From Candidatus Latescibacterota bacterium (GTDB lineage: Bacteria > Latescibacterota > UBA2968), in contig OZ242195.1 of assembly GCA_965205975.1 (NCBI GenBank), positions 2,688,001 through 2,752,000 on the forward strand: a stretch of DNA of 64,000 nucleotides, given 5' to 3'. A program made the translations under genes and the position numbers. Each line of letters opens with the position of its first letter. Within the stretch, counting starts at the first letter, position 1. This document shows, in pieces, positions 1 to 64,000 of this stretch. The notes below the pieces were generated by a model. It was not told where the DNA came from and searched no databases. It worked only from the letters and a program-made list of their open reading frames with translations.

Positions 1-134
1 ACGCTTACTGCGCCGAAATTGACAGTGAAATTTACCAGATAGCAGTTGATCGAATAAAATCACATTCCGTTCCACTGCTTGACGTATCTGAAAAAAATAA
101 GGCAAACAAAGGAGCCGTAGATATCTATGCCTGA
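1..134 (+). CDS. C-terminal end of a site-specific DNA methyltransferase (N4/N6 type), truncated by the window edge
   Basis: Frame from position 3 reads AYCAEIDSEIYQIAVDRIKSH...DIYA* (TGA 132-134), resembling the E-I-D-x-x-Y-x-x-x-A-x-x-R-I tail of beta-class MTases; overlaps the next ATG at 127. Confidence 0.6.
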   Translation, partial: AYCAEIDSEIYQIAVDRIKSHSVPLLDVSEKNKANKGAVDIYA

Positions 135-1062
135 TGTTCCGATAAAGTTTGAACCAGACCCCGAATGGCCCCACTTTAAGGTGTGGGAGCGAATAGATGA
201 TGTTATCTACTCAATTCCCGCTCACTTCGAAACAGAATTGCTCATAAAAGGAATCAATGTCACTGAAATATTTTCAGTTGGAGGCGCATTTGCTTCAGTC
301 GTCGAAAACCAGGTTGTAAATATACTCAACAGTTTGCGAAATATATGGGATCCAGATAGCGAATATGCTGATTATGCGTTTGTCAGACAATCTCAGACTT
401 TTCCCGATGTTTTGCTGAGAAGTCTTAGAGATGAAAATGAGATCCTATTCGGTATTGAACTCAAATCCTGGTATGTACTCAGTAAAGAAGGTGAACCGAG
501 TTTCAGATATCAGGTGACACCTGACGCCTGTGCCCCTGCTGATTTTATTGTCATTATTCCCTGGCTATTGTCAGAAGTCATTTCAGGTACACCCAAACTT
601 CTGATTCCTTACAAAGAATCGGCCAGATTTGCTGCTGAGTACCGAAATTACTATTGGCAAAATTCACGCCAAGAGAGGGATGAAAATCCCGACATCCAAG
701 CACCACCTGAAGAGTATAGACATCCTTATCCGAGCAGCAAGCAAGAATCATCTGATAAAGCCGCAGCAGATAAGGGTGGCAATTTTGGCAGGATTGCCAG
801 AGCGGGAATTCTCGATACATTCGTAAACAAGATCAAATCCCTTGATTATTTGGGAATAAAAATTATCCATTGGATTATGTTTTTCAAGGCGATTTCAGAA
901 ACCAGTACAGATGAACAAATCGGCAGAAGACTACAAACATTAAAATCTCAAATTCAGGCTGATATGAGTGAATCTGAAAAAGATAAAAAGAGCTTTGAGT
1001 ATAAAGAGTCGTTCTCTGATTTAATACAACAACTCGAAGACCTATGGCAAAAATCTTCGTGA
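127..1062 (+). CDS. Putative type II restriction endonuclease (PD-(D/E)xK fold)
   Basis: TFPDVLL...GIELKSW motif; overlaps the upstream MTase-like ORF; AT-rich. Confidence 0.6.
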   Translation: MPDVPIKFEPDPEWPHFKVWERIDDVIYSIPAHFETELLIKGINVTEIFSVGGAFASVVENQVVNILNSLRNIWDPDSEYADYAFVRQSQTFPDVLLRSLRDENEILFGIELKSWYVLSKEGEPSFRYQVTPDACAPADFIVIIPWLLSEVISGTPKLLIPYKESARFAAEYRNYYWQNSRQERDENPDIQAPPEEYRHPYPSSKQESSDKAAADKGGNFGRIARAGILDTFVNKIKSLDYLGIKIIHWIMFFKAISETSTDEQIGRRLQTLKSQIQADMSESEKDKKSFEYKESFSDLIQQLEDLWQKSS

Positions 1063-1167
1063 AACAGCCGCAGATTCATCTGATATTCTGGTAGCTTGAC
1101 CACATGTTCAACCCTCTACCCTGTATAACAAAATGAAAAACTGAATATCAAGCGTCCCTGATTACCG

Positions 1168-1197
1168 TCCGTATATGGATTATAGTCCATATACGGA
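1168..1197. repeat. Perfect 12-bp inverted repeat (hairpin or operator)
   Basis: tccgtatatgga-ttatag-tccatatacgga. Confidence 0.8.
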
Positions 1198-1439
1198 TGT
1201 TTAGATATAACTATTTATTAATCAATAACATAAGAGCCAGTCTGAATTTCTTTTGTACCGTATACGGGATACAAGGGGGACTGTAGCTACCGAGACGAAA
1301 ACACAGGCGAGATCCGCGTTACCGGTGAGAACACAGAAACGCAGGTATGGCGACATCGGGGTGGAGCCGGGTCGAAAGCGCGCATCATCGTGGAAACAGC
1401 GAGGTGACCGCAGGCAAAATTGATGAAAGGAGGGACAAG

Positions 1440-2255
1440 ATATATCGTCACAGTATTTGTGCAGGTGTATTAATTCTTCTGAGCCTTCCTCTATGGTCCC
1501 AACAGAACACCGGGAATAGTGCGCCTTCACCTGGAGAAACTTTCCAAGATTGCGACGAATGTCCAAAGATGGTTGTCGTGCCATCGGGAGTGTTCACGCT
1601 GGGGTCACCCAAGCGTGAGGGGGGTGATGATGATGAAAGACCGATGCGCAGGGTGCGTATAGATTACCGGTTTGCGGTGGGCGTATATGAGGTGACATTT
1701 GCCGAATGGTATGCCTGTATAGATGCAGGAGGTTGTGGAAGCTATGTGCCGGATGATGAGGGCTGGGGACGTGGAAATCGTCCCGTAGTCCATGTGAGTT
1801 GGAAAGATGCGCAGTCTTATGTTAGTTGGTTGTCATCCTGGACGGGTAAAACGTATCGTTTATTGAGTGAATCGGAGTGGGAGTATGTGGCGCGCGCAGG
1901 CACAGAGACAGCGTATAGCTGGGGGGACAGCATAGGTGTCAACCGCGCCAATTGTGACGGTTGTGGCAGCCAGTGGGATGATGAGAAGACAGCGCCAGTG
2001 GGATCATTCGTAGCCAATGCCTGGGGCGTGTACGATATGCACGGCAATGTGTGGGAGTGGGTTCAAGACTGCTATAATGACAGCTATGAAGGCGCACCTA
2101 CAGACGGATCTGCGTGGGAGTCTGAGGACAGCTCTTATCGCGTATTGCGTGGAGGTTCGTGGCGCAGCATTACGAGGAATTTGCGTTCGGCGAATCGCGA
2201 CAAGGGCATTATCCGGTCCTCCGTCCGCGGTTTTCGAGTTGCCCGGGATCTTTGA
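1440..2255 (+). CDS. FGE-sulfatase (SUMF1)/CLec-fold secreted protein, copy 1; start codon apparently mutated to ATA
   Basis: RLLSESEWEYVARAG, DMHGNVWEW, RVLRGGSW...GFRVAR motifs; RBS gaaaggagg precedes ATA at 1440 where paralog 9027 has ATG; the ORF track extends it to ATG 1347. Confidence 0.85.
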   Translation: MYRHSICAGVLILLSLPLWSQQNTGNSAPSPGETFQDCDECPKMVVVPSGVFTLGSPKREGGDDDERPMRRVRIDYRFAVGVYEVTFAEWYACIDAGGCGSYVPDDEGWGRGNRPVVHVSWKDAQSYVSWLSSWTGKTYRLLSESEWEYVARAGTETAYSWGDSIGVNRANCDGCGSQWDDEKTAPVGSFVANAWGVYDMHGNVWEWVQDCYNDSYEGAPTDGSAWESEDSSYRVLRGGSWRSITRNLRSANRDKGIIRSSVRGFRVARDL

Positions 2256-2474
2256 CCCTTTTGTAGGAAGAGAGGAATGGGTTTTTTGGGGGCGGTTTGG
2301 GGAGTACGATTTTTGAGGAAAGTGTTATGGGATTAGCAAGAGATGTTTTCCCTAAATACTAAACGCAGAGGAATTTCAAAATGTCAAAAAATTCAGGCAC
2401 ACCTGATCACAAGCGAAGCCTTTTGGTCGTTTTCTCGGCCCTGCCGTTTCCTGCTATCCATGGGAGGATGAACG

Positions 2475-4055
2475 ATGAGTAATGATTCCGAGAACGGCAA
2501 CAAATTCTGGAAGAAAGTCGTCCCTCTATTGCATTACGTCCTTTATTTTGTCGCCCTGATCGCGATACTTGTGTCGGTTCTGATCCCACTTCTAATTCCA
2601 TTTCTAATTCTAAGCGTTGAGTTATGGAAACCGGAGCTATTTGAACCCTACAAAGAATTCACAAAATATAAACAATGCGTAATTGGGATTATTATCCTGC
2701 TCGTCGGCGTGGGGCTGTTGTCTTTTCTGCTTCAAAAATATATGAAGACTGATCCTGAAAAGGCTGACAAAACCCAAGATGTCTCCCCCTCCTGGGTGCA
2801 TCTCACTCTTCGTCTCGCCACTTGGTTTCTGTCAATCGTGATACTTACGGCTGTCCTAATTCCTTTTTTCACTCTAACCCTAAGTGTCGAGTCCTGGACC
2901 CCGGAGCTATGGGAATTTCTCAGAAAATCCATTGAAAGTGAAAAGAATTCAGAGCTATTAGGACGCCTCGATAACCTCAAGGAATTTATTGAAAATAAAC
3001 AACGGATAATTGCGATTATTACCCTCGTCTCCGGCGTGGGTCTGTTGTCTTTTCTGCTTGGAAAAAATATAGAAAGCATCCAGAATTCTCTATCAAATAT
3101 TAAAAAGGAGAATATCGAGATCTTCAAAATTTTAGGCACCACCAGACTGCCAAAAACAAAAAAAAAGGAAAGCCTGCCGGAGACCTATCGCAGTGTCGCA
3201 AAGGTCTGGCCATTTATGAGAAAGACATTCACCGAGTCTGGAAAGCTGATCTTAAACGTATTGATCTTGTGCATTATCTTTTTAAGTGGCTACGTTTCGG
3301 CAAAAACAGTCTTCTTGGAAAAGCTGGACGGTATCAAGAAAGATATAGAGGGCCTTTCGTATAATCTATCCAATGAGATAGAATCTCAGCGTCGCTATCG
3401 TATAGAACAACGCACATTCAACTATATATCGAGAGTTAAAATCGACACTCTGCAGGTTAAAATTACAGCTATCTCTGACACTACAGAGGTTGCGGGGCTC
3501 CAAATATCCGTGGATAGCCTTCAAATATCTGTAGATAGCCTCCATGCATCCGTGGATAGCCTTCAAATATCTGTAGATAGCCTCCATGCATCCGTGGATA
3601 GCTTTCAAATATCTGTAGATAGCCTTCATACATCCGTGGATAGCCTTCAAATATCTGTAGATAACCTTCATACATCTGTAGATAACCTTCACACGTCCGC
3701 AGATTCCCTTAAAGCAGACGCAGTTTATGTCTATTTCGGCATCGAAGATACTTTAAAAAAGAAGGAATATCTCAAAACTTCGGGATTCTTTATTTTTAAA
3801 AACTACAAAATTATAAATTTTCCCGATATCGACAGCAAAGGCGTCAAAAAAGTTGTGATAGGGGACACTATTCGTGTACAGGATAATCTCGCAGCTCTAT
3901 GCGATTATAAAGGCAGACTCCGCAAAGGCATAGAATACGCACTTATTAAGCCAGATAAATCGTCAGATAAACCCCAAACCCTTATCGTCTTTTCTCGTTC
4001 CTTGATCGCAGGACAACGCATCCTCGCTGTGATAAAAAATAAAGACAGTTCCTAA
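2475..4055 (+). CDS. Membrane protein with a duplicated N-terminal TM module, heptad-repeat coiled coil and C-terminal domain
   Basis: Two copies of (LIPF..LSVE.W.PEL...GVGLLSFLL); ten LQISVDS/LHxSVDS heptads; RBS ggagg. Confidence 0.8.
   Translation: MSNDSENGNKFWKKVVPLLHYVLYFVALIAILVSVLIPLLIPFLILSVELWKPELFEPYKEFTKYKQCVIGIIILLVGVGLLSFLLQKYMKTDPEKADKTQDVSPSWVHLTLRLATWFLSIVILTAVLIPFFTLTLSVESWTPELWEFLRKSIESEKNSELLGRLDNLKEFIENKQRIIAIITLVSGVGLLSFLLGKNIESIQNSLSNIKKENIEIFKILGTTRLPKTKKKESLPETYRSVAKVWPFMRKTFTESGKLILNVLILCIIFLSGYVSAKTVFLEKLDGIKKDIEGLSYNLSNEIESQRRYRIEQRTFNYISRVKIDTLQVKITAISDTTEVAGLQISVDSLQISVDSLHASVDSLQISVDSLHASVDSFQISVDSLHTSVDSLQISVDNLHTSVDNLHTSADSLKADAVYVYFGIEDTLKKKEYLKTSGFFIFKNYKIINFPDIDSKGVKKVVIGDTIRVQDNLAALCDYKGRLRKGIEYALIKPDKSSDKPQTLIVFSRSLIAGQRILAVIKNKDSS
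3498..3707 (+). repeat. 21-bp coding tandem repeat, 10 copies
   Basis: Units such as cttcaaatatctgtagatagc and ctccatgcatccgtggatagc. Confidence 0.95.
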
Positions 4056-4472
4056 ACTTCGGACAGCATGGTCATTGCCGACACTGATGCCAAAATTCAG
4101 CATTGCTTCAATAAACTCAGGCATAACGACTGAGTTATGGGTGAATATTCAACGGAATCACGACTTGGTGAGGAGTTGACCCAAAAAGATACCAAAGCTG
4201 TGAGCGGTGGGATAAAATTGGATCAGCTTTACGAGAATACTAAATACAACAATCGCTAAAGAGAGCCGCGAATGGTATAACACAATTGTGTCGAAATTGC
4301 TGACTGTTGGAACGGCATAGTAGCCGTCCCTTATAATGATATTGTGGTTTGTAGGGGTAGGGTGTCCCCTGTGGTCACCCGCTGCACGCGCAGCACAACG
4401 CGAGTACCGCTAATAATCATGATTTCAACCCCTTAATTGGCATATATAGGTGATAATGAAAGGAGATACACC

Positions 4473-5090
4473 ATGAGGAAAGTACTCAGTAGCTTTTTCA
4501 TTGTTGTCTTACTGGGATTTTTCACGGCTGCATCCACCCAACTGTCGCCAGAGATCTTGGTGGAGCCTGAGATTACTCCTGAGAAAACGTGTACCGGCAA
4601 ACCTGTAGGGTCCAGTTGTTGGATGGTGTTGGCCAACCAGCCTAAATGCCATGTCTGGAACCCTAACCTTCAAAAGAACGAGACCATGACTTGGTCTGGC
4701 GAGTGTTCCGGTGGCTTTGCCCAGGGCAAGGGAACACTCATTAGGAAGTATAGTAGTGGTAATTACGAGAAAATAGAAGAATCAACAGGACACTTCCAGA
4801 AAGGTAAGAAGCACGGACATTGGGTCATTCGCTACGCAGACGGGAAAGTAGAAGAAGGGCCCTTTATGGACGACAAGAAGCACGGACATTGGGTCATTCG
4901 CTATGCAGACGGAGATGTAGAGGAAGGGCCTTTTGTGGACAATAAGAAACACGGCCACTGGATCTTGCGGAGAGACGGAAATATAGAGGAAGGACGCTTT
5001 GTGGATGACAAGAAACACGGTACTTGGATAATTCGCTATGTGAACGGGAGTTTCAAAAAGGAGACCTATGTGAATGGCGAGGGACAGTGA
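4473..5090 (+). CDS. Secreted MORN-like repeat protein
   Basis: Signal peptide MRKVLSSFFIVVLLGFFTAAS; TWSGEC..G.AQGKG motif; four KKHGxWxIRYxDGxVEEGPF-type repeats; RBS aggag. Confidence 0.8.
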   Translation: MRKVLSSFFIVVLLGFFTAASTQLSPEILVEPEITPEKTCTGKPVGSSCWMVLANQPKCHVWNPNLQKNETMTWSGECSGGFAQGKGTLIRKYSSGNYEKIEESTGHFQKGKKHGHWVIRYADGKVEEGPFMDDKKHGHWVIRYADGDVEEGPFVDNKKHGHWILRRDGNIEEGRFVDDKKHGTWIIRYVNGSFKKETYVNGEGQ

Positions 5091-5214
5091 CGGCCTTTGC
5101 AGAACTGGCTGAACTGTTTTTTTGGTATTTTTCAATCGTCTTTTAGACGGGCAAGAATGCCTAGATTTCAACTCTTAATGGGGATATACAGGTGATAATA
5201 ATAGGAGAGACATC

Positions 5215-6273
5215 ATGCAGAGAGAGATCAGCAGTATTTTCGTTCTATTTTTACTGGGATTCTTTACGGTTACATCCGCCCAATTGCCACCAGAGGTCAT
5301 GGTAGATAAACATCTGATTGCGGCAGAACAGCTTATTGGTGCCGAGGACTATGTGAATGCATTCAATGTGATGAAAAAGATCATCGCATTGCAAAAAGAG
5401 CACGATCTCACCTTGCCGGACGAGTTCCTTTTCAAGTATGCACAGGTTGCTTTGAAAGCAGGCGAACCTGGGGCTACGCTTGATGCGGTGAGTCAGTATT
5501 TAGCCACAGCAGGGAAGAAGGGGCAGTTCTACAAGGAGGCACTGGCGTTGTTGAGTGAGGCGGAACAGATGATACCGCTGGATCCGGAGATGGTAGTGAT
5601 ACCAGCGGGCAGTTTTTGGATGGGCTGCGTGTCGGGTAAGCACTGCTCCAACAATGAGCTACCTGTGCATGAAGTGAGGATTGCATCGTTCGAAATGTCG
5701 AAGTACGAGGTGACGTTTGAGGAGTACGATCGTTTCACGGATGCGACGGGACGCGAGCGGGCAGACGATGCAGGTTGGGGTCGTGGTCGGCGTCCCGTAG
5801 TCAGAGTTTCGTGGCTTGATGCAGTGGCCTATACGCATTGGCTATCGTCTCAGACGGATAAGACCTATCGTTTGCCGAGCGAGGCGGAGTGGGAGTATGC
5901 TGCTCGAGCAGGAACTCAGACGATGTATAGCTGGGGGGATAATCCTAGTTACAACCGCGCCAATTGCGATGTATGTGGCAGTCAGTGGGATGATAAGATG
6001 ACAGCCCCAGTGGGATCGTTTGAAGCCAATGGTTGGGGTCTTCACGACATGCACGGCAATGTGAGAGAATGGGTGCGAGATTGTCGGAATAACAATTACG
6101 AGGGGGCACCGACAGATGGTTCTGCCTGGATGTTTGGAGACTGCTCTGAGCACATATTGCGTGGTGGTGCGTGGCACGACGGACCGAAGGACTTACGCTC
6201 TGCGTATCGCTTCAGTCGCTCTACTGATGTCCAATATAGGTTCCACGGTTTTCGAGTCGTACGGGATCTTTAA
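5215..6273 (+). CDS. FGE-sulfatase/CLec-fold protein with an N-terminal helical (TPR-like) domain, copy 2
   Basis: Signal peptide; RLPSEAEWEYAARAG, DMHGNVREW, LRGGAW...GFRVVRDL. Confidence 0.9.
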   Translation: MQREISSIFVLFLLGFFTVTSAQLPPEVMVDKHLIAAEQLIGAEDYVNAFNVMKKIIALQKEHDLTLPDEFLFKYAQVALKAGEPGATLDAVSQYLATAGKKGQFYKEALALLSEAEQMIPLDPEMVVIPAGSFWMGCVSGKHCSNNELPVHEVRIASFEMSKYEVTFEEYDRFTDATGRERADDAGWGRGRRPVVRVSWLDAVAYTHWLSSQTDKTYRLPSEAEWEYAARAGTQTMYSWGDNPSYNRANCDVCGSQWDDKMTAPVGSFEANGWGLHDMHGNVREWVRDCRNNNYEGAPTDGSAWMFGDCSEHILRGGAWHDGPKDLRSAYRFSRSTDVQYRFHGFRVVRDL

Positions 6274-6490
6274 CTCTTGGTTCTTTACATCTTTTTTGGG
6301 GAAGAGGTTTGAGGCAAAGGGTTTTACGATTTTTTTTGAGGAGTGTTTTATCAAGAGTTTACCTTTTGCCTGATCTATCAAGCACCAGCGCACATGAGAC
6401 TGGACCGGCATTGGAAGCGCATTGCCAGTTTATCCTGTGGCTGGTGACCTCGCTGGATCGTTTTCCGCGCTGTTGAAAACAGGAGGGATC

Positions 6491-7405
6491 ATGACCCGAT
6501 TACCGAGTGAAATAGGCTGTATCCATGGTATGAAGAATGATGGGGCTATGGTTCCACATTTGCAGGGTATTGCACATGTAGGGGAATACACCGTGTTATC
6601 GTCGTCTATTAAAGGTGCCGCATTGATCGTTGCCCATGGTACCCATTCGAACAAAAAGATAGTGTATAGGGAAAAAGCCCTTCCCAATGGGTATAAGCAT
6701 CCGGGTGGTATTGGTGTCTTGCCGCCTCAAAGTGGTCAGAATAGTGAATGGATGATTTTTGTGCCCGTGTTTGGCGAGGATGGGGGTGCAATTATTCCTT
6801 ATCGCCTCAACTATCCAAAAAACGGAAAAAAAGTGTCGTTAAAATGTGAGGATAGCTTTATCACACGTCTTTCGAGAAACGCGATGGCTTATGCGGTGGG
6901 GATCGCTCGAATGGAAAAGCATGTGATTATGGCCGTGGTGATCGACAATAATGGAAACCAGGTCCTATTTTTGGAGTGCAATAATCCGACTGGTCTGGGT
7001 ACGTATCAACCATTAGGTAATGTCTGGGACGTGGTCGAGGCGGACAAAGGCCAATGGCAACCAGATAAGAAGTGGGGTGGCTATCCGGATAGCATTTCGC
7101 TGATCTATCATGACGGATGGCTCTATTTTGTAGGAATGCACGGTAAAGTTTTACTTGGTAATTGGATAGATATTTACGATGTGAATCTGGACAATTACGT
7201 TTCCGAAAGGTTGATCAAAAAATGTAACGCCCGTGCTATATGCCAGAAAGGGGCTTCTTTTCGTTGGGGGGGAAGTGCGCGAATAATACCGGGAAACAAT
7301 AAGATTGAAATTCTGGCTGTGGAGAGCGATTTCAAAAAGAATGGCGTGGTCAGGTATAACACGTTTAACTGGTGTAGCTGGCAGTCGCTATCAACCGTGT
7401 CGTAA
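6491..7405 (+). CDS. Hypothetical protein (possibly beta-propeller-like)
   Basis: Long ORF with RBS aggagg before ATG 6491; beta-rich motifs HLQGIA, HPGGIG. Confidence 0.6.
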   Translation: MTRLPSEIGCIHGMKNDGAMVPHLQGIAHVGEYTVLSSSIKGAALIVAHGTHSNKKIVYREKALPNGYKHPGGIGVLPPQSGQNSEWMIFVPVFGEDGGAIIPYRLNYPKNGKKVSLKCEDSFITRLSRNAMAYAVGIARMEKHVIMAVVIDNNGNQVLFLECNNPTGLGTYQPLGNVWDVVEADKGQWQPDKKWGGYPDSISLIYHDGWLYFVGMHGKVLLGNWIDIYDVNLDNYVSERLIKKCNARAICQKGASFRWGGSARIIPGNNKIEILAVESDFKKNGVVRYNTFNWCSWQSLSTVS

Positions 7406-7538
7406 TCTGTATCACCGCAGCAAGAAGCCGTTCACTGAATAACTGATTCATGCAGCTTTAAGTATTAGTAATTCATTGAATATAAATGCATATTTGCGTA
7501 ATAATCAGTTGGTAAGTTCATAAAAGGAGACAAACACA

Positions 7539-8426
7539 ATGTGGATTTGGAAAACGTGCCTGGTATTACTGCTTTCAGGAGTACCCTTAATGTCCGCAAC
7601 GGCTCAGCTTTCGTTACCATCGAACTGGCAAGATATGGAAATCGAATCGAAGTGGGAACTCACCGAACGCAATTTCTACACTCTAATGGAGGCATTTCCG
7701 GATGAATCTAAACGGCTCGATTACAACGTAAGATTAAGGTGGAGTGGAATCGCTCGGCGTTTTCACGATGTCTATTACGACACATCAGATGATATTCTTA
7801 AGAATGATCTTCATTCTATCCGTCACCGTTCTCGGTCTGTTTCTGTACCACTCGCAGAAAACAACGAACTGGCAACACTTAAAGCTGCCCATTGGAAAGA
7901 ACAATGGGAACGGGTTCAGTACAAGAGCACTCCTTGCCGAATCGAGTCTGCTTGGCTACGTATGGAGTCAGGTGATTGCAAGCTGTCGGATGAGGATGGA
8001 GAAGACCTCTGTTCCTCTGTCCCTATCTCAGCAGATAAAGTACTATCCGGTGAGTTTCCCGCACATAAGTCTATCACTGCACTGAAGCAGGATCATCCCA
8101 AACTTGATCTGGCGAGGCTGGAACCAGTTCTCAAGGTCATTGACTACCGCTACCGGATTGAATTGCTCAATTCGACGGGGATGGTGGTCTACGAAATCTC
8201 ACTTGATCGTGTATTAAGCACAAATCTTCGAACTGGTGAGACTAAGCAGTCGCTTGAAGCTGAATTAGAAATCGTCACCGATATAGTCACTGAGAATATC
8301 ATACACGAATTTCTCAAATTCTCGGAAAAGTTTGAGAAAAAGTTCAACTTGGTACATCATCGATCCAAAACTAGTAAGGGAGGTGTAGGAGTTCCAGATT
8401 GCGGTGCGACGGGAGCAACCAAATGA
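7539..8426 (+). CDS. Secreted CYTH-like (triphosphate tunnel) domain protein
   Basis: Signal peptide; EIESKW (ExExK), DVYYDT, SIRHR, ISLD and EAELEI motifs. Confidence 0.65.
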   Translation: MWIWKTCLVLLLSGVPLMSATAQLSLPSNWQDMEIESKWELTERNFYTLMEAFPDESKRLDYNVRLRWSGIARRFHDVYYDTSDDILKNDLHSIRHRSRSVSVPLAENNELATLKAAHWKEQWERVQYKSTPCRIESAWLRMESGDCKLSDEDGEDLCSSVPISADKVLSGEFPAHKSITALKQDHPKLDLARLEPVLKVIDYRYRIELLNSTGMVVYEISLDRVLSTNLRTGETKQSLEAELEIVTDIVTENIIHEFLKFSEKFEKKFNLVHHRSKTSKGGVGVPDCGATGATK

Positions 8427-8733
8427 ATCGAACAAGCTAAATGTGGATTTCCCAGTTTTGGTGAGTATTTAAGGCTTGGGTTTCAAGCCTGCCTGTCTGC
8501 CGTGCCTGCACAGACAGATGATCAATGCTGCTTGTCGTATAGAATCATTACGGCACATGCTTCGTAGGCCATTGGCGCGTGTAGGCGATTGAAGCATGCC
8601 TGTGATGCGGATTATACCACCTTTCAATGTGTTCGAAGATGGGCAACCGAGCGTTCTTGTGCGTTCGGGAACCACAAATCCGTGTTCATCGGTGTTTACC
8701 TGTGATTGCTTTTAATAAAAGGAAGGTACAGCA

Positions 8734-8922
8734 ATGAACAAGATATGATACATCTTAATTTTCTCAACACTGCTATTTTCAAGCTCGGATGCGGAACAGG
8801 GCGAGGTAGGATATGTAATCAAGCCCCAATTTGATGATGTTGGGTCTTTTTCAGAAGGCCTGGCTCCTGTAAAAATTGGTTACAAGTATGGGTATATCAG
8901 TAAGGCGTCTTTTGAGAAATGA
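8734..8922 (+). pseudogene. WG-repeat (KWG/WG_beta_rep) protein remnant
   Basis: MNKI*YILIFSTLLFSSSDAEQGEVGYVIKPQFDDVGSFSEGLAPVKIGYKYGYISK...*; TGA at codon 5 (8746-8748); single repeat. Confidence 0.75.
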
Positions 8923-9026
8923 TGGCGTGCTCCCCTTTTGGTTTTGGATCCTGGACATCATCCGTAAACACAGTCCTGACGCCTACGCTAAGATCATGGA
9001 AAAGAGTAAAGAAAGGAGGTCTAAAG

Positions 9027-9857
9027 ATGTATCGACACTGTATTTGTATAGGCGTATTAATTCTTCTGAGCCTTCCTCTCTGGTCACAACAGAACACCGG
9101 GGATAGCGTGCCTTCACCTGGAGAAACTTTTCAAGATTGTGATGAATGTCCAAAGATGGTGGTGGTGCCGTCAGGGTCGTTCACGATGGGGTCACGCGCG
9201 CGTGAGAGGGGTCCTGCTAATGAAAGGCCGCGGCATAGGGTGCGTATAGATTATCAGTTTGCTGTGGGTGTCTATGAGGTGACATTTGACGAATGGTATG
9301 CCTGTGTGGATGGGGGAGGTTGTGGAAGCTATGTTCCGGATATTCCAAATGATAGCTGGGACCGCGAGAATCGTCCTGTGATCAATGTGAACTGGGAAGA
9401 TGCACAGTCTTATGTGCGCTGGTTGTCAGCCCGGACGGGTAAAAGGTATCGTTTATTGAGTGAATCGGAATGGGAGTATGTGGCGCGCGCAGGCACAGAG
9501 ACGAAGTATAGCTGGGGGGACAGCGTAGGTGTCAACCGTGCCAATTGCGATGGTTGCGGCAGTCAGTGGGACGATAAACAGACAGCACCTGTGGGATCAT
9601 TCGCAGCCAATGCTTGGGGTGTTTACGATATGCACGGCAATGTGTGGGAGTGGGTTCAAGATTGTTGGAACAAGAGTTATGAAGGCGCACCTTCAGACGG
9701 TTCTTCGTGGGAGTCTGGGGACTGTGATAGGCGCGTATTGCGTGGTGGTACGTGGGCCATCTATCCGAGGCGCTTGCATTCGGCGGCTCGCGGTAGCCGC
9801 TCCACCGAGGACGACCGGTACCACTACGACGGCTTTCGCGTTGCCCGGGATCTTTAA
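9027..9857 (+). CDS. FGE-sulfatase/CLec-fold secreted protein, copy 3 (close paralog of copy 1)
   Basis: RBS gaaaggagg then ATG 9027; same motifs and high visible nucleotide identity to 1440-2255. Confidence 0.9.
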   Translation: MYRHCICIGVLILLSLPLWSQQNTGDSVPSPGETFQDCDECPKMVVVPSGSFTMGSRARERGPANERPRHRVRIDYQFAVGVYEVTFDEWYACVDGGGCGSYVPDIPNDSWDRENRPVINVNWEDAQSYVRWLSARTGKRYRLLSESEWEYVARAGTETKYSWGDSVGVNRANCDGCGSQWDDKQTAPVGSFAANAWGVYDMHGNVWEWVQDCWNKSYEGAPSDGSSWESGDCDRRVLRGGTWAIYPRRLHSAARGSRSTEDDRYHYDGFRVARDL

Positions 9858-9977
9858 CTCCTCTCATCTAACAGGTGCCCAAATGCTTCAAGACTGGACA
9901 CCTGTATCGCCGCGCGGTACAACTACTTGAGGCGTGAAATAGGGCATGTCAGACATCAAAAGTTATAGACATAATCC

Positions 9978-10098
9978 TACAGTTGTCTATATCAATAATT
10001 CCGCAATTGTCAGTTTCAATAGAGACAATTTCCTACAATTGTCATTCTCAATAGCGACAACTTTCCACAATTGTCTATCTCGATAGGTGTTTTGTCAA
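9978..10098. repeat. Array of four ACAATTGTC-like boxes (spacing 24/32/32) with a minus-strand sigma70-like promoter
   Basis: Boxes at 9978, 10002, 10034, 10066; TTGACA(10098-10093)-17 bp-GACAAT(10075-10070) on the minus strand. Confidence 0.7.
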
Positions 10099-10124
10099 GA
10101 ACACTTCCAACACCGCTCTTTTAT

Positions 10125-10415
10125 TTAACGAGGTATCAGACGAATATCCAGACGACAGCCAACAGCTTCTGCATATTTTTTAAGGGTGGCAAGAGAAGGA
10201 GAATGCTTTTTGTGGCGTCCCGATGCTTCAAGACGTGCAATTGCAGGCGTTTTGGTGCCCATCTTTTTAGCCACATCAGCCTGGGTTAGACCTGCATTTT
10301 TTCTGGCTCTGAGCATTTCGTCAAAAAGCGCAAATTCATCCGCAAGCGCGTCGTATTCAGCGACAAATTCTGGATCTTTCTTCCATTCGCCAATCATTTC
10401 ACGATGTGTTTTCAT
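10125..10415 (-). CDS. XRE-family HTH protein (HigA-like antitoxin), no adjacent toxin
   Basis: DPEFVAEYDAL...RARKNAGLTQADVAKKMGTKTPAIARLE...PSLATL. Confidence 0.85.
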   Translation of the reverse strand: MKTHREMIGEWKKDPEFVAEYDALADEFALFDEMLRARKNAGLTQADVAKKMGTKTPAIARLEASGRHKKHSPSLATLKKYAEAVGCRLDIRLIPR

Positions 10416-10433
10416 GTGCAATCTTCTTATCCT

Positions 10434-10793
10434 TCAAATGGCTGAACAGGTGCCAAGACCGACGCTGCAAGCAGATGTTTTCGGACCAAAGACAAAGACC
10501 TGTGTACCTTTCAAATGTGGCAAATACCTGATAGGAAAAAGAAGGTAGAGTTCACCCGTTTTAATGGAAATCAATTCTGGTGTTTGTTCCACTGTCCGAT
10601 GTTCAAGCCATGAAACACGATCTAAAAAGTTAAGGCCAGAGGCTTTTTGGCCTCCGGCCAGAATTTCATCTATTACAGCGGATGGTGCGATAACACGAGA
10701 ATACAATCTGGACAATAGGTTGAGTCGGTTCACGCCCGCCAATGCAATGAGAGGGCTGGAATCTGCGATCAGAAACACGTCATTTATACCCAA
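10434..10793 (-). pseudogene. Truncated DUF3368-type PIN toxin
   Basis: IADSSPLIAL...APSAVIDEI N-terminus; the expected LDxGEAEAI helix is missing and replaced by unrelated sequence. Confidence 0.65.
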
Positions 10794-11031
10794 ATTCTGT
10801 GTCGAGTTGATCATCATCCAGATCAACAACAGGGATGTTCAGTGCACTGACCTTTGCGAGAAACTCGGGCTTGCTTAAACCGGATAGCTCCGGTGCTTTT
10901 CCAGCAGAAATCCGGCGAAGTTCAAAGAATTTCAAAGCCAATAAAAAACGCGCTTCTCGTTCAAATACTTCGGGTTCTTGCCCGGTGATCAAGAGCAGGT
11001 CTTCAGAATATGGGATATTCAATGTTTTCAT
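10780..11031 (-). CDS. UPF0175-family antitoxin
   Basis: LALKFFELRRISAGKAPELSGLSKPEFL; sits directly upstream of the DUF3368-like PIN gene. Confidence 0.8.
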   Translation of the reverse strand: MKTLNIPYSEDLLLITGQEPEVFEREARFLLALKFFELRRISAGKAPELSGLSKPEFLAKVSALNIPVVDLDDDQLDTEFGYK

Positions 11032-11200
11032 ATTTTACCCTGTCAGATCGGACATAAGACTAAAAAACATTTAGTTACTCGAAACTACAACATCCCAATT
11101 ATATCAAAAAGGCCCTGTATTATCAAGGGCTTCTTGATAATGGTCAGAAATTGGGATGAAAGGCAAAACCTTCTGGATCGCGGCTAAATTCAAACGTGCG

Positions 11201-11446
11201 TTATTGGGCGCGTTGACGCCACCCTCTTATTTTACGCCTCTGTTGCCTGACAAGTGTGACGACTTCCTGCGTAGAGATGTCTGCCTCGATTGAAGGAACA
11301 TCCAGCGGTGATGCGGTGGGACGTTCTGGCACCAGGGCATAAGTCCTGCCATCTTTTCTGCGTATAAGAACCTTACCTGTTGACTCCGCTTTGTCCAGCA
11401 CGCTGGAGAGTTTTTGTCTGGCTTCCGAGTACGTATATACGTCCAT
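11201..11446 (-). CDS. Phd/YefM-family antitoxin
   Basis: YTYSEARQKLSSVLDKA...VLIRRKDG. Confidence 0.85.
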   Translation of the reverse strand: MDVYTYSEARQKLSSVLDKAESTGKVLIRRKDGRTYALVPERPTASPLDVPSIEADISTQEVVTLVRQQRRKIRGWRQRAQ

Positions 11447-11447
11447 C

Positions 11448-11846
11448 TTACCCCTCCAAATTAACGAAGTTGATACCGAGTGCGTCTGCAGCCCGTCTAA
11501 GTGTTCGGTCCAGCGTTAATAAAGGAGCCGCATGCCGCAAAGCGCAGTCCAATAAGTACGCGTCGTATGCGTATGCGTTCACCTGAGCCGCAATAGATAG
11601 AACATTTGCCATGTCAACGTTCACGTATTGCAGCGGAATGCGATCGAGAATCTCCAGACCCTGCTGTGCATCCGCGACACCAATACGACGTTGCTTGATC
11701 ATCGCTGAGAAAGCATTTCCAATTTCCCAGGGAATAGAACCGGGACCAATGAGTGTGTGACCCGATGTAGCTGCGATAATCGCGTCTCTTTCAGGCTCGG
11801 CTACGATCACCGCAATAATCGCTGACGTATCAATTACAATGTTCAT
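11448..11846 (-). CDS. vapC: VapC-family PIN toxin
   Basis: IVIDTSAIIA...WEIGNA...AYDAYLL...LLTLDR. Confidence 0.85.
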   Translation of the reverse strand: MNIVIDTSAIIAVIVAEPERDAIIAATSGHTLIGPGSIPWEIGNAFSAMIKQRRIGVADAQQGLEILDRIPLQYVNVDMANVLSIAAQVNAYAYDAYLLDCALRHAAPLLTLDRTLRRAADALGINFVNLEG

Positions 11847-11868
11847 TATGATCTCCTCAAGACATTAT

Positions 11869-11898
11869 CAATTGTACAATTGTCTGCGTAAATGTCAA
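11869..11898 (-). promoter_or_regulatory. Sigma70-like promoter with palindromic operator for vapC-phd
   Basis: TTGACA(11898-11893)-16 bp-TACAAT; perfect palindrome caattgtacaattg at 11869-11882. Confidence 0.65.
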
Positions 11899-12298
11899 GA
11901 GATATATACGCCAGGTGTGATTTTCCCAACGCCGCAGAGCGCGAGTCGTGATGGATGAGCGGTATAGTGAAAGAATTGCCCCTTGAGTCAGGGAGAAAAG
12001 TGCCAGGGCGCGATTGAGATGACAGGCAAAACCTGTGAGATAATATCAGAAAATATTTACAGACGCTATATTGCTCCGTGTATTCAATTTCCTTATATTG
12101 ATTTGACTCAGGCACGTTATTACCCAATTCCGCTGACTGGACGAAGGATAAAACGGCTATTGAGGAAAATCTGTGAACACCACGATTCATACGATAGAAG
12201 ATCTCATTCGCATTTGAGGCGATAATTCTGAGTGGCCTGATATGTACCGCGTACTATGAGCTCGCACTCAAGAAGGTAAATTAGAGAAAGGTTGTGAC

Positions 12299-12526
12299 GT
12301 GAAAAATCAAGAAATTACAATTTGCGTAACGCCAGAGGCTGCTCGTGTTTATCAGTCTGCATCAGTACAAGATCGGCAAAAATTAAATGTTTTGTTAAGC
12401 CTGCAATTGAGTGGTTTGAGAAAACCGGCACGTCCAATTGAAGATATTATGCGCGAAGCCAGTGAAGAAGCGCGAAAAAATGGTTTGACGCCTGAAATAT
12501 TGAAAGAACTGCTTAATGCAAAATAA
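12299..12526 (+). CDS. Putative antitoxin
   Basis: Small ORF ending EEARKNGLTPEILKELL and overlapping the downstream PIN gene. Confidence 0.7.
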   Translation: MKNQEITICVTPEAARVYQSASVQDRQKLNVLLSLQLSGLRKPARPIEDIMREASEEARKNGLTPEILKELLNAK

Positions 12527-12938
12527 ATCGCGCTATGTATTCGATACGAATGTCATTGTTAGTGCTCTTCTTTTTTCTCAATCAACATCTGGTCGTTCAT
12601 TAAAAATTGCGCTGAATCAAGGTGCGTTACTTCTTTCAGAGGCAGTCGCCGAAGAATTGGAAGAGGTGCTTCGAAGGGATCGTTTTGATCGCTATGTGAA
12701 AAGAGAAACACGCGAAGAATTTCTTCAATCACTCATTCAAAGCGCAACATTTATTGAAATAATAGCGCACATAGAGATTTGTCGAGACCCCAAAGACGAC
12801 CAGTATTTGGAACTGGCAGTCAATGGTAAAGCGGACTGCATTATCAGCGGGGATGCAGATCTCATTGTTCTAAGTCCTTTTCGAGGAATTGACATACTAC
12901 CACCTCATGAATTTCTAATGACGCTCGGTCCCAAGTAG
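12516..12938 (+). CDS. PIN-family putative toxin (PIN_3/TIGR00305-like)
   Basis: VFDTNVIVSAL...CRDPKDDQYLELA...IISGDADL. Confidence 0.9.
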   Translation: MQNKSRYVFDTNVIVSALLFSQSTSGRSLKIALNQGALLLSEAVAEELEEVLRRDRFDRYVKRETREEFLQSLIQSATFIEIIAHIEICRDPKDDQYLELAVNGKADCIISGDADLIVLSPFRGIDILPPHEFLMTLGPK

Positions 12939-13268
12939 AGCACCTACCTCACATCTCCTGATATTGTGGGCAGGACTGCTGTCGTGATTCGTTTTTTTTA
13001 TCTCTGGTCATTCTGGGCCAATCATCCGTTTTCGCAAAACTGATCTCATAAGAACGCCCCGGCATTTTTGATGCTGGGGCGTGTTCTTTGTGTTGGGCAT
13101 AAGTGTCGCGCACTATCAGTGAGTGACACTGCATCAAGACCGCCAAAACGGATAACAAATCCAACTTTTTCTACCGCAAAGTCCTTGTGTACTCAACGGC
13201 TGTGTTTTATAATGTGTCTCAACCTGACGAAACCCCAAACTAACCGCACAAAAACAAAAGAGGCCGCG

Positions 13269-14513
13269 ATGAACAACACCGCCACAATACACACCCGTGC
13301 CTGGGCGGGTGACGAAGCCCTCACCCTCACCTTTCCCGAAGGCTGGACCGTCGAAACCTTTGGCCCAGAGGAATGCCCTCAAGTCACCGCAGACCAGATC
13401 CAAACCGCCTTTGACAACCCCATCGGCACACCGCGGATAGCGGAACTCGCCAGAGGGAAAAACAGCGCCGCAATCATCGTAGATGACCTGAGCCGTCCCA
13501 CACCCGCTGCCGAACTCATCCCCTATGTCCTCAAAGAACTCGACACCGCTGGCATACCCAAAAATCAAATCCGCTTTGTCGTCGGTGGAGGCTCTCACCG
13601 TCCAATCGACGCAGAGGAAATCGACAAAAAAGTGGGAGCGGATATCGCCCGCGCATATCAAGTCACAAACCACTATTTCATGAGCGGCGACCTGCGCGCC
13701 CTGGGCAGCCTGGACAGCGGCCTGCCCATTTACATCGACAGAGTTGTCGCAGATGCCGACCTCAAGCTCTGCGTAGGCGGCATCTATCCCCACGGCAACG
13801 TGGGATTTGGCGGCGGCGCCAAGCTCATCTTACCGGGCGTCTCGGGCTTTGCCACCATGTTCTACTTTCATACCTTTTACGCAAGCCGGGGACACGCCAA
13901 TATCGAACGACAGGGCGACGAACCAGACCATCGAGACGCCGCCGAAGCAGTCGCCAAAGTCCTGGGCCTCGATGCCGTCGTCAACGTGACACTCAACCGC
14001 AAACGCCAGATCACCGGTGTATTTGTGGGCGACTTTATCCAGGCGCAGCGCACCGGCGCCCGATTCGCACTAAAAACCTACGCAACCCGGGCACCAGAAA
14101 CAGAGCCTGACCTCGTCATTGCCAACTGCTATCCACTCGACTACGACCCCATCCAAACCGGCAAAGCACTCTGGCCGCTTCGACTGTTCAAAAACGCCTA
14201 CAAAGTCGCCATCAATCCCGCCACCGATGGCATATGTCACCACGGACTATACGACGAAATAGACTACGCGCGGTTTTGCAAACAGAAATCCGAACAGCCC
14301 CAGCAAGAACTCCCCGAACCCAAAATCGAAGGCCCGCACCAGACCCTGATGTGGTCTGAAAACTTTCCGGTTGACGAATTTTACAAACGCAACCCCGACG
14401 GTGTCCTCTTCCGAGATTGGGACATACTCCGCAACCAACTCATTGTAAAATTGCCCGATAATGCCCGCGTCGCCGTTTTTCCCAATGCGGCCATTCAAAT
14501 TTCTGCAAAATAA
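13269..14513 (+). CDS. LarA-family (nickel-pincer) racemase/epimerase
   Basis: IIVDDLSRPTP, GGSH, PH...GFGGGAKLILPG motifs. Confidence 0.85.
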   Translation: MNNTATIHTRAWAGDEALTLTFPEGWTVETFGPEECPQVTADQIQTAFDNPIGTPRIAELARGKNSAAIIVDDLSRPTPAAELIPYVLKELDTAGIPKNQIRFVVGGGSHRPIDAEEIDKKVGADIARAYQVTNHYFMSGDLRALGSLDSGLPIYIDRVVADADLKLCVGGIYPHGNVGFGGGAKLILPGVSGFATMFYFHTFYASRGHANIERQGDEPDHRDAAEAVAKVLGLDAVVNVTLNRKRQITGVFVGDFIQAQRTGARFALKTYATRAPETEPDLVIANCYPLDYDPIQTGKALWPLRLFKNAYKVAINPATDGICHHGLYDEIDYARFCKQKSEQPQQELPEPKIEGPHQTLMWSENFPVDEFYKRNPDGVLFRDWDILRNQLIVKLPDNARVAVFPNAAIQISAK

Positions 14514-14593
14514 TGGCCTGAAAAAGCGGAATTTTACTTTCACTCACGCGCCTACCATGCTATATTGGGCCGATGCAATGAATAAAAAAATCA

Positions 14594-14656
14594 CGCAAGA
14601 GAACGGGGAGACGTAGGGACTGGGGGAGATCCTTGCCAATCCCTTGTTCTCTTGCG
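14594..14656. repeat. Long imperfect inverted repeat upstream of the phyH-like gene
   Basis: cgcaagagaacgggga...tcccttgttctcttgcg. Confidence 0.7.
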
Positions 14657-14677
14657 TTATTATATTTGGAGGCCACC

Positions 14678-15478
14678 ATGCTGACACAAGAACAAATCGA
14701 CTTCTACCACGAAAATGGATATCTCAAATGCGAAGCACTCTTTACCCCTGAAGAAACCGCTGAACTCGGCTCGGAAATGGTGCGCATCATCGAAAACTGG
14801 GGCAATGAGACCATTGGCTGGCGGGGACCCTGGCGAGATCGATACCTGCCCGAAGACGAACGCCTCAACACCAAAGCCGTCTTTATGCACAATCCCCAAT
14901 TCTACTCCGCAACCTGGGGGCGTGCCATCTTCAACGAACGACTCGTCGGCTGTGTAGAAGACCTGATCCGCGACACCGTTCAATGGCACCACACCGTACT
15001 CCATGCCAAACCGCCAGAACTCGGCACGCCTTTTCCCATGCACCAGGACTATCCCTTTTATCCGCACGACGGTCCCGACTTTGTCGATTGCTTGCTTCAC
15101 CTGGACGACACCCCAATAGAAAGCGGGTGCTTGCGCGTGGTACCCGGCAGCCACAAAAAGGGTCCGCTCGTTCACGTCCTGGGCCCAGACACCTCTCCTC
15201 ATCTGCCGCCAGACGATTACCACCCCGACAAAATCGACTCCATCCTGATCCCGGCAAAAGCAGGAGACGTCATCTTCTTTAGCTATCAGATCATTCACTG
15301 GTCCGACTGCAACCGCACCGACGAATGGCGAAAATCCGTGCGCTTCGGCTACCACAGCACCCAGATGCAACCCGTGGGCCGCGCAGAAGACGACCCCTAC
15401 CGCATCGATCCCAACAACATTTTGGAACGCAAAGACAGCACCATTGTATCCGGCTTTAGAATGAATGAAGTGAATTAA
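14678..15478 (+). CDS. Phytanoyl-CoA dioxygenase (PhyH) family Fe(II)/2OG oxygenase
   Basis: HQD motif, GCLRVVPGSH, distal His and Arg. Confidence 0.9.
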   Translation: MLTQEQIDFYHENGYLKCEALFTPEETAELGSEMVRIIENWGNETIGWRGPWRDRYLPEDERLNTKAVFMHNPQFYSATWGRAIFNERLVGCVEDLIRDTVQWHHTVLHAKPPELGTPFPMHQDYPFYPHDGPDFVDCLLHLDDTPIESGCLRVVPGSHKKGPLVHVLGPDTSPHLPPDDYHPDKIDSILIPAKAGDVIFFSYQIIHWSDCNRTDEWRKSVRFGYHSTQMQPVGRAEDDPYRIDPNNILERKDSTIVSGFRMNEVN

Positions 15479-15482
15479 ACGT

Positions 15483-16727
15483 ATGAATAAACCCAACATC
15501 ATCATCGTACTGGCCGACGACATGGGCTATGGCGATTCCAGTGCGTACGGGGGCTGGATCGACACGCCCGCAATGGAACAAATGGCCCGCGAAGGGCTTA
15601 AATTCACCGACTTCCACGCCAGCGGTGCGGTTTGCAGCCCCACGCGCGCCGGACTCCTCACCGGACGCTATCAACAGCGCGCAGGCGTACCCAAAGTAAT
15701 CGGCGCCAATCCCAACAGCGCCGACCACTATGTGGGACTGTACCCCTCTGAAATCACCTTTCCCAAACTGCTCAAAAAAGCGGGCTACACCTCTGCCATC
15801 TTTGGCAAATGGCACCTCGGATACGACAAAAAATTCAATCCCCTGCACCACGACTTTGATCGCTTTCGCGGATATGTAAGCGGCAACATCGACTACATCT
15901 CGCACTACGACCGCATGGAAGTGTACGACTGGTGGGAGGGCCTCGAACACATCGAAGAAGAAGGCTATACCACACACCTCATCACCCAGCATTCCGTACA
16001 ATTCATCAAAGACCACAAAGACACGCCCTTTTGCCTCTACGTTGCACACGAAGCCGTACACACCCCATTGCAGGGACCTGACGACCCCGCCATTCGCGGT
16101 CCGGAAAAAGCCGACTTTCATCCCGACGACCCCCGAGAAACCTATTGCCAGATGATGAAAGCCATGGACGACAGCCTGGCCGAAATCATGGGCACAGTGC
16201 GGGAACTCGGCATTGAGGAAAACACCCTCGTCTTCTTTTTTTCCGACAACGGCGGCACCCGTCAAAATCCCGAATCCAATGCACCGTTGCGCGGGAACAA
16301 AGGCACAGTATGGGAAGGCGGCCACCGCGTCCCCGCCATTGCATGGTGGCCCGGAACAATAGCCCCCAACAGCGTCACCGACCAACTCGCCATCAGCATC
16401 GACCTCTTTCCCACCATGTGCGACCTCGCAGGGGCACCTGCACCCGACAATCACTTTGACGGCATCAGCCTCAAATCCTCCCTCCTCGGAGAAAATGAAC
16501 CCGGTGCCCGACAATTGTTCTGGAATGGCCTTGCCATGCGCGACGACAATTACAAACTCGTAATCGACAAAGGCACGCCACATCTATTCGACCTATCCCG
16601 TGACATATCGGAAAGCAATGACCTCGCATCGCAACAACCCGACCGCGTTCGGCAAATGTGCGATGCAATCGATGCCTGGAAACGCGACGTAGCCGACGGT
16701 GCAACACCGCAAAAAGATACGTCCTGA
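15483..16727 (+). CDS. Sulfatase (Cys-type, FGly-dependent)
   Basis: PNIIIVLADDMG, CSPTRAGLLTGR, GKWHLG, SDNGG. Confidence 0.95.
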   Translation: MNKPNIIIVLADDMGYGDSSAYGGWIDTPAMEQMAREGLKFTDFHASGAVCSPTRAGLLTGRYQQRAGVPKVIGANPNSADHYVGLYPSEITFPKLLKKAGYTSAIFGKWHLGYDKKFNPLHHDFDRFRGYVSGNIDYISHYDRMEVYDWWEGLEHIEEEGYTTHLITQHSVQFIKDHKDTPFCLYVAHEAVHTPLQGPDDPAIRGPEKADFHPDDPRETYCQMMKAMDDSLAEIMGTVRELGIEENTLVFFFSDNGGTRQNPESNAPLRGNKGTVWEGGHRVPAIAWWPGTIAPNSVTDQLAISIDLFPTMCDLAGAPAPDNHFDGISLKSSLLGENEPGARQLFWNGLAMRDDNYKLVIDKGTPHLFDLSRDISESNDLASQQPDRVRQMCDAIDAWKRDVADGATPQKDTS

Positions 16728-16739
16728 GAGAGGAAATAT

Positions 16740-18281
16740 ATGCTTGGACTACACCTGCTGGACTTTGCCACGCTCGCCATCTATTTAATCGGCATCATGA
16801 TTGCTGGCTTATGGGTCGCCCGCAAAATCAAAAATACGGGCGACTATTTTATGGGCGGGCGCAGCTTTGGCAAAGCATTTATGATCATGCACGCCTTTGG
16901 TACCGGCACCCACACCGATCAGGCAGTCACCGTAGCAGGCGCCTCCTACAAATTGGGCATGGCGGGAATCTGGTATCAATGGCTCTATCTATTTGCCACC
17001 CCCTTCTACTGGCTCATCGCGCCAATATGGCGAAGGCTGCGCTACCTCACCATAGCGGACTTCTTTGAAGACCGATTCAGCAACTCGCTCGGTTATTTCT
17101 ACGCCCTCTATGGCCTGCTCTACTTTGCCATACAAATAGGCATCATGCTCCTCGGTACCGGCAAAACAGCCAGTGCCATGACCGGCGGCGCGATTTCTCC
17201 TGAAATCGCCATCGGTGTGATGACCGTCCTCTTCCTCTCCTACGGCCTCTTAGGCGGCCTGCCCGCAGCCATCATCACCGACTTTATCCAGGGCATCTTC
17301 ATCATCGTCCTCTCGTTTCTCCTCGTCCCCTTTGTCATCGACGGCGTCGGCGGTTTCACCGGGCTTCACCAACAAGTACCCATTGAAAAGTTTAGCCTCG
17401 AAGCACCCGGTGATCCCCCGCCTGGATACGACCGCATCACGCCCTTCTTCATCGTCATGGTCGTCATCAACGCCCTCGTCGGCATCATTGCCCAACCCCA
17501 CCACATGGAAATTGGCGGTGCGGGCAAAACCGAACGCGAAGCCCGCGTGGGATTCACCTACGGCAACATGATCAAACGTCTCTGCACCGTAGCCTGGGCA
17601 TTTACCGGCGTAGCCTGCATTGCCCTTTATCCCAACATCGACGATCCCGAACACGCTTTTGGGCTCGCCTCGCGCGACCTCTTGCCCATCGGTCTCGTCG
17701 GCATCATGCTCGCCTCAATGATCGCCGCAGTCATGTCCACCTGCGATTCATTCATGGTCGATGGCGCTGCCCTCTTTGTCGAAAACTTTTACAAACCCCT
17801 CTTCAAACCCGAAGCCGACGACAAACACTACCTCACCACGGGCCGCATCGTCGCCCTCATACTGGTCATATTCGGTATTATCATCGCGCTCTACTTCACC
17901 TCTGTCGTCGCCATTATTCGCCTCTCCTGGTCGCTCGTGGCATTCTTTGGGATTGCCTTTTGGGGAGGAATTCTCTGGCGCAGATGCAATGCACCCGGCG
18001 CCTGGGCGGGCCTGATCGTCTCGGCATTATTATTCGCCATATCTGGCCAAACAATCATCAATTTGGAAAGTCTGGGCATCTACATTGGCGGCCTCGACTG
18101 GGAATTGCCCTATCGCTACGTACTCTACATCGCCGGTGGTTTTGCCGCACTCATCATCGTAAGCAAACTCACCAAACCGCAAGACAAAGAGCGACTCGAC
18201 CGCTTTTACACCTTGCTCCACACACCCGTTGGACAAGAGCACAAATTGCGCGAAGCCGGCATAAAAGTCGTTATGGAGTAA
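16740..18281 (+). CDS. Sodium:solute symporter (SSS family)
   Basis: DYFMGGRSFG, GGLPAAIITDFIQG, AAVMSTCDS; many TM helices. Confidence 0.92.
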   Translation: MLGLHLLDFATLAIYLIGIMIAGLWVARKIKNTGDYFMGGRSFGKAFMIMHAFGTGTHTDQAVTVAGASYKLGMAGIWYQWLYLFATPFYWLIAPIWRRLRYLTIADFFEDRFSNSLGYFYALYGLLYFAIQIGIMLLGTGKTASAMTGGAISPEIAIGVMTVLFLSYGLLGGLPAAIITDFIQGIFIIVLSFLLVPFVIDGVGGFTGLHQQVPIEKFSLEAPGDPPPGYDRITPFFIVMVVINALVGIIAQPHHMEIGGAGKTEREARVGFTYGNMIKRLCTVAWAFTGVACIALYPNIDDPEHAFGLASRDLLPIGLVGIMLASMIAAVMSTCDSFMVDGAALFVENFYKPLFKPEADDKHYLTTGRIVALILVIFGIIIALYFTSVVAIIRLSWSLVAFFGIAFWGGILWRRCNAPGAWAGLIVSALLFAISGQTIINLESLGIYIGGLDWELPYRYVLYIAGGFAALIIVSKLTKPQDKERLDRFYTLLHTPVGQEHKLREAGIKVVME

Positions 18282-18290
18282 GGAGTCGCC

Positions 18291-19829
18291 ATGCGTCTCA
18301 GAACCATATTGCTTATCGCAGTACTCTACACGAGTTTGGGAGCTACAGACGACCCTGCACTGCATATAGAAATTGACCGCAGCGAAACGCAAACCCTCCC
18401 CAAAAGCCTCCATGGCTTCAACACGAACATGATGAGCGGTGACTACGGATATCTCGACTCCAGCTTCGTCGCGCTCACAAAAGCCCTGCAACCCCAAACA
18501 CTGCGTTTCCCCGGAGGCACAATCGGCAATTTTTACCACTGGAAAATAGCTGGATTCATCCAGAGCGAAATGAGTTCAACCGGAAGCGAGCAACTCAACA
18601 GACGAAACAGAGGCAATTTTGTCAGACTGAGAAAAAGGAGAAATGGGAGACTTGCATTTGACGACTTCATGCAGATGTGCAACGCACTAAAAATAACGCC
18701 CACCGTAGTCGTCAACCTGTGGACGGGGAGCCCAGAGGAAAGTGCCGAATGGGTCCAATACGCAAAAAACAAGGGATATGAGATCGCGTATTGGGAACTC
18801 GGCAATGAGCATTATCTGCCGTGGTACGCGGAAAAATACCCCTCTGCCGAAACCTATATCGCACAGGCCAAAAAACACGCACAGGCGATGAAAGCCGTTG
18901 ACCCAACCATAAAGGTCTCGGTCTGTGCAAGCCCGGTAGCCTTCCACAAAAACGGCTTTGAAAAAAACGTGGATCAACGCAAATGGGACAGTGCATTGGC
19001 GGCTGCGGATCAATTTTACGACGCCTATACCGTTCACGTCTATGCTTATCGAACCGCTCGAAAAAAAGAAATTGAGGAATATCGGGGCTATCTCTTTGGT
19101 TGGATCCACTGCGATATCGATGACGCCATGGACTACTATGAAAAATTATTCCCCAACTTGGAAATGTGGATAACAGAATGGAATATCGCCAACCCCGCAA
19201 ACCGGGTCGCCAATACACAATTGCACGCCATGTACACGGGCGACTTCTTCTTAAAAATGCTCACATACCCGCGCATCACCCATGCAAATTTTCACGTCAT
19301 TGCTGGCCCCGGCAAAGGATTCCCCGCATTCTCCCCAATCGCACCCCCATCGCCGAGAACCAATTGGAAATACGGGGGCGAACCAGAAGCGGACTTTGGA
19401 AATACAATTCGGCGCGCCACCTACTATCCCCTTCAGTTAATCGGAGAAGCATTCGCGCAATCGGACACAAAATACTCCCTCGCCATCCAAAATCCACCCA
19501 TCCTCAATGGACAACTCGAATACGAAGGAAAACAAATACCGGGTATCCAGGCACAGGCAGTCGGAAGCGCCGCGCACCTTTTTGTACTCATCAGCAACCG
19601 CACAGCAGACGACCTATCGCCGGACCTCACCATCGACGGCAACAAATATGAAGGCGCGCTCACATATCGCTACGTAGCCCATGAAAGACTCAACGCATCA
19701 AACGGCGGAAATGCGGAAATGGAAGGCGCGGGCAAAATAGAAGTCGCGATCCACGAATGGTCTGGCGCCTTAACTAATCTCTTGATTCCCAAAAATAGTT
19801 TTGGCATCTTAGAATTATCGCCCAACTAA
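18291..19829 (+). CDS. Secreted clan GH-A glycoside hydrolase (GH51-like)
   Basis: Signal peptide; LRFPGG, YWELGNE, WITEWN. Confidence 0.8.
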   Translation: MRLRTILLIAVLYTSLGATDDPALHIEIDRSETQTLPKSLHGFNTNMMSGDYGYLDSSFVALTKALQPQTLRFPGGTIGNFYHWKIAGFIQSEMSSTGSEQLNRRNRGNFVRLRKRRNGRLAFDDFMQMCNALKITPTVVVNLWTGSPEESAEWVQYAKNKGYEIAYWELGNEHYLPWYAEKYPSAETYIAQAKKHAQAMKAVDPTIKVSVCASPVAFHKNGFEKNVDQRKWDSALAAADQFYDAYTVHVYAYRTARKKEIEEYRGYLFGWIHCDIDDAMDYYEKLFPNLEMWITEWNIANPANRVANTQLHAMYTGDFFLKMLTYPRITHANFHVIAGPGKGFPAFSPIAPPSPRTNWKYGGEPEADFGNTIRRATYYPLQLIGEAFAQSDTKYSLAIQNPPILNGQLEYEGKQIPGIQAQAVGSAAHLFVLISNRTADDLSPDLTIDGNKYEGALTYRYVAHERLNASNGGNAEMEGAGKIEVAIHEWSGALTNLLIPKNSFGILELSPN

Positions 19830-19842
19830 TTAGGAGGCTATT

Positions 19843-19962
19843 ATGTTTGGCCTTGAAATTCGCAAACCATCCAAAGAAACAGTCATAGGCTTCATCGTCA
19901 CCTGGATCTGTGTGATCGGCATTATATTTCTCACACTGGCCCTCGTCCGCATCGGTGCGTAA
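19843..19962 (+). CDS. 39-aa single-TM protein, not in the ORF track
   Basis: RBS aggagg; MFGLEIRKPSKETVIGFIVTWICVIGIIFLTLALVRIGA; fills the gap between the GH and GNAT genes. Confidence 0.75.
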   Translation: MFGLEIRKPSKETVIGFIVTWICVIGIIFLTLALVRIGA

Positions 19963-19974
19963 AGGACTTATCCC

Positions 19975-20454
19975 ATGATCCGAAAATACCGCCCAGAAGA
20001 CCTCGAAGCCCTCAAAGCAATCACCGTTATCTGCTTTGATGGGGTATCGATTGACCAGAACATCGAAAAAAACTTCGGTCAATTTGCCGACACAGATTGG
20101 AAAGCACGCAAAGCCAAACACATAGACGCGGACGTCGCAGCCAATGCCGACGGCATCTTCGTTTGGGAAGACAACGGCAAAGTCGCGGCCTACATCACCA
20201 CGCGCATTGACCATGAAAGCAAAATAGGCGGCATACCCAACCTCGCCGTCTTGCCCGAATACCAGGGCAAAGGAATCGGCAAAGCATTGATGACAGCCGC
20301 CTTTGACTATTTTGAAGAACAGGGCATGGCCGTGGCAAAAATCGAAACCCTCGACCAGAATCCCGTTGGGCAGAACTTTTATCCGCGCTCGGGCTTTACC
20401 GCAGTCGCCCGACAAATCCACTACGCAATGCCCATGAAAGATCGGAAAGTGTAA
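19975..20454 (+). CDS. GNAT N-acetyltransferase
   Basis: LAVLPEYQGKGIGKAL acetyl-CoA motif. Confidence 0.92.
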   Translation: MIRKYRPEDLEALKAITVICFDGVSIDQNIEKNFGQFADTDWKARKAKHIDADVAANADGIFVWEDNGKVAAYITTRIDHESKIGGIPNLAVLPEYQGKGIGKALMTAAFDYFEEQGMAVAKIETLDQNPVGQNFYPRSGFTAVARQIHYAMPMKDRKV

Positions 20455-20457
20455 AAG

Positions 20458-20527
20458 CGTAAGACGTAAAACGTGAGACGTGAGAGGGGTAGGGCGGTCC
20501 TCTTACCTTTTACGTCTCACCTCTCAC
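20458..20527. terminator. Hairpin built from 7-bp repeats between convergent genes
   Basis: cgtaaga cgtaaaa cgtgaga cgtgaga ... ttttacg tctcacc tctcacc. Confidence 0.55.
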
Positions 20528-21314
20528 CCGCCTTTTGCCACACCGTTGGAAAGTGTTCCCCCCGCAAAATCTCGCCATCTTCCACGGTTACAAATTCCTT
20601 CATCACATGATCGCCACTCGCATCGTAATACGTATCCTGCGTCATATAGTGAATCGCAATCGCGCGTCGGGGTCGCTTGCTGCGATTGTCGTGCGAACCG
20701 TGCCAGGTCAGAGCGTGGTGATAATGCACCTCACCCTTTTTCACCGGCCGGCGCACCACCGATATGGACTGGCCTTCAAACTCCGACGGCATCGCGTCAA
20801 AATCCTTTACCTCCCGCACAAACGCAATCTGATTGCCCCACTTATGCGAACCGGGCACCATACTCATACACCCATTCTCCACATCCACATCGTCCAATGC
20901 CACCCACGCGCTCACCTCTGTCATCGGTCGAATAATCGGCCACAGCGGCGCGTCCTGATGCCATCCGGTCGTTCCCCCAATTTCAGCGGGCTTGTACTGA
21001 ATCTGATCGTGCCAGATACGCAACTCCGTCGCCCCGGTCAACTGCGCCATTTCCTCCACAATCTTCTCTGAATACATCAAATTCTTAAAAGGCTCGCTCG
21101 CTTCCCAAATATTCACAATCTGCCAGACCGGCGCCGAATCATTACCGCCCAAATTGCGCAACAAAACCGGCTGCGACACATCATCGCGATCTTTATTCTC
21201 AATCACCCGGTACAACTCCTCGCGCAACACCTCGACCTGCGCGTCGCCCAGCACCGGGCCCCCATTCAAAAACCCATTCGCGTGAAACTCCGCCACTTGC
21301 TCTTCTGTCAGCAT
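20517..21314 (-). CDS. PhyH-family dioxygenase
   Basis: WHQD, NGCMSMVPGSH, TWHGS...RRA. Confidence 0.9.
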   Translation of the reverse strand: MLTEEQVAEFHANGFLNGGPVLGDAQVEVLREELYRVIENKDRDDVSQPVLLRNLGGNDSAPVWQIVNIWEASEPFKNLMYSEKIVEEMAQLTGATELRIWHDQIQYKPAEIGGTTGWHQDAPLWPIIRPMTEVSAWVALDDVDVENGCMSMVPGSHKWGNQIAFVREVKDFDAMPSEFEGQSISVVRRPVKKGEVHYHHALTWHGSHDNRSKRPRRAIAIHYMTQDTYYDASGDHVMKEFVTVEDGEILRGEHFPTVWQKAGER

Positions 21315-21327
21315 GACTCATCTCCTG

Positions 21328-22560
21328 TCAAACCAAATTCCCCTCTGCCCGGCTATTCCTTCCCACAACAGTAATAGCCTTGTCCATCCCCACACACAAA
21401 TTACCGCTAATCATATTATAGTCACTCTCGCCACTCTCCTCAATACCCTTCAACTGCGTCGGCTTCTCCTGATCGTCTGCACACCGATTGCCCTGCATAA
21501 TCGAATGGGTCAAATCCTGCACACGGATACCGGGATATTTTCCCTTCTCCGCCCGAGAATTGCTCAGCAGCAAATTCCCCGTAATCACCTGCTCATCCCC
21601 TCTATTGGCATCTATCCCACACATCCCATTGTACGAACACACATTATTACTCACAATATTGTGGTGATCCCCCCCATTTGCCACACCGCCAATCCCGTGT
21701 TGCCCATTTTCGGAAAACACGCTATCGCTACACACCGAATGATGCACCCGCGCGCAAAAATAATACCCATCGCCCCCATTCCCCTTCCCGATATTGTGCG
21801 ACCACACACTGCGGGCCAACCCCGTTCCGGGATGAAATCCATGCCCGCGACAACCGTGAGCCTGGCAATGCGCCACCTGGGCATCGCAACCGCGCTGAAT
21901 CCCAAACCCATCGCTGGGCCATCCAAACACCGAACAATTCAGAACCCGCACGCGCTCACACCCCACAATATGCACCGCCGAATACGTAAAATCCCACCAA
22001 TCACCTTCGTAATCCTCAGGCCCCTTAATCGTCAAATCCCGTATCTCAACATCCGTCTCACCCTCTGACCATATACAGGGAAACAGATTCACCACCCGGG
22101 CATTGTCACGCGCCAACAACCGCCGATTAAACGGCACACTCATCCACACGCGATTGCCCACAACCCGCTCAACCTCCCCGTGCGTCCCCCACCACCCCCT
22201 GTGCTTATCGTCGCAAACCCCTATCCCCTCACCCACGCGAAAAGGCGGCTCGGTCTTACAGGTCAACACCCGACCACCCTTGCGAATATCCTTTGACAGA
22301 TACGCCACCTGCAAAGGCCGAATCCGCAACACCGTCGCTGGCCCATCGCCGACCAGACTCACCCGACTGGGTATGTACAGCGTCTTGCGCAAAAGATACG
22401 TACCCGCTGGAATACGCACCCTACCCCCGCTCTCTGGCAAAGATGCAACCGCATCCTCCAAGCCACATGTCATCGACTCCCGATCAAAAAAATCCCCTGC
22501 ATTCACCTCATCTCGCGGCGCATCGGGCAATGGAATCTCTCTCGCTGGCATAGCAGGCAT
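21328..22560 (-). CDS. Right-handed parallel beta-helix (pectate-lyase-like) protein
   Basis: GGRVRIPAGTY start followed by repeated NxxxxNGxxGI rungs. Confidence 0.8.
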   Translation of the reverse strand: MPAMPAREIPLPDAPRDEVNAGDFFDRESMTCGLEDAVASLPESGGRVRIPAGTYLLRKTLYIPSRVSLVGDGPATVLRIRPLQVAYLSKDIRKGGRVLTCKTEPPFRVGEGIGVCDDKHRGWWGTHGEVERVVGNRVWMSVPFNRRLLARDNARVVNLFPCIWSEGETDVEIRDLTIKGPEDYEGDWWDFTYSAVHIVGCERVRVLNCSVFGWPSDGFGIQRGCDAQVAHCQAHGCRGHGFHPGTGLARSVWSHNIGKGNGGDGYYFCARVHHSVCSDSVFSENGQHGIGGVANGGDHHNIVSNNVCSYNGMCGIDANRGDEQVITGNLLLSNSRAEKGKYPGIRVQDLTHSIMQGNRCADDQEKPTQLKGIEESGESDYNMISGNLCVGMDKAITVVGRNSRAEGNLV

Positions 22561-22580
22561 AATATCCTCCTCCTGATTGT

Positions 22581-22683
22581 TTTAAGCACTCTCCAAAAAC
22601 ACCGTCGTATCCGCCTTTCATCTGTGTCTATCTGCGTTCATCTGCGGATGACATGTCTTTAAGCACTCTCCAAAAACACCGTC
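22581..22683. repeat. 26-bp direct repeat flanking a 51-bp insert
   Basis: tttaagcactctccaaaaacaccgtc at 22581-22606 and 22658-22683. Confidence 0.92.
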
Positions 22684-23396
22684 ACCCCCATATCGGCGTA
22701 TTTCTCGCGCGTATCCGGCGTGCGGTTGCGATGACAGACCGCTACGCCAGTCCCTTCCAAAGACCTGCACAAATACGCGATCGTATCATCCACAGACTTC
22801 AACCAGTGTTGCGGATGTGCCTTAATGCTCATAGACAAATCCGTCGGACCCATCGACAGACAATCCACACCCGCCTTCGCGAGCAAATGCCCGCGCGTTG
22901 CGGCCTCTACCGACTCAATTTGCAACCACAAAACCCCAAAGCTATTCCACCAATCGGCGTACTCCTCCGGAGTTTTATCTTCCGCGCCTCGCCGATGTCC
23001 CCCGCCAAAACTGCGCCCACCAGCCGGCGGATAATAAAAATAGTGCAACGCATCATCAACCGTCTCTTCCAACTCAGTCTGCGGAATCTCGATCCCGCAT
23101 GGACCCAAATCGAGATAATTGCCAATCAAATAGGCATTGCGCGTGTGTTTGATCCGAAACTGCACGAACACATCGCGCTCGGCAGCCATATCGCAAAACG
23201 CAGCAATGCGCTCCTCGCTCAACGGCGTATGCTGGCTGTCAATAGACACGAAATCGTAATCATCTTTATCCATAATCTGATCGAATCGATCCGGCGGTGT
23301 ATTCGGTGCCATAGACACGCCAATAATGCGTTCACCATTGCGGTATTTCTGTTTCAGTCCAATTGCGTTTTCAAACATAATTATCTCCTCTCCCAT
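22659..23396 (-). CDS. HpcH/HpaI-family aldolase
   Basis: FVSIDSQH, LDLGP, QIES, GPTDLS. Confidence 0.85.
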   Translation of the reverse strand: MGEEIIMFENAIGLKQKYRNGERIIGVSMAPNTPPDRFDQIMDKDDYDFVSIDSQHTPLSEERIAAFCDMAAERDVFVQFRIKHTRNAYLIGNYLDLGPCGIEIPQTELEETVDDALHYFYYPPAGGRSFGGGHRRGAEDKTPEEYADWWNSFGVLWLQIESVEAATRGHLLAKAGVDCLSMGPTDLSMSIKAHPQHWLKSVDDTIAYLCRSLEGTGVAVCHRNRTPDTREKYADMGVTVFLESA

Positions 23397-24625
23397 TCTC
23401 GAAGCTTATCTGCATTCTCGCGCACCTTGACAAATGCGCGCGACATATCCCGCATCCGCGTTTCAGAAGCCAGCAAAGCCCTCTGGCTTATCGACAGCCG
23501 CTCCTTGCAATACTGCTCGACCTTTGGCAGGTGCAACGAGCGATAATCCTGCGCCGCATCTGTCCACGCAAAAGGCGTGTAATCGCGGGCTTTCCAATCC
23601 TCTTGAAAAACCGGATGTTTGTACACCGGCGTCTCGTATCCCGTACTCACCGGCACCCCTTCAGCGCGTATCGCCCTGACAAATGCATCGCGAGAAACGC
23701 CATCAAACGCCTCGGATAAATACCGCGCACCATACACATGCCAGTTGACCCGGGTTGCATCTTCCAACCTGTGAATCGGCTCAATACCCTCAACCTCCGA
23801 CAACGTGCGCGTCAACATCGCCCCATTTTGTTCGCGGATCTCCGTATGCTCGGGAATGCGCTTCAACTGGCACAATAAAACCGCAGCGACAAATTCCGTC
23901 ATCCGGTGGTTCCCGCCCCATTGTCGGGATTCCTCCGTACGACCATACCGCGACCGCCCCACATTGACCGCACAGCCAATCGCATCGGCAGTTGCCTCGT
24001 CATTGGTCAGGGCAATGCCCCCATCTCCTCCCGTCATATTTTTGCTCTGCTGAAAAGAAAACCCCGAAGCCAGTCCCCAACTGCCCAGCCCACGATCTCT
24101 ATAAGTCGATCCCCACCCGTGCGCCGCATCTTCTAAAATCGCGAGATTGTGTCGCTCGGCAATATCCAGCAACCGCTGGAGATCACACGCCAACCCACCA
24201 AAATGCACCGGCATAATCCCCTTCGTGCGATCTGTAATAAGGCTCTCGACCTCCGCCACATCGAGATTATTGGTATCCGGATCTATATCGCAAAAAACAA
24301 CCGTAGCACCTGCTTTTAGAATCCCCGAACACGTACCGATAAATGTATAGGCACTCGTAATCACCTCATCGCCTACACCAATACCCGCCCCGCGACAAAT
24401 CATCTCCAGAGCCACCGTGCCGCCCGTACACGCGATCCCGTATTTCGCATCTTGAAATGCCGCAAATGTCTCTTCAAACTCCTGGCACTTCGAGGAATTG
24501 TACCACGCCCGACTCTCCAGCACTTCAACAAGCGCATCTCTTTCGGCCACATCGTACATCGGCCACAAAATATCATCCTTCTCTTTAACCTCACGCTCGC
24601 CACCCAGCAGTGCTAACTCTGCCAT
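23381..24625 (-). CDS. DegT/DnrJ/EryC1/StrS aminotransferase
   Basis: GDEVIT, MPVHFGG, EDAAH, FSFQQSKNMTGGDGG. Confidence 0.92.
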   Translation of the reverse strand: MAELALLGGEREVKEKDDILWPMYDVAERDALVEVLESRAWYNSSKCQEFEETFAAFQDAKYGIACTGGTVALEMICRGAGIGVGDEVITSAYTFIGTCSGILKAGATVVFCDIDPDTNNLDVAEVESLITDRTKGIMPVHFGGLACDLQRLLDIAERHNLAILEDAAHGWGSTYRDRGLGSWGLASGFSFQQSKNMTGGDGGIALTNDEATADAIGCAVNVGRSRYGRTEESRQWGGNHRMTEFVAAVLLCQLKRIPEHTEIREQNGAMLTRTLSEVEGIEPIHRLEDATRVNWHVYGARYLSEAFDGVSRDAFVRAIRAEGVPVSTGYETPVYKHPVFQEDWKARDYTPFAWTDAAQDYRSLHLPKVEQYCKERLSISQRALLASETRMRDMSRAFVKVRENADKLREWERR

Positions 24626-24639
24626 ATTTCCCTCCTTGA

Positions 24640-25128
24640 TCAATCCCGCTGCAAACATTCGACCAGCAGGTCCAATGCTTCGCGGGCAAACACCTCCATA
24701 TTTTCACCCCGGTTCTCGCTACCCGTTGCGATCGCAATCGCTTGCTCGGTATCTGGTCCCACAACGCCGATACACGTATGACCGGGCGGATCGCCATACC
24801 GATTTCCCGTCGGACCAGCCGCGCCCGTCTCGCCGATACCCCAGTCTGCCCCCAAACGTTCGCGCGCAGCGCGTGCCAGATGCAGTGCATGCGTTTTTGT
24901 CGCAGCCCTCGCCTCGCCCATTGCCGCATCGGAAACAGCCATCAATATCTGCTTTGAGTCACCCGTATAACACACCCCACCACCCCTGAAATAAGCCGAA
25001 GCCCCCGGCACAGCCAAAAGAGTTGCTGAAATGATTCCCCCAGCCGATGACTCCGCCACCGCCACAGTCTGCCCCTTTTCTTTTAACAACGCACCCACAT
25101 CTACGGCCATTGTCTTAAAATCCGCCAT
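24640..25128 (-). CDS. CinA C-terminal/PncC-family protein
   Basis: VAVAESSAGG...PGASAYF...GETGAAGP. Confidence 0.85.
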   Translation of the reverse strand: MADFKTMAVDVGALLKEKGQTVAVAESSAGGIISATLLAVPGASAYFRGGGVCYTGDSKQILMAVSDAAMGEARAATKTHALHLARAARERLGADWGIGETGAAGPTGNRYGDPPGHTCIGVVGPDTEQAIAIATGSENRGENMEVFAREALDLLVECLQRD

Positions 25129-25153
25129 ATTAAACCTCTGCATGTTTGGGTAA

Positions 25154-26929
25154 TTATTCGCCTTCCTCTTTTGACCTTCTATCTCCCACCGGAGCCTCAA
25201 CGCGAACCGTTACAATATCCGCATCGTGATATTGCTGGTGGCGCACAGACGACGTGAAATGCTGAAGCAATCGCAGCGAGATTTCATGTTCGACCGGCAT
25301 CTCGTCTGTATGTTCTCTGAGATAGGCCATACGGTCCTCGATATTTTCCTCACCAGTCGAAGCGATAAACTCGAGTTCCGCGCCATTACCGCCATCGCTG
25401 CGCACAATTAGAAGCAGGCGTTTTCCCGCTGGTTCGCCCTCCCCTTGCTGAATGAGAATCAGAAGGGTTTCTTCGGCAGACAGACAGAGACGATTCGTCA
25501 TCTCGGCATCCCACCCCCTGCGCGAGGCGAACTTTTCGAGAAATGCCACAATCTCTGGCAAAACCTCGACAGTGAGCGCCGTCTCAATGCGCTGCCGGCG
25601 CGGTGCTGTCAACTCCATAAACAGCGTCAGGAAAATCGCTGTGAGACCGCCAGCCGTCATCCCATTGCCGAGCAGCGCTCCCCACCACTCTCCGAGATAT
25701 TCCGCAAAAATGGCCTGATCCTGAAACCCCACGCCAATCCAGAATGCGACGCCCGCGATCATCGCCTTGCGATAATCTACCCCATCCTGGACGATAATCC
25801 GCATACCCACAACAAAGAGAAGTGCCAGCAGCACCGTCACATAGGCTCCGACCACGGGATTGGGGATTGCCAGCAGAAGTGCCGACACCTTGGGAATAAA
25901 GGACGCCACCACAAATACGATGCCAATACACACACCGACGCCGCGTGCGGCAACGCCGGTGAGTTCCGTGATTGAAACACTTGACGAGTAGGTCGTATTT
26001 GGAACTGTCCCCGCAATACCAGAAAGCAAGTTGCCCACGCCATCTGCGGTAACTGCGCCCTGCACCGCTCGAAAATCGGGCGCGCGAGGCGTACGCCACG
26101 AAACCTTCTGGATCGCGATAGCATCCCCTATTGTTTCGATAGCACCGACCAGAGTCACAAATATAAAGGCGGGAAGAAGCGACCAGAAAACAGGACCAAA
26201 GCTGAGGTCAAAACCCGGCCAACCGCCCGCTTCGGGAAAACCTATCCATGGAGCATCAATAACGCGCTGGATGTCGTACAGCCCAAAAAATGAGGAGACA
26301 ACACATCCCACAACGATTCCGATAATCGGCACCCAAAGACGCCACATACCCGAAACCCGCAGCGCGAGCACGACCACGACGAACAGCGTTGCAATAGTAC
26401 ATGTGGGCGCGGCAGCCGAGGGCGTTCCTTCGGGCACATCCGCCAACATATCAAAGACAATCGGCATAACGGTCACCGCGATCAACATGATCACCGTTCC
26501 CGCCACGGTTGGCGTAATGATTCGCCGCAACAACGAGAGCCGCGTCGAGAGCGCAAATTGGAACAACGACGAAATGATGACCAGGGTTGCGAGCATTGCC
26601 GGACCGCCCTGGGCAAGTGCCGTCACGCAAACCGCGATAAAAGCACCAGAAGTGCCCATAAGAAGGATGTAGCCAGCACCAATACGTCCAACGCGCACAG
26701 CCTGCATCACTGTGGTCAACCCGCTGACCAAAAGCGCGGCAAAAACCGCCCACGACAAATAAGGCTCGCCCCCACCCGCGGCCCTCACCACGATGACAGG
26801 CGTGATCACAATGCCCGCAATACAGAGCATGGCAGCCTGAAAACCGAGTGCGAAAGTAATGGTATTTGGAGGCCGCTCATTGGGTTCGTAAAGCACACTC
26901 TGATCGCGGCGGTCAGTCTCAGATTGCAT
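25154..26929 (-). CDS. NCS2 xanthine/uracil permease with a C-terminal soluble domain
   Basis: IETIGD, PNTTYSSSV..ELTGVAAR, IPNPVVG; roughly 150-aa C-terminal extension. Confidence 0.88.
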   Translation of the reverse strand: MQSETDRRDQSVLYEPNERPPNTITFALGFQAAMLCIAGIVITPVIVVRAAGGGEPYLSWAVFAALLVSGLTTVMQAVRVGRIGAGYILLMGTSGAFIAVCVTALAQGGPAMLATLVIISSLFQFALSTRLSLLRRIITPTVAGTVIMLIAVTVMPIVFDMLADVPEGTPSAAAPTCTIATLFVVVVLALRVSGMWRLWVPIIGIVVGCVVSSFFGLYDIQRVIDAPWIGFPEAGGWPGFDLSFGPVFWSLLPAFIFVTLVGAIETIGDAIAIQKVSWRTPRAPDFRAVQGAVTADGVGNLLSGIAGTVPNTTYSSSVSITELTGVAARGVGVCIGIVFVVASFIPKVSALLLAIPNPVVGAYVTVLLALLFVVGMRIIVQDGVDYRKAMIAGVAFWIGVGFQDQAIFAEYLGEWWGALLGNGMTAGGLTAIFLTLFMELTAPRRQRIETALTVEVLPEIVAFLEKFASRRGWDAEMTNRLCLSAEETLLILIQQGEGEPAGKRLLLIVRSDGGNGAELEFIASTGEENIEDRMAYLREHTDEMPVEHEISLRLLQHFTSSVRHQQYHDADIVTVRVEAPVGDRRSKEEGE

Positions 26930-26991
26930 CGTTCAAATCCTTTCATAGTTGTAAGACGAATCAACGATAGCAGTTGGGTGGTTGGGCGGGG

Positions 26992-27019
26992 TTCGTCTAT
27001 TCGTCTATTCGTCTATTCG
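26992..27019. repeat. (TTCGTCTA)n microsatellite, about 3.5 copies
   Basis: Read directly from sequence; same unit as 41208. Confidence 0.9.
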
Positions 27020-27025
27020 CGCTTT

Positions 27026-28024
27026 TTATTTTAGCAACTCATCGCCATAAGCAAATAGCGCAGGTGTCCCACCCGTATGCACAAACACAACCGTCTGATC
27101 CCTGCGATACCATCCCTCGCGGATATGCTCAATCATTGCACCATACGTTTTGCCCGCATAAACGGGATCGAGCAACAACCCTTCAGTTTGCGCGGCCAAC
27201 AACACGGCCTCTCGCGCTCCAGGCGTCAGGACCCCATAAGCCGGTCCCGCGTATTTGCCATAACTCTCAAAATCATCTGCAGTAAAATTCAGATCCAAAT
27301 TCAGAATTTTGCACACCTCATTCGCAACCTCGGCGAGTTGCACATTCTTTTTTTCATCGTCTTGTGGACTTGGACTTATGCCAATAATCCGCACATCAAC
27401 ACCCAGTGCTCTTGCCCCAACGACAAGCCCAGTATGCGTATGCACGCCTGCACACACATATATCGCATCGGGTATCACATCCATCGCCTGCATCTGTTCC
27501 CACAATTCCAAAAAACCATCCACATAAGACACGCTGCGATAATAATACCCATCCGAACTCGTATTATAGACCCTGTGTCCATCGGCCTTTAACTTCTCGA
27601 CAACAGCTACCTTCTCCTGCTCGCTCTCTATCAAATGCACCTCTGCGCCAAACAGATGCGTAAGCAACAAATTGCCATTCACGGGATCTGCATGGTCATC
27701 CTTGCGCCCCACCATCACCGCCTTCAGACCCAACCTCGCCGCAACCGCTGCAGTCAACCGCGATTGATTCGACTGCGACGCCGCGCCGTGGAGCAACACA
27801 TCATACCCTTCATCCACAGCGGGTGCTACGGAATATTCAAACTCGCGCACCTTATTCCCCCCAAATGCCAACCCCGTCTGATCCTCGCGCTTAACCAAAA
27901 TACGCGGTCCACCCAACTTCTCTGCCAACCTCGGGCAATCCATCAACGGCGTGGGCAAATCGGCAAGCGACAATCGGCTGCACATTCCCAACGCCTCTCG
28001 AATCTCTCGAATCGAATAGCTCAA
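27026..28024 (-). CDS. D-cysteine desulfhydrase/ACC deaminase family PLP enzyme
   Basis: KREDQTGLAFGGNKVR, QSNQSR, LLDPVYAGK, HTGG. Confidence 0.9.
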   Translation of the reverse strand: MSYSIREIREALGMCSRLSLADLPTPLMDCPRLAEKLGGPRILVKREDQTGLAFGGNKVREFEYSVAPAVDEGYDVLLHGAASQSNQSRLTAAVAARLGLKAVMVGRKDDHADPVNGNLLLTHLFGAEVHLIESEQEKVAVVEKLKADGHRVYNTSSDGYYYRSVSYVDGFLELWEQMQAMDVIPDAIYVCAGVHTHTGLVVGARALGVDVRIIGISPSPQDDEKKNVQLAEVANEVCKILNLDLNFTADDFESYGKYAGPAYGVLTPGAREAVLLAAQTEGLLLDPVYAGKTYGAMIEHIREGWYRRDQTVVFVHTGGTPALFAYGDELLK

Positions 28025-28041
28025 GGGTATCGCTCCTCTTT

Positions 28042-29088
28042 TTAATTTTCTATCTCCACCGCCTGAAGCAGCGCTTTAATAAAGCCAAATTGAAAGGCAA
28101 ATGCCTGTTCGAAATGCCCTTGCGCAGTGTGGCCGGGCGCGTGATCGGGAACGATCATGTGCGGATAGCCCACTTCCTTGAGCGCTTTCATCAGCACAAA
28201 CATATTCATATCGCCCTCGTCCGGATAAACCTCCTGAAACTTGTTGCGCCCACCCGTGATATTGCGAAAATGGATGAGGTGAATTTTTTTTCGCCTCCCA
28301 AAATAGCGAATAATATCGGCCACCTCATTGCGCGGATCCACAACGCTCTCCGCCATACAACCGAGGCACAGATTGAGACCATGGTAAGGACTTGGACAAA
28401 TATCGATAAAACTCTTGAACCCATCGTATCCACCCAACACGCGATCAACACTCTTGTAACCGGGCGGCAACCAGGGGTCGCACGGGTGACAGGCCATACG
28501 CACTTTGCATTCGGTAGCAACGGGAATAACGCGCTCCAAAAAGAAAGTAATATTTTCCCAATTCTGTTCCGCGGTAACCGGTTCATCATACCGCGGCGTA
28601 TCCACATCGGCCTTAGACAAATCCCATGTGGAATAGCGCACACCCCCTCGCCCGAGCGGAACGCTTTCCGTGCGTTGATTTTCCATTTCGCAAAGAAAAT
28701 ACTTCAGCGCGGGAATACCCGCATCTGCGGCAGCGCGCACCATATCGCAGGCAATCTCGATTTCTTTTTCGCCATCCTTCATATTCCCGCGCATAAACTC
28801 GGGCACAAAACTACCATCGACATTGAGATGTTGCACCGGCAATGCCACCATTTCCACGGTAATACCGTGTTTTGCTGCTTTCTCTTTCTTTTCCACGATC
28901 TCTTCCACTGTCCAGCCGCGACTGGGATCTGGCGTAACTTCCCTGGCATCGTTAATCGCCATATTTGTAACGCCACACCGCGCGAGAAATTCGAGATGCT
29001 CATCCGATGTGGAAAAACGCTGTGTACCAATATGCATGCGCGGGTTTTCCGGATCCCATTCTGCGCCTGCATACATTCCGGCTGCCAT
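28042..29088 (-). CDS. Mannonate dehydratase (UxuA) family protein
   Basis: ACHPCDP, IHFRN, DEGDMNM, PDHAP. Confidence 0.85.
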   Translation of the reverse strand: MAAGMYAGAEWDPENPRMHIGTQRFSTSDEHLEFLARCGVTNMAINDAREVTPDPSRGWTVEEIVEKKEKAAKHGITVEMVALPVQHLNVDGSFVPEFMRGNMKDGEKEIEIACDMVRAAADAGIPALKYFLCEMENQRTESVPLGRGGVRYSTWDLSKADVDTPRYDEPVTAEQNWENITFFLERVIPVATECKVRMACHPCDPWLPPGYKSVDRVLGGYDGFKSFIDICPSPYHGLNLCLGCMAESVVDPRNEVADIIRYFGRRKKIHLIHFRNITGGRNKFQEVYPDEGDMNMFVLMKALKEVGYPHMIVPDHAPGHTAQGHFEQAFAFQFGFIKALLQAVEIEN

Positions 29089-29258
29089 GGTAATTCTCCT
29101 GTAATTTTTAAATTTAAATGAACTGCGACCCGTTGTACACAATTTGTCATGATAATGCAAGAAATTCTGGATAGCAACATGATTGGGGATTGTGAGAGGT
29201 GTAAAATTGTGGTATCTTCTCACTTCCTCAAGCCCACCCCTATAAACAGGAGCTTGTT

Positions 29259-30503
29259 ATGCAAGTCGAAATCAACAAACACGCCTTAGACCGCGTGCCG
29301 ATATCGATAATTTTTGACGACTCAACCGTACTGATAAATTTGAATTATTTTTTTATGCGAGACCGCCAGGCCGTAGATGGAACGGATTACCGCTGGGAAG
29401 ATGTACCTGTAGTACATCCGGAATCGTTCACGCGCGAATTTGCCGAATTCTGTCTGGAAAACGATGTAAAAGGCAAATTCAGCGTGGTACCGTGTCCCGC
29501 AGCGCTTGGGCGAATAGACCATGGACTCCCCCTGTTCTCCAAAGCGCAGCAGGAAAGCTGGTTGGCAATGTGTCGGGAACTAATTATGCCCAATTACGAC
29601 ATCACGCCGGAAATGATCACACACACCTTCGTAGTAGATCTGGAAACATTGCAACCTGTTGATCCAAACGTGTGGGAACAATGGGGATGGAACAATTTGC
29701 CAACCGACGAAGAAGAGCGGGTGACAAATTATATCGCACTGGCATGTGAGATTTTACACAATGTGGGATTAACCCCTGCAGGAGTGACAAGCCCAGGGGG
29801 ATTTGGCAATCCAATAGACTTTTATGCCAGATGTGCGGAAAACGCCGTGCGCAGGACAACGGGCAATCCAACACCGTATCTATTCAAGCGCGTATCGTCC
29901 AGCGGTGCGGTAGATTGTCCAGTGTGGTATCCCAAACCCGAGCGCGGCGAGGCAATGGGTGAAGTGATCGCCGCGACGGGCGATCGCACGGGATCGTGGA
30001 CCGGATATGGCGAGGTAGATGTAGATTATTACATCACATCGGACCTCCAGGGTGGGCGTTTGCCCGAAGTCATCGACGCGGGCGACCCTGCCGTGATGAT
30101 CAGCCACTGGCAGGGATTTTACGGGATTCACAATGAAGATCGGCGCGGATTTCGGGCATTTCAGACCATTGTGCGAAGGTTAAAAGAACGCGATCCCAAT
30201 GGCGAGAAATCTCAGTGGCGCAAATGCAGTGAAATTACCAACTATGCAATCGCGCGCGAAATGGCCGATATCGAGGTGGCAGAACAAATAATAACACTCA
30301 ATTTACCCGTACAGGTGCCCGAATTCACATTGCGATTGCGTGAAATAACAGTTGCAGGCGTAAAAATAAACGACAAACCCCTGACACCCGCGCTGACGAG
30401 AGCGGCCTTTCGAGATGGCACATATTATCGAGATGGCGATATAACACTGGTAGCTTTTACGCCCGAAGACCGAAATGTCAGAGTTGAAATAGAAAGCCAC
30501 TAA
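29259..30503 (+). CDS. Conserved hypothetical protein (deacetylase-like fold possible)
   Basis: IIFDD, KGKFSVVP, EMITHT, GVTSPGGFG; RBS aggag. Confidence 0.65.
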   Translation: MQVEINKHALDRVPISIIFDDSTVLINLNYFFMRDRQAVDGTDYRWEDVPVVHPESFTREFAEFCLENDVKGKFSVVPCPAALGRIDHGLPLFSKAQQESWLAMCRELIMPNYDITPEMITHTFVVDLETLQPVDPNVWEQWGWNNLPTDEEERVTNYIALACEILHNVGLTPAGVTSPGGFGNPIDFYARCAENAVRRTTGNPTPYLFKRVSSSGAVDCPVWYPKPERGEAMGEVIAATGDRTGSWTGYGEVDVDYYITSDLQGGRLPEVIDAGDPAVMISHWQGFYGIHNEDRRGFRAFQTIVRRLKERDPNGEKSQWRKCSEITNYAIAREMADIEVAEQIITLNLPVQVPEFTLRLREITVAGVKINDKPLTPALTRAAFRDGTYYRDGDITLVAFTPEDRNVRVEIESH

Positions 30504-30514
30504 AAGGAAAATAA

Positions 30515-32596
30515 GTGACTCCAAAAACAGCAAAACTCAAACGAGAAATCGGCTTACTCGGTGTTTATGCAATCTCAACGGGTGCTACTCTGAGTGCTGG
30601 ATTCTTTTTATTACCAGGTCTGGCTGCTGAACAGGCCGGTGCGGCCATTGTGCTGGCCTATATTATCGCCGCTGTTCCACTGGTACCAGCGATGTTCAGC
30701 ATTATTGAACTGGCAACCGCCATGCCTCGCGCAGGTGGCGTGTATTATTTTTTAGACCGGTCCCTCGGACCGTGGATGGGCACGCTTGGAGGCATTGGCA
30801 CCTGGCTGGCACTCGTATTAAAAGTATCGTTCGCACTCGTGGGCCTGGGAGCTTATATCGCGCTCTATGTACCCGAGTTGCCAATAACTCCCGTAGCTGT
30901 CGCAATTGCGATTGGACTGGGCATACTGAATCTATTGGGCGCAGAGAAAAGCGGTGGATTTCAAATTGCACTGGTGCTGGGTTTGTTGATAATTCTGGGG
31001 ATATTTATCGGGGGGGGCGTACCCACTATTGAACGCACGCGATTAACCGCGATATTCGAGGTAGATACCCACACAATTTTATCCACAGCAGGGCTGGTCT
31101 ATATCAGTTATATCGGCGTGACAAAAGTCGCGAGTTTATCTGAAGAAATAAAACATCCCGAGCGCAATTTGCCTCTGGGCGTCATCTTATCATTTATCAC
31201 AGCGGTTCTGGTGTATGCTCTCGGCACCGGCGTCATGGTCGGTGTATTGCCGCTCGAGCAACTCGTGGGAGATTTAACGCCCGCTGCCTCAGCAGCCAAA
31301 GCCGTATTTGGTGATTGGGGCGCGATAATCATCTCTGTGGCCGCCCTCCTCGCCTTTACATCGGTCGCCAATGCCGGAATGCTATCGTCTTCTCGCTACC
31401 CTCTGGCAATGAGCCGCGACCACATGATGCCGGGATTTTTTCAGCATTTGAATGCAAAAGGCGCACCTGTCCAGGGGGTATTGGTGACAATGGGCGTAAT
31501 TGTTTTAATCCTCATCTTTCTCGATCCAACCAGAATTGCCAAATTGGCCAGTGCGTTTCAATTATTGATGTTCGCGCTGTTGTGCCTGGCTGTAATTGTC
31601 ATGCGCGAAAGCGGGTTGGACTCCTACGACTCGGGATATCATTCACCGCTGTACCCGTGGATGCAGTTATTCGGCATAGTATCTTCGTGTGTGTTAATTG
31701 TCGAAATGGGCTGGCTCCCATCCTTGTTTTCTGCTGCACTGATCCTGCTGGGAACGATCTGGTACTTTAAATTTGCCCGGGACAAAGTCACCCGCGATGG
31801 TGCGATTTATCACATGTTTGAACGCTGGGGGCAAAATCGATACACCGGTCTGGATGCCGAACTGAGGGGCATCCTGAAAGAAAAGGGATTGCGCGACGAA
31901 GATCCCTTCGAAGAGATCGCAGCGCGAAGTCTGGTCATCGATCTGGATCGCCCGGCTGAATTTGAGGAGGTCGTGCGGCAGGTAGCGGACTGGCTCGCGG
32001 GTCGGGTGCCGCATACCATCGATGAAATCGAAAAACAATTGCTGGACCGCACGCATATTGGATCGACACCCGTGACGCACGGCGTGGGATTGCCACATCT
32101 GAGGATTGATGGAATTGAACACTGCGAAATGGTCCTCGTGCGATCACTGCCGGGCATTCACATCCAGTTTACAGATTCTCTGACCGGGCACGAAGTAGAA
32201 GCGCAGCTAACCGCGCTCTTTTTCTTATTCAGCCCAGAGCACGACCCCTCACAACACTTGCGTATTCTCGCACAAATTGCGCGGCGAGCAGACGATGAAA
32301 ACTTCTTGCGCGAATGGCACTCCGCCAGCGATGAAGTCGAGTTAAAAGAAGCCCTGTTGCGCGACGAAGCCTTTTTATTATTGACATTGCGCCACAATCA
32401 CGCAACTACAGACCTCATTGGCCGTGCGCTACGCGAAACGAATTTTCCAGAAAGCTGTCTCGTGGCAATGTTGCGCCGCGGCGGGCGCATGGTGATTCCC
32501 CGCGGCGATACCGTGCTGCGAGAAAATGATCGATTGACAATTTTGGGAAACAACGAAGGATTGCGAGACCTCGAAGCGCGATTTGGCGAGCGGTGA
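30515..32596 (+). CDS. APC amino-acid permease fused to PTS EIIA and RCK-C (TrkA-C) domains
   Basis: ELATAMPRAGG, SRYPLAMSRD; GVGLPHLR (EIIA His); IPRGDTVLRENDRL. Confidence 0.88.
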   Translation: MTPKTAKLKREIGLLGVYAISTGATLSAGFFLLPGLAAEQAGAAIVLAYIIAAVPLVPAMFSIIELATAMPRAGGVYYFLDRSLGPWMGTLGGIGTWLALVLKVSFALVGLGAYIALYVPELPITPVAVAIAIGLGILNLLGAEKSGGFQIALVLGLLIILGIFIGGGVPTIERTRLTAIFEVDTHTILSTAGLVYISYIGVTKVASLSEEIKHPERNLPLGVILSFITAVLVYALGTGVMVGVLPLEQLVGDLTPAASAAKAVFGDWGAIIISVAALLAFTSVANAGMLSSSRYPLAMSRDHMMPGFFQHLNAKGAPVQGVLVTMGVIVLILIFLDPTRIAKLASAFQLLMFALLCLAVIVMRESGLDSYDSGYHSPLYPWMQLFGIVSSCVLIVEMGWLPSLFSAALILLGTIWYFKFARDKVTRDGAIYHMFERWGQNRYTGLDAELRGILKEKGLRDEDPFEEIAARSLVIDLDRPAEFEEVVRQVADWLAGRVPHTIDEIEKQLLDRTHIGSTPVTHGVGLPHLRIDGIEHCEMVLVRSLPGIHIQFTDSLTGHEVEAQLTALFFLFSPEHDPSQHLRILAQIARRADDENFLREWHSASDEVELKEALLRDEAFLLLTLRHNHATTDLIGRALRETNFPESCLVAMLRRGGRMVIPRGDTVLRENDRLTILGNNEGLRDLEARFGER

Positions 32597-32611
32597 GTCT
32601 CGGCAACGAGA

Positions 32612-34165
32612 TCACCCGTAGAGACGGCCAACAGTCTTGGGGTCTTTGCGAGCCTCGCGAATGAGGCGATTGCCCCATGTTGTGGGATATTTTCCCGTGA
32701 CACATCCCAGACACAGAGTATCTGTTTCACACCCAATGCTGGAACCCAGATCGGGAACATCGAGGTACCTCAGGCTATCGACATCGAGATCGATAGCCAT
32801 CTTTTTTAGCGTTTGTGCGCTGGGCAAACCGCGGTATCGCACCGGAACGTGTTCAGGGGCAAAAAGTTCGTCCAGGGTGGACATATCAATGCCGTAAAAA
32901 CACGGCGCAACAATGGGCGGACAGGCCACGCGCACATGCACCTCGGTCGCACCACCGATATCGCGCACCTGATGGGCAAGGGTGCGAAGCGTAAGGGAGC
33001 GCACAATAGAATCTTCGACGAGAAAAACGCGCTTGCCCGATAAAACAGAAGCCAATGACGTGTACTTGCTCTTGGCACTCTGTGAGCGGGTAGTTTTGGG
33101 CTGGATAAAAGTGCGCCCCACATAGCGATTGCGGATCACACCTTCCATACAGGGCATATTCAGGTGGTGGGCATAGGCATCGGCTGCTGCTTTGGCCGTA
33201 TCGGGAACGGGCACAACCACACATGAATCGTCAATTTTCTGGTTTTCTTTTTCGGCCAAAATACGACCGGCCTCAGCGCGAGAAGTATAAACGCTGAGGC
33301 CGTCAATTTCACTGGCAACATTGGAAAAATAGACCCACTCAAAAAAACAACGAGCTGTTTTTTTGGGTTCCGTATAGTGCGCAACGCGCAAGTTGCCATT
33401 TTCGACAATCACCATTTCGCCGGGTTCGAGCCATTTTATATCGCTAAAACCAAGATTGGAAAGAGCCGTTGATTCATTGGCAGCGGCAAAGAGGCGGCCT
33501 TTGACCCCCCAGCACATGGGATGCAAACCGAGCGGATCGCGCGAGACGAACATGCGCCCCGAAGCATCGAGAAATGCGATATTATAAGCACCGTCAAAAT
33601 CTCGGGAAAGCGAACGCATCACATCGGCCAAATCGGGTGGGTTTTCACCTTTCAATCGATACGCCAGAGTATGCATGATAATTTCGGTATCGATATTTAG
33701 GGTAAAGTGATACCCCTGCTTGGACAACAAGCGTTCGCGCAACAGCGTGTAATTGGCCAGATTGCCGTTAAAAGCCAGGCTGAACCATTTCCAAATACGC
33801 CCGTGCTGCCGTTCAAAGGGCTGTGCGTAGCGCACATCGTCTTCACCACTGGTGGCATAGCGCGTATGTCCAATCGAAGCTATCCCTGCATATTGGTTGA
33901 TAATGGACTGGTATTTGCCGGGATGCGACATGCGGAAGGCTTCGGTAACGCCGCCCAGATCTCTGAATGTGCGTAAAAGATGATCGCGGTTGGGGTGATA
34001 GGAACAATATCCCGCTGCGAGTTGTCCCCTATTTTGAAGGTCGAGCAACATACTCGGCATAAGTGCTGCAACATTTTCAAAATCATCGGTATCACCGGCA
34101 TCGCCGTTTTCCCCGAGCCAGTAGAGGGCTGCCACGCCGCATTCGTGACCAATATCTTCGCTCAT
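32612..34165 (-). CDS. purF: Amidophosphoribosyltransferase
   Basis: HECGV, GHTRYAT, RNRYVGRTFI, VEDSIVR, CFYGIDM. Confidence 0.95.
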   Translation of the reverse strand: MSEDIGHECGVAALYWLGENGDAGDTDDFENVAALMPSMLLDLQNRGQLAAGYCSYHPNRDHLLRTFRDLGGVTEAFRMSHPGKYQSIINQYAGIASIGHTRYATSGEDDVRYAQPFERQHGRIWKWFSLAFNGNLANYTLLRERLLSKQGYHFTLNIDTEIIMHTLAYRLKGENPPDLADVMRSLSRDFDGAYNIAFLDASGRMFVSRDPLGLHPMCWGVKGRLFAAANESTALSNLGFSDIKWLEPGEMVIVENGNLRVAHYTEPKKTARCFFEWVYFSNVASEIDGLSVYTSRAEAGRILAEKENQKIDDSCVVVPVPDTAKAAADAYAHHLNMPCMEGVIRNRYVGRTFIQPKTTRSQSAKSKYTSLASVLSGKRVFLVEDSIVRSLTLRTLAHQVRDIGGATEVHVRVACPPIVAPCFYGIDMSTLDELFAPEHVPVRYRGLPSAQTLKKMAIDLDVDSLRYLDVPDLGSSIGCETDTLCLGCVTGKYPTTWGNRLIREARKDPKTVGRLYG

Positions 34166-34174
34166 AAAAATCTC

Positions 34175-35278
34175 CTATCCCAACGCTTGATGCTGCATAT
34201 ACTGAATCCCCGCAACGATTTCTTCGTGTGCCACATCATCTCGCGGCACAATTTTTCCGATCCGCTCGGGCAATACAAAGCGGATGATACCATCCCGCGC
34301 TTTCTTATCGCTTGCCATCCGTGCCAACACCTCATCGACCTTCAAATCAGGCACGCCTTTGGGAATGCCCAGACGGGCAATAAGTGCATTTTGCCGCTCG
34401 AACGCATCCCCCGACCACATTCCCTTTTGCATAGCAATATACCCCGCGGCCAGCATCCCCAAACACACCGCCTCGCCGTGTTTGTAATAATCGTAATGTG
34501 TCACTACTTCCAGCGCGTGTCCCACCGTATGGCCGTAATTCAAAATTTCGCGCACGCCTTTCTCGGTTTCATCGGCAGCCACAACACCCGCCTTGATGCG
34601 ACACTGTTGGGCAACGAGCCAATTGATCTGATCCGCAGGCAAGCTTAAACTTGCCGCGCCCTCAATGTGATCTTCCAAAAACGACACCAGACCGGGATCG
34701 CGTATAATCCCGTGCTTGATCACCTCTGCCATACCCGCCCGCACTTCGCGTTCAGGTAAAGTATCGAGCGTAGCCGTATCGATCAACACCCACTTTGGCT
34801 GGTGAAAAGCACCGATCATGTTCTTTCCCAATACGTGATCCACAGCTGTTTTACCCCCCACACTGGCATCGACCTGCGCTTCCAGCGTCGTGGGCACCTG
34901 CACAAAATCAATCCCCCTCAAATACGTCGCAGCGACAAAGCCAGCCATATCGCCAATCACACCGCCGCCCAATGTCACAACACAGGACTTGCGATCCAAT
35001 CCCCCCGCGATCAACTCGCCATATATCTGTCCAGCCGTCTCAAGCGTCTTGTATTGCTCGCCATCGGGCACCGTTACGACCACAACCTTCACACCGGCGC
35101 GGGCGAGACTCTGCTGAACCGTATCGAGATAGAGCGCGGCAACCGTCGGATTGGTCACAATCGCCGCTGTTTCTCCCAACCCGCGTTCCACATACAAATC
35201 GCCCAAATTGCGCAAACAATCACGACCGATTAAAATATCGTAACTTCGATCACCTAAATCAACCGTCACCGTTTCCAT
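34175..35278 (-). CDS. aroB: 3-dehydroquinate synthase
   Basis: GGGVIGDMAGF, VDASVGGKT, LNYGHTVGHA, HGEAV. Confidence 0.97.
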   Translation of the reverse strand: METVTVDLGDRSYDILIGRDCLRNLGDLYVERGLGETAAIVTNPTVAALYLDTVQQSLARAGVKVVVVTVPDGEQYKTLETAGQIYGELIAGGLDRKSCVVTLGGGVIGDMAGFVAATYLRGIDFVQVPTTLEAQVDASVGGKTAVDHVLGKNMIGAFHQPKWVLIDTATLDTLPEREVRAGMAEVIKHGIIRDPGLVSFLEDHIEGAASLSLPADQINWLVAQQCRIKAGVVAADETEKGVREILNYGHTVGHALEVVTHYDYYKHGEAVCLGMLAAGYIAMQKGMWSGDAFERQNALIARLGIPKGVPDLKVDEVLARMASDKKARDGIIRFVLPERIGKIVPRDDVAHEEIVAGIQYMQHQALG

Positions 35279-35292
35279 CACACCTTCCTTGG

Positions 35293-35568
35293 CTACGGAA
35301 ATATCCTGTAAATATCTCTTCGATGAGCAATACGTTGGCATATAATCACTCTGTTTTCTCGTTCAACCGCGATCCCTATACGATAATTGCCAATGCGGAT
35401 CTTATATTTGTCTCGGTATCCTTTCATGCTTTCGATATATCCTAATTGAAAGGGGTTAGTTGAAGAAAGTTGATGAAATACAATGGCTTCTGCTCGTTTT
35501 TGAATATGTTTGGGGAGGCGGGCCAGTTCCCTCAAAAATCTCTCCGTATAATCAACTCTCCAGTTCAT
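35293..35568 (-). CDS. RelE/ParE-family toxin
   Basis: YKIRIGNYRIG...HRRDIYR. Confidence 0.9.
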   Translation of the reverse strand: MNWRVDYTERFLRELARLPKHIQKRAEAIVFHQLSSTNPFQLGYIESMKGYRDKYKIRIGNYRIGIAVERENRVIICQRIAHRRDIYRIFP

Positions 35569-35761
35569 TTTTCAGTGACCGATAGTGTTGGTATGCTTCT
35601 TCTCCTGTGAGACAAGGCTCATCTTGGACTTCATCCATCAGGCGTGAGAGACCGTAATTTTCAATGATCTCTTCGATGCGCTCAAATTCCGCAAGCGGAA
35701 TCTGCACAGCGATTGGATTTTGGTTTTCGTCGAGAACGTAGTTTTTGTGTATTTCCAACAT
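35552..35761 (-). CDS. Cognate antitoxin
   Basis: Small acidic ORF (YVLDENQNPIAVQIP) overlapping the toxin start. Confidence 0.8.
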   Translation of the reverse strand: MLEIHKNYVLDENQNPIAVQIPLAEFERIEEIIENYGLSRLMDEVQDEPCLTGEEAYQHYRSLKNELES

Positions 35762-35762
35762 T

Positions 35763-36338
35763 TTACCTCCTCATTGTTCGTCCCTGTTTATCAATGGTTC
35801 TAAAAACACTCTGTAATTCAATCAAAGCCGTCTCTGCCGTATCTTCGGGCGTGTGATCATTTGTCGAGGTTGCAAACGCATCTGCACGCGCATAAAAACG
35901 TTCTCGCTCTGCCATCATTACCTTAATTTTGTTTTTCAAATCCTCGTCATCCAGCCTGGCCAGCAAGGGCCTTTCATCGCGTTTGCGACTGACCCGTTCA
36001 AAAATTGTATCGACAGAAGCGCGGAAACACAGACATACGCCGGTCTCGCGAATAACTTCCCAATTCCGTTCCTGAGTAATGGCACCACCGCCGAGAGAAA
36101 CGACCACATTGTCCATCTTCGATGCCACGACAACCGCCTGGTGTTCCAACTGGCGAAACGCGGTTTCACCGTCTTGTTCAAAAATATCGGGAATTGTTTT
36201 CCCAGCAGCATCGACCAGCAATTCATCCGTATCGACAAAGGTACGCTTCAACCACCCGGCCAAAATGCGCCCAACTCTGGTTTTCCCCGTTGCCATAAAA
36301 CCGGTGAGGAATATGGGTTTATCAGGTAGATCAAACAC
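35763..36338 (-). CDS. aroK: Shikimate kinase
   Basis: GFMATGKT, GETAFR, SLGGG, RPLL. Confidence 0.95.
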   Translation of the reverse strand: MFDLPDKPIFLTGFMATGKTRVGRILAGWLKRTFVDTDELLVDAAGKTIPDIFEQDGETAFRQLEHQAVVVASKMDNVVVSLGGGAITQERNWEVIRETGVCLCFRASVDTIFERVSRKRDERPLLARLDDEDLKNKIKVMMAERERFYARADAFATSTNDHTPEDTAETALIELQSVFRTIDKQGRTMRR

Positions 36339-36360
36339 AGTGTTCTTCCACGATATGGTA

Positions 36361-38067
36361 TCACATCTGTTCTGGCGCTTTCATCCCCAGCATAGTTAGG
36401 CCCGATGCCAGCACCGTCTTAATCGCATAGACCAGTGCAACGCGGGCAACCGTCAAATCCGCTTGTTCAGAAATAACCTGATGGGCATTGTAAAACCGAT
36501 TGGCGACCGTACACAATTCAATCATAAGCGTTGTCACAGCAGAGGGTTCGTATTCGTCCGCAGCCTTTTGAATCTGCCCGGGGAAACGCGCAAGACATTT
36601 GACGACCTCAATGGCTTCTGGTTCATTTAACAACGCGAAGTCGATATCCCGCGGCGGCAAAGTACCGTCATAACGCCGCAACACACTGCAATATCGCGCA
36701 TGAGTATATTGCAGATAGGGACCGGTTTCGCCGTTGAAATTTAGAACCTCGTCCCAATCAAACACAATATCGCGCGTCCTTTTGGAATCCAGATCCGCAA
36801 AAATAATCGCACCAATGCCCACATCTCGTGCAATCTGATCACTATTTGGCAAATCGGGATTCTTATCGGCAATAATTTTCCGCGTTAACTCAATCGCGCG
36901 ATTCAGCACATCTTCTAAAAAAACCACATTGCCCCTGCGCGTTGAGGCCCCACTGCCATCTTTGAATCGCAACCGCCCAAATTGCACATGCGCGCATTTT
37001 TCTCGCCAGTCGTGTTCCATCAATTCCAACACCTGAAACAACTGGCGAAAATACAGCGATTGCGCTACATCCACCACATAGAGCAACTTTTCAAAGCGAT
37101 ATGTTTCCCACCGGTACTCCAGCGCGGCCAAATCGCGTGTACCGTACAATGTCGCATCGTCGCTTCGCAATGCAATCAAAGGCGGCATATCCCATTTTTC
37201 CAAATCCACAATAGTTGCGCCGTCACTCTCGGTCAGCAACCCCTTTGACCGCAATCGATCCAATGTCGCGGACATCTTATCCTGATAAAAACTCTCGCCA
37301 GCAATCGACTCAAACCCAATGCCCAGCATATCGTAAACGCGATCAAACTCCTTAAAACTCACATCCACACACACCTGCCACATCCGCACTGCTTCTTCAT
37401 CGCCGTCTTCGAGGCGGCGAAACCAATCGCGGGCTTCTTGTTCGAGTTCGGGATTGTCTTCAATCTCTTCGTTAATTCGAACATAGAGTTCCAGCAACTT
37501 CTGAATGGTAATATCCGCCGTCAATTCGCCCTCACCCCAGTAATTCCACGCCAGAATCAATTTCGCAAACTGGGATCCCCAATCGCCCAGATGATTCACC
37601 CCAATCACTTCGTAGCCCAACGCCCGATAAATATTTCGCAAAGCATTGCCAATCACCGTTGACCGCAGATGGTGAATGCCAAATGGTTTGGCAATATTGG
37701 GATGCGAAAAATCGATCACAATCGTCTTTCCAACGCCTTGATCTCCGCGCCCGTAATCCGCACCTTGTTCGAGAACTACCGAGAGTGTCCCCTCCACCAA
37801 ATTGGCCTTCGGCACAAAAAAATTTAGATACGGACCCGCGGGACGCACCTCTGAAATTCGATCACCCGTCGCAATTTGTGCACATAGCTCTTCGGCAATA
37901 AGATGGGGTGCTTTGCGAAAAATTTTAGCCAGTGTAAAACACGGCAATGCATAATCGCCCATCTCGGGTTTGGGCGGCGTTTCGATCAGCGCTCTCACAT
38001 CGCCACAAGACATCTCAGTTGCTTTTGACACCTGCAATACAATTTCTTCGACAAAAGGATTGACCAT
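36361..38067 (-). CDS. argS: Arginyl-tRNA synthetase
   Basis: DFSHPNIAKPFGIHHLRST, NHLGDWG, GPYLQYTHAR. Confidence 0.97.
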   Translation of the reverse strand: MVNPFVEEIVLQVSKATEMSCGDVRALIETPPKPEMGDYALPCFTLAKIFRKAPHLIAEELCAQIATGDRISEVRPAGPYLNFFVPKANLVEGTLSVVLEQGADYGRGDQGVGKTIVIDFSHPNIAKPFGIHHLRSTVIGNALRNIYRALGYEVIGVNHLGDWGSQFAKLILAWNYWGEGELTADITIQKLLELYVRINEEIEDNPELEQEARDWFRRLEDGDEEAVRMWQVCVDVSFKEFDRVYDMLGIGFESIAGESFYQDKMSATLDRLRSKGLLTESDGATIVDLEKWDMPPLIALRSDDATLYGTRDLAALEYRWETYRFEKLLYVVDVAQSLYFRQLFQVLELMEHDWREKCAHVQFGRLRFKDGSGASTRRGNVVFLEDVLNRAIELTRKIIADKNPDLPNSDQIARDVGIGAIIFADLDSKRTRDIVFDWDEVLNFNGETGPYLQYTHARYCSVLRRYDGTLPPRDIDFALLNEPEAIEVVKCLARFPGQIQKAADEYEPSAVTTLMIELCTVANRFYNAHQVISEQADLTVARVALVYAIKTVLASGLTMLGMKAPEQM

Positions 38068-38093
38068 AAAAGACTACCTCTCCTCCAGTTCCC

Positions 38094-38558
38094 TTATTTC
38101 AAAATATCCAAATCCAAAATTTTCTGTACATCGGCCTTAATCTGTACGGGCACCCGAAATCGATAGTTTTTTCGTTGAGAAATGAGTTCCAAATCGCGCT
38201 CTGTACGCCACACATATCTCGAAAAACGCTGCCAGGGCATATAGCGCATACCCATCAGCAATCCGCGCTCACTCATAGTTACGCGAATAGTAGCATACGC
38301 GATATAAAAAAATTCGAGAGACAGCAAAAAACCGAACAATTGCGGCACAAATCCCACGCCATCTGAGATCGCAGCTCCCCGAAACAGCACAATACCCCCC
38401 ATCACTATCAAAAACACATCCCATCGCTTCTGCAAAAAAACCACCACAGGCTCTTGCGCATTGGACACATGACGTCGCAATCGCCAATAGGCCACAATAG
38501 ACGCGCCCAATAAAATGGGAGCGAGAATCAACACGATTTGTATGAGCGTCAAAGACAT
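38094..38558 (-). CDS. Hypothetical membrane protein
   Basis: Three hydrophobic segments and a basic C-terminal domain; tightly packed in the operon. Confidence 0.7.
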   Translation of the reverse strand: MSLTLIQIVLILAPILLGASIVAYWRLRRHVSNAQEPVVVFLQKRWDVFLIVMGGIVLFRGAAISDGVGFVPQLFGFLLSLEFFYIAYATIRVTMSERGLLMGMRYMPWQRFSRYVWRTERDLELISQRKNYRFRVPVQIKADVQKILDLDILK

Positions 38559-38559
38559 G

Positions 38560-39321
38560 TTACGATTTCGAAGCCAGATAAATGGTTGCAATCCCAAAGC
38601 TCAACCGAACTGCCTGTATATCGACAAATCCCGCATCGGACAATCGCCGACAAAAATCATCACCTTCGGGAAAAAGCATCACAGATTCATACAAATATCG
38701 ATAGGCATTCGGATCGCGGGAGACCATGTGTCCAATACGAGGCAAAATACGCTGAAAATAAAAATTGTAAAGGCCGCGAAACACAGGGGTTCGCGGCCTG
38801 GAAAACTCCAGCACAGCCACGCGCCCACCCACCTTGAGCACGCGACACATCTCACTCAGGGCCGTTTCCAACTCGGCCACATTGCGAATGCCAAATCCGA
38901 TTGTCACGCCGTCAAATGTCTCTTCCTCAAAAGGGAGACACTCCCCATCACCACACAAAAACGCGACCGGATTTGCTCGCGACTCATTTTTTTTTGTGCC
39001 CTCGCGCAACATCGGCACCGAAGGATCGACACCAATCACCTGAATATCGTCAGCGCGCTTGCCGCATTCAAACCCCAAATCGCCCGTGCCCGTAGCCAGA
39101 TCTAAGATGCGCCAGTTCGGCCCGGGTCGCAATCGGTCAATAGTCTTTTTTCGCCAAACAATATCAACGCCCATGCTCAACAGGTGGTTGAGCAAATCGT
39201 ATCTGCGGGCAATCCCGTCAAACATCTGTCGCACAAAAGCGCGCTTGGCTTCTGGTTTGAGCAACACATCGTGCGCGATACCCGCAGAAGCTTTAGGGCT
39301 ATCCCTGTGCTCACCTCTCAT
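38560..39321 (-). CDS. ubiE: UbiE/MenG quinone methyltransferase
   Basis: MFDGIARRYDLLN, LDLATGTGD, FGIRNV, AYRYLYES. Confidence 0.93.
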   Translation of the reverse strand: MRGEHRDSPKASAGIAHDVLLKPEAKRAFVRQMFDGIARRYDLLNHLLSMGVDIVWRKKTIDRLRPGPNWRILDLATGTGDLGFECGKRADDIQVIGVDPSVPMLREGTKKNESRANPVAFLCGDGECLPFEEETFDGVTIGFGIRNVAELETALSEMCRVLKVGGRVAVLEFSRPRTPVFRGLYNFYFQRILPRIGHMVSRDPNAYRYLYESVMLFPEGDDFCRRLSDAGFVDIQAVRLSFGIATIYLASKS

Positions 39322-40189
39322 TTTTTGTGCCGACCCGTTTGACAACGACATTTTTCATCACATCGGTCGGTGGCTCAACACCCGTCCAGATCGCAAAAGA
39401 CCGCGCCCCTTGAAAAACCAGCATATCCAACCCTCCAAAAGCCGGCGCACCAACCGACTGAAACGCACGCATCAACTGCGTTTCCAGCGGATTGAACACC
39501 GTATCGTAGAGCACCAAATCTGAATGTACAGCACTCACATCGTCAAGAGGCGAGGCATTGACCTCGGGATACATCCCCAGCGAAGTGGTATTCACAACCA
39601 CGCCTGCATCGGTAAACGCTCTGTATTGCGCATCGGCATCCAACGCGCCCACATCCATTTTTGTACCCGTTATTTCTTCCATATCCACTGCCAGATCCTC
39701 GGCGCGCTCGACCGTGCGATTCAAAATCGTCACCCGCTGCACACCTTCTTGTGTCCCCAGCGCGTACGTCACAGCGCGGGCAGCCCCACCGGCGCCGAGC
39801 ACCACGCAATGCGCGGGAAATGTCTCAATCCCCGCAATATCGCGCAATGCCGTCAAGACGCCATAGACATCCGTATTGTATCCGACCAACTCATCTTCTT
39901 CGCGCGAAATAGTATTGACCGCACCCACAGCCAGCGCTTCTTCTGAAATGCGATCCAGGTGTTCCATCACCGCCAGCTTGTGCGGAATAGTCACATTTAA
40001 CCCGCGAATATTCAGCCCGCGCAACCCCTGCATCGCCTCGCCCACGCGGTCGGGCAACACGTGAAAAGCCACATAACAATAATCCACATCTAATGCGGCA
40101 ATTGCCGCATTGTGCATATCGGGGGAAAACGAATGAGCCACCGGGTCACCAATAACGCCCAGCACCTGACTTGTTGCGCGAATATTCAT
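39311..40189 (-). CDS. aroE: Shikimate dehydrogenase
   Basis: HSFSPDMHN, NVTIPHK, NTD, GAGGAA. Confidence 0.95.
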   Translation of the reverse strand: MNIRATSQVLGVIGDPVAHSFSPDMHNAAIAALDVDYCYVAFHVLPDRVGEAMQGLRGLNIRGLNVTIPHKLAVMEHLDRISEEALAVGAVNTISREEDELVGYNTDVYGVLTALRDIAGIETFPAHCVVLGAGGAARAVTYALGTQEGVQRVTILNRTVERAEDLAVDMEEITGTKMDVGALDADAQYRAFTDAGVVVNTTSLGMYPEVNASPLDDVSAVHSDLVLYDTVFNPLETQLMRAFQSVGAPAFGGLDMLVFQGARSFAIWTGVEPPTDVMKNVVVKRVGTKNER

Positions 40190-40332
40190 GTCATAAAATC
40201 CGCAGAAAAAACGCGAGTGAGCGGGGTACAACTGGCCGCTTCTCAGGCCAGTTCATTTGAGCGTTTTACGCAGATGAACGCAGATGAAAGGCGAGACGGA
40301 TTGCCTTTAATGTCTCGCTTCTATCTCGCGTC

Positions 40333-40488
40333 TCACCCGCCTTTATTCCCACCCAACAAATCATTCACAAACTCATCAGCGATATCAAAACTCTCTCTCC
40401 ACGAGCAGTTGTATGTATAGCGTATAAACGCCACACCACCCAGAATCATCAAAATCGCAAATAGCGCGAGCTTAAAAAGTATCTTCAT
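40333..40488 (-). CDS. 51-aa membrane protein
   Basis: MKILFKLALFAILMILGGVAFIRY...; RBS gaggg; overlaps the end of the aroA-like ORF. Confidence 0.6.
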   Translation of the reverse strand: MKILFKLALFAILMILGGVAFIRYTYNCSWRESFDIADEFVNDLLGGNKGG

Positions 40489-41140
40489 ATTTTCCCTCTT
40501 TTGGTTGAACAACAGTAGATAAACAGGCAAATAACCCGGCGAAATCGCGGCACATATCGCCCGTATTTGACACCCGAGTTTCGCCCTCGGCTACCAATCC
40601 CGCCAGAGCAAAGGTCAATCCCATGTGGGCATCGCCGCCGGCATCGACCTCTATTCCCTCAAGGCGCACAGGCCCCTGTACCACCAGACCATCGGGCATT
40701 TCGCCTACCTTAGCCCCCATTTGACGCAAATTTTGAATCGTCAGTGCCAGACGATCAACCTCTCCCTGACGCAAATCTTCTCCATCTCGAATAACCATTT
40801 CACCTGCCGCCTGCGTACCCATCACAGCGAGAAAAGGCACTTCATCGACAAAGAGCGCGGTTTGCTCGCCCCCTATGCGCGTACGCCGCAATTCAGACCC
40901 CTGGACTTTGACCGTGCGAGTGACTGGTTTTGAGCGCGTCACCTGAATCTCCAATTGTGCATTCAACCGCCGCAACAAATCCAATGCGCGGCGGGTCTTC
41001 CAATCATCACCCACGCAGTGAAGGGTCAAATCCGACTGCGATAACATCGCCGCAGCGCCGAGCAAATACAGCGTAGTCTCGGGATCCCCCGGAACATCGC
41101 ACTCCCCAATAAGCCCACGCGCTTCCTTTACCTCATACAT
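40472..41140 (-). CDS. Half-length, degenerate EPSP synthase (AroA) homolog
   Basis: About 222 aa; GECDVPGD jumps straight to second-half motifs (VDEVP, LRQGEVDRL, GDAHMGL); catalytic motifs altered. Confidence 0.75.
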   Translation of the reverse strand: MYEVKEARGLIGECDVPGDPETTLYLLGAAAMLSQSDLTLHCVGDDWKTRRALDLLRRLNAQLEIQVTRSKPVTRTVKVQGSELRRTRIGGEQTALFVDEVPFLAVMGTQAAGEMVIRDGEDLRQGEVDRLALTIQNLRQMGAKVGEMPDGLVVQGPVRLEGIEVDAGGDAHMGLTFALAGLVAEGETRVSNTGDMCRDFAGLFACLSTVVQPKEGKYEDTF

Positions 41141-41207
41141 ACTCACGTTTTCGATCTCCCTTGGCAAATCAACGGAACGAGATTAGCACTGCCTTTAAGG
41201 GGTGGGG

Positions 41208-41277
41208 TTCGTCTATTCGTCTATTCGTCTATTCGTCTATTCGTCTATTCGTCTATTCGTCTATTCGTCTATTCGTC
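41208..41277. repeat. (TTCGTCTA)8+ microsatellite abutting the tyrA stop codon
   Basis: Eight perfect units plus TTCGTC. Confidence 0.95.
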
Positions 41278-42406
41278 ACCGCAACCGCACTTGATAATCC
41301 GCATCTCGCAAAATATCGACAGACCGCTCGGCTTCCTCCTGCTGCCCAAACCCCATCCGAATCGTCCCCCCTTCGCCTTCGCGCACCTTTAGCACTTCAA
41401 TATCCTCAATATTAACCCCTTCGTCAGATAAACGCGAGGCAACATCGGCAATCACACCGGGTTTGTCCTCCACCACCAGCAAAATTTCGTGAAGCGGATG
41501 CAAAAACCCCTTGGAATCTCTGGGAATCTCCCCGCGAATGCGGTTGGCAGAGTCAAAATCTTCTGATAGTGCTCCTCGCCCCACCTTCTCTCGTATCGCT
41601 ACAAGCGCGTCGAGATACGCATCGATCATCTCTCGAATAGGACCGGCATTCGTCTGACAAATATCTCGCCACATCGCAAACGGACTGGAGGCAATGCGCG
41701 TCAAATCGCGGAACCCACCCGCCGCCATTTGCAGGGGAAGGCCATCGACCTCATTGAGCCTGCCCACCAATCCCACGAGCGTGGTAGCCATCATCTGCGG
41801 CAAATGGCTCACCGTTGCAGCGACCCGATCATGGGTTTCGGCCTCCATACGCATAGAACGCGCACCAATGCATTGCACCAGTGCAGCAAGCGCATCCACA
41901 ATTTGATCGGGAACACCAATTGCGGGCGTAAGCACATAAAGCGCGTTTTCAAACAAAAAGGGATCGGCCGCGCCCACGCCGCTCTTTTCCGACCCCGCCA
42001 TGGGATGCCCGCCCACAAAATGCACATCTTCACGCGCAACCTGTTCTGCACATGCGACAATCGCGCCCTTGGTGCTACCCACATCTGTAATAATACAACC
42101 CGGCGAAGCCGCTTTCACGACCGAGGGCAACTGCTCCAGAATACGCACAATAGGCGAACATAAAAATACCAGATCTGACCGCTTTACGCCACTGTCCATC
42201 GCGTCGTATTCATAGCCACTGTCAATCACATCGAGCGCACGGGCCTCTCGCAGGGTCTCCGCGCGACTAATACCAATAATCTCGCGTCCAATACCCAACC
42301 GCTTAAACGCCAGCCCCAGCGACCCACCAATCAGCCCCACACCCACAATGGCAATCGTCGAATCTGTAAACGGAGGATCGTTCATACAAATAACCTGATA
42401 CGACAT
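41276..42406 (-). CDS. tyrA: Prephenate/arogenate dehydrogenase with ACT domain
   Basis: GVGLIGGS, DVGSTK, GHPMAGSE, SHLP, GFRDLTRIA, DKPGVIA. Confidence 0.95.
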   Translation of the reverse strand: MSYQVICMNDPPFTDSTIAIVGVGLIGGSLGLAFKRLGIGREIIGISRAETLREARALDVIDSGYEYDAMDSGVKRSDLVFLCSPIVRILEQLPSVVKAASPGCIITDVGSTKGAIVACAEQVAREDVHFVGGHPMAGSEKSGVGAADPFLFENALYVLTPAIGVPDQIVDALAALVQCIGARSMRMEAETHDRVAATVSHLPQMMATTLVGLVGRLNEVDGLPLQMAAGGFRDLTRIASSPFAMWRDICQTNAGPIREMIDAYLDALVAIREKVGRGALSEDFDSANRIRGEIPRDSKGFLHPLHEILLVVEDKPGVIADVASRLSDEGVNIEDIEVLKVREGEGGTIRMGFGQQEEAERSVDILRDADYQVRLR

Positions 42407-42412
42407 AAAATC

Positions 42413-43438
42413 CTAAACCAGACCCGCCAGGTCTTTCACAAACACTTCCGTATCTTCCCACCCCAGACATGGGTCAGTAATCGACTTCCCGAATATCCCC
42501 TCTTCGGGTTTTTGCGCGCCCTCCTCCAGATAACTCTCCACCATCAACCCGCGTACCACATTGTGAAGCAACGCGGAATGGCGACGGCTGCGCATCACCT
42601 CCAGACCAATACGCGGCTGTTCGGAAAACGTTTTATCTGAATTATTGTGATTGGTATCCACAATAATCGTCGGATTGCTCAACTTGCGCGTAAGATATTG
42701 CTCGGCAACATGCATCAAATCTTCGTAGTGATAATTGGGAATACTCCGCCCATTATACGACACCCCGCGCAACACCGCATGCGTCAGCGGATTGCCCGAC
42801 GTACTGACTTCCCAGCCATTGTGAAAAAATACATGCGGCATTTGCGCTGCATAAATGGCATTGAACATCACATCCAGATCGCCACCTGTCGGATTTTTCA
42901 TGCCCGCAGGCACATCGACACCGCTAATGGTCAGGCGATGGTTCTGATTTTCAACGGACCGCGCCCCCACGGCAATATAACTCAGTAAATCCTCCACATA
43001 AGGCAAATTCGAAGGATAGAGCATCTCATCGGCAGCCGTCAAATGCGACTCGCGAAAAGCGCGAATCTGCATCTGCCGAATGGTCTTAATCCCAACAACC
43101 ATATCGGGCATACCTTTGGGATCGGGCTGATGGGCCATGCCCTTATACCCTTCGCCGGTCGTGCGCGGCTTATTGGTATAAATCCGCGGCACGAGCACCA
43201 ACTTGTCCATCACCTGCTCTTGAAGCCGCGCCAGGCGATTCACATATTCGCACACCGCATCGACATTATGAGCCGAGCAAGGACCAATAACCAACAAAAA
43301 CTTATCGCTCTTGCGCTCAAAAATAGCCCGAATCTCGGCATCGCGTTCTTCTTTCTTAGCCTTCAAATCATCGGGCAGTGGCAAAACATCCTGGATTTCT
43401 TCTGCACTGGGAATGGGCTGAATCCGTTTGAAACTCAT
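42413..43438 (-). CDS. DAHP synthase, class I-alpha (AroF/G/H type)
   Basis: IGPCS, KPRT..GYKG, VGARS, SITDPCLGW. Confidence 0.95.
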   Translation of the reverse strand: MSFKRIQPIPSAEEIQDVLPLPDDLKAKKEERDAEIRAIFERKSDKFLLVIGPCSAHNVDAVCEYVNRLARLQEQVMDKLVLVPRIYTNKPRTTGEGYKGMAHQPDPKGMPDMVVGIKTIRQMQIRAFRESHLTAADEMLYPSNLPYVEDLLSYIAVGARSVENQNHRLTISGVDVPAGMKNPTGGDLDVMFNAIYAAQMPHVFFHNGWEVSTSGNPLTHAVLRGVSYNGRSIPNYHYEDLMHVAEQYLTRKLSNPTIIVDTNHNNSDKTFSEQPRIGLEVMRSRRHSALLHNVVRGLMVESYLEEGAQKPEEGIFGKSITDPCLGWEDTEVFVKDLAGLV

Positions 43439-43452
43439 GATAATTACCTTTT

Positions 43453-43728
43453 TTAAAACTCTGCGGAATCTTCTTCCAACCGCAGTGACTCATCGATAAT
43501 CTGTCTAAAAATGCGTTGTGCTGCTTCGTGACTCAAAGGACCGTTATTCAATTCGCGAATGCGGTTGAGAATCAGGGTTTCTCGGTCGGGGGCATGCAGG
43601 GGCAAACCCTCGACCTGCTTAATTTTTCCCACAGACAGCGCATACCGGGCACGCTCATTGAGCAACTCGAGAATTTGATCATCTAAGGCATCAATTTTTT
43701 CGCGCCAGAAATCCAGATCCCTCTCCAT
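43453..43728 (-). CDS. Chorismate mutase (AroQ class)
   Basis: WREKIDALDDQILELLNER...K...RE...IIDES. Confidence 0.92.
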   Translation of the reverse strand: MERDLDFWREKIDALDDQILELLNERARYALSVGKIKQVEGLPLHAPDRETLILNRIRELNNGPLSHEAAQRIFRQIIDESLRLEEDSAEF

Positions 43729-43731
43729 AAC

Positions 43732-44535
43732 CTACACACCTTCTCTCAAAGGGCCGATCAAAGACCCGACAAAAGCACCGACCTTTGAAACCAGATCGAC
43801 ATCGTTTTGGTATTCCCCCACACGACGTACAATCGCGCTACCAACCACAACCGCATCGGCATACTGCGCAATTTCCGATACATGCTCAGGCGTTGAAATA
43901 CCAAACCCAACGGCAACGGGCATATCTGTGTACTGGCATATCGCAGACACCTTGCTTTGAATTTCATCAGCCAGAGAATCGCGCTCTCCCGTCACCCCGG
44001 TGCGCGACACATAATAGACAAAACCCCTGGTATGCGACGCAATCAGCTTCATCCGATCATCGCGCGTGGTAGGCGTCATGAGAAAAATCGTATCCAGTCC
44101 ATGCGCATCCATCTGCGCTTTGTAATCGCCGCCCTCTTCCGGGGGCAGATCCAGCATCAGCACACCATCTACGCCCACATCAGCAGCGCGTTTTACAAAG
44201 CGCTCCACACCGTAGCGATGAATCGGATTATAATACGTAAACAGCACAATGGGGATTTCGGTCTCAGCCCGCACACCTGCAACCATAGACAACACGCCCT
44301 CGAGCGTGGCACCTGCATCTAAAGCGCGTTGTGACGCCTCCTGAATCACGGGACCATCGGCCAGAGGATCTGAAAAGGGAACACCCAATTCCAGAACATC
44401 CACACCGCGCCGATCCAACTCCAACACCACCTGATGCGTGGTATTTAAGTCCGGGTCACCCGCTGTAATATATGCGACAAAGCCCGTCCTGCCCGTTTTT
44501 CTCAAATCATCAAACCGCCGTCCAATCCGCGTCAT
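43732..44535 (-). CDS. trpA: Tryptophan synthase alpha subunit
   Basis: [27 protein letters not shown]. Confidence 0.97.
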
Positions 44536-45737
44536 CTCACTCCTTCTATAAATCGCGCCGCCTGTTGCACATCTTTGTCCCCGCGTCCCGATAAATTGAC
44601 CACCACAATCTGATCTCGACTCATCTCGGGGGCCAACCTGCAAACATGGGCAATCGCGTGAGAACTCTCCAAAGCGGGAATAATCCCTTCGGTATGACTG
44701 AGCAACTCAAAAGCACTGAGAGCTTCCTCATCCGTCGCATACGTATAAGCCGTACGCGCCATATCTCGCAAATAGCAATGCTCTGGCCCCACACCCGAAT
44801 AATCGAGACCAGCCGATACCGAATGCGTCAACGCAATTTGCCCATCATCATCTTGCAACACATAAATGCGTGCACCGTGCAAAACTCCCAAATCGCCACC
44901 ATTAAATCGCGCAGCATGCTCGCCAGACGCAATACCGTGCCCGCCGGCCTCCACGCCGATCATCTGCACATTGGTATCATCCAAAAAAGCGTGAAACAAC
45001 CCGATAGAATTGCTTCCCCCGCCCACACAGGCGACGAGTACATCGGGCAATCGGCCTTCTCTCTCCAAAATTTGAGCACGAGCTTCAACGCCAATAACCC
45101 GCTGGAAATCGCGCACAATCATCGGATAGGGATGCGGTCCCAAAACCGAACCAAAAATATAAAACGTATCCTCTACATTGGTCACCCAGTCGCGGATAGC
45201 CTCATTAATCGCATCTTTCAGCGTTTTGCTACCCGAATGGACACCCGTAACTTTCGCTCCCAGGAGCCGCATGCGAAACACATTGAGCGCTTGCCGTTCC
45301 ATATCTTCGACACCCATGTAAATTTCGCATTTGAGACCGAACATCGCCGCCACAGTTGCCGTTGCCACGCCGTGTTGCCCGGCACCGGTCTCAGCAATAA
45401 TCCGTGTCTTGCCCATTCGGTTAGCAAGCAAAATCTGCCCCATGGCATGATTGATTTTATGCGCCCCCGTATGGGCGAGATCTTCGCGCTTAAGATAAAT
45501 TTTAGGCCCGCCGAGTTCTCCTGTCAACCGCTCGGCAAAATAAAGCGGCGTGGGCCGCCCGACATACTCGCCCAAATATCGATCCAGTTCAGCCCAAAAC
45601 TCAGGATCTCGCTTTGCCTCCCGATAAGCGGCCTCCAGGTCTTCCAAGAGTGCCATAAGCGTTTCGGGCACATACTGCCCACCATAAGGCCCAAAATGCC
45701 CGTGCGCATCGGGCAAATCACTCGCGTTTACAGCCAT
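44532..45737 (-). CDS. trpB: Tryptophan synthase beta subunit
   Basis: [30 protein letters not shown]. Confidence 0.98.
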
Positions 45738-45750
45738 ATTGTATATCCTC

Positions 45751-46728
45751 TTAAATATCCCCAACGACCTGATCGTAAAACGCCAGATACTGATCGCGGT
45801 CATCACCATCGAGCAATGCCATTGCCTCGCGGGGATGCTGGTTGTGCTGGCCCGTGATATTATAGGGCACCAGAGGCCCCCACATCATTTCGCTGCGCAA
45901 CTTGACAAAATGCTCTTCCAGCAACTTATAGACGGGACGTATCTTAAACTTGGGATTGCGCAAAAAACCGAGCAACAATTCCATGGGACAATTGCCCGCA
46001 CCGCGCCCCAATCCATCCACAGTGGCATCGATCCGATTGGCCCCTAAAATAATGGCCTCAATGGTATTGGCAAATGCCAGTTGCTGATTGTTGTGCGCGT
46101 GAATGCCCACCTCTTTGCCCGAGCCTTTGGTCGCGTCCATGTATTTTCGCACGAGCATATCGACCTGCTCGCGATACAGCGCACCAAAACTATCCACAAC
46201 GCAAATCGTGCCCACAGGGGTTTGCACCAACACTTCTAATGCCTGATCAATCTCGACATCTTGCACAGTCGAAATCGCCATAATATTACAACTCGTTTCA
46301 TACCCCTTCTCGTGGGCATCGAGCAACATTTCGACAGTCTCGGGAATCTGCTCGACATAACACGCCACGCGCACCATATCGACCACGCTCTCGCTGGCTG
46401 GCAGAATATCTTCGGCCCAATCGCTCTTGCCCGCATCGGCCATAATTGCGAGTTTCATCCCCGTCGCTTCGGGATCGTGATCCCCGGTAATTTTGCGAAT
46501 ATCCTCCTCATCGCTGTGGCGGAACGCACCAAAATCTCCTTTGGGGAACATCTCCTTGGAGTTTCGGTACCCAATTTCCATATAGTCAACACCCGCCGCG
46601 ACACATGTTTCATACACGGCTTTCACAAAATCATCATCAAAATGATGGTCATTCATCAAACCGCCATCTCGGATCGTACAATCGAGTACCTTGAGTTCCG
46701 GGCGGTAGGTAATCCAGGGTGCTTTCAT
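45751..46728 (-). CDS. DRE-TIM metallolyase, 4-hydroxy-2-oxovalerate aldolase-like
   Basis: [25 protein letters not shown]. Confidence 0.85.
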
Positions 46729-46788
46729 AAAAAAAATCCTTCCTTTGGAGTTAAACAGTTAGTGAATAATTTACATGCACCTGCCCAG

Positions 46789-48045
46789 TCACGCCAACCA
46801 CCTCACCAAAAAGTAGCTGCGTTTACCGCGGCGAATCACCAGATATTTTCCAGCCAGCCTTTCATCAGTCCCTATGAGCCCCTTTGTCCAACGTTCCCCA
46901 TTGATATAAATGGCACCGGTCCTGATATCTTCGCGCGCCTGTCGCCTGGACGATGAAATCCGAGCATCCACGAGCAAATCGATCAACCCCACTTCATCGG
47001 CACCATTGAGCGCGTAAGACGGCACATCGCTAAACCCTTCTGCTATCTCCTGTTCATTCAAATCCCGCAAATTGCCGTAAAACAACGCCTCGGAAATATG
47101 CACAGCGCGATTCTTTGCGGCCACACCGTGGATAAAAGTCGTCACCTCTTCGGCCAGTACGCGCTGCGCCTCGCGCTTCTCGGGCCGCACCTCCACTTCT
47201 CGTTCCAACTCCTCTATCTGTTCGTGGCTCAAAAAAGTGAACAACTTCAAAAATTTCACCACATCGCGATCTGCTGCATTCACCCAAAACTGATAAAACT
47301 GATAGGGCGATGTCTTCTCGGGATCGATCCATAACGTTCCCGTCTCGGTCTTGCCAAACTTTGTCCCATCCGATTTTTCCAGCAGCGGGAAAGTCAATCC
47401 ATACACAGTCTTATTGAGCACGCGACGACACAATTCTATACCCGCCGTAATATTGCCCCACTGATCGCTACCCCCGATCTGAAGCTCACAGCCATACTCC
47501 CGGTTCAACGCCATAAAGTCATAAGCCTGCAAAACCATATAACTAAATTCGGTAAACGAAATCCCGGTTGAAAGACGCGACGACACCGACTCCTTGCCCA
47601 GCATATATCCCATTGAAAAGTGTTTGCCCACATCGCGCAAAAATTCAATCGTACGCAACTCTGAAAGCCAGGTATAATTGCTCACCATCAGCGCCGAATT
47701 GTGCACAGCCTTAAAATCCAGATACTTTTCCAATTGCGCGCGCTGGCTCTCGGTATATGCATGCACCACCTCCAGTGAATTCAGCTGTCGCTCTTCTGTT
47801 TTCCCGCTCGGATCGCCGATCAATCCCGTGCCCCCGCCCACGAGTGCAATGGGCTTGTGCCCCGCATCTTGAAAGCGACGCAATCCCATAATCGGAACCA
47901 GACTGCCCGCATGCAGACTATCGGCTGTGGGGTCAAATCCGCAATACAATGTCATCTGCCCCTCTGCCAAACGCCTGCGGAGCTTATCTTCATCTGTCAT
48001 CTGAAAAATATAGCCACGAAATGCCAAATCGTCTAATACATCCAC
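46789..48045 (-). CDS. tyrS: Tyrosyl-tRNA synthetase
   Basis: YCGFDPTADSLHAG, QIGGSDQWGN, KFGKT, S4 domain. Confidence 0.98.
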   Translation of the reverse strand: MDVLDDLAFRGYIFQMTDEDKLRRRLAEGQMTLYCGFDPTADSLHAGSLVPIMGLRRFQDAGHKPIALVGGGTGLIGDPSGKTEERQLNSLEVVHAYTESQRAQLEKYLDFKAVHNSALMVSNYTWLSELRTIEFLRDVGKHFSMGYMLGKESVSSRLSTGISFTEFSYMVLQAYDFMALNREYGCELQIGGSDQWGNITAGIELCRRVLNKTVYGLTFPLLEKSDGTKFGKTETGTLWIDPEKTSPYQFYQFWVNAADRDVVKFLKLFTFLSHEQIEELEREVEVRPEKREAQRVLAEEVTTFIHGVAAKNRAVHISEALFYGNLRDLNEQEIAEGFSDVPSYALNGADEVGLIDLLVDARISSSRRQAREDIRTGAIYINGERWTKGLIGTDERLAGKYLVIRRGKRSYFLVRWLA

Positions 48046-48066
48046 GTTTTTATCTCCATATTCATA

Positions 48067-48675
48067 TCACGCCTTTACGCGCGCCAAAAAATCCTTCACT
48101 TTTTTGTGATCCTTCTTTCCCGGCTCGGATTCTACGCCACTACTCGTATCCACTGAGTATGGATCAACTCGCTCAATCGCCTCCCGAATATTGTCCGGAT
48201 TTAGCCCACCGGCAAGAATAATGCGCCCATACCTTTTTGCTTCTACTGCCTTTGTCCAGTCAAAGGTCTCCCCCGTACCGCCGTAAGAACCCGCTTTCTC
48301 TGTATCCAATAAGAAAGTATTGACCAGATATGAGAGCAGAGTCTGCACATCAAAATCACATCCCACGCGAAGCGCGCGAATCACAGGAACCGCATGCCCC
48401 AGACATGCTTCGGGAGGTTCATCGCCATGCAATTGAATCGCCCGTAGCCCCGCCAACTTCACGGCTATATCAATCTCTCGCTCCGATGCATTCACGAACA
48501 CCCCTACGGGAGTCACAAATGGCGGCAAATCAAAAACAATTTCTCCGGCTTTTTCGGGTGCGATATAGCGGAGACTCTTCTCGTAAAAATTAAACCCCAG
48601 AGCATCTGCACCATGATCAACCGCGCACAGCGCATCATCCCGATTTGTAACACCGCAAATTTTAGCTTGCACCAT
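48067..48675 (-). CDS. trpF: Phosphoribosylanthranilate isomerase
   Basis: KICGVT, QLHGDE, GGTGETFDW, LAGGL, DTSSGVE. Confidence 0.97.
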   Translation of the reverse strand: MVQAKICGVTNRDDALCAVDHGADALGFNFYEKSLRYIAPEKAGEIVFDLPPFVTPVGVFVNASEREIDIAVKLAGLRAIQLHGDEPPEACLGHAVPVIRALRVGCDFDVQTLLSYLVNTFLLDTEKAGSYGGTGETFDWTKAVEAKRYGRIILAGGLNPDNIREAIERVDPYSVDTSSGVESEPGKKDHKKVKDFLARVKA

Positions 48676-49456
48676 ACCCCATCAGCTCCTGCAACTTAAC
48701 GGCAATATCCGATTCTCGCATCAAACTCTCGCCCACCAGCACCGCATCTGCGCCCGCATCTCGAAGCGCGACAACATCCTCGCGCGTATAAATACCACTC
48801 TCGCTCACCTTCAACACCTCATCGGGTATGTGATCGATCAACCCATAAGTCGTATCCAGAGACGTATCAAAAGTTTTCAAATTTCGATTATTAATCCCAA
48901 CAATCTCCGCACCCGCATCGAGCGCGACCATCAGTTCCTCGCTCTCATGCACCTCCACCACCGCATCCAGACCCAATGCCCGACTCTTCGCTATAAATGA
49001 AGACAATTCTCGAGGCGTTAAAATCGACACAATCAACAACACAGCCGAAGCCCCAATCGCGCGCGCCTCGTAAATCTGATAGGGATCAACCGTGAAATCC
49101 TTTCGCAAAATGGGCCGATCGACAACTGTTGAAATCTGAGTTAAATAATCTGCCGATCCCTGAAAAAACTTCTCATCCGTCAATACCGAAAGCGCCGAAG
49201 CCCCATTTTCCACATAAATTTTCGCAATGCCCACTGCGTCAAAATCCCCGCGTATCACACCCTTAGACGGCGAAGCCTTTTTCACCTCGGCGATCAAAGC
49301 AATATCATCCCCATCTATCAGCCCATCAAAAAACGAAGGCGGTTCCGGCGCCTCCTCAGCCAACTGCGCCATCTCCTCAAACGGCGTCTGCGCCATACAC
49401 CTGGCGAGAAACCTGCGTTTATACGCCACAATTTTGTCGAGAATATTACCGGCCAT
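48662..49456 (-). CDS. trpC: Indole-3-glycerol phosphate synthase
   Basis: IAEVKKASPSKG, LRKDF, GINNRNL, SESGI. Confidence 0.97.
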   Translation of the reverse strand: MAGNILDKIVAYKRRFLARCMAQTPFEEMAQLAEEAPEPPSFFDGLIDGDDIALIAEVKKASPSKGVIRGDFDAVGIAKIYVENGASALSVLTDEKFFQGSADYLTQISTVVDRPILRKDFTVDPYQIYEARAIGASAVLLIVSILTPRELSSFIAKSRALGLDAVVEVHESEELMVALDAGAEIVGINNRNLKTFDTSLDTTYGLIDHIPDEVLKVSESGIYTREDVVALRDAGADAVLVGESLMRESDIAVKLQELMGYGAS

Positions 49457-49481
49457 AAAATCCCACCATCCTCAGACAGTG

Positions 49482-50546
49482 CTAAAGCCAGGACCGCGGG
49501 TCTGGAACAGACACCCATCCATTTTCGCGCACAGCCTGCAACCCCGCAATACCCGGCAGTGTCATATCCAGTGCCTGCATCAAATCTATCGGCGATCGCA
49601 ATCCATTCACAATCGCCTGCACAAAATCCAAAACAATGAGCATACTCGTTTTGCCGTGCCCTGCACCGAGCGCGTCCGAAAACTGGGGCAACTCGGGATG
49701 GCAACATTCTTCTCGCGTCACCTGCTCCTTATTCCCCACCGAATAATAACACACCGTTCGGGCTTCGCGAAATCTCCCCGTCTCTAAAGAACCCTCATCG
49801 CCATAAAAACTCAAGAAATGGCTCATCCCATGCACATTCTGAAACGAATTTGTCAACCTGAACACCGCGCCTTCTTCAGTTCGAAACAAAGCCGTCTGTA
49901 CCCAATCTGCTTCATACCCTTCTAAAAACTCATCTCGTCCCGATGCCGAAACAGCCATGACCTCAACCAAACGGTCACCCGTCATATTCAAATACGGCGA
50001 CGTCCCATGTGTCGGATAAAGAAGGGGTTGCAGACCATTCCGCCAGGTCGGCCGCCCATCGGAATGTCGTCTCAACGCTTTTAGACCGTGAATATACTCG
50101 GCCTCGGCATAGTAAATACGCCCCAACTTCCGCGCTTCATAAAGCGATCTCGCACGCACCACACTGGGTTCATAGACCCAATTCTCAGCCATCATATAAA
50201 TGCGATCACTTTTTGAAACGACCTCGACCAATGCCTTTGCCTCATCCATAGTCAGCGCAGCGGGCACGGCACACAAAACGTGCTTACCTGCCCGAATCGC
50301 TCGAATCACATGTTCTGCATGAAGCGGCGCGGGCGTAAAAATAGCCACCGCATCAACCCGTTCATCGGCGACCAGATCATCAAAAGCCGCATAACAAACA
50401 TCGACACCCAACTGCTCTTTTGCCTCGTCCTGTCTCTCCTCCTGAATATCACAAACAGCGACCAACTCAGTCTCGGCATACGCATCAAACACCCGCGCCC
50501 AGGACATGCCAAATCGCAAACCAGCAACACCTACAGAGAGGGCCAT
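49482..50546 (-). CDS. Gfo/Idh/MocA-family oxidoreductase
   Basis: Rossmann start, TPAPLHA, GKHVLCAVP, YAEAEYIH. Confidence 0.88.
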   Translation of the reverse strand: MALSVGVAGLRFGMSWARVFDAYAETELVAVCDIQEERQDEAKEQLGVDVCYAAFDDLVADERVDAVAIFTPAPLHAEHVIRAIRAGKHVLCAVPAALTMDEAKALVEVVSKSDRIYMMAENWVYEPSVVRARSLYEARKLGRIYYAEAEYIHGLKALRRHSDGRPTWRNGLQPLLYPTHGTSPYLNMTGDRLVEVMAVSASGRDEFLEGYEADWVQTALFRTEEGAVFRLTNSFQNVHGMSHFLSFYGDEGSLETGRFREARTVCYYSVGNKEQVTREECCHPELPQFSDALGAGHGKTSMLIVLDFVQAIVNGLRSPIDLMQALDMTLPGIAGLQAVRENGWVSVPDPRSWL

Positions 50547-50561
50547 TTTACCTCACTCCAA

Positions 50562-51575
50562 TCATTCCTGACTCGCCGCAACCAACCCCTCCAACTTCTC
50601 CAACGCCTTGCCCGAATCAATCACTTCAGCAGCGACCTGCACGCCTTCGTTCAAATCACGCGCCTTATCCCCCGCCACAATTGCCGCCGCCGCATTCAAC
50701 AACACAATATCTCGCCGAGGACCTTCTTCGCCATTCAGAATCGACCGCGTAATCTCTGCATTATAATCGGCATCTCCACCTTTTAACGCGTCGGCTGGCG
50801 CCTGCATCAGCCCAAAGTCCCCGGGTAATACATCATACGTCGAAACCGATCCATTTTTCAATTCGCTCACCCTCGTCGGACCCGTCAAGGTCATCTCATC
50901 CAAACCATCCGAACCGTGAACGACAAACGCGCGCTCCGCCCCCAGAGTCCCCAAAACACCAGCGAGTGTCTCGGTCAATGCCGGGCTGTACACACCGACC
51001 ACCTGCCGCGTTGCGCCCGCCGGATTGCTCAGCGGTCCCAGCGCATTGAAAATAGTCCGTGCACCAATTTCCCGACGCGGCCCAATCGCGTATTTCATCG
51101 CCCCATGCAACGAAATAGCAAACAAAAACCCAATCCCCACATCGTCCAGGCACCTGCTCACCGTCTCGGGCGATGCCTCAATATTCACACCCAATGCACC
51201 CAGCACATCCGCGCTACCACACTGACTCGTCGCCGCGCGGTTGCCGTGTTTGGCCACACACAAACCCGCCCCAGCCGCGACAAATGCCGCCGCCGTCGAA
51301 ATATTAAACGTGCCCGAATGATCGCCCCCCGTGCCACAAGTATCGACAATCACATCGTGCTTTGTCGCAATAGGCGTTGCCTTCTCGCGCATCACAGACG
51401 CGGCCCCGGCAATCTCATCAACACACTCACCCTTCACGCGCAACGCAATCAAAAACGCGCCGATCTGAGCATCCGTCGCCTCGCCCGACATAATCTGATT
51501 CATCACATCCGTCATCTCACCCTGGCTCAAATCCGCACCTTCAATCACTTTTGCAATCGCCTCTTGTATAGTCAT
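50562..51575 (-). CDS. trpD: Anthranilate phosphoribosyltransferase
   Basis: DTCGTGGD, NIST, KHGNR, DGLDE. Confidence 0.97.
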   Translation of the reverse strand: MTIQEAIAKVIEGADLSQGEMTDVMNQIMSGEATDAQIGAFLIALRVKGECVDEIAGAASVMREKATPIATKHDVIVDTCGTGGDHSGTFNISTAAAFVAAGAGLCVAKHGNRAATSQCGSADVLGALGVNIEASPETVSRCLDDVGIGFLFAISLHGAMKYAIGPRREIGARTIFNALGPLSNPAGATRQVVGVYSPALTETLAGVLGTLGAERAFVVHGSDGLDEMTLTGPTRVSELKNGSVSTYDVLPGDFGLMQAPADALKGGDADYNAEITRSILNGEEGPRRDIVLLNAAAAIVAGDKARDLNEGVQVAAEVIDSGKALEKLEGLVAASQE

Positions 51576-51597
51576 GCTCAGCTCCTCGGCTCACAAA

Positions 51598-52161
51598 TCA
51601 TGCATCGAGAAAATTTTGCAGCAAATTCTTACCCTCATCCGTCAAAATCGATTCGGGATGAAACTGCACGCCATCTACCGCCATATCTCGATGGCGCAAA
51701 CCCATAATCACGCCATCATCGGTCTCTGCTGTAATCTCCAGACAATCGGGAAGGCTATCTCTCTCCACTATCAAAGAGTGGTAGCGCGTGGCAATAAACG
51801 GCTCAGGTAATCCCTCAAAAATAGAATCCCCTCTATGATGAATCTCCGACACCTTCCCGTGCATAATTGTCGGCGCGCCCACAATTTTTCCACCAAACGC
51901 CTGTCCAATAGATTGATGCCCCAGACAAACCCCTAAAATCGGAATTTTCCCGGCAAAATGCTGCACCAGAGCCACGGAAATCCCCGCTTCGTTAGGTGTG
52001 CATGGACCAGGAGAAATCACGATCTTCTCAGGTGCCATATCATCAATCTCTTCAAGTGAGATTTGATCATTGCGATACACCACCAGATCCGCACCCAGTT
52101 CCCCGAGATATTGAACGAGGTTATAAGTAAAAGAATCGTAATTATCAATAACGAAAATCAC
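51598..52161 (-). CDS. trpG: Anthranilate synthase component II
   Basis: [25 protein letters not shown]. Confidence 0.95.
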
Positions 52162-53633
52162 AACAACTCTCCTCCTTCAGCCATCTCTACCGCCCGAAAC
52201 AGTGCCCGCGCTTTGTTCACGGTCTCCTGATATTCGTATTCCGGCTCTGAATCGAACACCACGCCACCCCCTGCCTGCACATACGCTTTGCCATCCTTAA
52301 TCACCATCGTGCGAATGGCAATACACGTATCCATATTGCCCGCAAAATCGATATAACCCACTGCACCGGCATAAGGCCCGCGGCGCGTTGGCTCCATCTC
52401 GTCGATAATCTCCATCGCACGAATCTTCGGCGCGCCCGACACTGTACCAGCAGGATAACAGGCAAAAAGCGCGTCCAGCGCATCGACATCCTCGTGCAAT
52501 TCGCCGCGCACATTCGAAACGATATGCATCACATGCGAATAGCGTTCAATCGTCATCTGCTCGGTCACGCACACCGTATCAAACCTGGAAACGCGTCCCA
52601 CATCATTGCGTCCCAGATCCACCAGCATAATATGCTCGGCACATTCTTTTTTATCTGCCAACAACTCCTGTGCCAGCACCTGATCTTCTGCCTCTGTTTT
52701 ACCTCGCCACCGCGTCCCCGCAATAGGTCGCACCTGCACCACCCCATCTTCTACCCGGACGAGCAACTCGGGCGACGCGCCCACGAGTTGATGATCTATC
52801 AAATCGACGTGAAACATATAAGGCGACGGATTCACCGTCCGCAACGCCCGATAAATATCCAGCGCCTCCACCGTCACATCCATTGCAAAACGCTGCGAAG
52901 GCACCACCTGAAAAATATCACCTGCCACGATGTATTCTCTGCAACGCGCCACCACATCCATATACGCTTCTTTGCTCGTATTTGAAGTCACCGCGCACGA
53001 ACTCGTCCCTGGCTTTAAGGACGCATCCGCAGGTTGCGCCAGTAGCTCAATCAGTGCATCGATCCGCTTGACTGCATCCGCGTAATTAGCCTCCAAATCG
53101 CCCTCTGTATGCACATTGGCCATCACATGCACTTTGTGTGTCACATTGTCAAATGCCAGCACCGAATCGTAAAATGAAAAAAACATATCATCCAGACCGA
53201 GATCGTCTTCAACCGTCTCGGGAATGCGCTCAATCAAACGCACGGCATCATAACTCACGTAGCCCACAGCACCGCCTGTAAATCGAGGAAACCCTTCCAC
53301 GTGTTGCGAGTGGTATTTTTTTAACAAACCTCGCAATACCTCGATAGGCTCCCCGTCAAATAGTCGCAGTTCACCCGTCGTCGTATATTCAACCGAAATT
53401 TTTGTTCCGCGCGAACGAAAAACCAAAAACGGATCCACGCCCAAAAACGAATACCGCCCAATCTGTTCACCGCCCACCACACTTTCAAACAAAAATGCAT
53501 GCGATGATCTGGCGCGAATTTTCAAATAAGCCGAAACAGGCGTCTCTGTATCCGCGAGAAGTTCTCTGGAAATGGGAACGAGGCCACAGCCTTCGCTCAG
53601 CTTCTCGACAGTCTTGAGATCGGGTTGAATCAC
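52158..53633 (-). CDS. trpE: Anthranilate synthase component I
   Basis: [38 protein letters not shown] start after RBS aagga. Confidence 0.96.
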
Positions 53634-53683
53634 TGAAAAATCCTTAAAGTCAAATCCGCAGATGGGCGCAGATGAAAAGTCAG

Positions 53684-53719
53684 AAACAAAAAAGGTCGTG
53701 AGCAGTTTGCCCACGACCT
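53684..53719 (-). terminator. Intrinsic terminator (attenuator) upstream of trpE
   Basis: mRNA AGGUCGUGGGCA-AAC-UGCUCACGACCU followed by UUUUUGUUU. Confidence 0.9.
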
Positions 53720-53745
53720 CGTACTTTTATTCACTTACATCACAC

Positions 53746-53847
53746 TTAAAACGCAGGACAAACCACACTCTTGGACGGGCGGCGATAATAATATCGGCCG
53801 TCAAATCGACGCCAAAAATACCAGAAGTGGGATGTCAAAGCGTTCAT
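53746..53847 (-). CDS. Aromatic-rich leader peptide (33 aa)
   Basis: MNALTSHFWYFWRRFDGRYYYRRPSKSVVCPAF*; ends 26 nt before the terminator, upstream of trpE. Confidence 0.85.
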   Translation of the reverse strand: MNALTSHFWYFWRRFDGRYYYRRPSKSVVCPAF

Positions 53848-53883
53848 TTTAGAGTCCAATTTTCAATTAAAACAGACACAACG

Positions 53884-54114
53884 TTATGAGACAAGTTCTT
53901 CAGCCGGGATGGTTTTTAAAAGGTTCCCCATCACTTTTTTTGCGTTAAAGATATCAACCAGATAAACCTGATTGTCCTTAAATTCAACTGTAAAACCATC
54001 ACCTTCAATCACCTGATCAGATATACCTCGCATATCTCGCCGGAAAAAAAGAATATTTCCGGTTTCAGGATCAATCTTTTTTTCAAAAAGTTCAGGTCTA
54101 AAGTTTAAATCCAT
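53884..54114 (-). CDS. Small protein, putative antitoxin (DUF2283-like)
   Basis: VEFKDNQVYLVDIFNAKK; overlaps the upstream toxin-like ORF. Confidence 0.6.
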   Translation of the reverse strand: MDLNFRPELFEKKIDPETGNILFFRRDMRGISDQVIEGDGFTVEFKDNQVYLVDIFNAKKVMGNLLKTIPAEELVS

Positions 54115-54350
54115 CTTTTTGTCTTCTGTCGGTTGTCAATGATTTTTTGATCTGTTCGATAAATTGTAATAAGATTTTTAGTGCCCGGATCAATGACAAG
54201 AACGAATAGTATGCCCGTAATGCGAATGATTTTGATATCGGTGCTTTGAGTTTTGTCGTAGAAGGTGTGTATTGAACTGCTTTTTGTTACAGCATCTGGA
54301 TCAATTCCATAAAGTTTAAGTTTATCGAGAGCGTGTTGAGTAAAATTCAT
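54105..54350 (-). CDS. Small RelE/DUF4258-like putative toxin
   Basis: MNFTQHALDKL...LITIYRTDQK. Confidence 0.6.
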   Translation of the reverse strand: MNFTQHALDKLKLYGIDPDAVTKSSSIHTFYDKTQSTDIKIIRITGILFVLVIDPGTKNLITIYRTDQKIIDNRQKTKRWI

Positions 54351-54364
54351 TATCAAGTGCGCCA

Positions 54365-54394
54365 AAGATAACAAATTCTAAAACAAATTGTCAA
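54365..54394 (-). promoter_or_regulatory. Sigma70-like promoter
   Basis: TTGACA-18 bp-TATCTT with an extended TG; AATTTGTT direct repeat inside. Confidence 0.6.
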
Positions 54395-54403
54395 GAAGGA
54401 AGT

Positions 54404-55174
54404 TTATTCATGACCGTCAATCGTGCCCACCTCAATTTTCAACTCGTCGCGATCAATAATGCGATCTACGCGGCCATCGCGCACCCACACCACGCGGTCG
54501 GATACCGACAGCATCTTGTGATCGTGTGTCGCTGAAATCACGGTCACGCCCGACTCCTCGTTCATCCGGCGCAACAACTCAATAATCTCCCGCCCCGTAT
54601 TCAAATCGAGATTCCCAGTCGGCTCGTCAGCCAGAATAATCGCTGGATCGTTGGCAAAAGCCCGCGCAACAGCCACGCGCTGCTGCTGACCGCCTGAAAG
54701 CTCAAAAGGCTTGTGCATCACGCGCTCGCCCAGACCGACCTGTGTCAACAATTCTACACCCTTATCGCGTGCCTCGTCGCTCGTCAGCCCGGCAAACACC
54801 ATCGGCAGGGTCACATTCTCAAGCGCTGTCATCACCGGAATCAAATTATACGATTGAAAAATATAACCGATCTTTCGACAGCGCAACCACGCGAGTTCAT
54901 AAGCGTCGAGTTGGGCGACATCGACATCGTCGATATAAACCTTGCCCTCGGTCGGCTTGTCCAATCCACCCACCATATTAAACAAAGTACTCTTCCCCGA
55001 CCCAGAAGGTCCCATAATGGACAGGTATTCTCCCTGCGTCACTTCCAGATCCACACCTTTGAGTGCGTGAATCTGCTCCTCGCCCATTATGTACACCTTC
55101 TTCACATCCTGTGTGCGTACAACCGTTGCCTCTTCGGCCTCTGCATTCGTTTCTGTTTTTTCTTCGGCAGCCAT
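54404..55174 (-). CDS. ABC transporter ATP-binding protein (LolD/MacB-like)
   Basis: GPSGSGKST, LSGGQQQRV, ADEPTGNLD. Confidence 0.95.
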   Translation of the reverse strand: MAAEEKTETNAEAEEATVVRTQDVKKVYIMGEEQIHALKGVDLEVTQGEYLSIMGPSGSGKSTLFNMVGGLDKPTEGKVYIDDVDVAQLDAYELAWLRCRKIGYIFQSYNLIPVMTALENVTLPMVFAGLTSDEARDKGVELLTQVGLGERVMHKPFELSGGQQQRVAVARAFANDPAIILADEPTGNLDLNTGREIIELLRRMNEESGVTVISATHDHKMLSVSDRVVWVRDGRVDRIIDRDELKIEVGTIDGHE

Positions 55175-55200
55175 AAAACACCTCACAATCGGTTTGTCAT

Positions 55201-55872
55201 TTAAACTTCCAATGACATCGCATCAACCGGCTCCATCTTGGCAGCGCGATAGGCCGGTAAAATACCGCCAATCAGCGACAAAAAAGAGCCAATGACAATA
55301 GCTTGAACACCATCTTGAAGGATTTGAACCATGGGAAGGTGATCGAAAATCACTGTACCAAAACTCGACATATTGAGCAATGCAGTCAGCAAAAACCCAA
55401 CGACCACGCCAATAACCGTGCCCGCTGCACCCATAAACGTCGATTCGAGAATAAATAATTTAATAATAAATCCGTCCAATGCGCCCATACATTTCATAGT
55501 GCCAATCTCGCGGAACCGCTCGGTAACAGACATCAGCATAGCATTGGCAATACCCACCAAACACACGAGCAGCGACAACACCACCAGCCATTGATCCTTT
55601 GATCGTTGCTGGATCGCAGCGGCACTATCGGGATCAATTTCAACGCCCTTTTGCTGCAAGATCAGGTTAATCTTGGGATCGCCAGCACCCATCAAACCGT
55701 CAATAATGGCATTGCCTGCCCAAATCGACATCAAAAAAGCGATAGCAAGCACAATGCCACTCACCGTAATCAAAGACCGGCCAAATCGAATCTTAACGCT
55801 ATTAAAGCTGATCTCAACCGCTTTGGAAAGCGGAAGAGATATCTGGGTATTGAGTTCGTGCTGCTCTGCCAT
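55201..55872 (-). CDS. FtsX-like ABC permease
   Basis: GIANAMLMSVTERFREIGTMK...PAYRAAKMEPVDAM. Confidence 0.9.
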   Translation of the reverse strand: MAEQHELNTQISLPLSKAVEISFNSVKIRFGRSLITVSGIVLAIAFLMSIWAGNAIIDGLMGAGDPKINLILQQKGVEIDPDSAAAIQQRSKDQWLVVLSLLVCLVGIANAMLMSVTERFREIGTMKCMGALDGFIIKLFILESTFMGAAGTVIGVVVGFLLTALLNMSSFGTVIFDHLPMVQILQDGVQAIVIGSFLSLIGGILPAYRAAKMEPVDAMSLEV

Positions 55873-55956
55873 AAACGCCTCCAATTACAAAAAATTGCAC
55901 AAATCAGTGCTCAACATAAAAGCCTATTGCCCCTCTGTCAAGCCAAAATACCAGAC

Positions 55957-56676
55957 TCATTTATTATCGGCGTTGGTCTTTTTTCGCAAAAAATAGAATG
56001 TCACCAATTGCTTCATAAATAAATAGTACTCAGTCCAGTTCAATTTGCTGCTGCTGTGTTGCCGGTTGCGAAACACGAAGGGCACCTCTATAAAAGACTT
56101 ATAATGCCCCTTGACCAGAATCTCCAGCAAAATTTTATACCCTGGTGAAGTCAATACCATGTCTTCAATAACGCGCCGATGCAAAAAGAAATAGCCCGCC
56201 AGTGGGTCTTGTACGCCGGTTAATTGCCGGGCGAGAAATACCCCCAATTGAGAAATAATCCTGCGGTACCAGGCCCATTGTTCGACGTGACTATCCGCAT
56301 CAAATCGGCTGCCAATCGCCAGATCGTGATCTCGCAACCCGTAAATGAGTTGAGGCAAAATAATGGGATCGTGGCTCAAATCGGCATCTATCACACCTAA
56401 AAGATCCCGCTCTGCCTGCTCAAAACCGGCCATCACAGCACTGCCCAATCCCAATTTTCCGGCGCGGTGAACCACCTGCACAGGATAGCGATCTACAAGT
56501 GATTCGGCCACCTCTCCCGTACCATCGGGAGAATTGTCATCAACCACAATCAATTCGAGATCAATGTCGGAATAGTCTTTCAAAACGTCGAATATTTCTT
56601 CGACCAATAAGGAAATATTCTCGCGCTCGTTATAGGTGGGCGTAATCAGAGAAATGCGGAGTGTATTATCAGGCAT
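55957..56676 (-). CDS. GT2 polyprenol-phosphate mannose synthase-like glycosyltransferase
   Basis: PTYNERENI, VDDNSPDGT, DADLSHDP. Confidence 0.9.
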   Translation of the reverse strand: MPDNTLRISLITPTYNERENISLLVEEIFDVLKDYSDIDLELIVVDDNSPDGTGEVAESLVDRYPVQVVHRAGKLGLGSAVMAGFEQAERDLLGVIDADLSHDPIILPQLIYGLRDHDLAIGSRFDADSHVEQWAWYRRIISQLGVFLARQLTGVQDPLAGYFFLHRRVIEDMVLTSPGYKILLEILVKGHYKSFIEVPFVFRNRQHSSSKLNWTEYYLFMKQLVTFYFLRKKTNADNK

Positions 56677-57568
56677 AGGTATTAGCGATCTTTTGGGAAA
56701 CACCCTTTAATTGCCTCAAGTTATGTTCAAAAGAGGCAGGCACAATATCATCACATAATGTTCTGGCAAGTGTGGTTGTCAACCCGGCTCGCAGCGGACG
56801 CTGTGCGGCCCGCCCAAATTCTGCAGACGTTACGGCAGATACCAGCGAAAGGTCAAGCCCCATCACCGCACAAATCCGCTCGACCATTTCAAAGCGCGTC
56901 AAAAAATCCGCTCCACCAAAATGCACCACACCGCGAAAGTCCGTGCGGCACAATTTTAATATAAACGCGGCGAGTTCATCGACAAAAGTCGGATTTGTCC
57001 ACTCGTCTGTCACCACGCGAATCGCCTCGCGGCCCGCCAGCGATGAAATGGCCCAGGTTACAAAATTGGGCCGACAAGACGGGCGAAAACCGTACAACAC
57101 CGCCGTTCTTACTACAATGCCGGGACAAAGTGCATTCAACAGAACAACTTCGCTTTCTAACTTGGTCTGTCCATACACATTCACCGGATGTGCTTCATCG
57201 GCCTCAGCAAAAAGCCCTTTCTTTCCATCAAACACATAATTGGTCGATAAGTTCACCAGACCACATCCAACCCGTTCACACGCTTGAACCAAATTGCGCG
57301 TTCCATCGACGTGTATCGCATGTGCAAGCCCGGGATTTCGCTCACATCCATCAACGCTTGTCATAGCTGCTGAATTGATCACCCACTGAGGGCGCACCTG
57401 CGCTACCACCTCGTGCACCAAATCGGGCCGTGTTAAATCTACGACAAGATGTCCTCTTGAGCCACTACGCGACACAGGTACTCGCTCCCAGTCACCACCG
57501 GATACATCGCAAAGTGCGTGGCCTAAAAAGCCCGATGCACCGACAATGAGCAACCGATTATTAGCCAT
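56669..57568 (-). CDS. rmlD: dTDP-4-dehydrorhamnose reductase family protein
   Basis: GASGFLG, STNYVFDG, YGQTK. Confidence 0.8.
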   Translation of the reverse strand: MANNRLLIVGASGFLGHALCDVSGGDWERVPVSRSGSRGHLVVDLTRPDLVHEVVAQVRPQWVINSAAMTSVDGCERNPGLAHAIHVDGTRNLVQACERVGCGLVNLSTNYVFDGKKGLFAEADEAHPVNVYGQTKLESEVVLLNALCPGIVVRTAVLYGFRPSCRPNFVTWAISSLAGREAIRVVTDEWTNPTFVDELAAFILKLCRTDFRGVVHFGGADFLTRFEMVERICAVMGLDLSLVSAVTSAEFGRAAQRPLRAGLTTTLARTLCDDIVPASFEHNLRQLKGVSQKIANTYA

Positions 57569-59028
57569 TAGTTTTCGCTTTCTCGAACAAATAGTGCCAA
57601 CGCGCGATTCAGTGCGCCAGCATATCCGATACGATCTATATTGGGTCCAATCAGAACTGTCAAAATTGTCTCTGCTCGATCTCGATAGCGCGGCATTTTC
57701 GTATGCACAAAAAGCCGCATTAAAACCTGCGCCGCCACACCATTTCCCGAAGGCAACCACCGATCAATAGCGGGTGAGTTCGAGACCTCTGCCTCCGGCG
57801 TTCGGTCTTTCAAAGCACCCGAAGAATCGGCAAAAGCTGTCATAACCCGATCTGCATGCACTCGCGCAAATAACAAATCGGTCTCGCGTTCTTGCACCTC
57901 AAACAAATCGAGAGCAGCGCGAATAATTAAAACCTGATCCAGCAAAAAATGGGGTGTACTCAGAGATCGCGCGTGTGCAAACAGGCTATCTTCCTGCACA
58001 AAACGCGTCTTAATCGCTTCAAAAATTCGCCGCCCAGCATCTAAAAAACGCGCCTCTCGAGTTTCGAGAAACGCCGCGCATAAACCCGAAACTGCCAGTG
58101 CATTCCAGCCCGAATAAACCTCTGCATCCCGCAATATATTTCCCGCCTGATCTCGAAAACCCGTCAGCCCGGCCCCCAACAAAACACCGTCAGATAAGGC
58201 AAATTGTTCGAGCATTGCATCAGCCAGAGCGCGGGACAAATTTACCTGTGCAAATGCCCGCAATAATTGAGCATTGACCGCCATGTGTTTTTCTGCATCA
58301 ATCACAGGCCCACGATGTGTTAACATCCCCAACACATAAACGCCATCTGTATCGCGCCGTGCGCTGTGTACAAAATTGATCAAAGGCGAATCAATACCCG
58401 CTTCTGCAAGCGCGAGAAGACCTTCGGGACCTGGATCAAAACCGCTTTTTACCACCGATTTCAAACTATCGCGCACCCGGTGCAAAAGCGCTGCGCTGGG
58501 ATTGATACGAGGGCGCGGATTTTTCTTTTTATCGCGTTCTGCTCGCCGCATCAATTCTGCCCGCTGCACCTCGAGCCTGACGAGCCTATCGGGATTGTCG
58601 TACAAAATTTGCACCCACCGCAACAGATCCGTCATATCCCCGGGGTCGAGATAGGTGCTGCCTGTAATCCACTGCCCATCTGGTGTCAAAAAAGCGAGAG
58701 AGGGAATCGCGCCCAGACCAAAACGCTCAAACAAATCGGGCCGTTGATCGGCATCAATCCATATCGGCAGAGTGTAACGGGCAATCGCCCGCGCAATTTC
58801 TGAATCTTCAAAACACCGCACGACCAGATCGCGGCACCAAACCGACCGCTGCGTGTACAAAAACAACAAAATGGGGCGCCCGAGTATTCGGGCAGAATCT
58901 CTTTGGCTCCATGTCCGCCAGCTTATTCTTCCGCCATCCAACGCCGTTACATCTAATTTTGTCGCCTCATCTCCCCCACCACAGGCCAAAACCCCAAACA
59001 CGAGCGCGATCCAGATATTTTGCCGCAT
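57568..59028 (-). CDS. YyaL/DUF255 thioredoxin-domain lipoprotein
   Basis: Lipobox VLAC; IDADQRPDL, FLTPDG, YSGWNAL, PSGNGVAA. Confidence 0.8.
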   Translation of the reverse strand: MRQNIWIALVFGVLACGGGDEATKLDVTALDGGRISWRTWSQRDSARILGRPILLFLYTQRSVWCRDLVVRCFEDSEIARAIARYTLPIWIDADQRPDLFERFGLGAIPSLAFLTPDGQWITGSTYLDPGDMTDLLRWVQILYDNPDRLVRLEVQRAELMRRAERDKKKNPRPRINPSAALLHRVRDSLKSVVKSGFDPGPEGLLALAEAGIDSPLINFVHSARRDTDGVYVLGMLTHRGPVIDAEKHMAVNAQLLRAFAQVNLSRALADAMLEQFALSDGVLLGAGLTGFRDQAGNILRDAEVYSGWNALAVSGLCAAFLETREARFLDAGRRIFEAIKTRFVQEDSLFAHARSLSTPHFLLDQVLIIRAALDLFEVQERETDLLFARVHADRVMTAFADSSGALKDRTPEAEVSNSPAIDRWLPSGNGVAAQVLMRLFVHTKMPRYRDRAETILTVLIGPNIDRIGYAGALNRALALFVRESEN

Positions 59029-59181
59029 AACGACCCACGTGTGACCAATATCATATATTATATAATTTTTAAAAAAATACGGAACTCGCTGCATGGGGAA
59101 ACGTCTAAACCGAACAAAAAAGGCTTGACACATGGGAAGGATTTGCTGAAGTTTTAAAATACTTTAAAAATGAGGAAAAAA

Positions 59182-59445
59182 CTATTGCACCGCGAATTTT
59201 TCTATTGGGATGGCTTCGTCGGTCAACATAATGGGAATCGCGTCCTGAATGGGATATAAAAAGATGTAATCTTCCCGCACCAGGCCTCCATCAATTGGCT
59301 GTTCAATTTTTTGTCCGCCTCGGTTTTTAACCTCGCCTTTTGCAATCGCACTGTTAATGGCGTCAATCAGCGGTTGATCGGCCAATTTTACGGGCATTTT
59401 GTTCTCTGGACAGGCCAAAATATCGAGTAAATCTCGGTCAATCAC
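59182..59445 (-). CDS. Trm112-family protein
   Basis: LLDILACP...YPIQDAIPIMLTDEA. Confidence 0.9.
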   Translation of the reverse strand: MIDRDLLDILACPENKMPVKLADQPLIDAINSAIAKGEVKNRGGQKIEQPIDGGLVREDYIFLYPIQDAIPIMLTDEAIPIEKFAVQ

Positions 59446-59650
59446 GGTTCTTCCCTTTCATCAATCAAAAATTCGTGATCTGAAAATAGGCAACACGCGA
59501 GTCTCAAACAAGCGGTTTTTTTGATCTTGTCTCACCATTAATCAGGAAATTTATCTATCGCATCACCGCTAAAGCGCTGTTTTTTGCATCAGTAAAATCT
59601 TGTCCGATATTCGAGATGTGCTTGCTTTAGCGCGCGATGTTAGAATGCCC

Positions 59651-59695
59651 CCCGGTTGGTGGCGCGTTCACACGCGCTCACGGCCGGGTTTTTTT
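59651..59695 (+). terminator. Terminator-like hairpin in the 5' region of the porV-like gene
   Basis: cccggttggtggcgcgt-tcac-acgcgctcacggccggg followed by T7. Confidence 0.65.
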
Positions 59696-59740
59696 CATGT
59701 TTTGCAAGCTTCCCGGCCAATTCCATAAAGGAGAACCCCA

Positions 59741-60805
59741 ATGAAATACCGTCTTCTCACCCTATTTGCGCTTGGCATTGGCCTGCTCAGCACACCAGCG
59801 TATGCAACGCCCGAAAGCCATGCCGCAGCCAATTTTCTATTGTTCGCGCCATCGGCCCGTGCAGCGGGCATGGGCAATGCTTATGTCGCTATTGCCGATG
59901 ACGCAAATGCCACGTACTACAACCCCGCCGCACTGGCTTCATTACAAATTCACAGTCTCAGCACCACCCTGTACAAACCTGTTCCCCAACTGGCCGGCGA
60001 CATCTTTTCGTCATTCGGTGCTTATACACACCCCTTTAGTGGCATTGGCAATCTGGGATATAGCCTCATTTATAGTGCTTTGGGCGAACAACAACGCACC
60101 GATGAAGAGGGAAATCTTTTAGGTACATTTAAAAGCTACGGCATGGCCCTGGGTGTATCTTATGGCACGCATCTCTTCAAAAATCTGGCACTGGGCATCA
60201 CGGTTAAGTTTATCCATGAAAACCTCTCCGACGCAGGTGCGGGCATTGAGCAAGGCAAAGGCACAGCGACTTCTTTTGCCGGAGACATAGGTCTCATGTG
60301 GGCCGCCACAGATCGGCTTAGCTTCGGTAGCGTATTGCGCAATGTTGGCCCAAACATGACCTTTATCGATGCCGACCAGGCAGATCCACTGCCGCAAAAT
60401 TTCGTTTTTGGCATCGCATACAAAGTGATGAAAAACAACTCGTCTTCCCTGATGCTCACCACAGATATTTACAAACCTCTCGCCTCTGATAATTTCTTTT
60501 CCTTTATTTCGGGCTGGCACGACGACACCTTTGGCTGGAAACCCAATCCGGGCGGCAACGGTTTTACGGAATTTGACGATATAGATTACCGCGTAGGTGC
60601 CGAATGGATGTACCAGCTATCTGAAGATTCGTCTTTTGCCCTGCGCAGTGGCTATTCCTACGACAAGGATGGCAAACGCAACTTTCCCACTTTTGGGCTG
60701 GGTTTAAAATACAACTGGGCAAATTTCGATATCTCGTATTTTGTGCCGACGGAAGATACGCCTGCCAGCAATACATTTCGCTTCACGGGTGGATTTATAT
60801 TTTAA
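59741..60805 (+). CDS. PorV/PorQ-family outer-membrane beta-barrel
   Basis: FLLFAPSARAAGMG...YYNPA, NVGP, DPLP, terminal Phe. Confidence 0.85.
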   Translation: MKYRLLTLFALGIGLLSTPAYATPESHAAANFLLFAPSARAAGMGNAYVAIADDANATYYNPAALASLQIHSLSTTLYKPVPQLAGDIFSSFGAYTHPFSGIGNLGYSLIYSALGEQQRTDEEGNLLGTFKSYGMALGVSYGTHLFKNLALGITVKFIHENLSDAGAGIEQGKGTATSFAGDIGLMWAATDRLSFGSVLRNVGPNMTFIDADQADPLPQNFVFGIAYKVMKNNSSSLMLTTDIYKPLASDNFFSFISGWHDDTFGWKPNPGGNGFTEFDDIDYRVGAEWMYQLSEDSSFALRSGYSYDKDGKRNFPTFGLGLKYNWANFDISYFVPTEDTPASNTFRFTGGFIF

Positions 60806-60862
60806 TCCTCGCAGGTTCAGCAAACTGACTTCCCTTGCGACGAAGACATCAGTTGAAATACA

Positions 60863-62209
60863 ATGTTAAATCTCTTGAAATATAATGCCAAACCGCGCCT
60901 TCTCGCGCTCGGTACCGCCAGTTTGCTGAACTTCACACTCTTGATTTCATCTCTTTTTTCTCAAAATAGTAGCCCCCCTTCTTCGGACTTTAATGGCAAT
61001 GGTGCTGTCGATTTCCCCGACTTCTTGCTATTTGTCACTGCATTCGGATCTCAAGCCGGTCAAGAGCGGTACGATGCGAAATACGATCTGGATGGAAATG
61101 GCGAGATTGCGTTTGACGATTTTCTGTTATTTGTCAATAGCTTTGCGACATCATCAACGGCACCACAACCACCCAGCGATCCACGCCTGATGCGAATTGA
61201 ATTACCTGAAGGATTCTACATTCGCATATACGCCGAAGGGATAATAGGTGCTCGCTCGATGAGCCTCAGTCCGCACGGCACCCTCTTTGTCGGCACTCGC
61301 CCCAGTGGCCGCGTGTACGCACTACGCGACGAAGATGGCGACCACAAAGCAGAACGAGTCATCATCCTCGCCCGCGACCTGAATAATCCTAACGGCGTCG
61401 CCTTCAAGAACGGCGACCTGTACGTAGCCGAAATCAGCCGCATCCTGCGCTACCGCAACATCGAAGCACAACTCGACAACCCACCACAGCCGGAGATCAT
61501 CAACGACGCTTTCCCCACAGATCGGTCGCATGGCTGGAAGTTCATCCGCTTTGGACCCGACGGCTTGCTATACGTACCCGTCGGCGCACCGTGCAACATC
61601 TGCGCACGCGGCGATCCTTACGCATCACTTGGAAGATTGGACTCCGATGGCACCTTCAATATCATAGCGCGAGGCATTCGCAACACCGTCGGCTTCGATT
61701 GGCACCCGAAAACGGGCCAACTGTGGTTCACGGACAATGGGAGAGACAGGATGGGCGACGATGTGCCGCCAGACGAACTGAACAGAATAACCACTGATGG
61801 GCAGCACTTCGGCTATCCCTACTGCCACGGCACCAACATCGCCGATCCTGTATTCGGCGATCAGCGGGCCTGTGGCGAGTTCGTCGCGCCGGTCCAGAAT
61901 CTCGGTCCGCACGTAGCGGCTCTGGGAATGCGTTTCTATACCGGCGACATGTTTCCAGAAGAGTACCACAATCAGATCTTCATCGCCGAACACGGATCCT
62001 GGAATCGCAGCAGCAAGATCGGCTACCGCGTCACCCTGGTGCGCCTGAATGGCAACGAGGCAATCAGCTACGAGTCATTCGCAGAAGGCTGGCTGCAGGG
62101 TGAATCGAACTGGGGCAGGCCAGTCGATGTACTCGTCATGCCCGACGGTTCCCTGCTCGTATCGGACGACCAGGCCGGCCTGATCTATCGCATCAGCTAT
62201 TCTCACTGA
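60863..62209 (+). CDS. Glucose/sorbosone (PQQ-type) dehydrogenase with an N-terminal dockerin-like EF-hand pair
   Basis: DFNGNGAVDFPDF...DLDGNGEIAFDDF; GIRNTVGFDW, HGSWNRS, GRPVDV. Confidence 0.88.
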   Translation: MLNLLKYNAKPRLLALGTASLLNFTLLISSLFSQNSSPPSSDFNGNGAVDFPDFLLFVTAFGSQAGQERYDAKYDLDGNGEIAFDDFLLFVNSFATSSTAPQPPSDPRLMRIELPEGFYIRIYAEGIIGARSMSLSPHGTLFVGTRPSGRVYALRDEDGDHKAERVIILARDLNNPNGVAFKNGDLYVAEISRILRYRNIEAQLDNPPQPEIINDAFPTDRSHGWKFIRFGPDGLLYVPVGAPCNICARGDPYASLGRLDSDGTFNIIARGIRNTVGFDWHPKTGQLWFTDNGRDRMGDDVPPDELNRITTDGQHFGYPYCHGTNIADPVFGDQRACGEFVAPVQNLGPHVAALGMRFYTGDMFPEEYHNQIFIAEHGSWNRSSKIGYRVTLVRLNGNEAISYESFAEGWLQGESNWGRPVDVLVMPDGSLLVSDDQAGLIYRISYSH

Positions 62210-62218
62210 TCTCGCATT

Positions 62219-64000
62219 ATGAAACCGAATACACGCTTGACTATGACCCTTCTGTGCAGATGCGGGATCCTCCTGTGTCTTGTAGCTCTTTTTGTACAGC
62301 CTATTATAGCTGACGAAACCTATCGCGTCTTAGCCGTGCGCGTCTCTTTTCCCCCCGAAGATCCCGACAACGAAACCACCAGTGGAAACGGCACGTTCAA
62401 TCTCAGTACAGTCGAAAGTCCCGATCGCATCTACCCCTTTGACGCCCCCCCTCATGACCGCACCTATTTTGAAGCCCACCTGCAGGCACTGTCCAATTAT
62501 TATCGCGACATATCCCGAGGTCAACTGACCATCGAATACGATGTCTATCCACAAGACCTCGCCGCGAGTTACATCCTCGACACTCCCTTGATCGAATACG
62601 GCAATGGACGCACGAGGCGCGAAATAAATGAGCGCGTCACGCGGCTCTTTCGCGATGGTATCCGCGCTGCAGATAGCATTGATGGCACAAATATAGACTT
62701 CTCAAAATACGACGCCTTTGCAGTATTTCACGCGGGACTCGGCGGAGAAGCAGGTCAAAAGCTCAACGACATACCCTCGGCCTTTATTTTTCAACGCGAC
62801 CTCACCGAACTCGCCGACGGCGCGATTGCCGTCAACAACGGTGCTTTTCAAGTGGCTTCGGGCATGCTATTGCCCGAAGCCATCAGCACAAACGGTCAGG
62901 GTGGTCTCAATGGTACGATCGCCCGTTTTTTTGCCTCGCAACTCGGCTTGCCCGGTCTTTCGGACTTTGAAAACGATCTGCCTGCAATTGGCGACTGGAG
63001 TTTGATGGACACAGGTGCCAACAATCAAATAGACGCCGCGCGTCTGGGTCTCCAACCCCTCAGAAACGATCCCGAATTCACCAGTACAAACCTGATCGGA
63101 TTCTTGCCCAGTCGCATGATCGCCTGGTGCCGCATGCAACTCGGCTGGCTCGAACCACTCGTGATCACCCACAACGACACCATAGAAATCGCTGCATTCG
63201 GTAGCGCGTCCGATCTTCCGCAGGCTATTCGCGTGCCCATCAGCGCCACAGAATATTTTTTAATTGAAAACCGCTACTCGCGCCTCAATATTGAAAACCG
63301 CATCCCGCAAATCGATTTTTCTACCCCTCATAATGTCTGGCTTTCCACAGATGACTACGATGCATTCATACCCGGCTCGGGCATTCTTATCTACCACATT
63401 GACGATGCGATTATTCAGGCCAGCGATGCAGAAAAACACATCAATAGCCACCCCGATTACAAAATTGCACCTGCCCAATATCGCCGCGGCATTGCCCTCG
63501 AGGAAGCCGATGGCCTGCAAGACATCGGCAATGTATCGGCCAGCCGCATCATTCAAGCTGGTATTATCTCATTAAGCAGTATCGAAGGCGCGCCAGAAGA
63601 CGCCTTTTACGTGGGCAACAACGCCGTATTTGGCCCCAACACCTCGCCGAACACCCGCAGCAACTCAGGCTATGAAAGCGGCATAAATATCGAAGTACTC
63701 AGCCCACCTGGCGAAGTAATGTCAGTTGCTATCCGTTTTGCGAATCGGCTGGACAACTGGCCGATTACAAACTTGAATCCCACACGAGGGGCACCCCGCG
63801 CCATCGACCTCGACAGAGACGGAAGCAAAGAAATCCTTCACAGTTCTGGCGCGTGGACAATCGCGGGTGTACAGCACAGCCTGGACGGCCCGCCTTTGGC
63901 ATTTGCTACAACCCCCGCAATTGGCGACCTGAAAGAACCTGGATTCATCTATCATCGCGGAGCAACAACCCGAACGCACTGGCGTCCCAGTGGTACAGTC
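62219..64000 (+). CDS. M6 (immune inhibitor A)-like secreted protein with FG-GAP-like repeats, truncated by the window edge; zinc motif degenerate
   Basis: Open frame from ATG 62219: VLAVRVSF, FHAG, IARFFASQLGLPGL, GDWSLMD, EYFLIENR, GILIYHID, LEEADG, AIDLDRDG. Confidence 0.8.
   Translation, partial: MKPNTRLTMTLLCRCGILLCLVALFVQPIIADETYRVLAVRVSFPPEDPDNETTSGNGTFNLSTVESPDRIYPFDAPPHDRTYFEAHLQALSNYYRDISRGQLTIEYDVYPQDLAASYILDTPLIEYGNGRTRREINERVTRLFRDGIRAADSIDGTNIDFSKYDAFAVFHAGLGGEAGQKLNDIPSAFIFQRDLTELADGAIAVNNGAFQVASGMLLPEAISTNGQGGLNGTIARFFASQLGLPGLSDFENDLPAIGDWSLMDTGANNQIDAARLGLQPLRNDPEFTSTNLIGFLPSRMIAWCRMQLGWLEPLVITHNDTIEIAAFGSASDLPQAIRVPISATEYFLIENRYSRLNIENRIPQIDFSTPHNVWLSTDDYDAFIPGSGILIYHIDDAIIQASDAEKHINSHPDYKIAPAQYRRGIALEEADGLQDIGNVSASRIIQAGIISLSSIEGAPEDAFYVGNNAVFGPNTSPNTRSNSGYESGINIEVLSPPGEVMSVAIRFANRLDNWPITNLNPTRGAPRAIDLDRDGSKEILHSSGAWTIAGVQHSLDGPPLAFATTPAIGDLKEPGFIYHRGATTRTHWRPSGTV

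Follow-up and report, generated by a model that had tools for sequence, protein, structure and literature searches.

How one long run of trp, tyrS and aro genes is matched to the supply of aromatic amino acids in a bacterium of the phylum Candidatus Latescibacterota is the question raised by the window, the 64,000-nucleotide stretch of genomic DNA that was analyzed. An earlier note on this DNA had proposed that a single leader ahead of trpE reads the charging of Phe-, Trp- and Tyr-tRNA together, and possibly of Arg-tRNA. The leader very probably represents a ribosome-mediated transcription attenuator, and the best explanation as a whole, namely, a classical attenuator that likely reads more than one aromatic tRNA, is itself probable. 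For a real response to Phe, Tyr and Trp alike, which is read from codon content, the chances appear to be about even.

Leader ORF and terminator

The leader ORF (53847-53746, minus strand) contains 33 codons, with two clusters of candidate control codons, F8-W9-Y10-F11-W12 and Y19-Y20-Y21. Its translation gives four Phe, two Trp, four Tyr and five Arg residues, exactly the counts of the earlier note, and the order described there, in which a short ORF rich in aromatic codons is followed by a hairpin with a U-tract and then by trpE, is present. At least 10 aromatic residues, making up at least 30% of the peptide, were found in 20 of the 52,324 ATG-started ORFs of 12-45 amino acids in the whole genome. 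The fold of the 216-nt leader RNA has a z-score of -4.2, and none of 200 shuffled sequences was as stable. The hairpin proposed within the leader itself (53802-53774, minus strand), spanning codons D16-S25, does fold on its own, with -9.9 kcal/mol, and may, judging from folding models, be a pause or protector element.

The intrinsic terminator, consisting of a hairpin (53720-53692) and a U-tract, occupies positions 53720-53684 of the minus strand. The hairpin begins 26 nt past the leader stop codon and is formed by 13 pairs, including a terminal G-U, with -19.4 to -20.8 kcal/mol; the 12-bp stem with a U-tract reported previously ahead of trpE was recovered as the 12 pairs of 53719-53693. Terminator-like hairpins between the leader and the first gene were found for 77 of the 79 leaders considered below. 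In an alignment of 50 leaders, 95.8% of cells pair, and the stem covaries, with two-sided changes in 8 of 11 pairs; these values, which relatedness can inflate, were matched in 0-1 of 500 shuffles.

The gene downstream of the leader is trpE (TIGR00564, above the cut-off), with a likely GTG start at 53633 behind AAGGA; the closest TrpE proteins, 85-96% identical, belong to Candidatus Latescibacterota. Between the terminator and the trpE start, a small extra hairpin (53673-53654) is located, which most genomes of the genus lack; a similar sequence is found again at 40280, possibly as a dispersed repeat.

Sixteen RNA sequencing runs contain small parts of the window, and the four that were compared with it are all represented by assembled contigs of related strains. 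Among these contigs, X1 and X2 end at 53688 in the U-tract, X2 with a 16-letter loose end there, X3 ends at 53732, and X5 continues through into trpE. These contig ends are no evidence for termination.

Antiterminator and folding under a stalled ribosome

As the antiterminator, the earlier note had named the pairing of ACGGCC in the leader with GGUCGU in the 5' arm of the terminator. The two motifs can pair, with -8.2 kcal/mol as a duplex, but the role ascribed to them was rejected: no masked fold gave it a probability above 0.01, the pairing is present in 18 of the 55 close leaders (families f1-f3), all of one genus, and the site is hidden when a ribosome stalls on the Tyr run.

The conserved antiterminator is formed by two other segments of the minus strand. 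Segment 2 (53763-53752), its 5' strand, has the core 53763-53756 (GUUUGUCC, codons V29-C30-P31), and segment 3 (53720-53705) comprises the terminator 5' arm and loop; the core pairs with 53712-53705 (GGGCAAAC). When each leader was searched for its best ungapped helix with the terminator arm, the end of this helix was at most 22 nt ahead of the stop codon in 69 of 77, and in two more the helix is located just past an early stop. Segment 2 varies between families in step with its partner: ungapped-helix energies are -10.7 to -12.9 kcal/mol within groups vs. -7.5 to -8.6 kcal/mol for crosses between f1-f3 and f4, the pairing within groups being 2-5 kcal/mol better. Ungapped helices were used in place of dangling-duplex energies, which, combined with a shuffle control, were passed by 42 of 77 leaders and are partly discriminating. 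Segment 2 is read in another frame in genome G001 and is located past the stop in G086 and G087, and therefore represents an RNA constraint. Within f1-f3, its core hardly varies and shows weak covariation, with a two-sided change in 1 of 10 pairs; the observed values were matched in 7, 17 and 25 of 500 shuffles, and two measures were no better than shuffled.

For folding in the presence of a ribosome, 15 nt from the A-site were masked, and the RNA ended 7 nt into the terminator 3' arm. Upstream RNA held the terminator arm at 0.92-0.98 when the stall was at F8-W12; the value fell to 0.42-0.46 at R14-G17, a dip that includes F15 (0.44), rose again to 0.94-0.98 at R18-R23 and was 0.00 from S25 onward. 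Both aromatic clusters, accordingly, leave the antiterminator free in the masked folds, and it is lost from S25 on. The same procedure applied to E. coli trpL as a control gave a peak at W10-W11 (0.60). The position of the local hairpin 53802-53774 matches the dip at R14-G17. The value for Y19 depends on the RNA end point and was 0.08-0.23 in other settings, and F33, according to the folding models, cannot act as a control codon. A distance of 22 nt or more, on the upstream side of the antiterminator core, was found for 156 of 178 Phe, 90 of 91 Trp and 226 of 251 Tyr codons of the leaders.

In the folding models, the antiterminator is mutually exclusive with the terminator, free at the control codons and covered at the stop. 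Averaged over f1-f3, however, upstream pairing of the arm core still amounts to 0.47 when the ribosome has reached the stop and to 0.81 when no ribosome is present, and the modelled off state is, for this reason, not clean. Since the full-length RNAs of this leader and of E. coli trpL both fold into the terminator, the switch must be kinetic. The parts of the attenuator, their conservation and their geometry in the folding models are direct observations.

From them we infer translation of the leader, termination in vivo, the acting amino acids and the reach of the transcript. In the proposed mechanism, RNA polymerase would transcribe the leader with a ribosome trailing it. When aromatic aminoacyl-tRNAs are plentiful, the ribosome would pass codon ~25 and cover segment 2 (53763-53752), the hairpin 53720-53692 would form and transcription would end at the U-tract. 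A ribosome waiting at F8-W12 or Y19-Y21 would allow segment 2 to pair first with 53715-53705; the terminator could then not close in time, and the trp-tyrS-aro run would be transcribed. Tyr would act via its dedicated tandem run, and Trp and Phe via the mixed first cluster, most likely more than one aromatic tRNA being read.

Conservation in Latescibacterota

Among the 168 genomes of the phylum, a trpE match was obtained in 105, and the upstream DNA of 101 of them was examined. The 79 leaders among these 101 loci were picked by eye for aromatic content, which inflates the enrichment figures given below. A leader is present ahead of trpE in 30 of 31 genomes of f1, 22 of 22 of f2 and 3 of 3 of f3 (55 of 56 in total, the single miss being a contig end), in 16 of 19 genomes of f4 and in 8 of 26 of more distant families. 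No leader was called at 22 of the 101 loci, namely, all loci of f9, f10 and f12, in which trpE is often inside a longer run, three of f4, one of f5, one of f14 and truncated contigs. With the query used, 57 of 76 genomes of f4 have no trpE match at E 1e-80.

Codons for Phe, Trp and Tyr are all present in each of the 55 leaders of f1-f3. Conservation of the ORF and of its aromatic codons in relatives, on which the earlier note had made its proposal depend, was thus found. Frame 0 is open in all 55 of these leaders and encodes 29% aromatic residues; the two other frames, interrupted by stops in 49 and 34 leaders, encode 9% and 8%, respectively. Within genera, synonymous changes of Phe and Tyr codons and insertions or deletions of whole codons occur in the control region, and Phe/Tyr swaps were found in genus g6. 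The leaders of f1-f3 are further linked by their position and by a shared terminator sequence.

Outside the phylum, an aromatic or WW leader with a terminator was found at 2 of 62 trpE loci (L101 and L110), both Trp-centred; these two leaders ahead of trpE contain WYWRRW.

Gene content of the operon

The co-directional run below the leader (53633-32612, minus strand) extends from trpE through a purF-like gene. Its order is trpE, trpG, trpD, (Gfo/Idh/MocA), trpC, trpF, tyrS, (HMGL-like), trpB, trpA, CM, DAHPS and tyrA, followed by half of aroA, aroE, ubiE, an orf, argS, aroK, (two small ORFs), aroB and the purF-like gene. Most gaps are shorter than 65 nt, and three are 108-421 nt; the small gaps suggest co-transcription of the run of ~20 kb. 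Its gene order is conserved in relatives, with tyrS within the run at 19 of 20 mapped f1-f3 loci, and the proposed attenuator stands, as had been suggested, at the head of a putative superoperon, the leader and the trp-tyrS-aro run both being conserved.

The run of trp, tyrS, CM, DAHPS, tyrA and aro genes named in the earlier note was confirmed, with the exception of aroA, which is represented by its C-terminal half, and of pheA/PDT, which is outside. The aroA of the operon (41167-40472) encodes only the C-terminal half of the EPSP synthase domain (PF00275 positions 225-405) and has about nine GAATAGAC repeats in tandem ahead of it; elsewhere in the genome, PF00275 is matched twice over its full length. 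The genes for prephenate dehydratase (pheA/PDT), pheS and trpS are all outside the trpE run. No TrpR match was found in the genome, which is 98% complete.

At 14 loci of f4 (L203-L215 and L222), trpS is located between trpC and CM, and the mapped run has no trpF, trpB or trpA. Between aroK and aroB, two short ORFs that overlap each other (35762-35342) look by eye like an antitoxin/RelE-type pair, and similar small insertions accumulate in the trpE run of many relatives. The trpB gene at 45742-44532 is 30-61% identical to its positional counterparts, the neighbouring genes being 60-85% identical, and tyrS is only about 30% identical at L191, L196, L197, L199 and L200. The divergence of trpB and, in these five relatives, of tyrS suggests gene replacement in place.

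Inspection by eye of the 520 nt ahead of trpS, hisG, leuA, a cimA-like gene and pheA gave no leader; the 520 nt ahead of pheS are coding sequence. A genome-wide screen for other leaders gave 153 candidates, with the aromatic leader at rank 12, and the best 40 of the 153 were mostly noise. A leader ahead of ilvB is absent among these best 40, and the screen is, for this reason, insensitive. This second leader of the same genome (L227:3438-3358, minus strand; G000 C1 near 3267400-3267500) has 26 codons, is rich in Ile, Thr and Val, is accompanied by a promoter-like TTGACA-17-TATCTT and a terminator, and switches in masked folding. Since it is of the same design, the lineage appears to use leader-type control more than once.

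Putative promoters and upstream insertion

A promoter-like element TTGACA-18-TATCTT (54394-54365, minus strand) matches the consensus, occupies the conserved position of the leader promoter and may serve as such. Of the 21 genomes of the genus, 16 have a TTGACA-N16-18-TATCTT-like element 22-43 nt ahead of the leader ATG; in four, including the genome of the window, it is located 517-554 nt ahead, and in one, no such element was found within 700 nt of the ATG. The distance of ~520-550 nt in four genomes is due to the insertion of two small genes, found here at 54350-54105 (81 aa) and 54114-53884 (76 aa) of the minus strand, between the promoter and the leader. Neither has an NCBIfam or Pfam match; their Atlas scores, 0.89 for a DUF4258 cluster and 0.82 for a DUF2283 cluster at rank 5, are below 0.9, and a resemblance to DUF4258 and DUF2283 proteins is a lead only. 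The two-gene insert is missing from contigs of related strains, in which 54359 is followed directly by 53847, and the sequencing runs contain both forms. In the genome of the window, the insert replaces the AAGGA ribosome-binding site found in most of the genus; therefore, translation of the leader may be weaker there or coupled to the upstream gene.

As judged by consensus matches, a promoter of trpE past the hairpin, named in the earlier note as an observation that would speak against attenuation, was not found in one genus and is suggested in other genomes of f1-f3. No promoter-like element was found past the terminator in the genome of the window or in any genome of its genus (0 of 21). 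Past the terminator of 14 of the 19 f1-f3 leaders outside two large genera (14 of 77 leaders overall), TTGACA is present, with an A/T-rich hexamer 16-18 nt further on (L113, L123, L126-L129, L134, L135 and others). In these 14 genomes, the element suggests a basal internal promoter of trpE, which was likely lost in the two large genera.

These elements, present in 14 of 77 leaders, would also be expected if the hairpin were a plain terminator of upstream transcripts, with an incidental ORF and trpE transcribed from its own promoter. Contigs of RNA libraries in which the upstream ABC gene is continuous with the leader point the same way, but may be DNA. Such an arrangement is nevertheless very improbable, as no such element was found downstream of the hairpin in any of the 21 genomes of the genus, in many of which the U-tract is separated from trpE by only ~25 nt, and the ORF, the promoter-like element and the antiterminator are conserved across families.

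Comparison with known attenuators

Among the five Rfam matches at E up to 10 in positions 53400-54500, no leader, T-box or riboswitch family is present, and no match to Trp_leader or Phe_leader above the gathering score was obtained. The leader is similar to E. coli trpL, as well as to pheL-pheA and pheM-pheST, in its short ORF with control codons, its antiterminator overlapping the terminator 5' arm and its U-tract; with trpL, it also shares the location ahead of trpE, the behaviour in masked folding and motifs of the WxR/WWR type. Unlike trpL, which has 14 codons, the leader of Latescibacterota has 33 codons, two stall windows and three aromatic codon types, its operon additionally contains tyrS, CM, DAHPS, tyrA and aro genes, and neither a TrpR nor an Rfam match is present.

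Several codon types conserved in the stall window are characteristic of a multivalent attenuator, and Phe, Trp and Tyr codons are retained in 55 of 55 leaders of f1-f3. Multivalent attenuators are represented by thrL, ilvL and ivbL, which likewise have one leader with several codon types for a branched pathway and differ in serving the aspartate-family or branched-chain amino acids and not the aromatic ones. The Ile/Thr/Val-rich leader ahead of ilvB is also of this kind. The operons of thrL, ilvL and ivbL are among those listed in PMC1183508, in which modelling predicts a lower sensitivity to each amino acid in mixed control regions.

The aroR-aroF attenuator of Corynebacterium glutamicum (Neshat et al. 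2014, as summarised in PMC11802643) has a Phe-Tyr-Phe leader, which, according to this summary, responds to Phe and not to Tyr. No other mixed aromatic leader with a tested response was found in the literature searched. It is similar in having a mixed aromatic leader ahead of a DAHP synthase operon, and differs in having three control codons, no Trp, a response to Phe only and a location separate from trpL of the trp operon (PMC11802643). Because the Tyr codon of aroR is reportedly ignored, the presence of a codon does not guarantee a response.

Control of common genes or supraoperons of the aromatic pathway was also predicted for uORFC-13-1, located ahead of aroF in Acholeplasma and described in PMC8632094 with Phe codon(s) only, and for putative attenuators ahead of tyrA supraoperons, presented in PMC1173090 with unspecified input; unlike the leader described here, these predictions concern other phyla. 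A table of PMC2659441 has an entry for aroF as sensing Tyr-tRNA, and surveys of pheL are available (PMC3082878). In the literature searched, no tested Tyr-sensing leader was found. In this literature, which is mostly open-access, neither a published description of the leader of Latescibacterota nor a tested leader for Phe, Tyr and Trp together was found.

Amino acids possibly read by the leader

Relative to the average of the genome of the window, leaders of f1-f3 contain 4.5 times as much Tyr, 3.5 times as much Trp and 2.4 times as much Phe, vs. 1.4, 7.1 and 0.9 times, respectively, in leaders of f4. At the 14 mapped loci of f4, all six ORFs tested from the slot of tyrS are trpS, and CM, tyrA and aro genes are retained under the Trp-centred leader. 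Leaders have on average 4.0-4.75 Tyr codons in the 49 genomes whose tyrS is located within 12 kb of trpE, compared with 1.2-1.7 in 16 genomes of f4 that have no tyrS at this distance. In G077 and G011, tyrS is distant from trpE, and the leaders contain two and three Tyr codons; in G011, with tyrS outside the operon, YYY is retained. In four more genomes, the link between tyrS and trpE is broken between contigs. The data are suggestive of a leader composition that tracks tyrS or trpS in the operon and provide about one independent contrast.

The leader can tentatively be regarded as a three-input OR gate, in which two stall windows, a mixed Phe/Trp/Tyr one and the Tyr run, act on one terminator of the superoperon, and the codons would be retuned with operon content: Trp-centred where trpS is in the operon, and Tyr/Phe-rich where tyrS took its slot. 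This reading falls slightly short of an even chance.

It is also quite possible, with the balance somewhat against it, that a real attenuator has in practice one input, Trp, or two, Tyr and Trp; the remaining aromatic codons would be kept for RNA structure or for severe starvation. The precedent of aroR (PMC11802643), the lower sensitivity predicted for mixed control regions (PMC1183508), the location of the Phe-specific genes outside the operon and the variable number of Phe codons, 1-5 per leader, are consistent with fewer inputs. The retention of all three codon types in every leader of f1-f3, the enrichment of Tyr, Trp and Phe in f1-f3 compared with f4, and the location of both clusters on antitermination plateaus argue, on the contrary, for more than two.

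Besides or instead of charging, the leader might read the MiaA/MiaB modification of A37 in UNN-decoding tRNAs or the general speed of ribosomes. MiaA acts on UNN-decoding tRNAs, and its loss stalls ribosomes at the Trp codons of trpL in P. aeruginosa, according to PMC13434334; codons for Phe, Trp, Tyr and Cys are all of the UNN type and all enriched. Leu, however, is depleted (0.3 times the average), Ser is near the average (1.2 times, with a UCN share of 74% vs. 66% in the genome), Cys is mostly found within the RNA-constrained segment 2, and specific amino acids are indicated by the change in composition that accompanies tyrS or trpS. Sensing of modification, which is compatible with sensing of charging and does not exclude it, is accordingly held to be improbable.

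Sensing of Arg through argS in the run, raised as a possibility by the earlier note, gained no specific support. The residues R18, R22 and R23 are on the second plateau, Arg is enriched 2.4 times in Tyr/Phe-rich leaders, and argS is within the run across the class, all of which would agree with a leader that also or mainly reads Arg-tRNA. The enrichment, though, is similar in Trp-centred leaders (2.2 times; 1.5 times in more distant families), the codons are mixed (CGU, CGC, CGA and CGG), and Arg is also present in leaders of f14, whose mapped loci have no argS, and in trpL of E. coli, which contains WWR. Moreover, argS is located 15.6 kb downstream and is the only arg gene of the run. Arg starvation can relieve attenuation of trp in E. 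coli. A role of Arg-tRNA in the control of argS seems doubtful, and charging of more than one aromatic tRNA remains the preferred reading.

Significance

The mechanism is a textbook one, and multi-input leaders are known for other families of amino acids. A short leader element of this type might serve as a pan-aromatic biosensor. Two points become testable, namely, whether Tyr codons drive attenuation and whether leader codons shift with operon content. If the leader is indeed a three-input OR gate, it would provide a working Tyr-sensing leader and, together with its relatives, a natural series of 79 variants on the input gain of an attenuator. For the biology of the phylum, the finding extends leader-peptide attenuation to Latescibacterota, in which the aromatic pathway is apparently controlled without TrpR.
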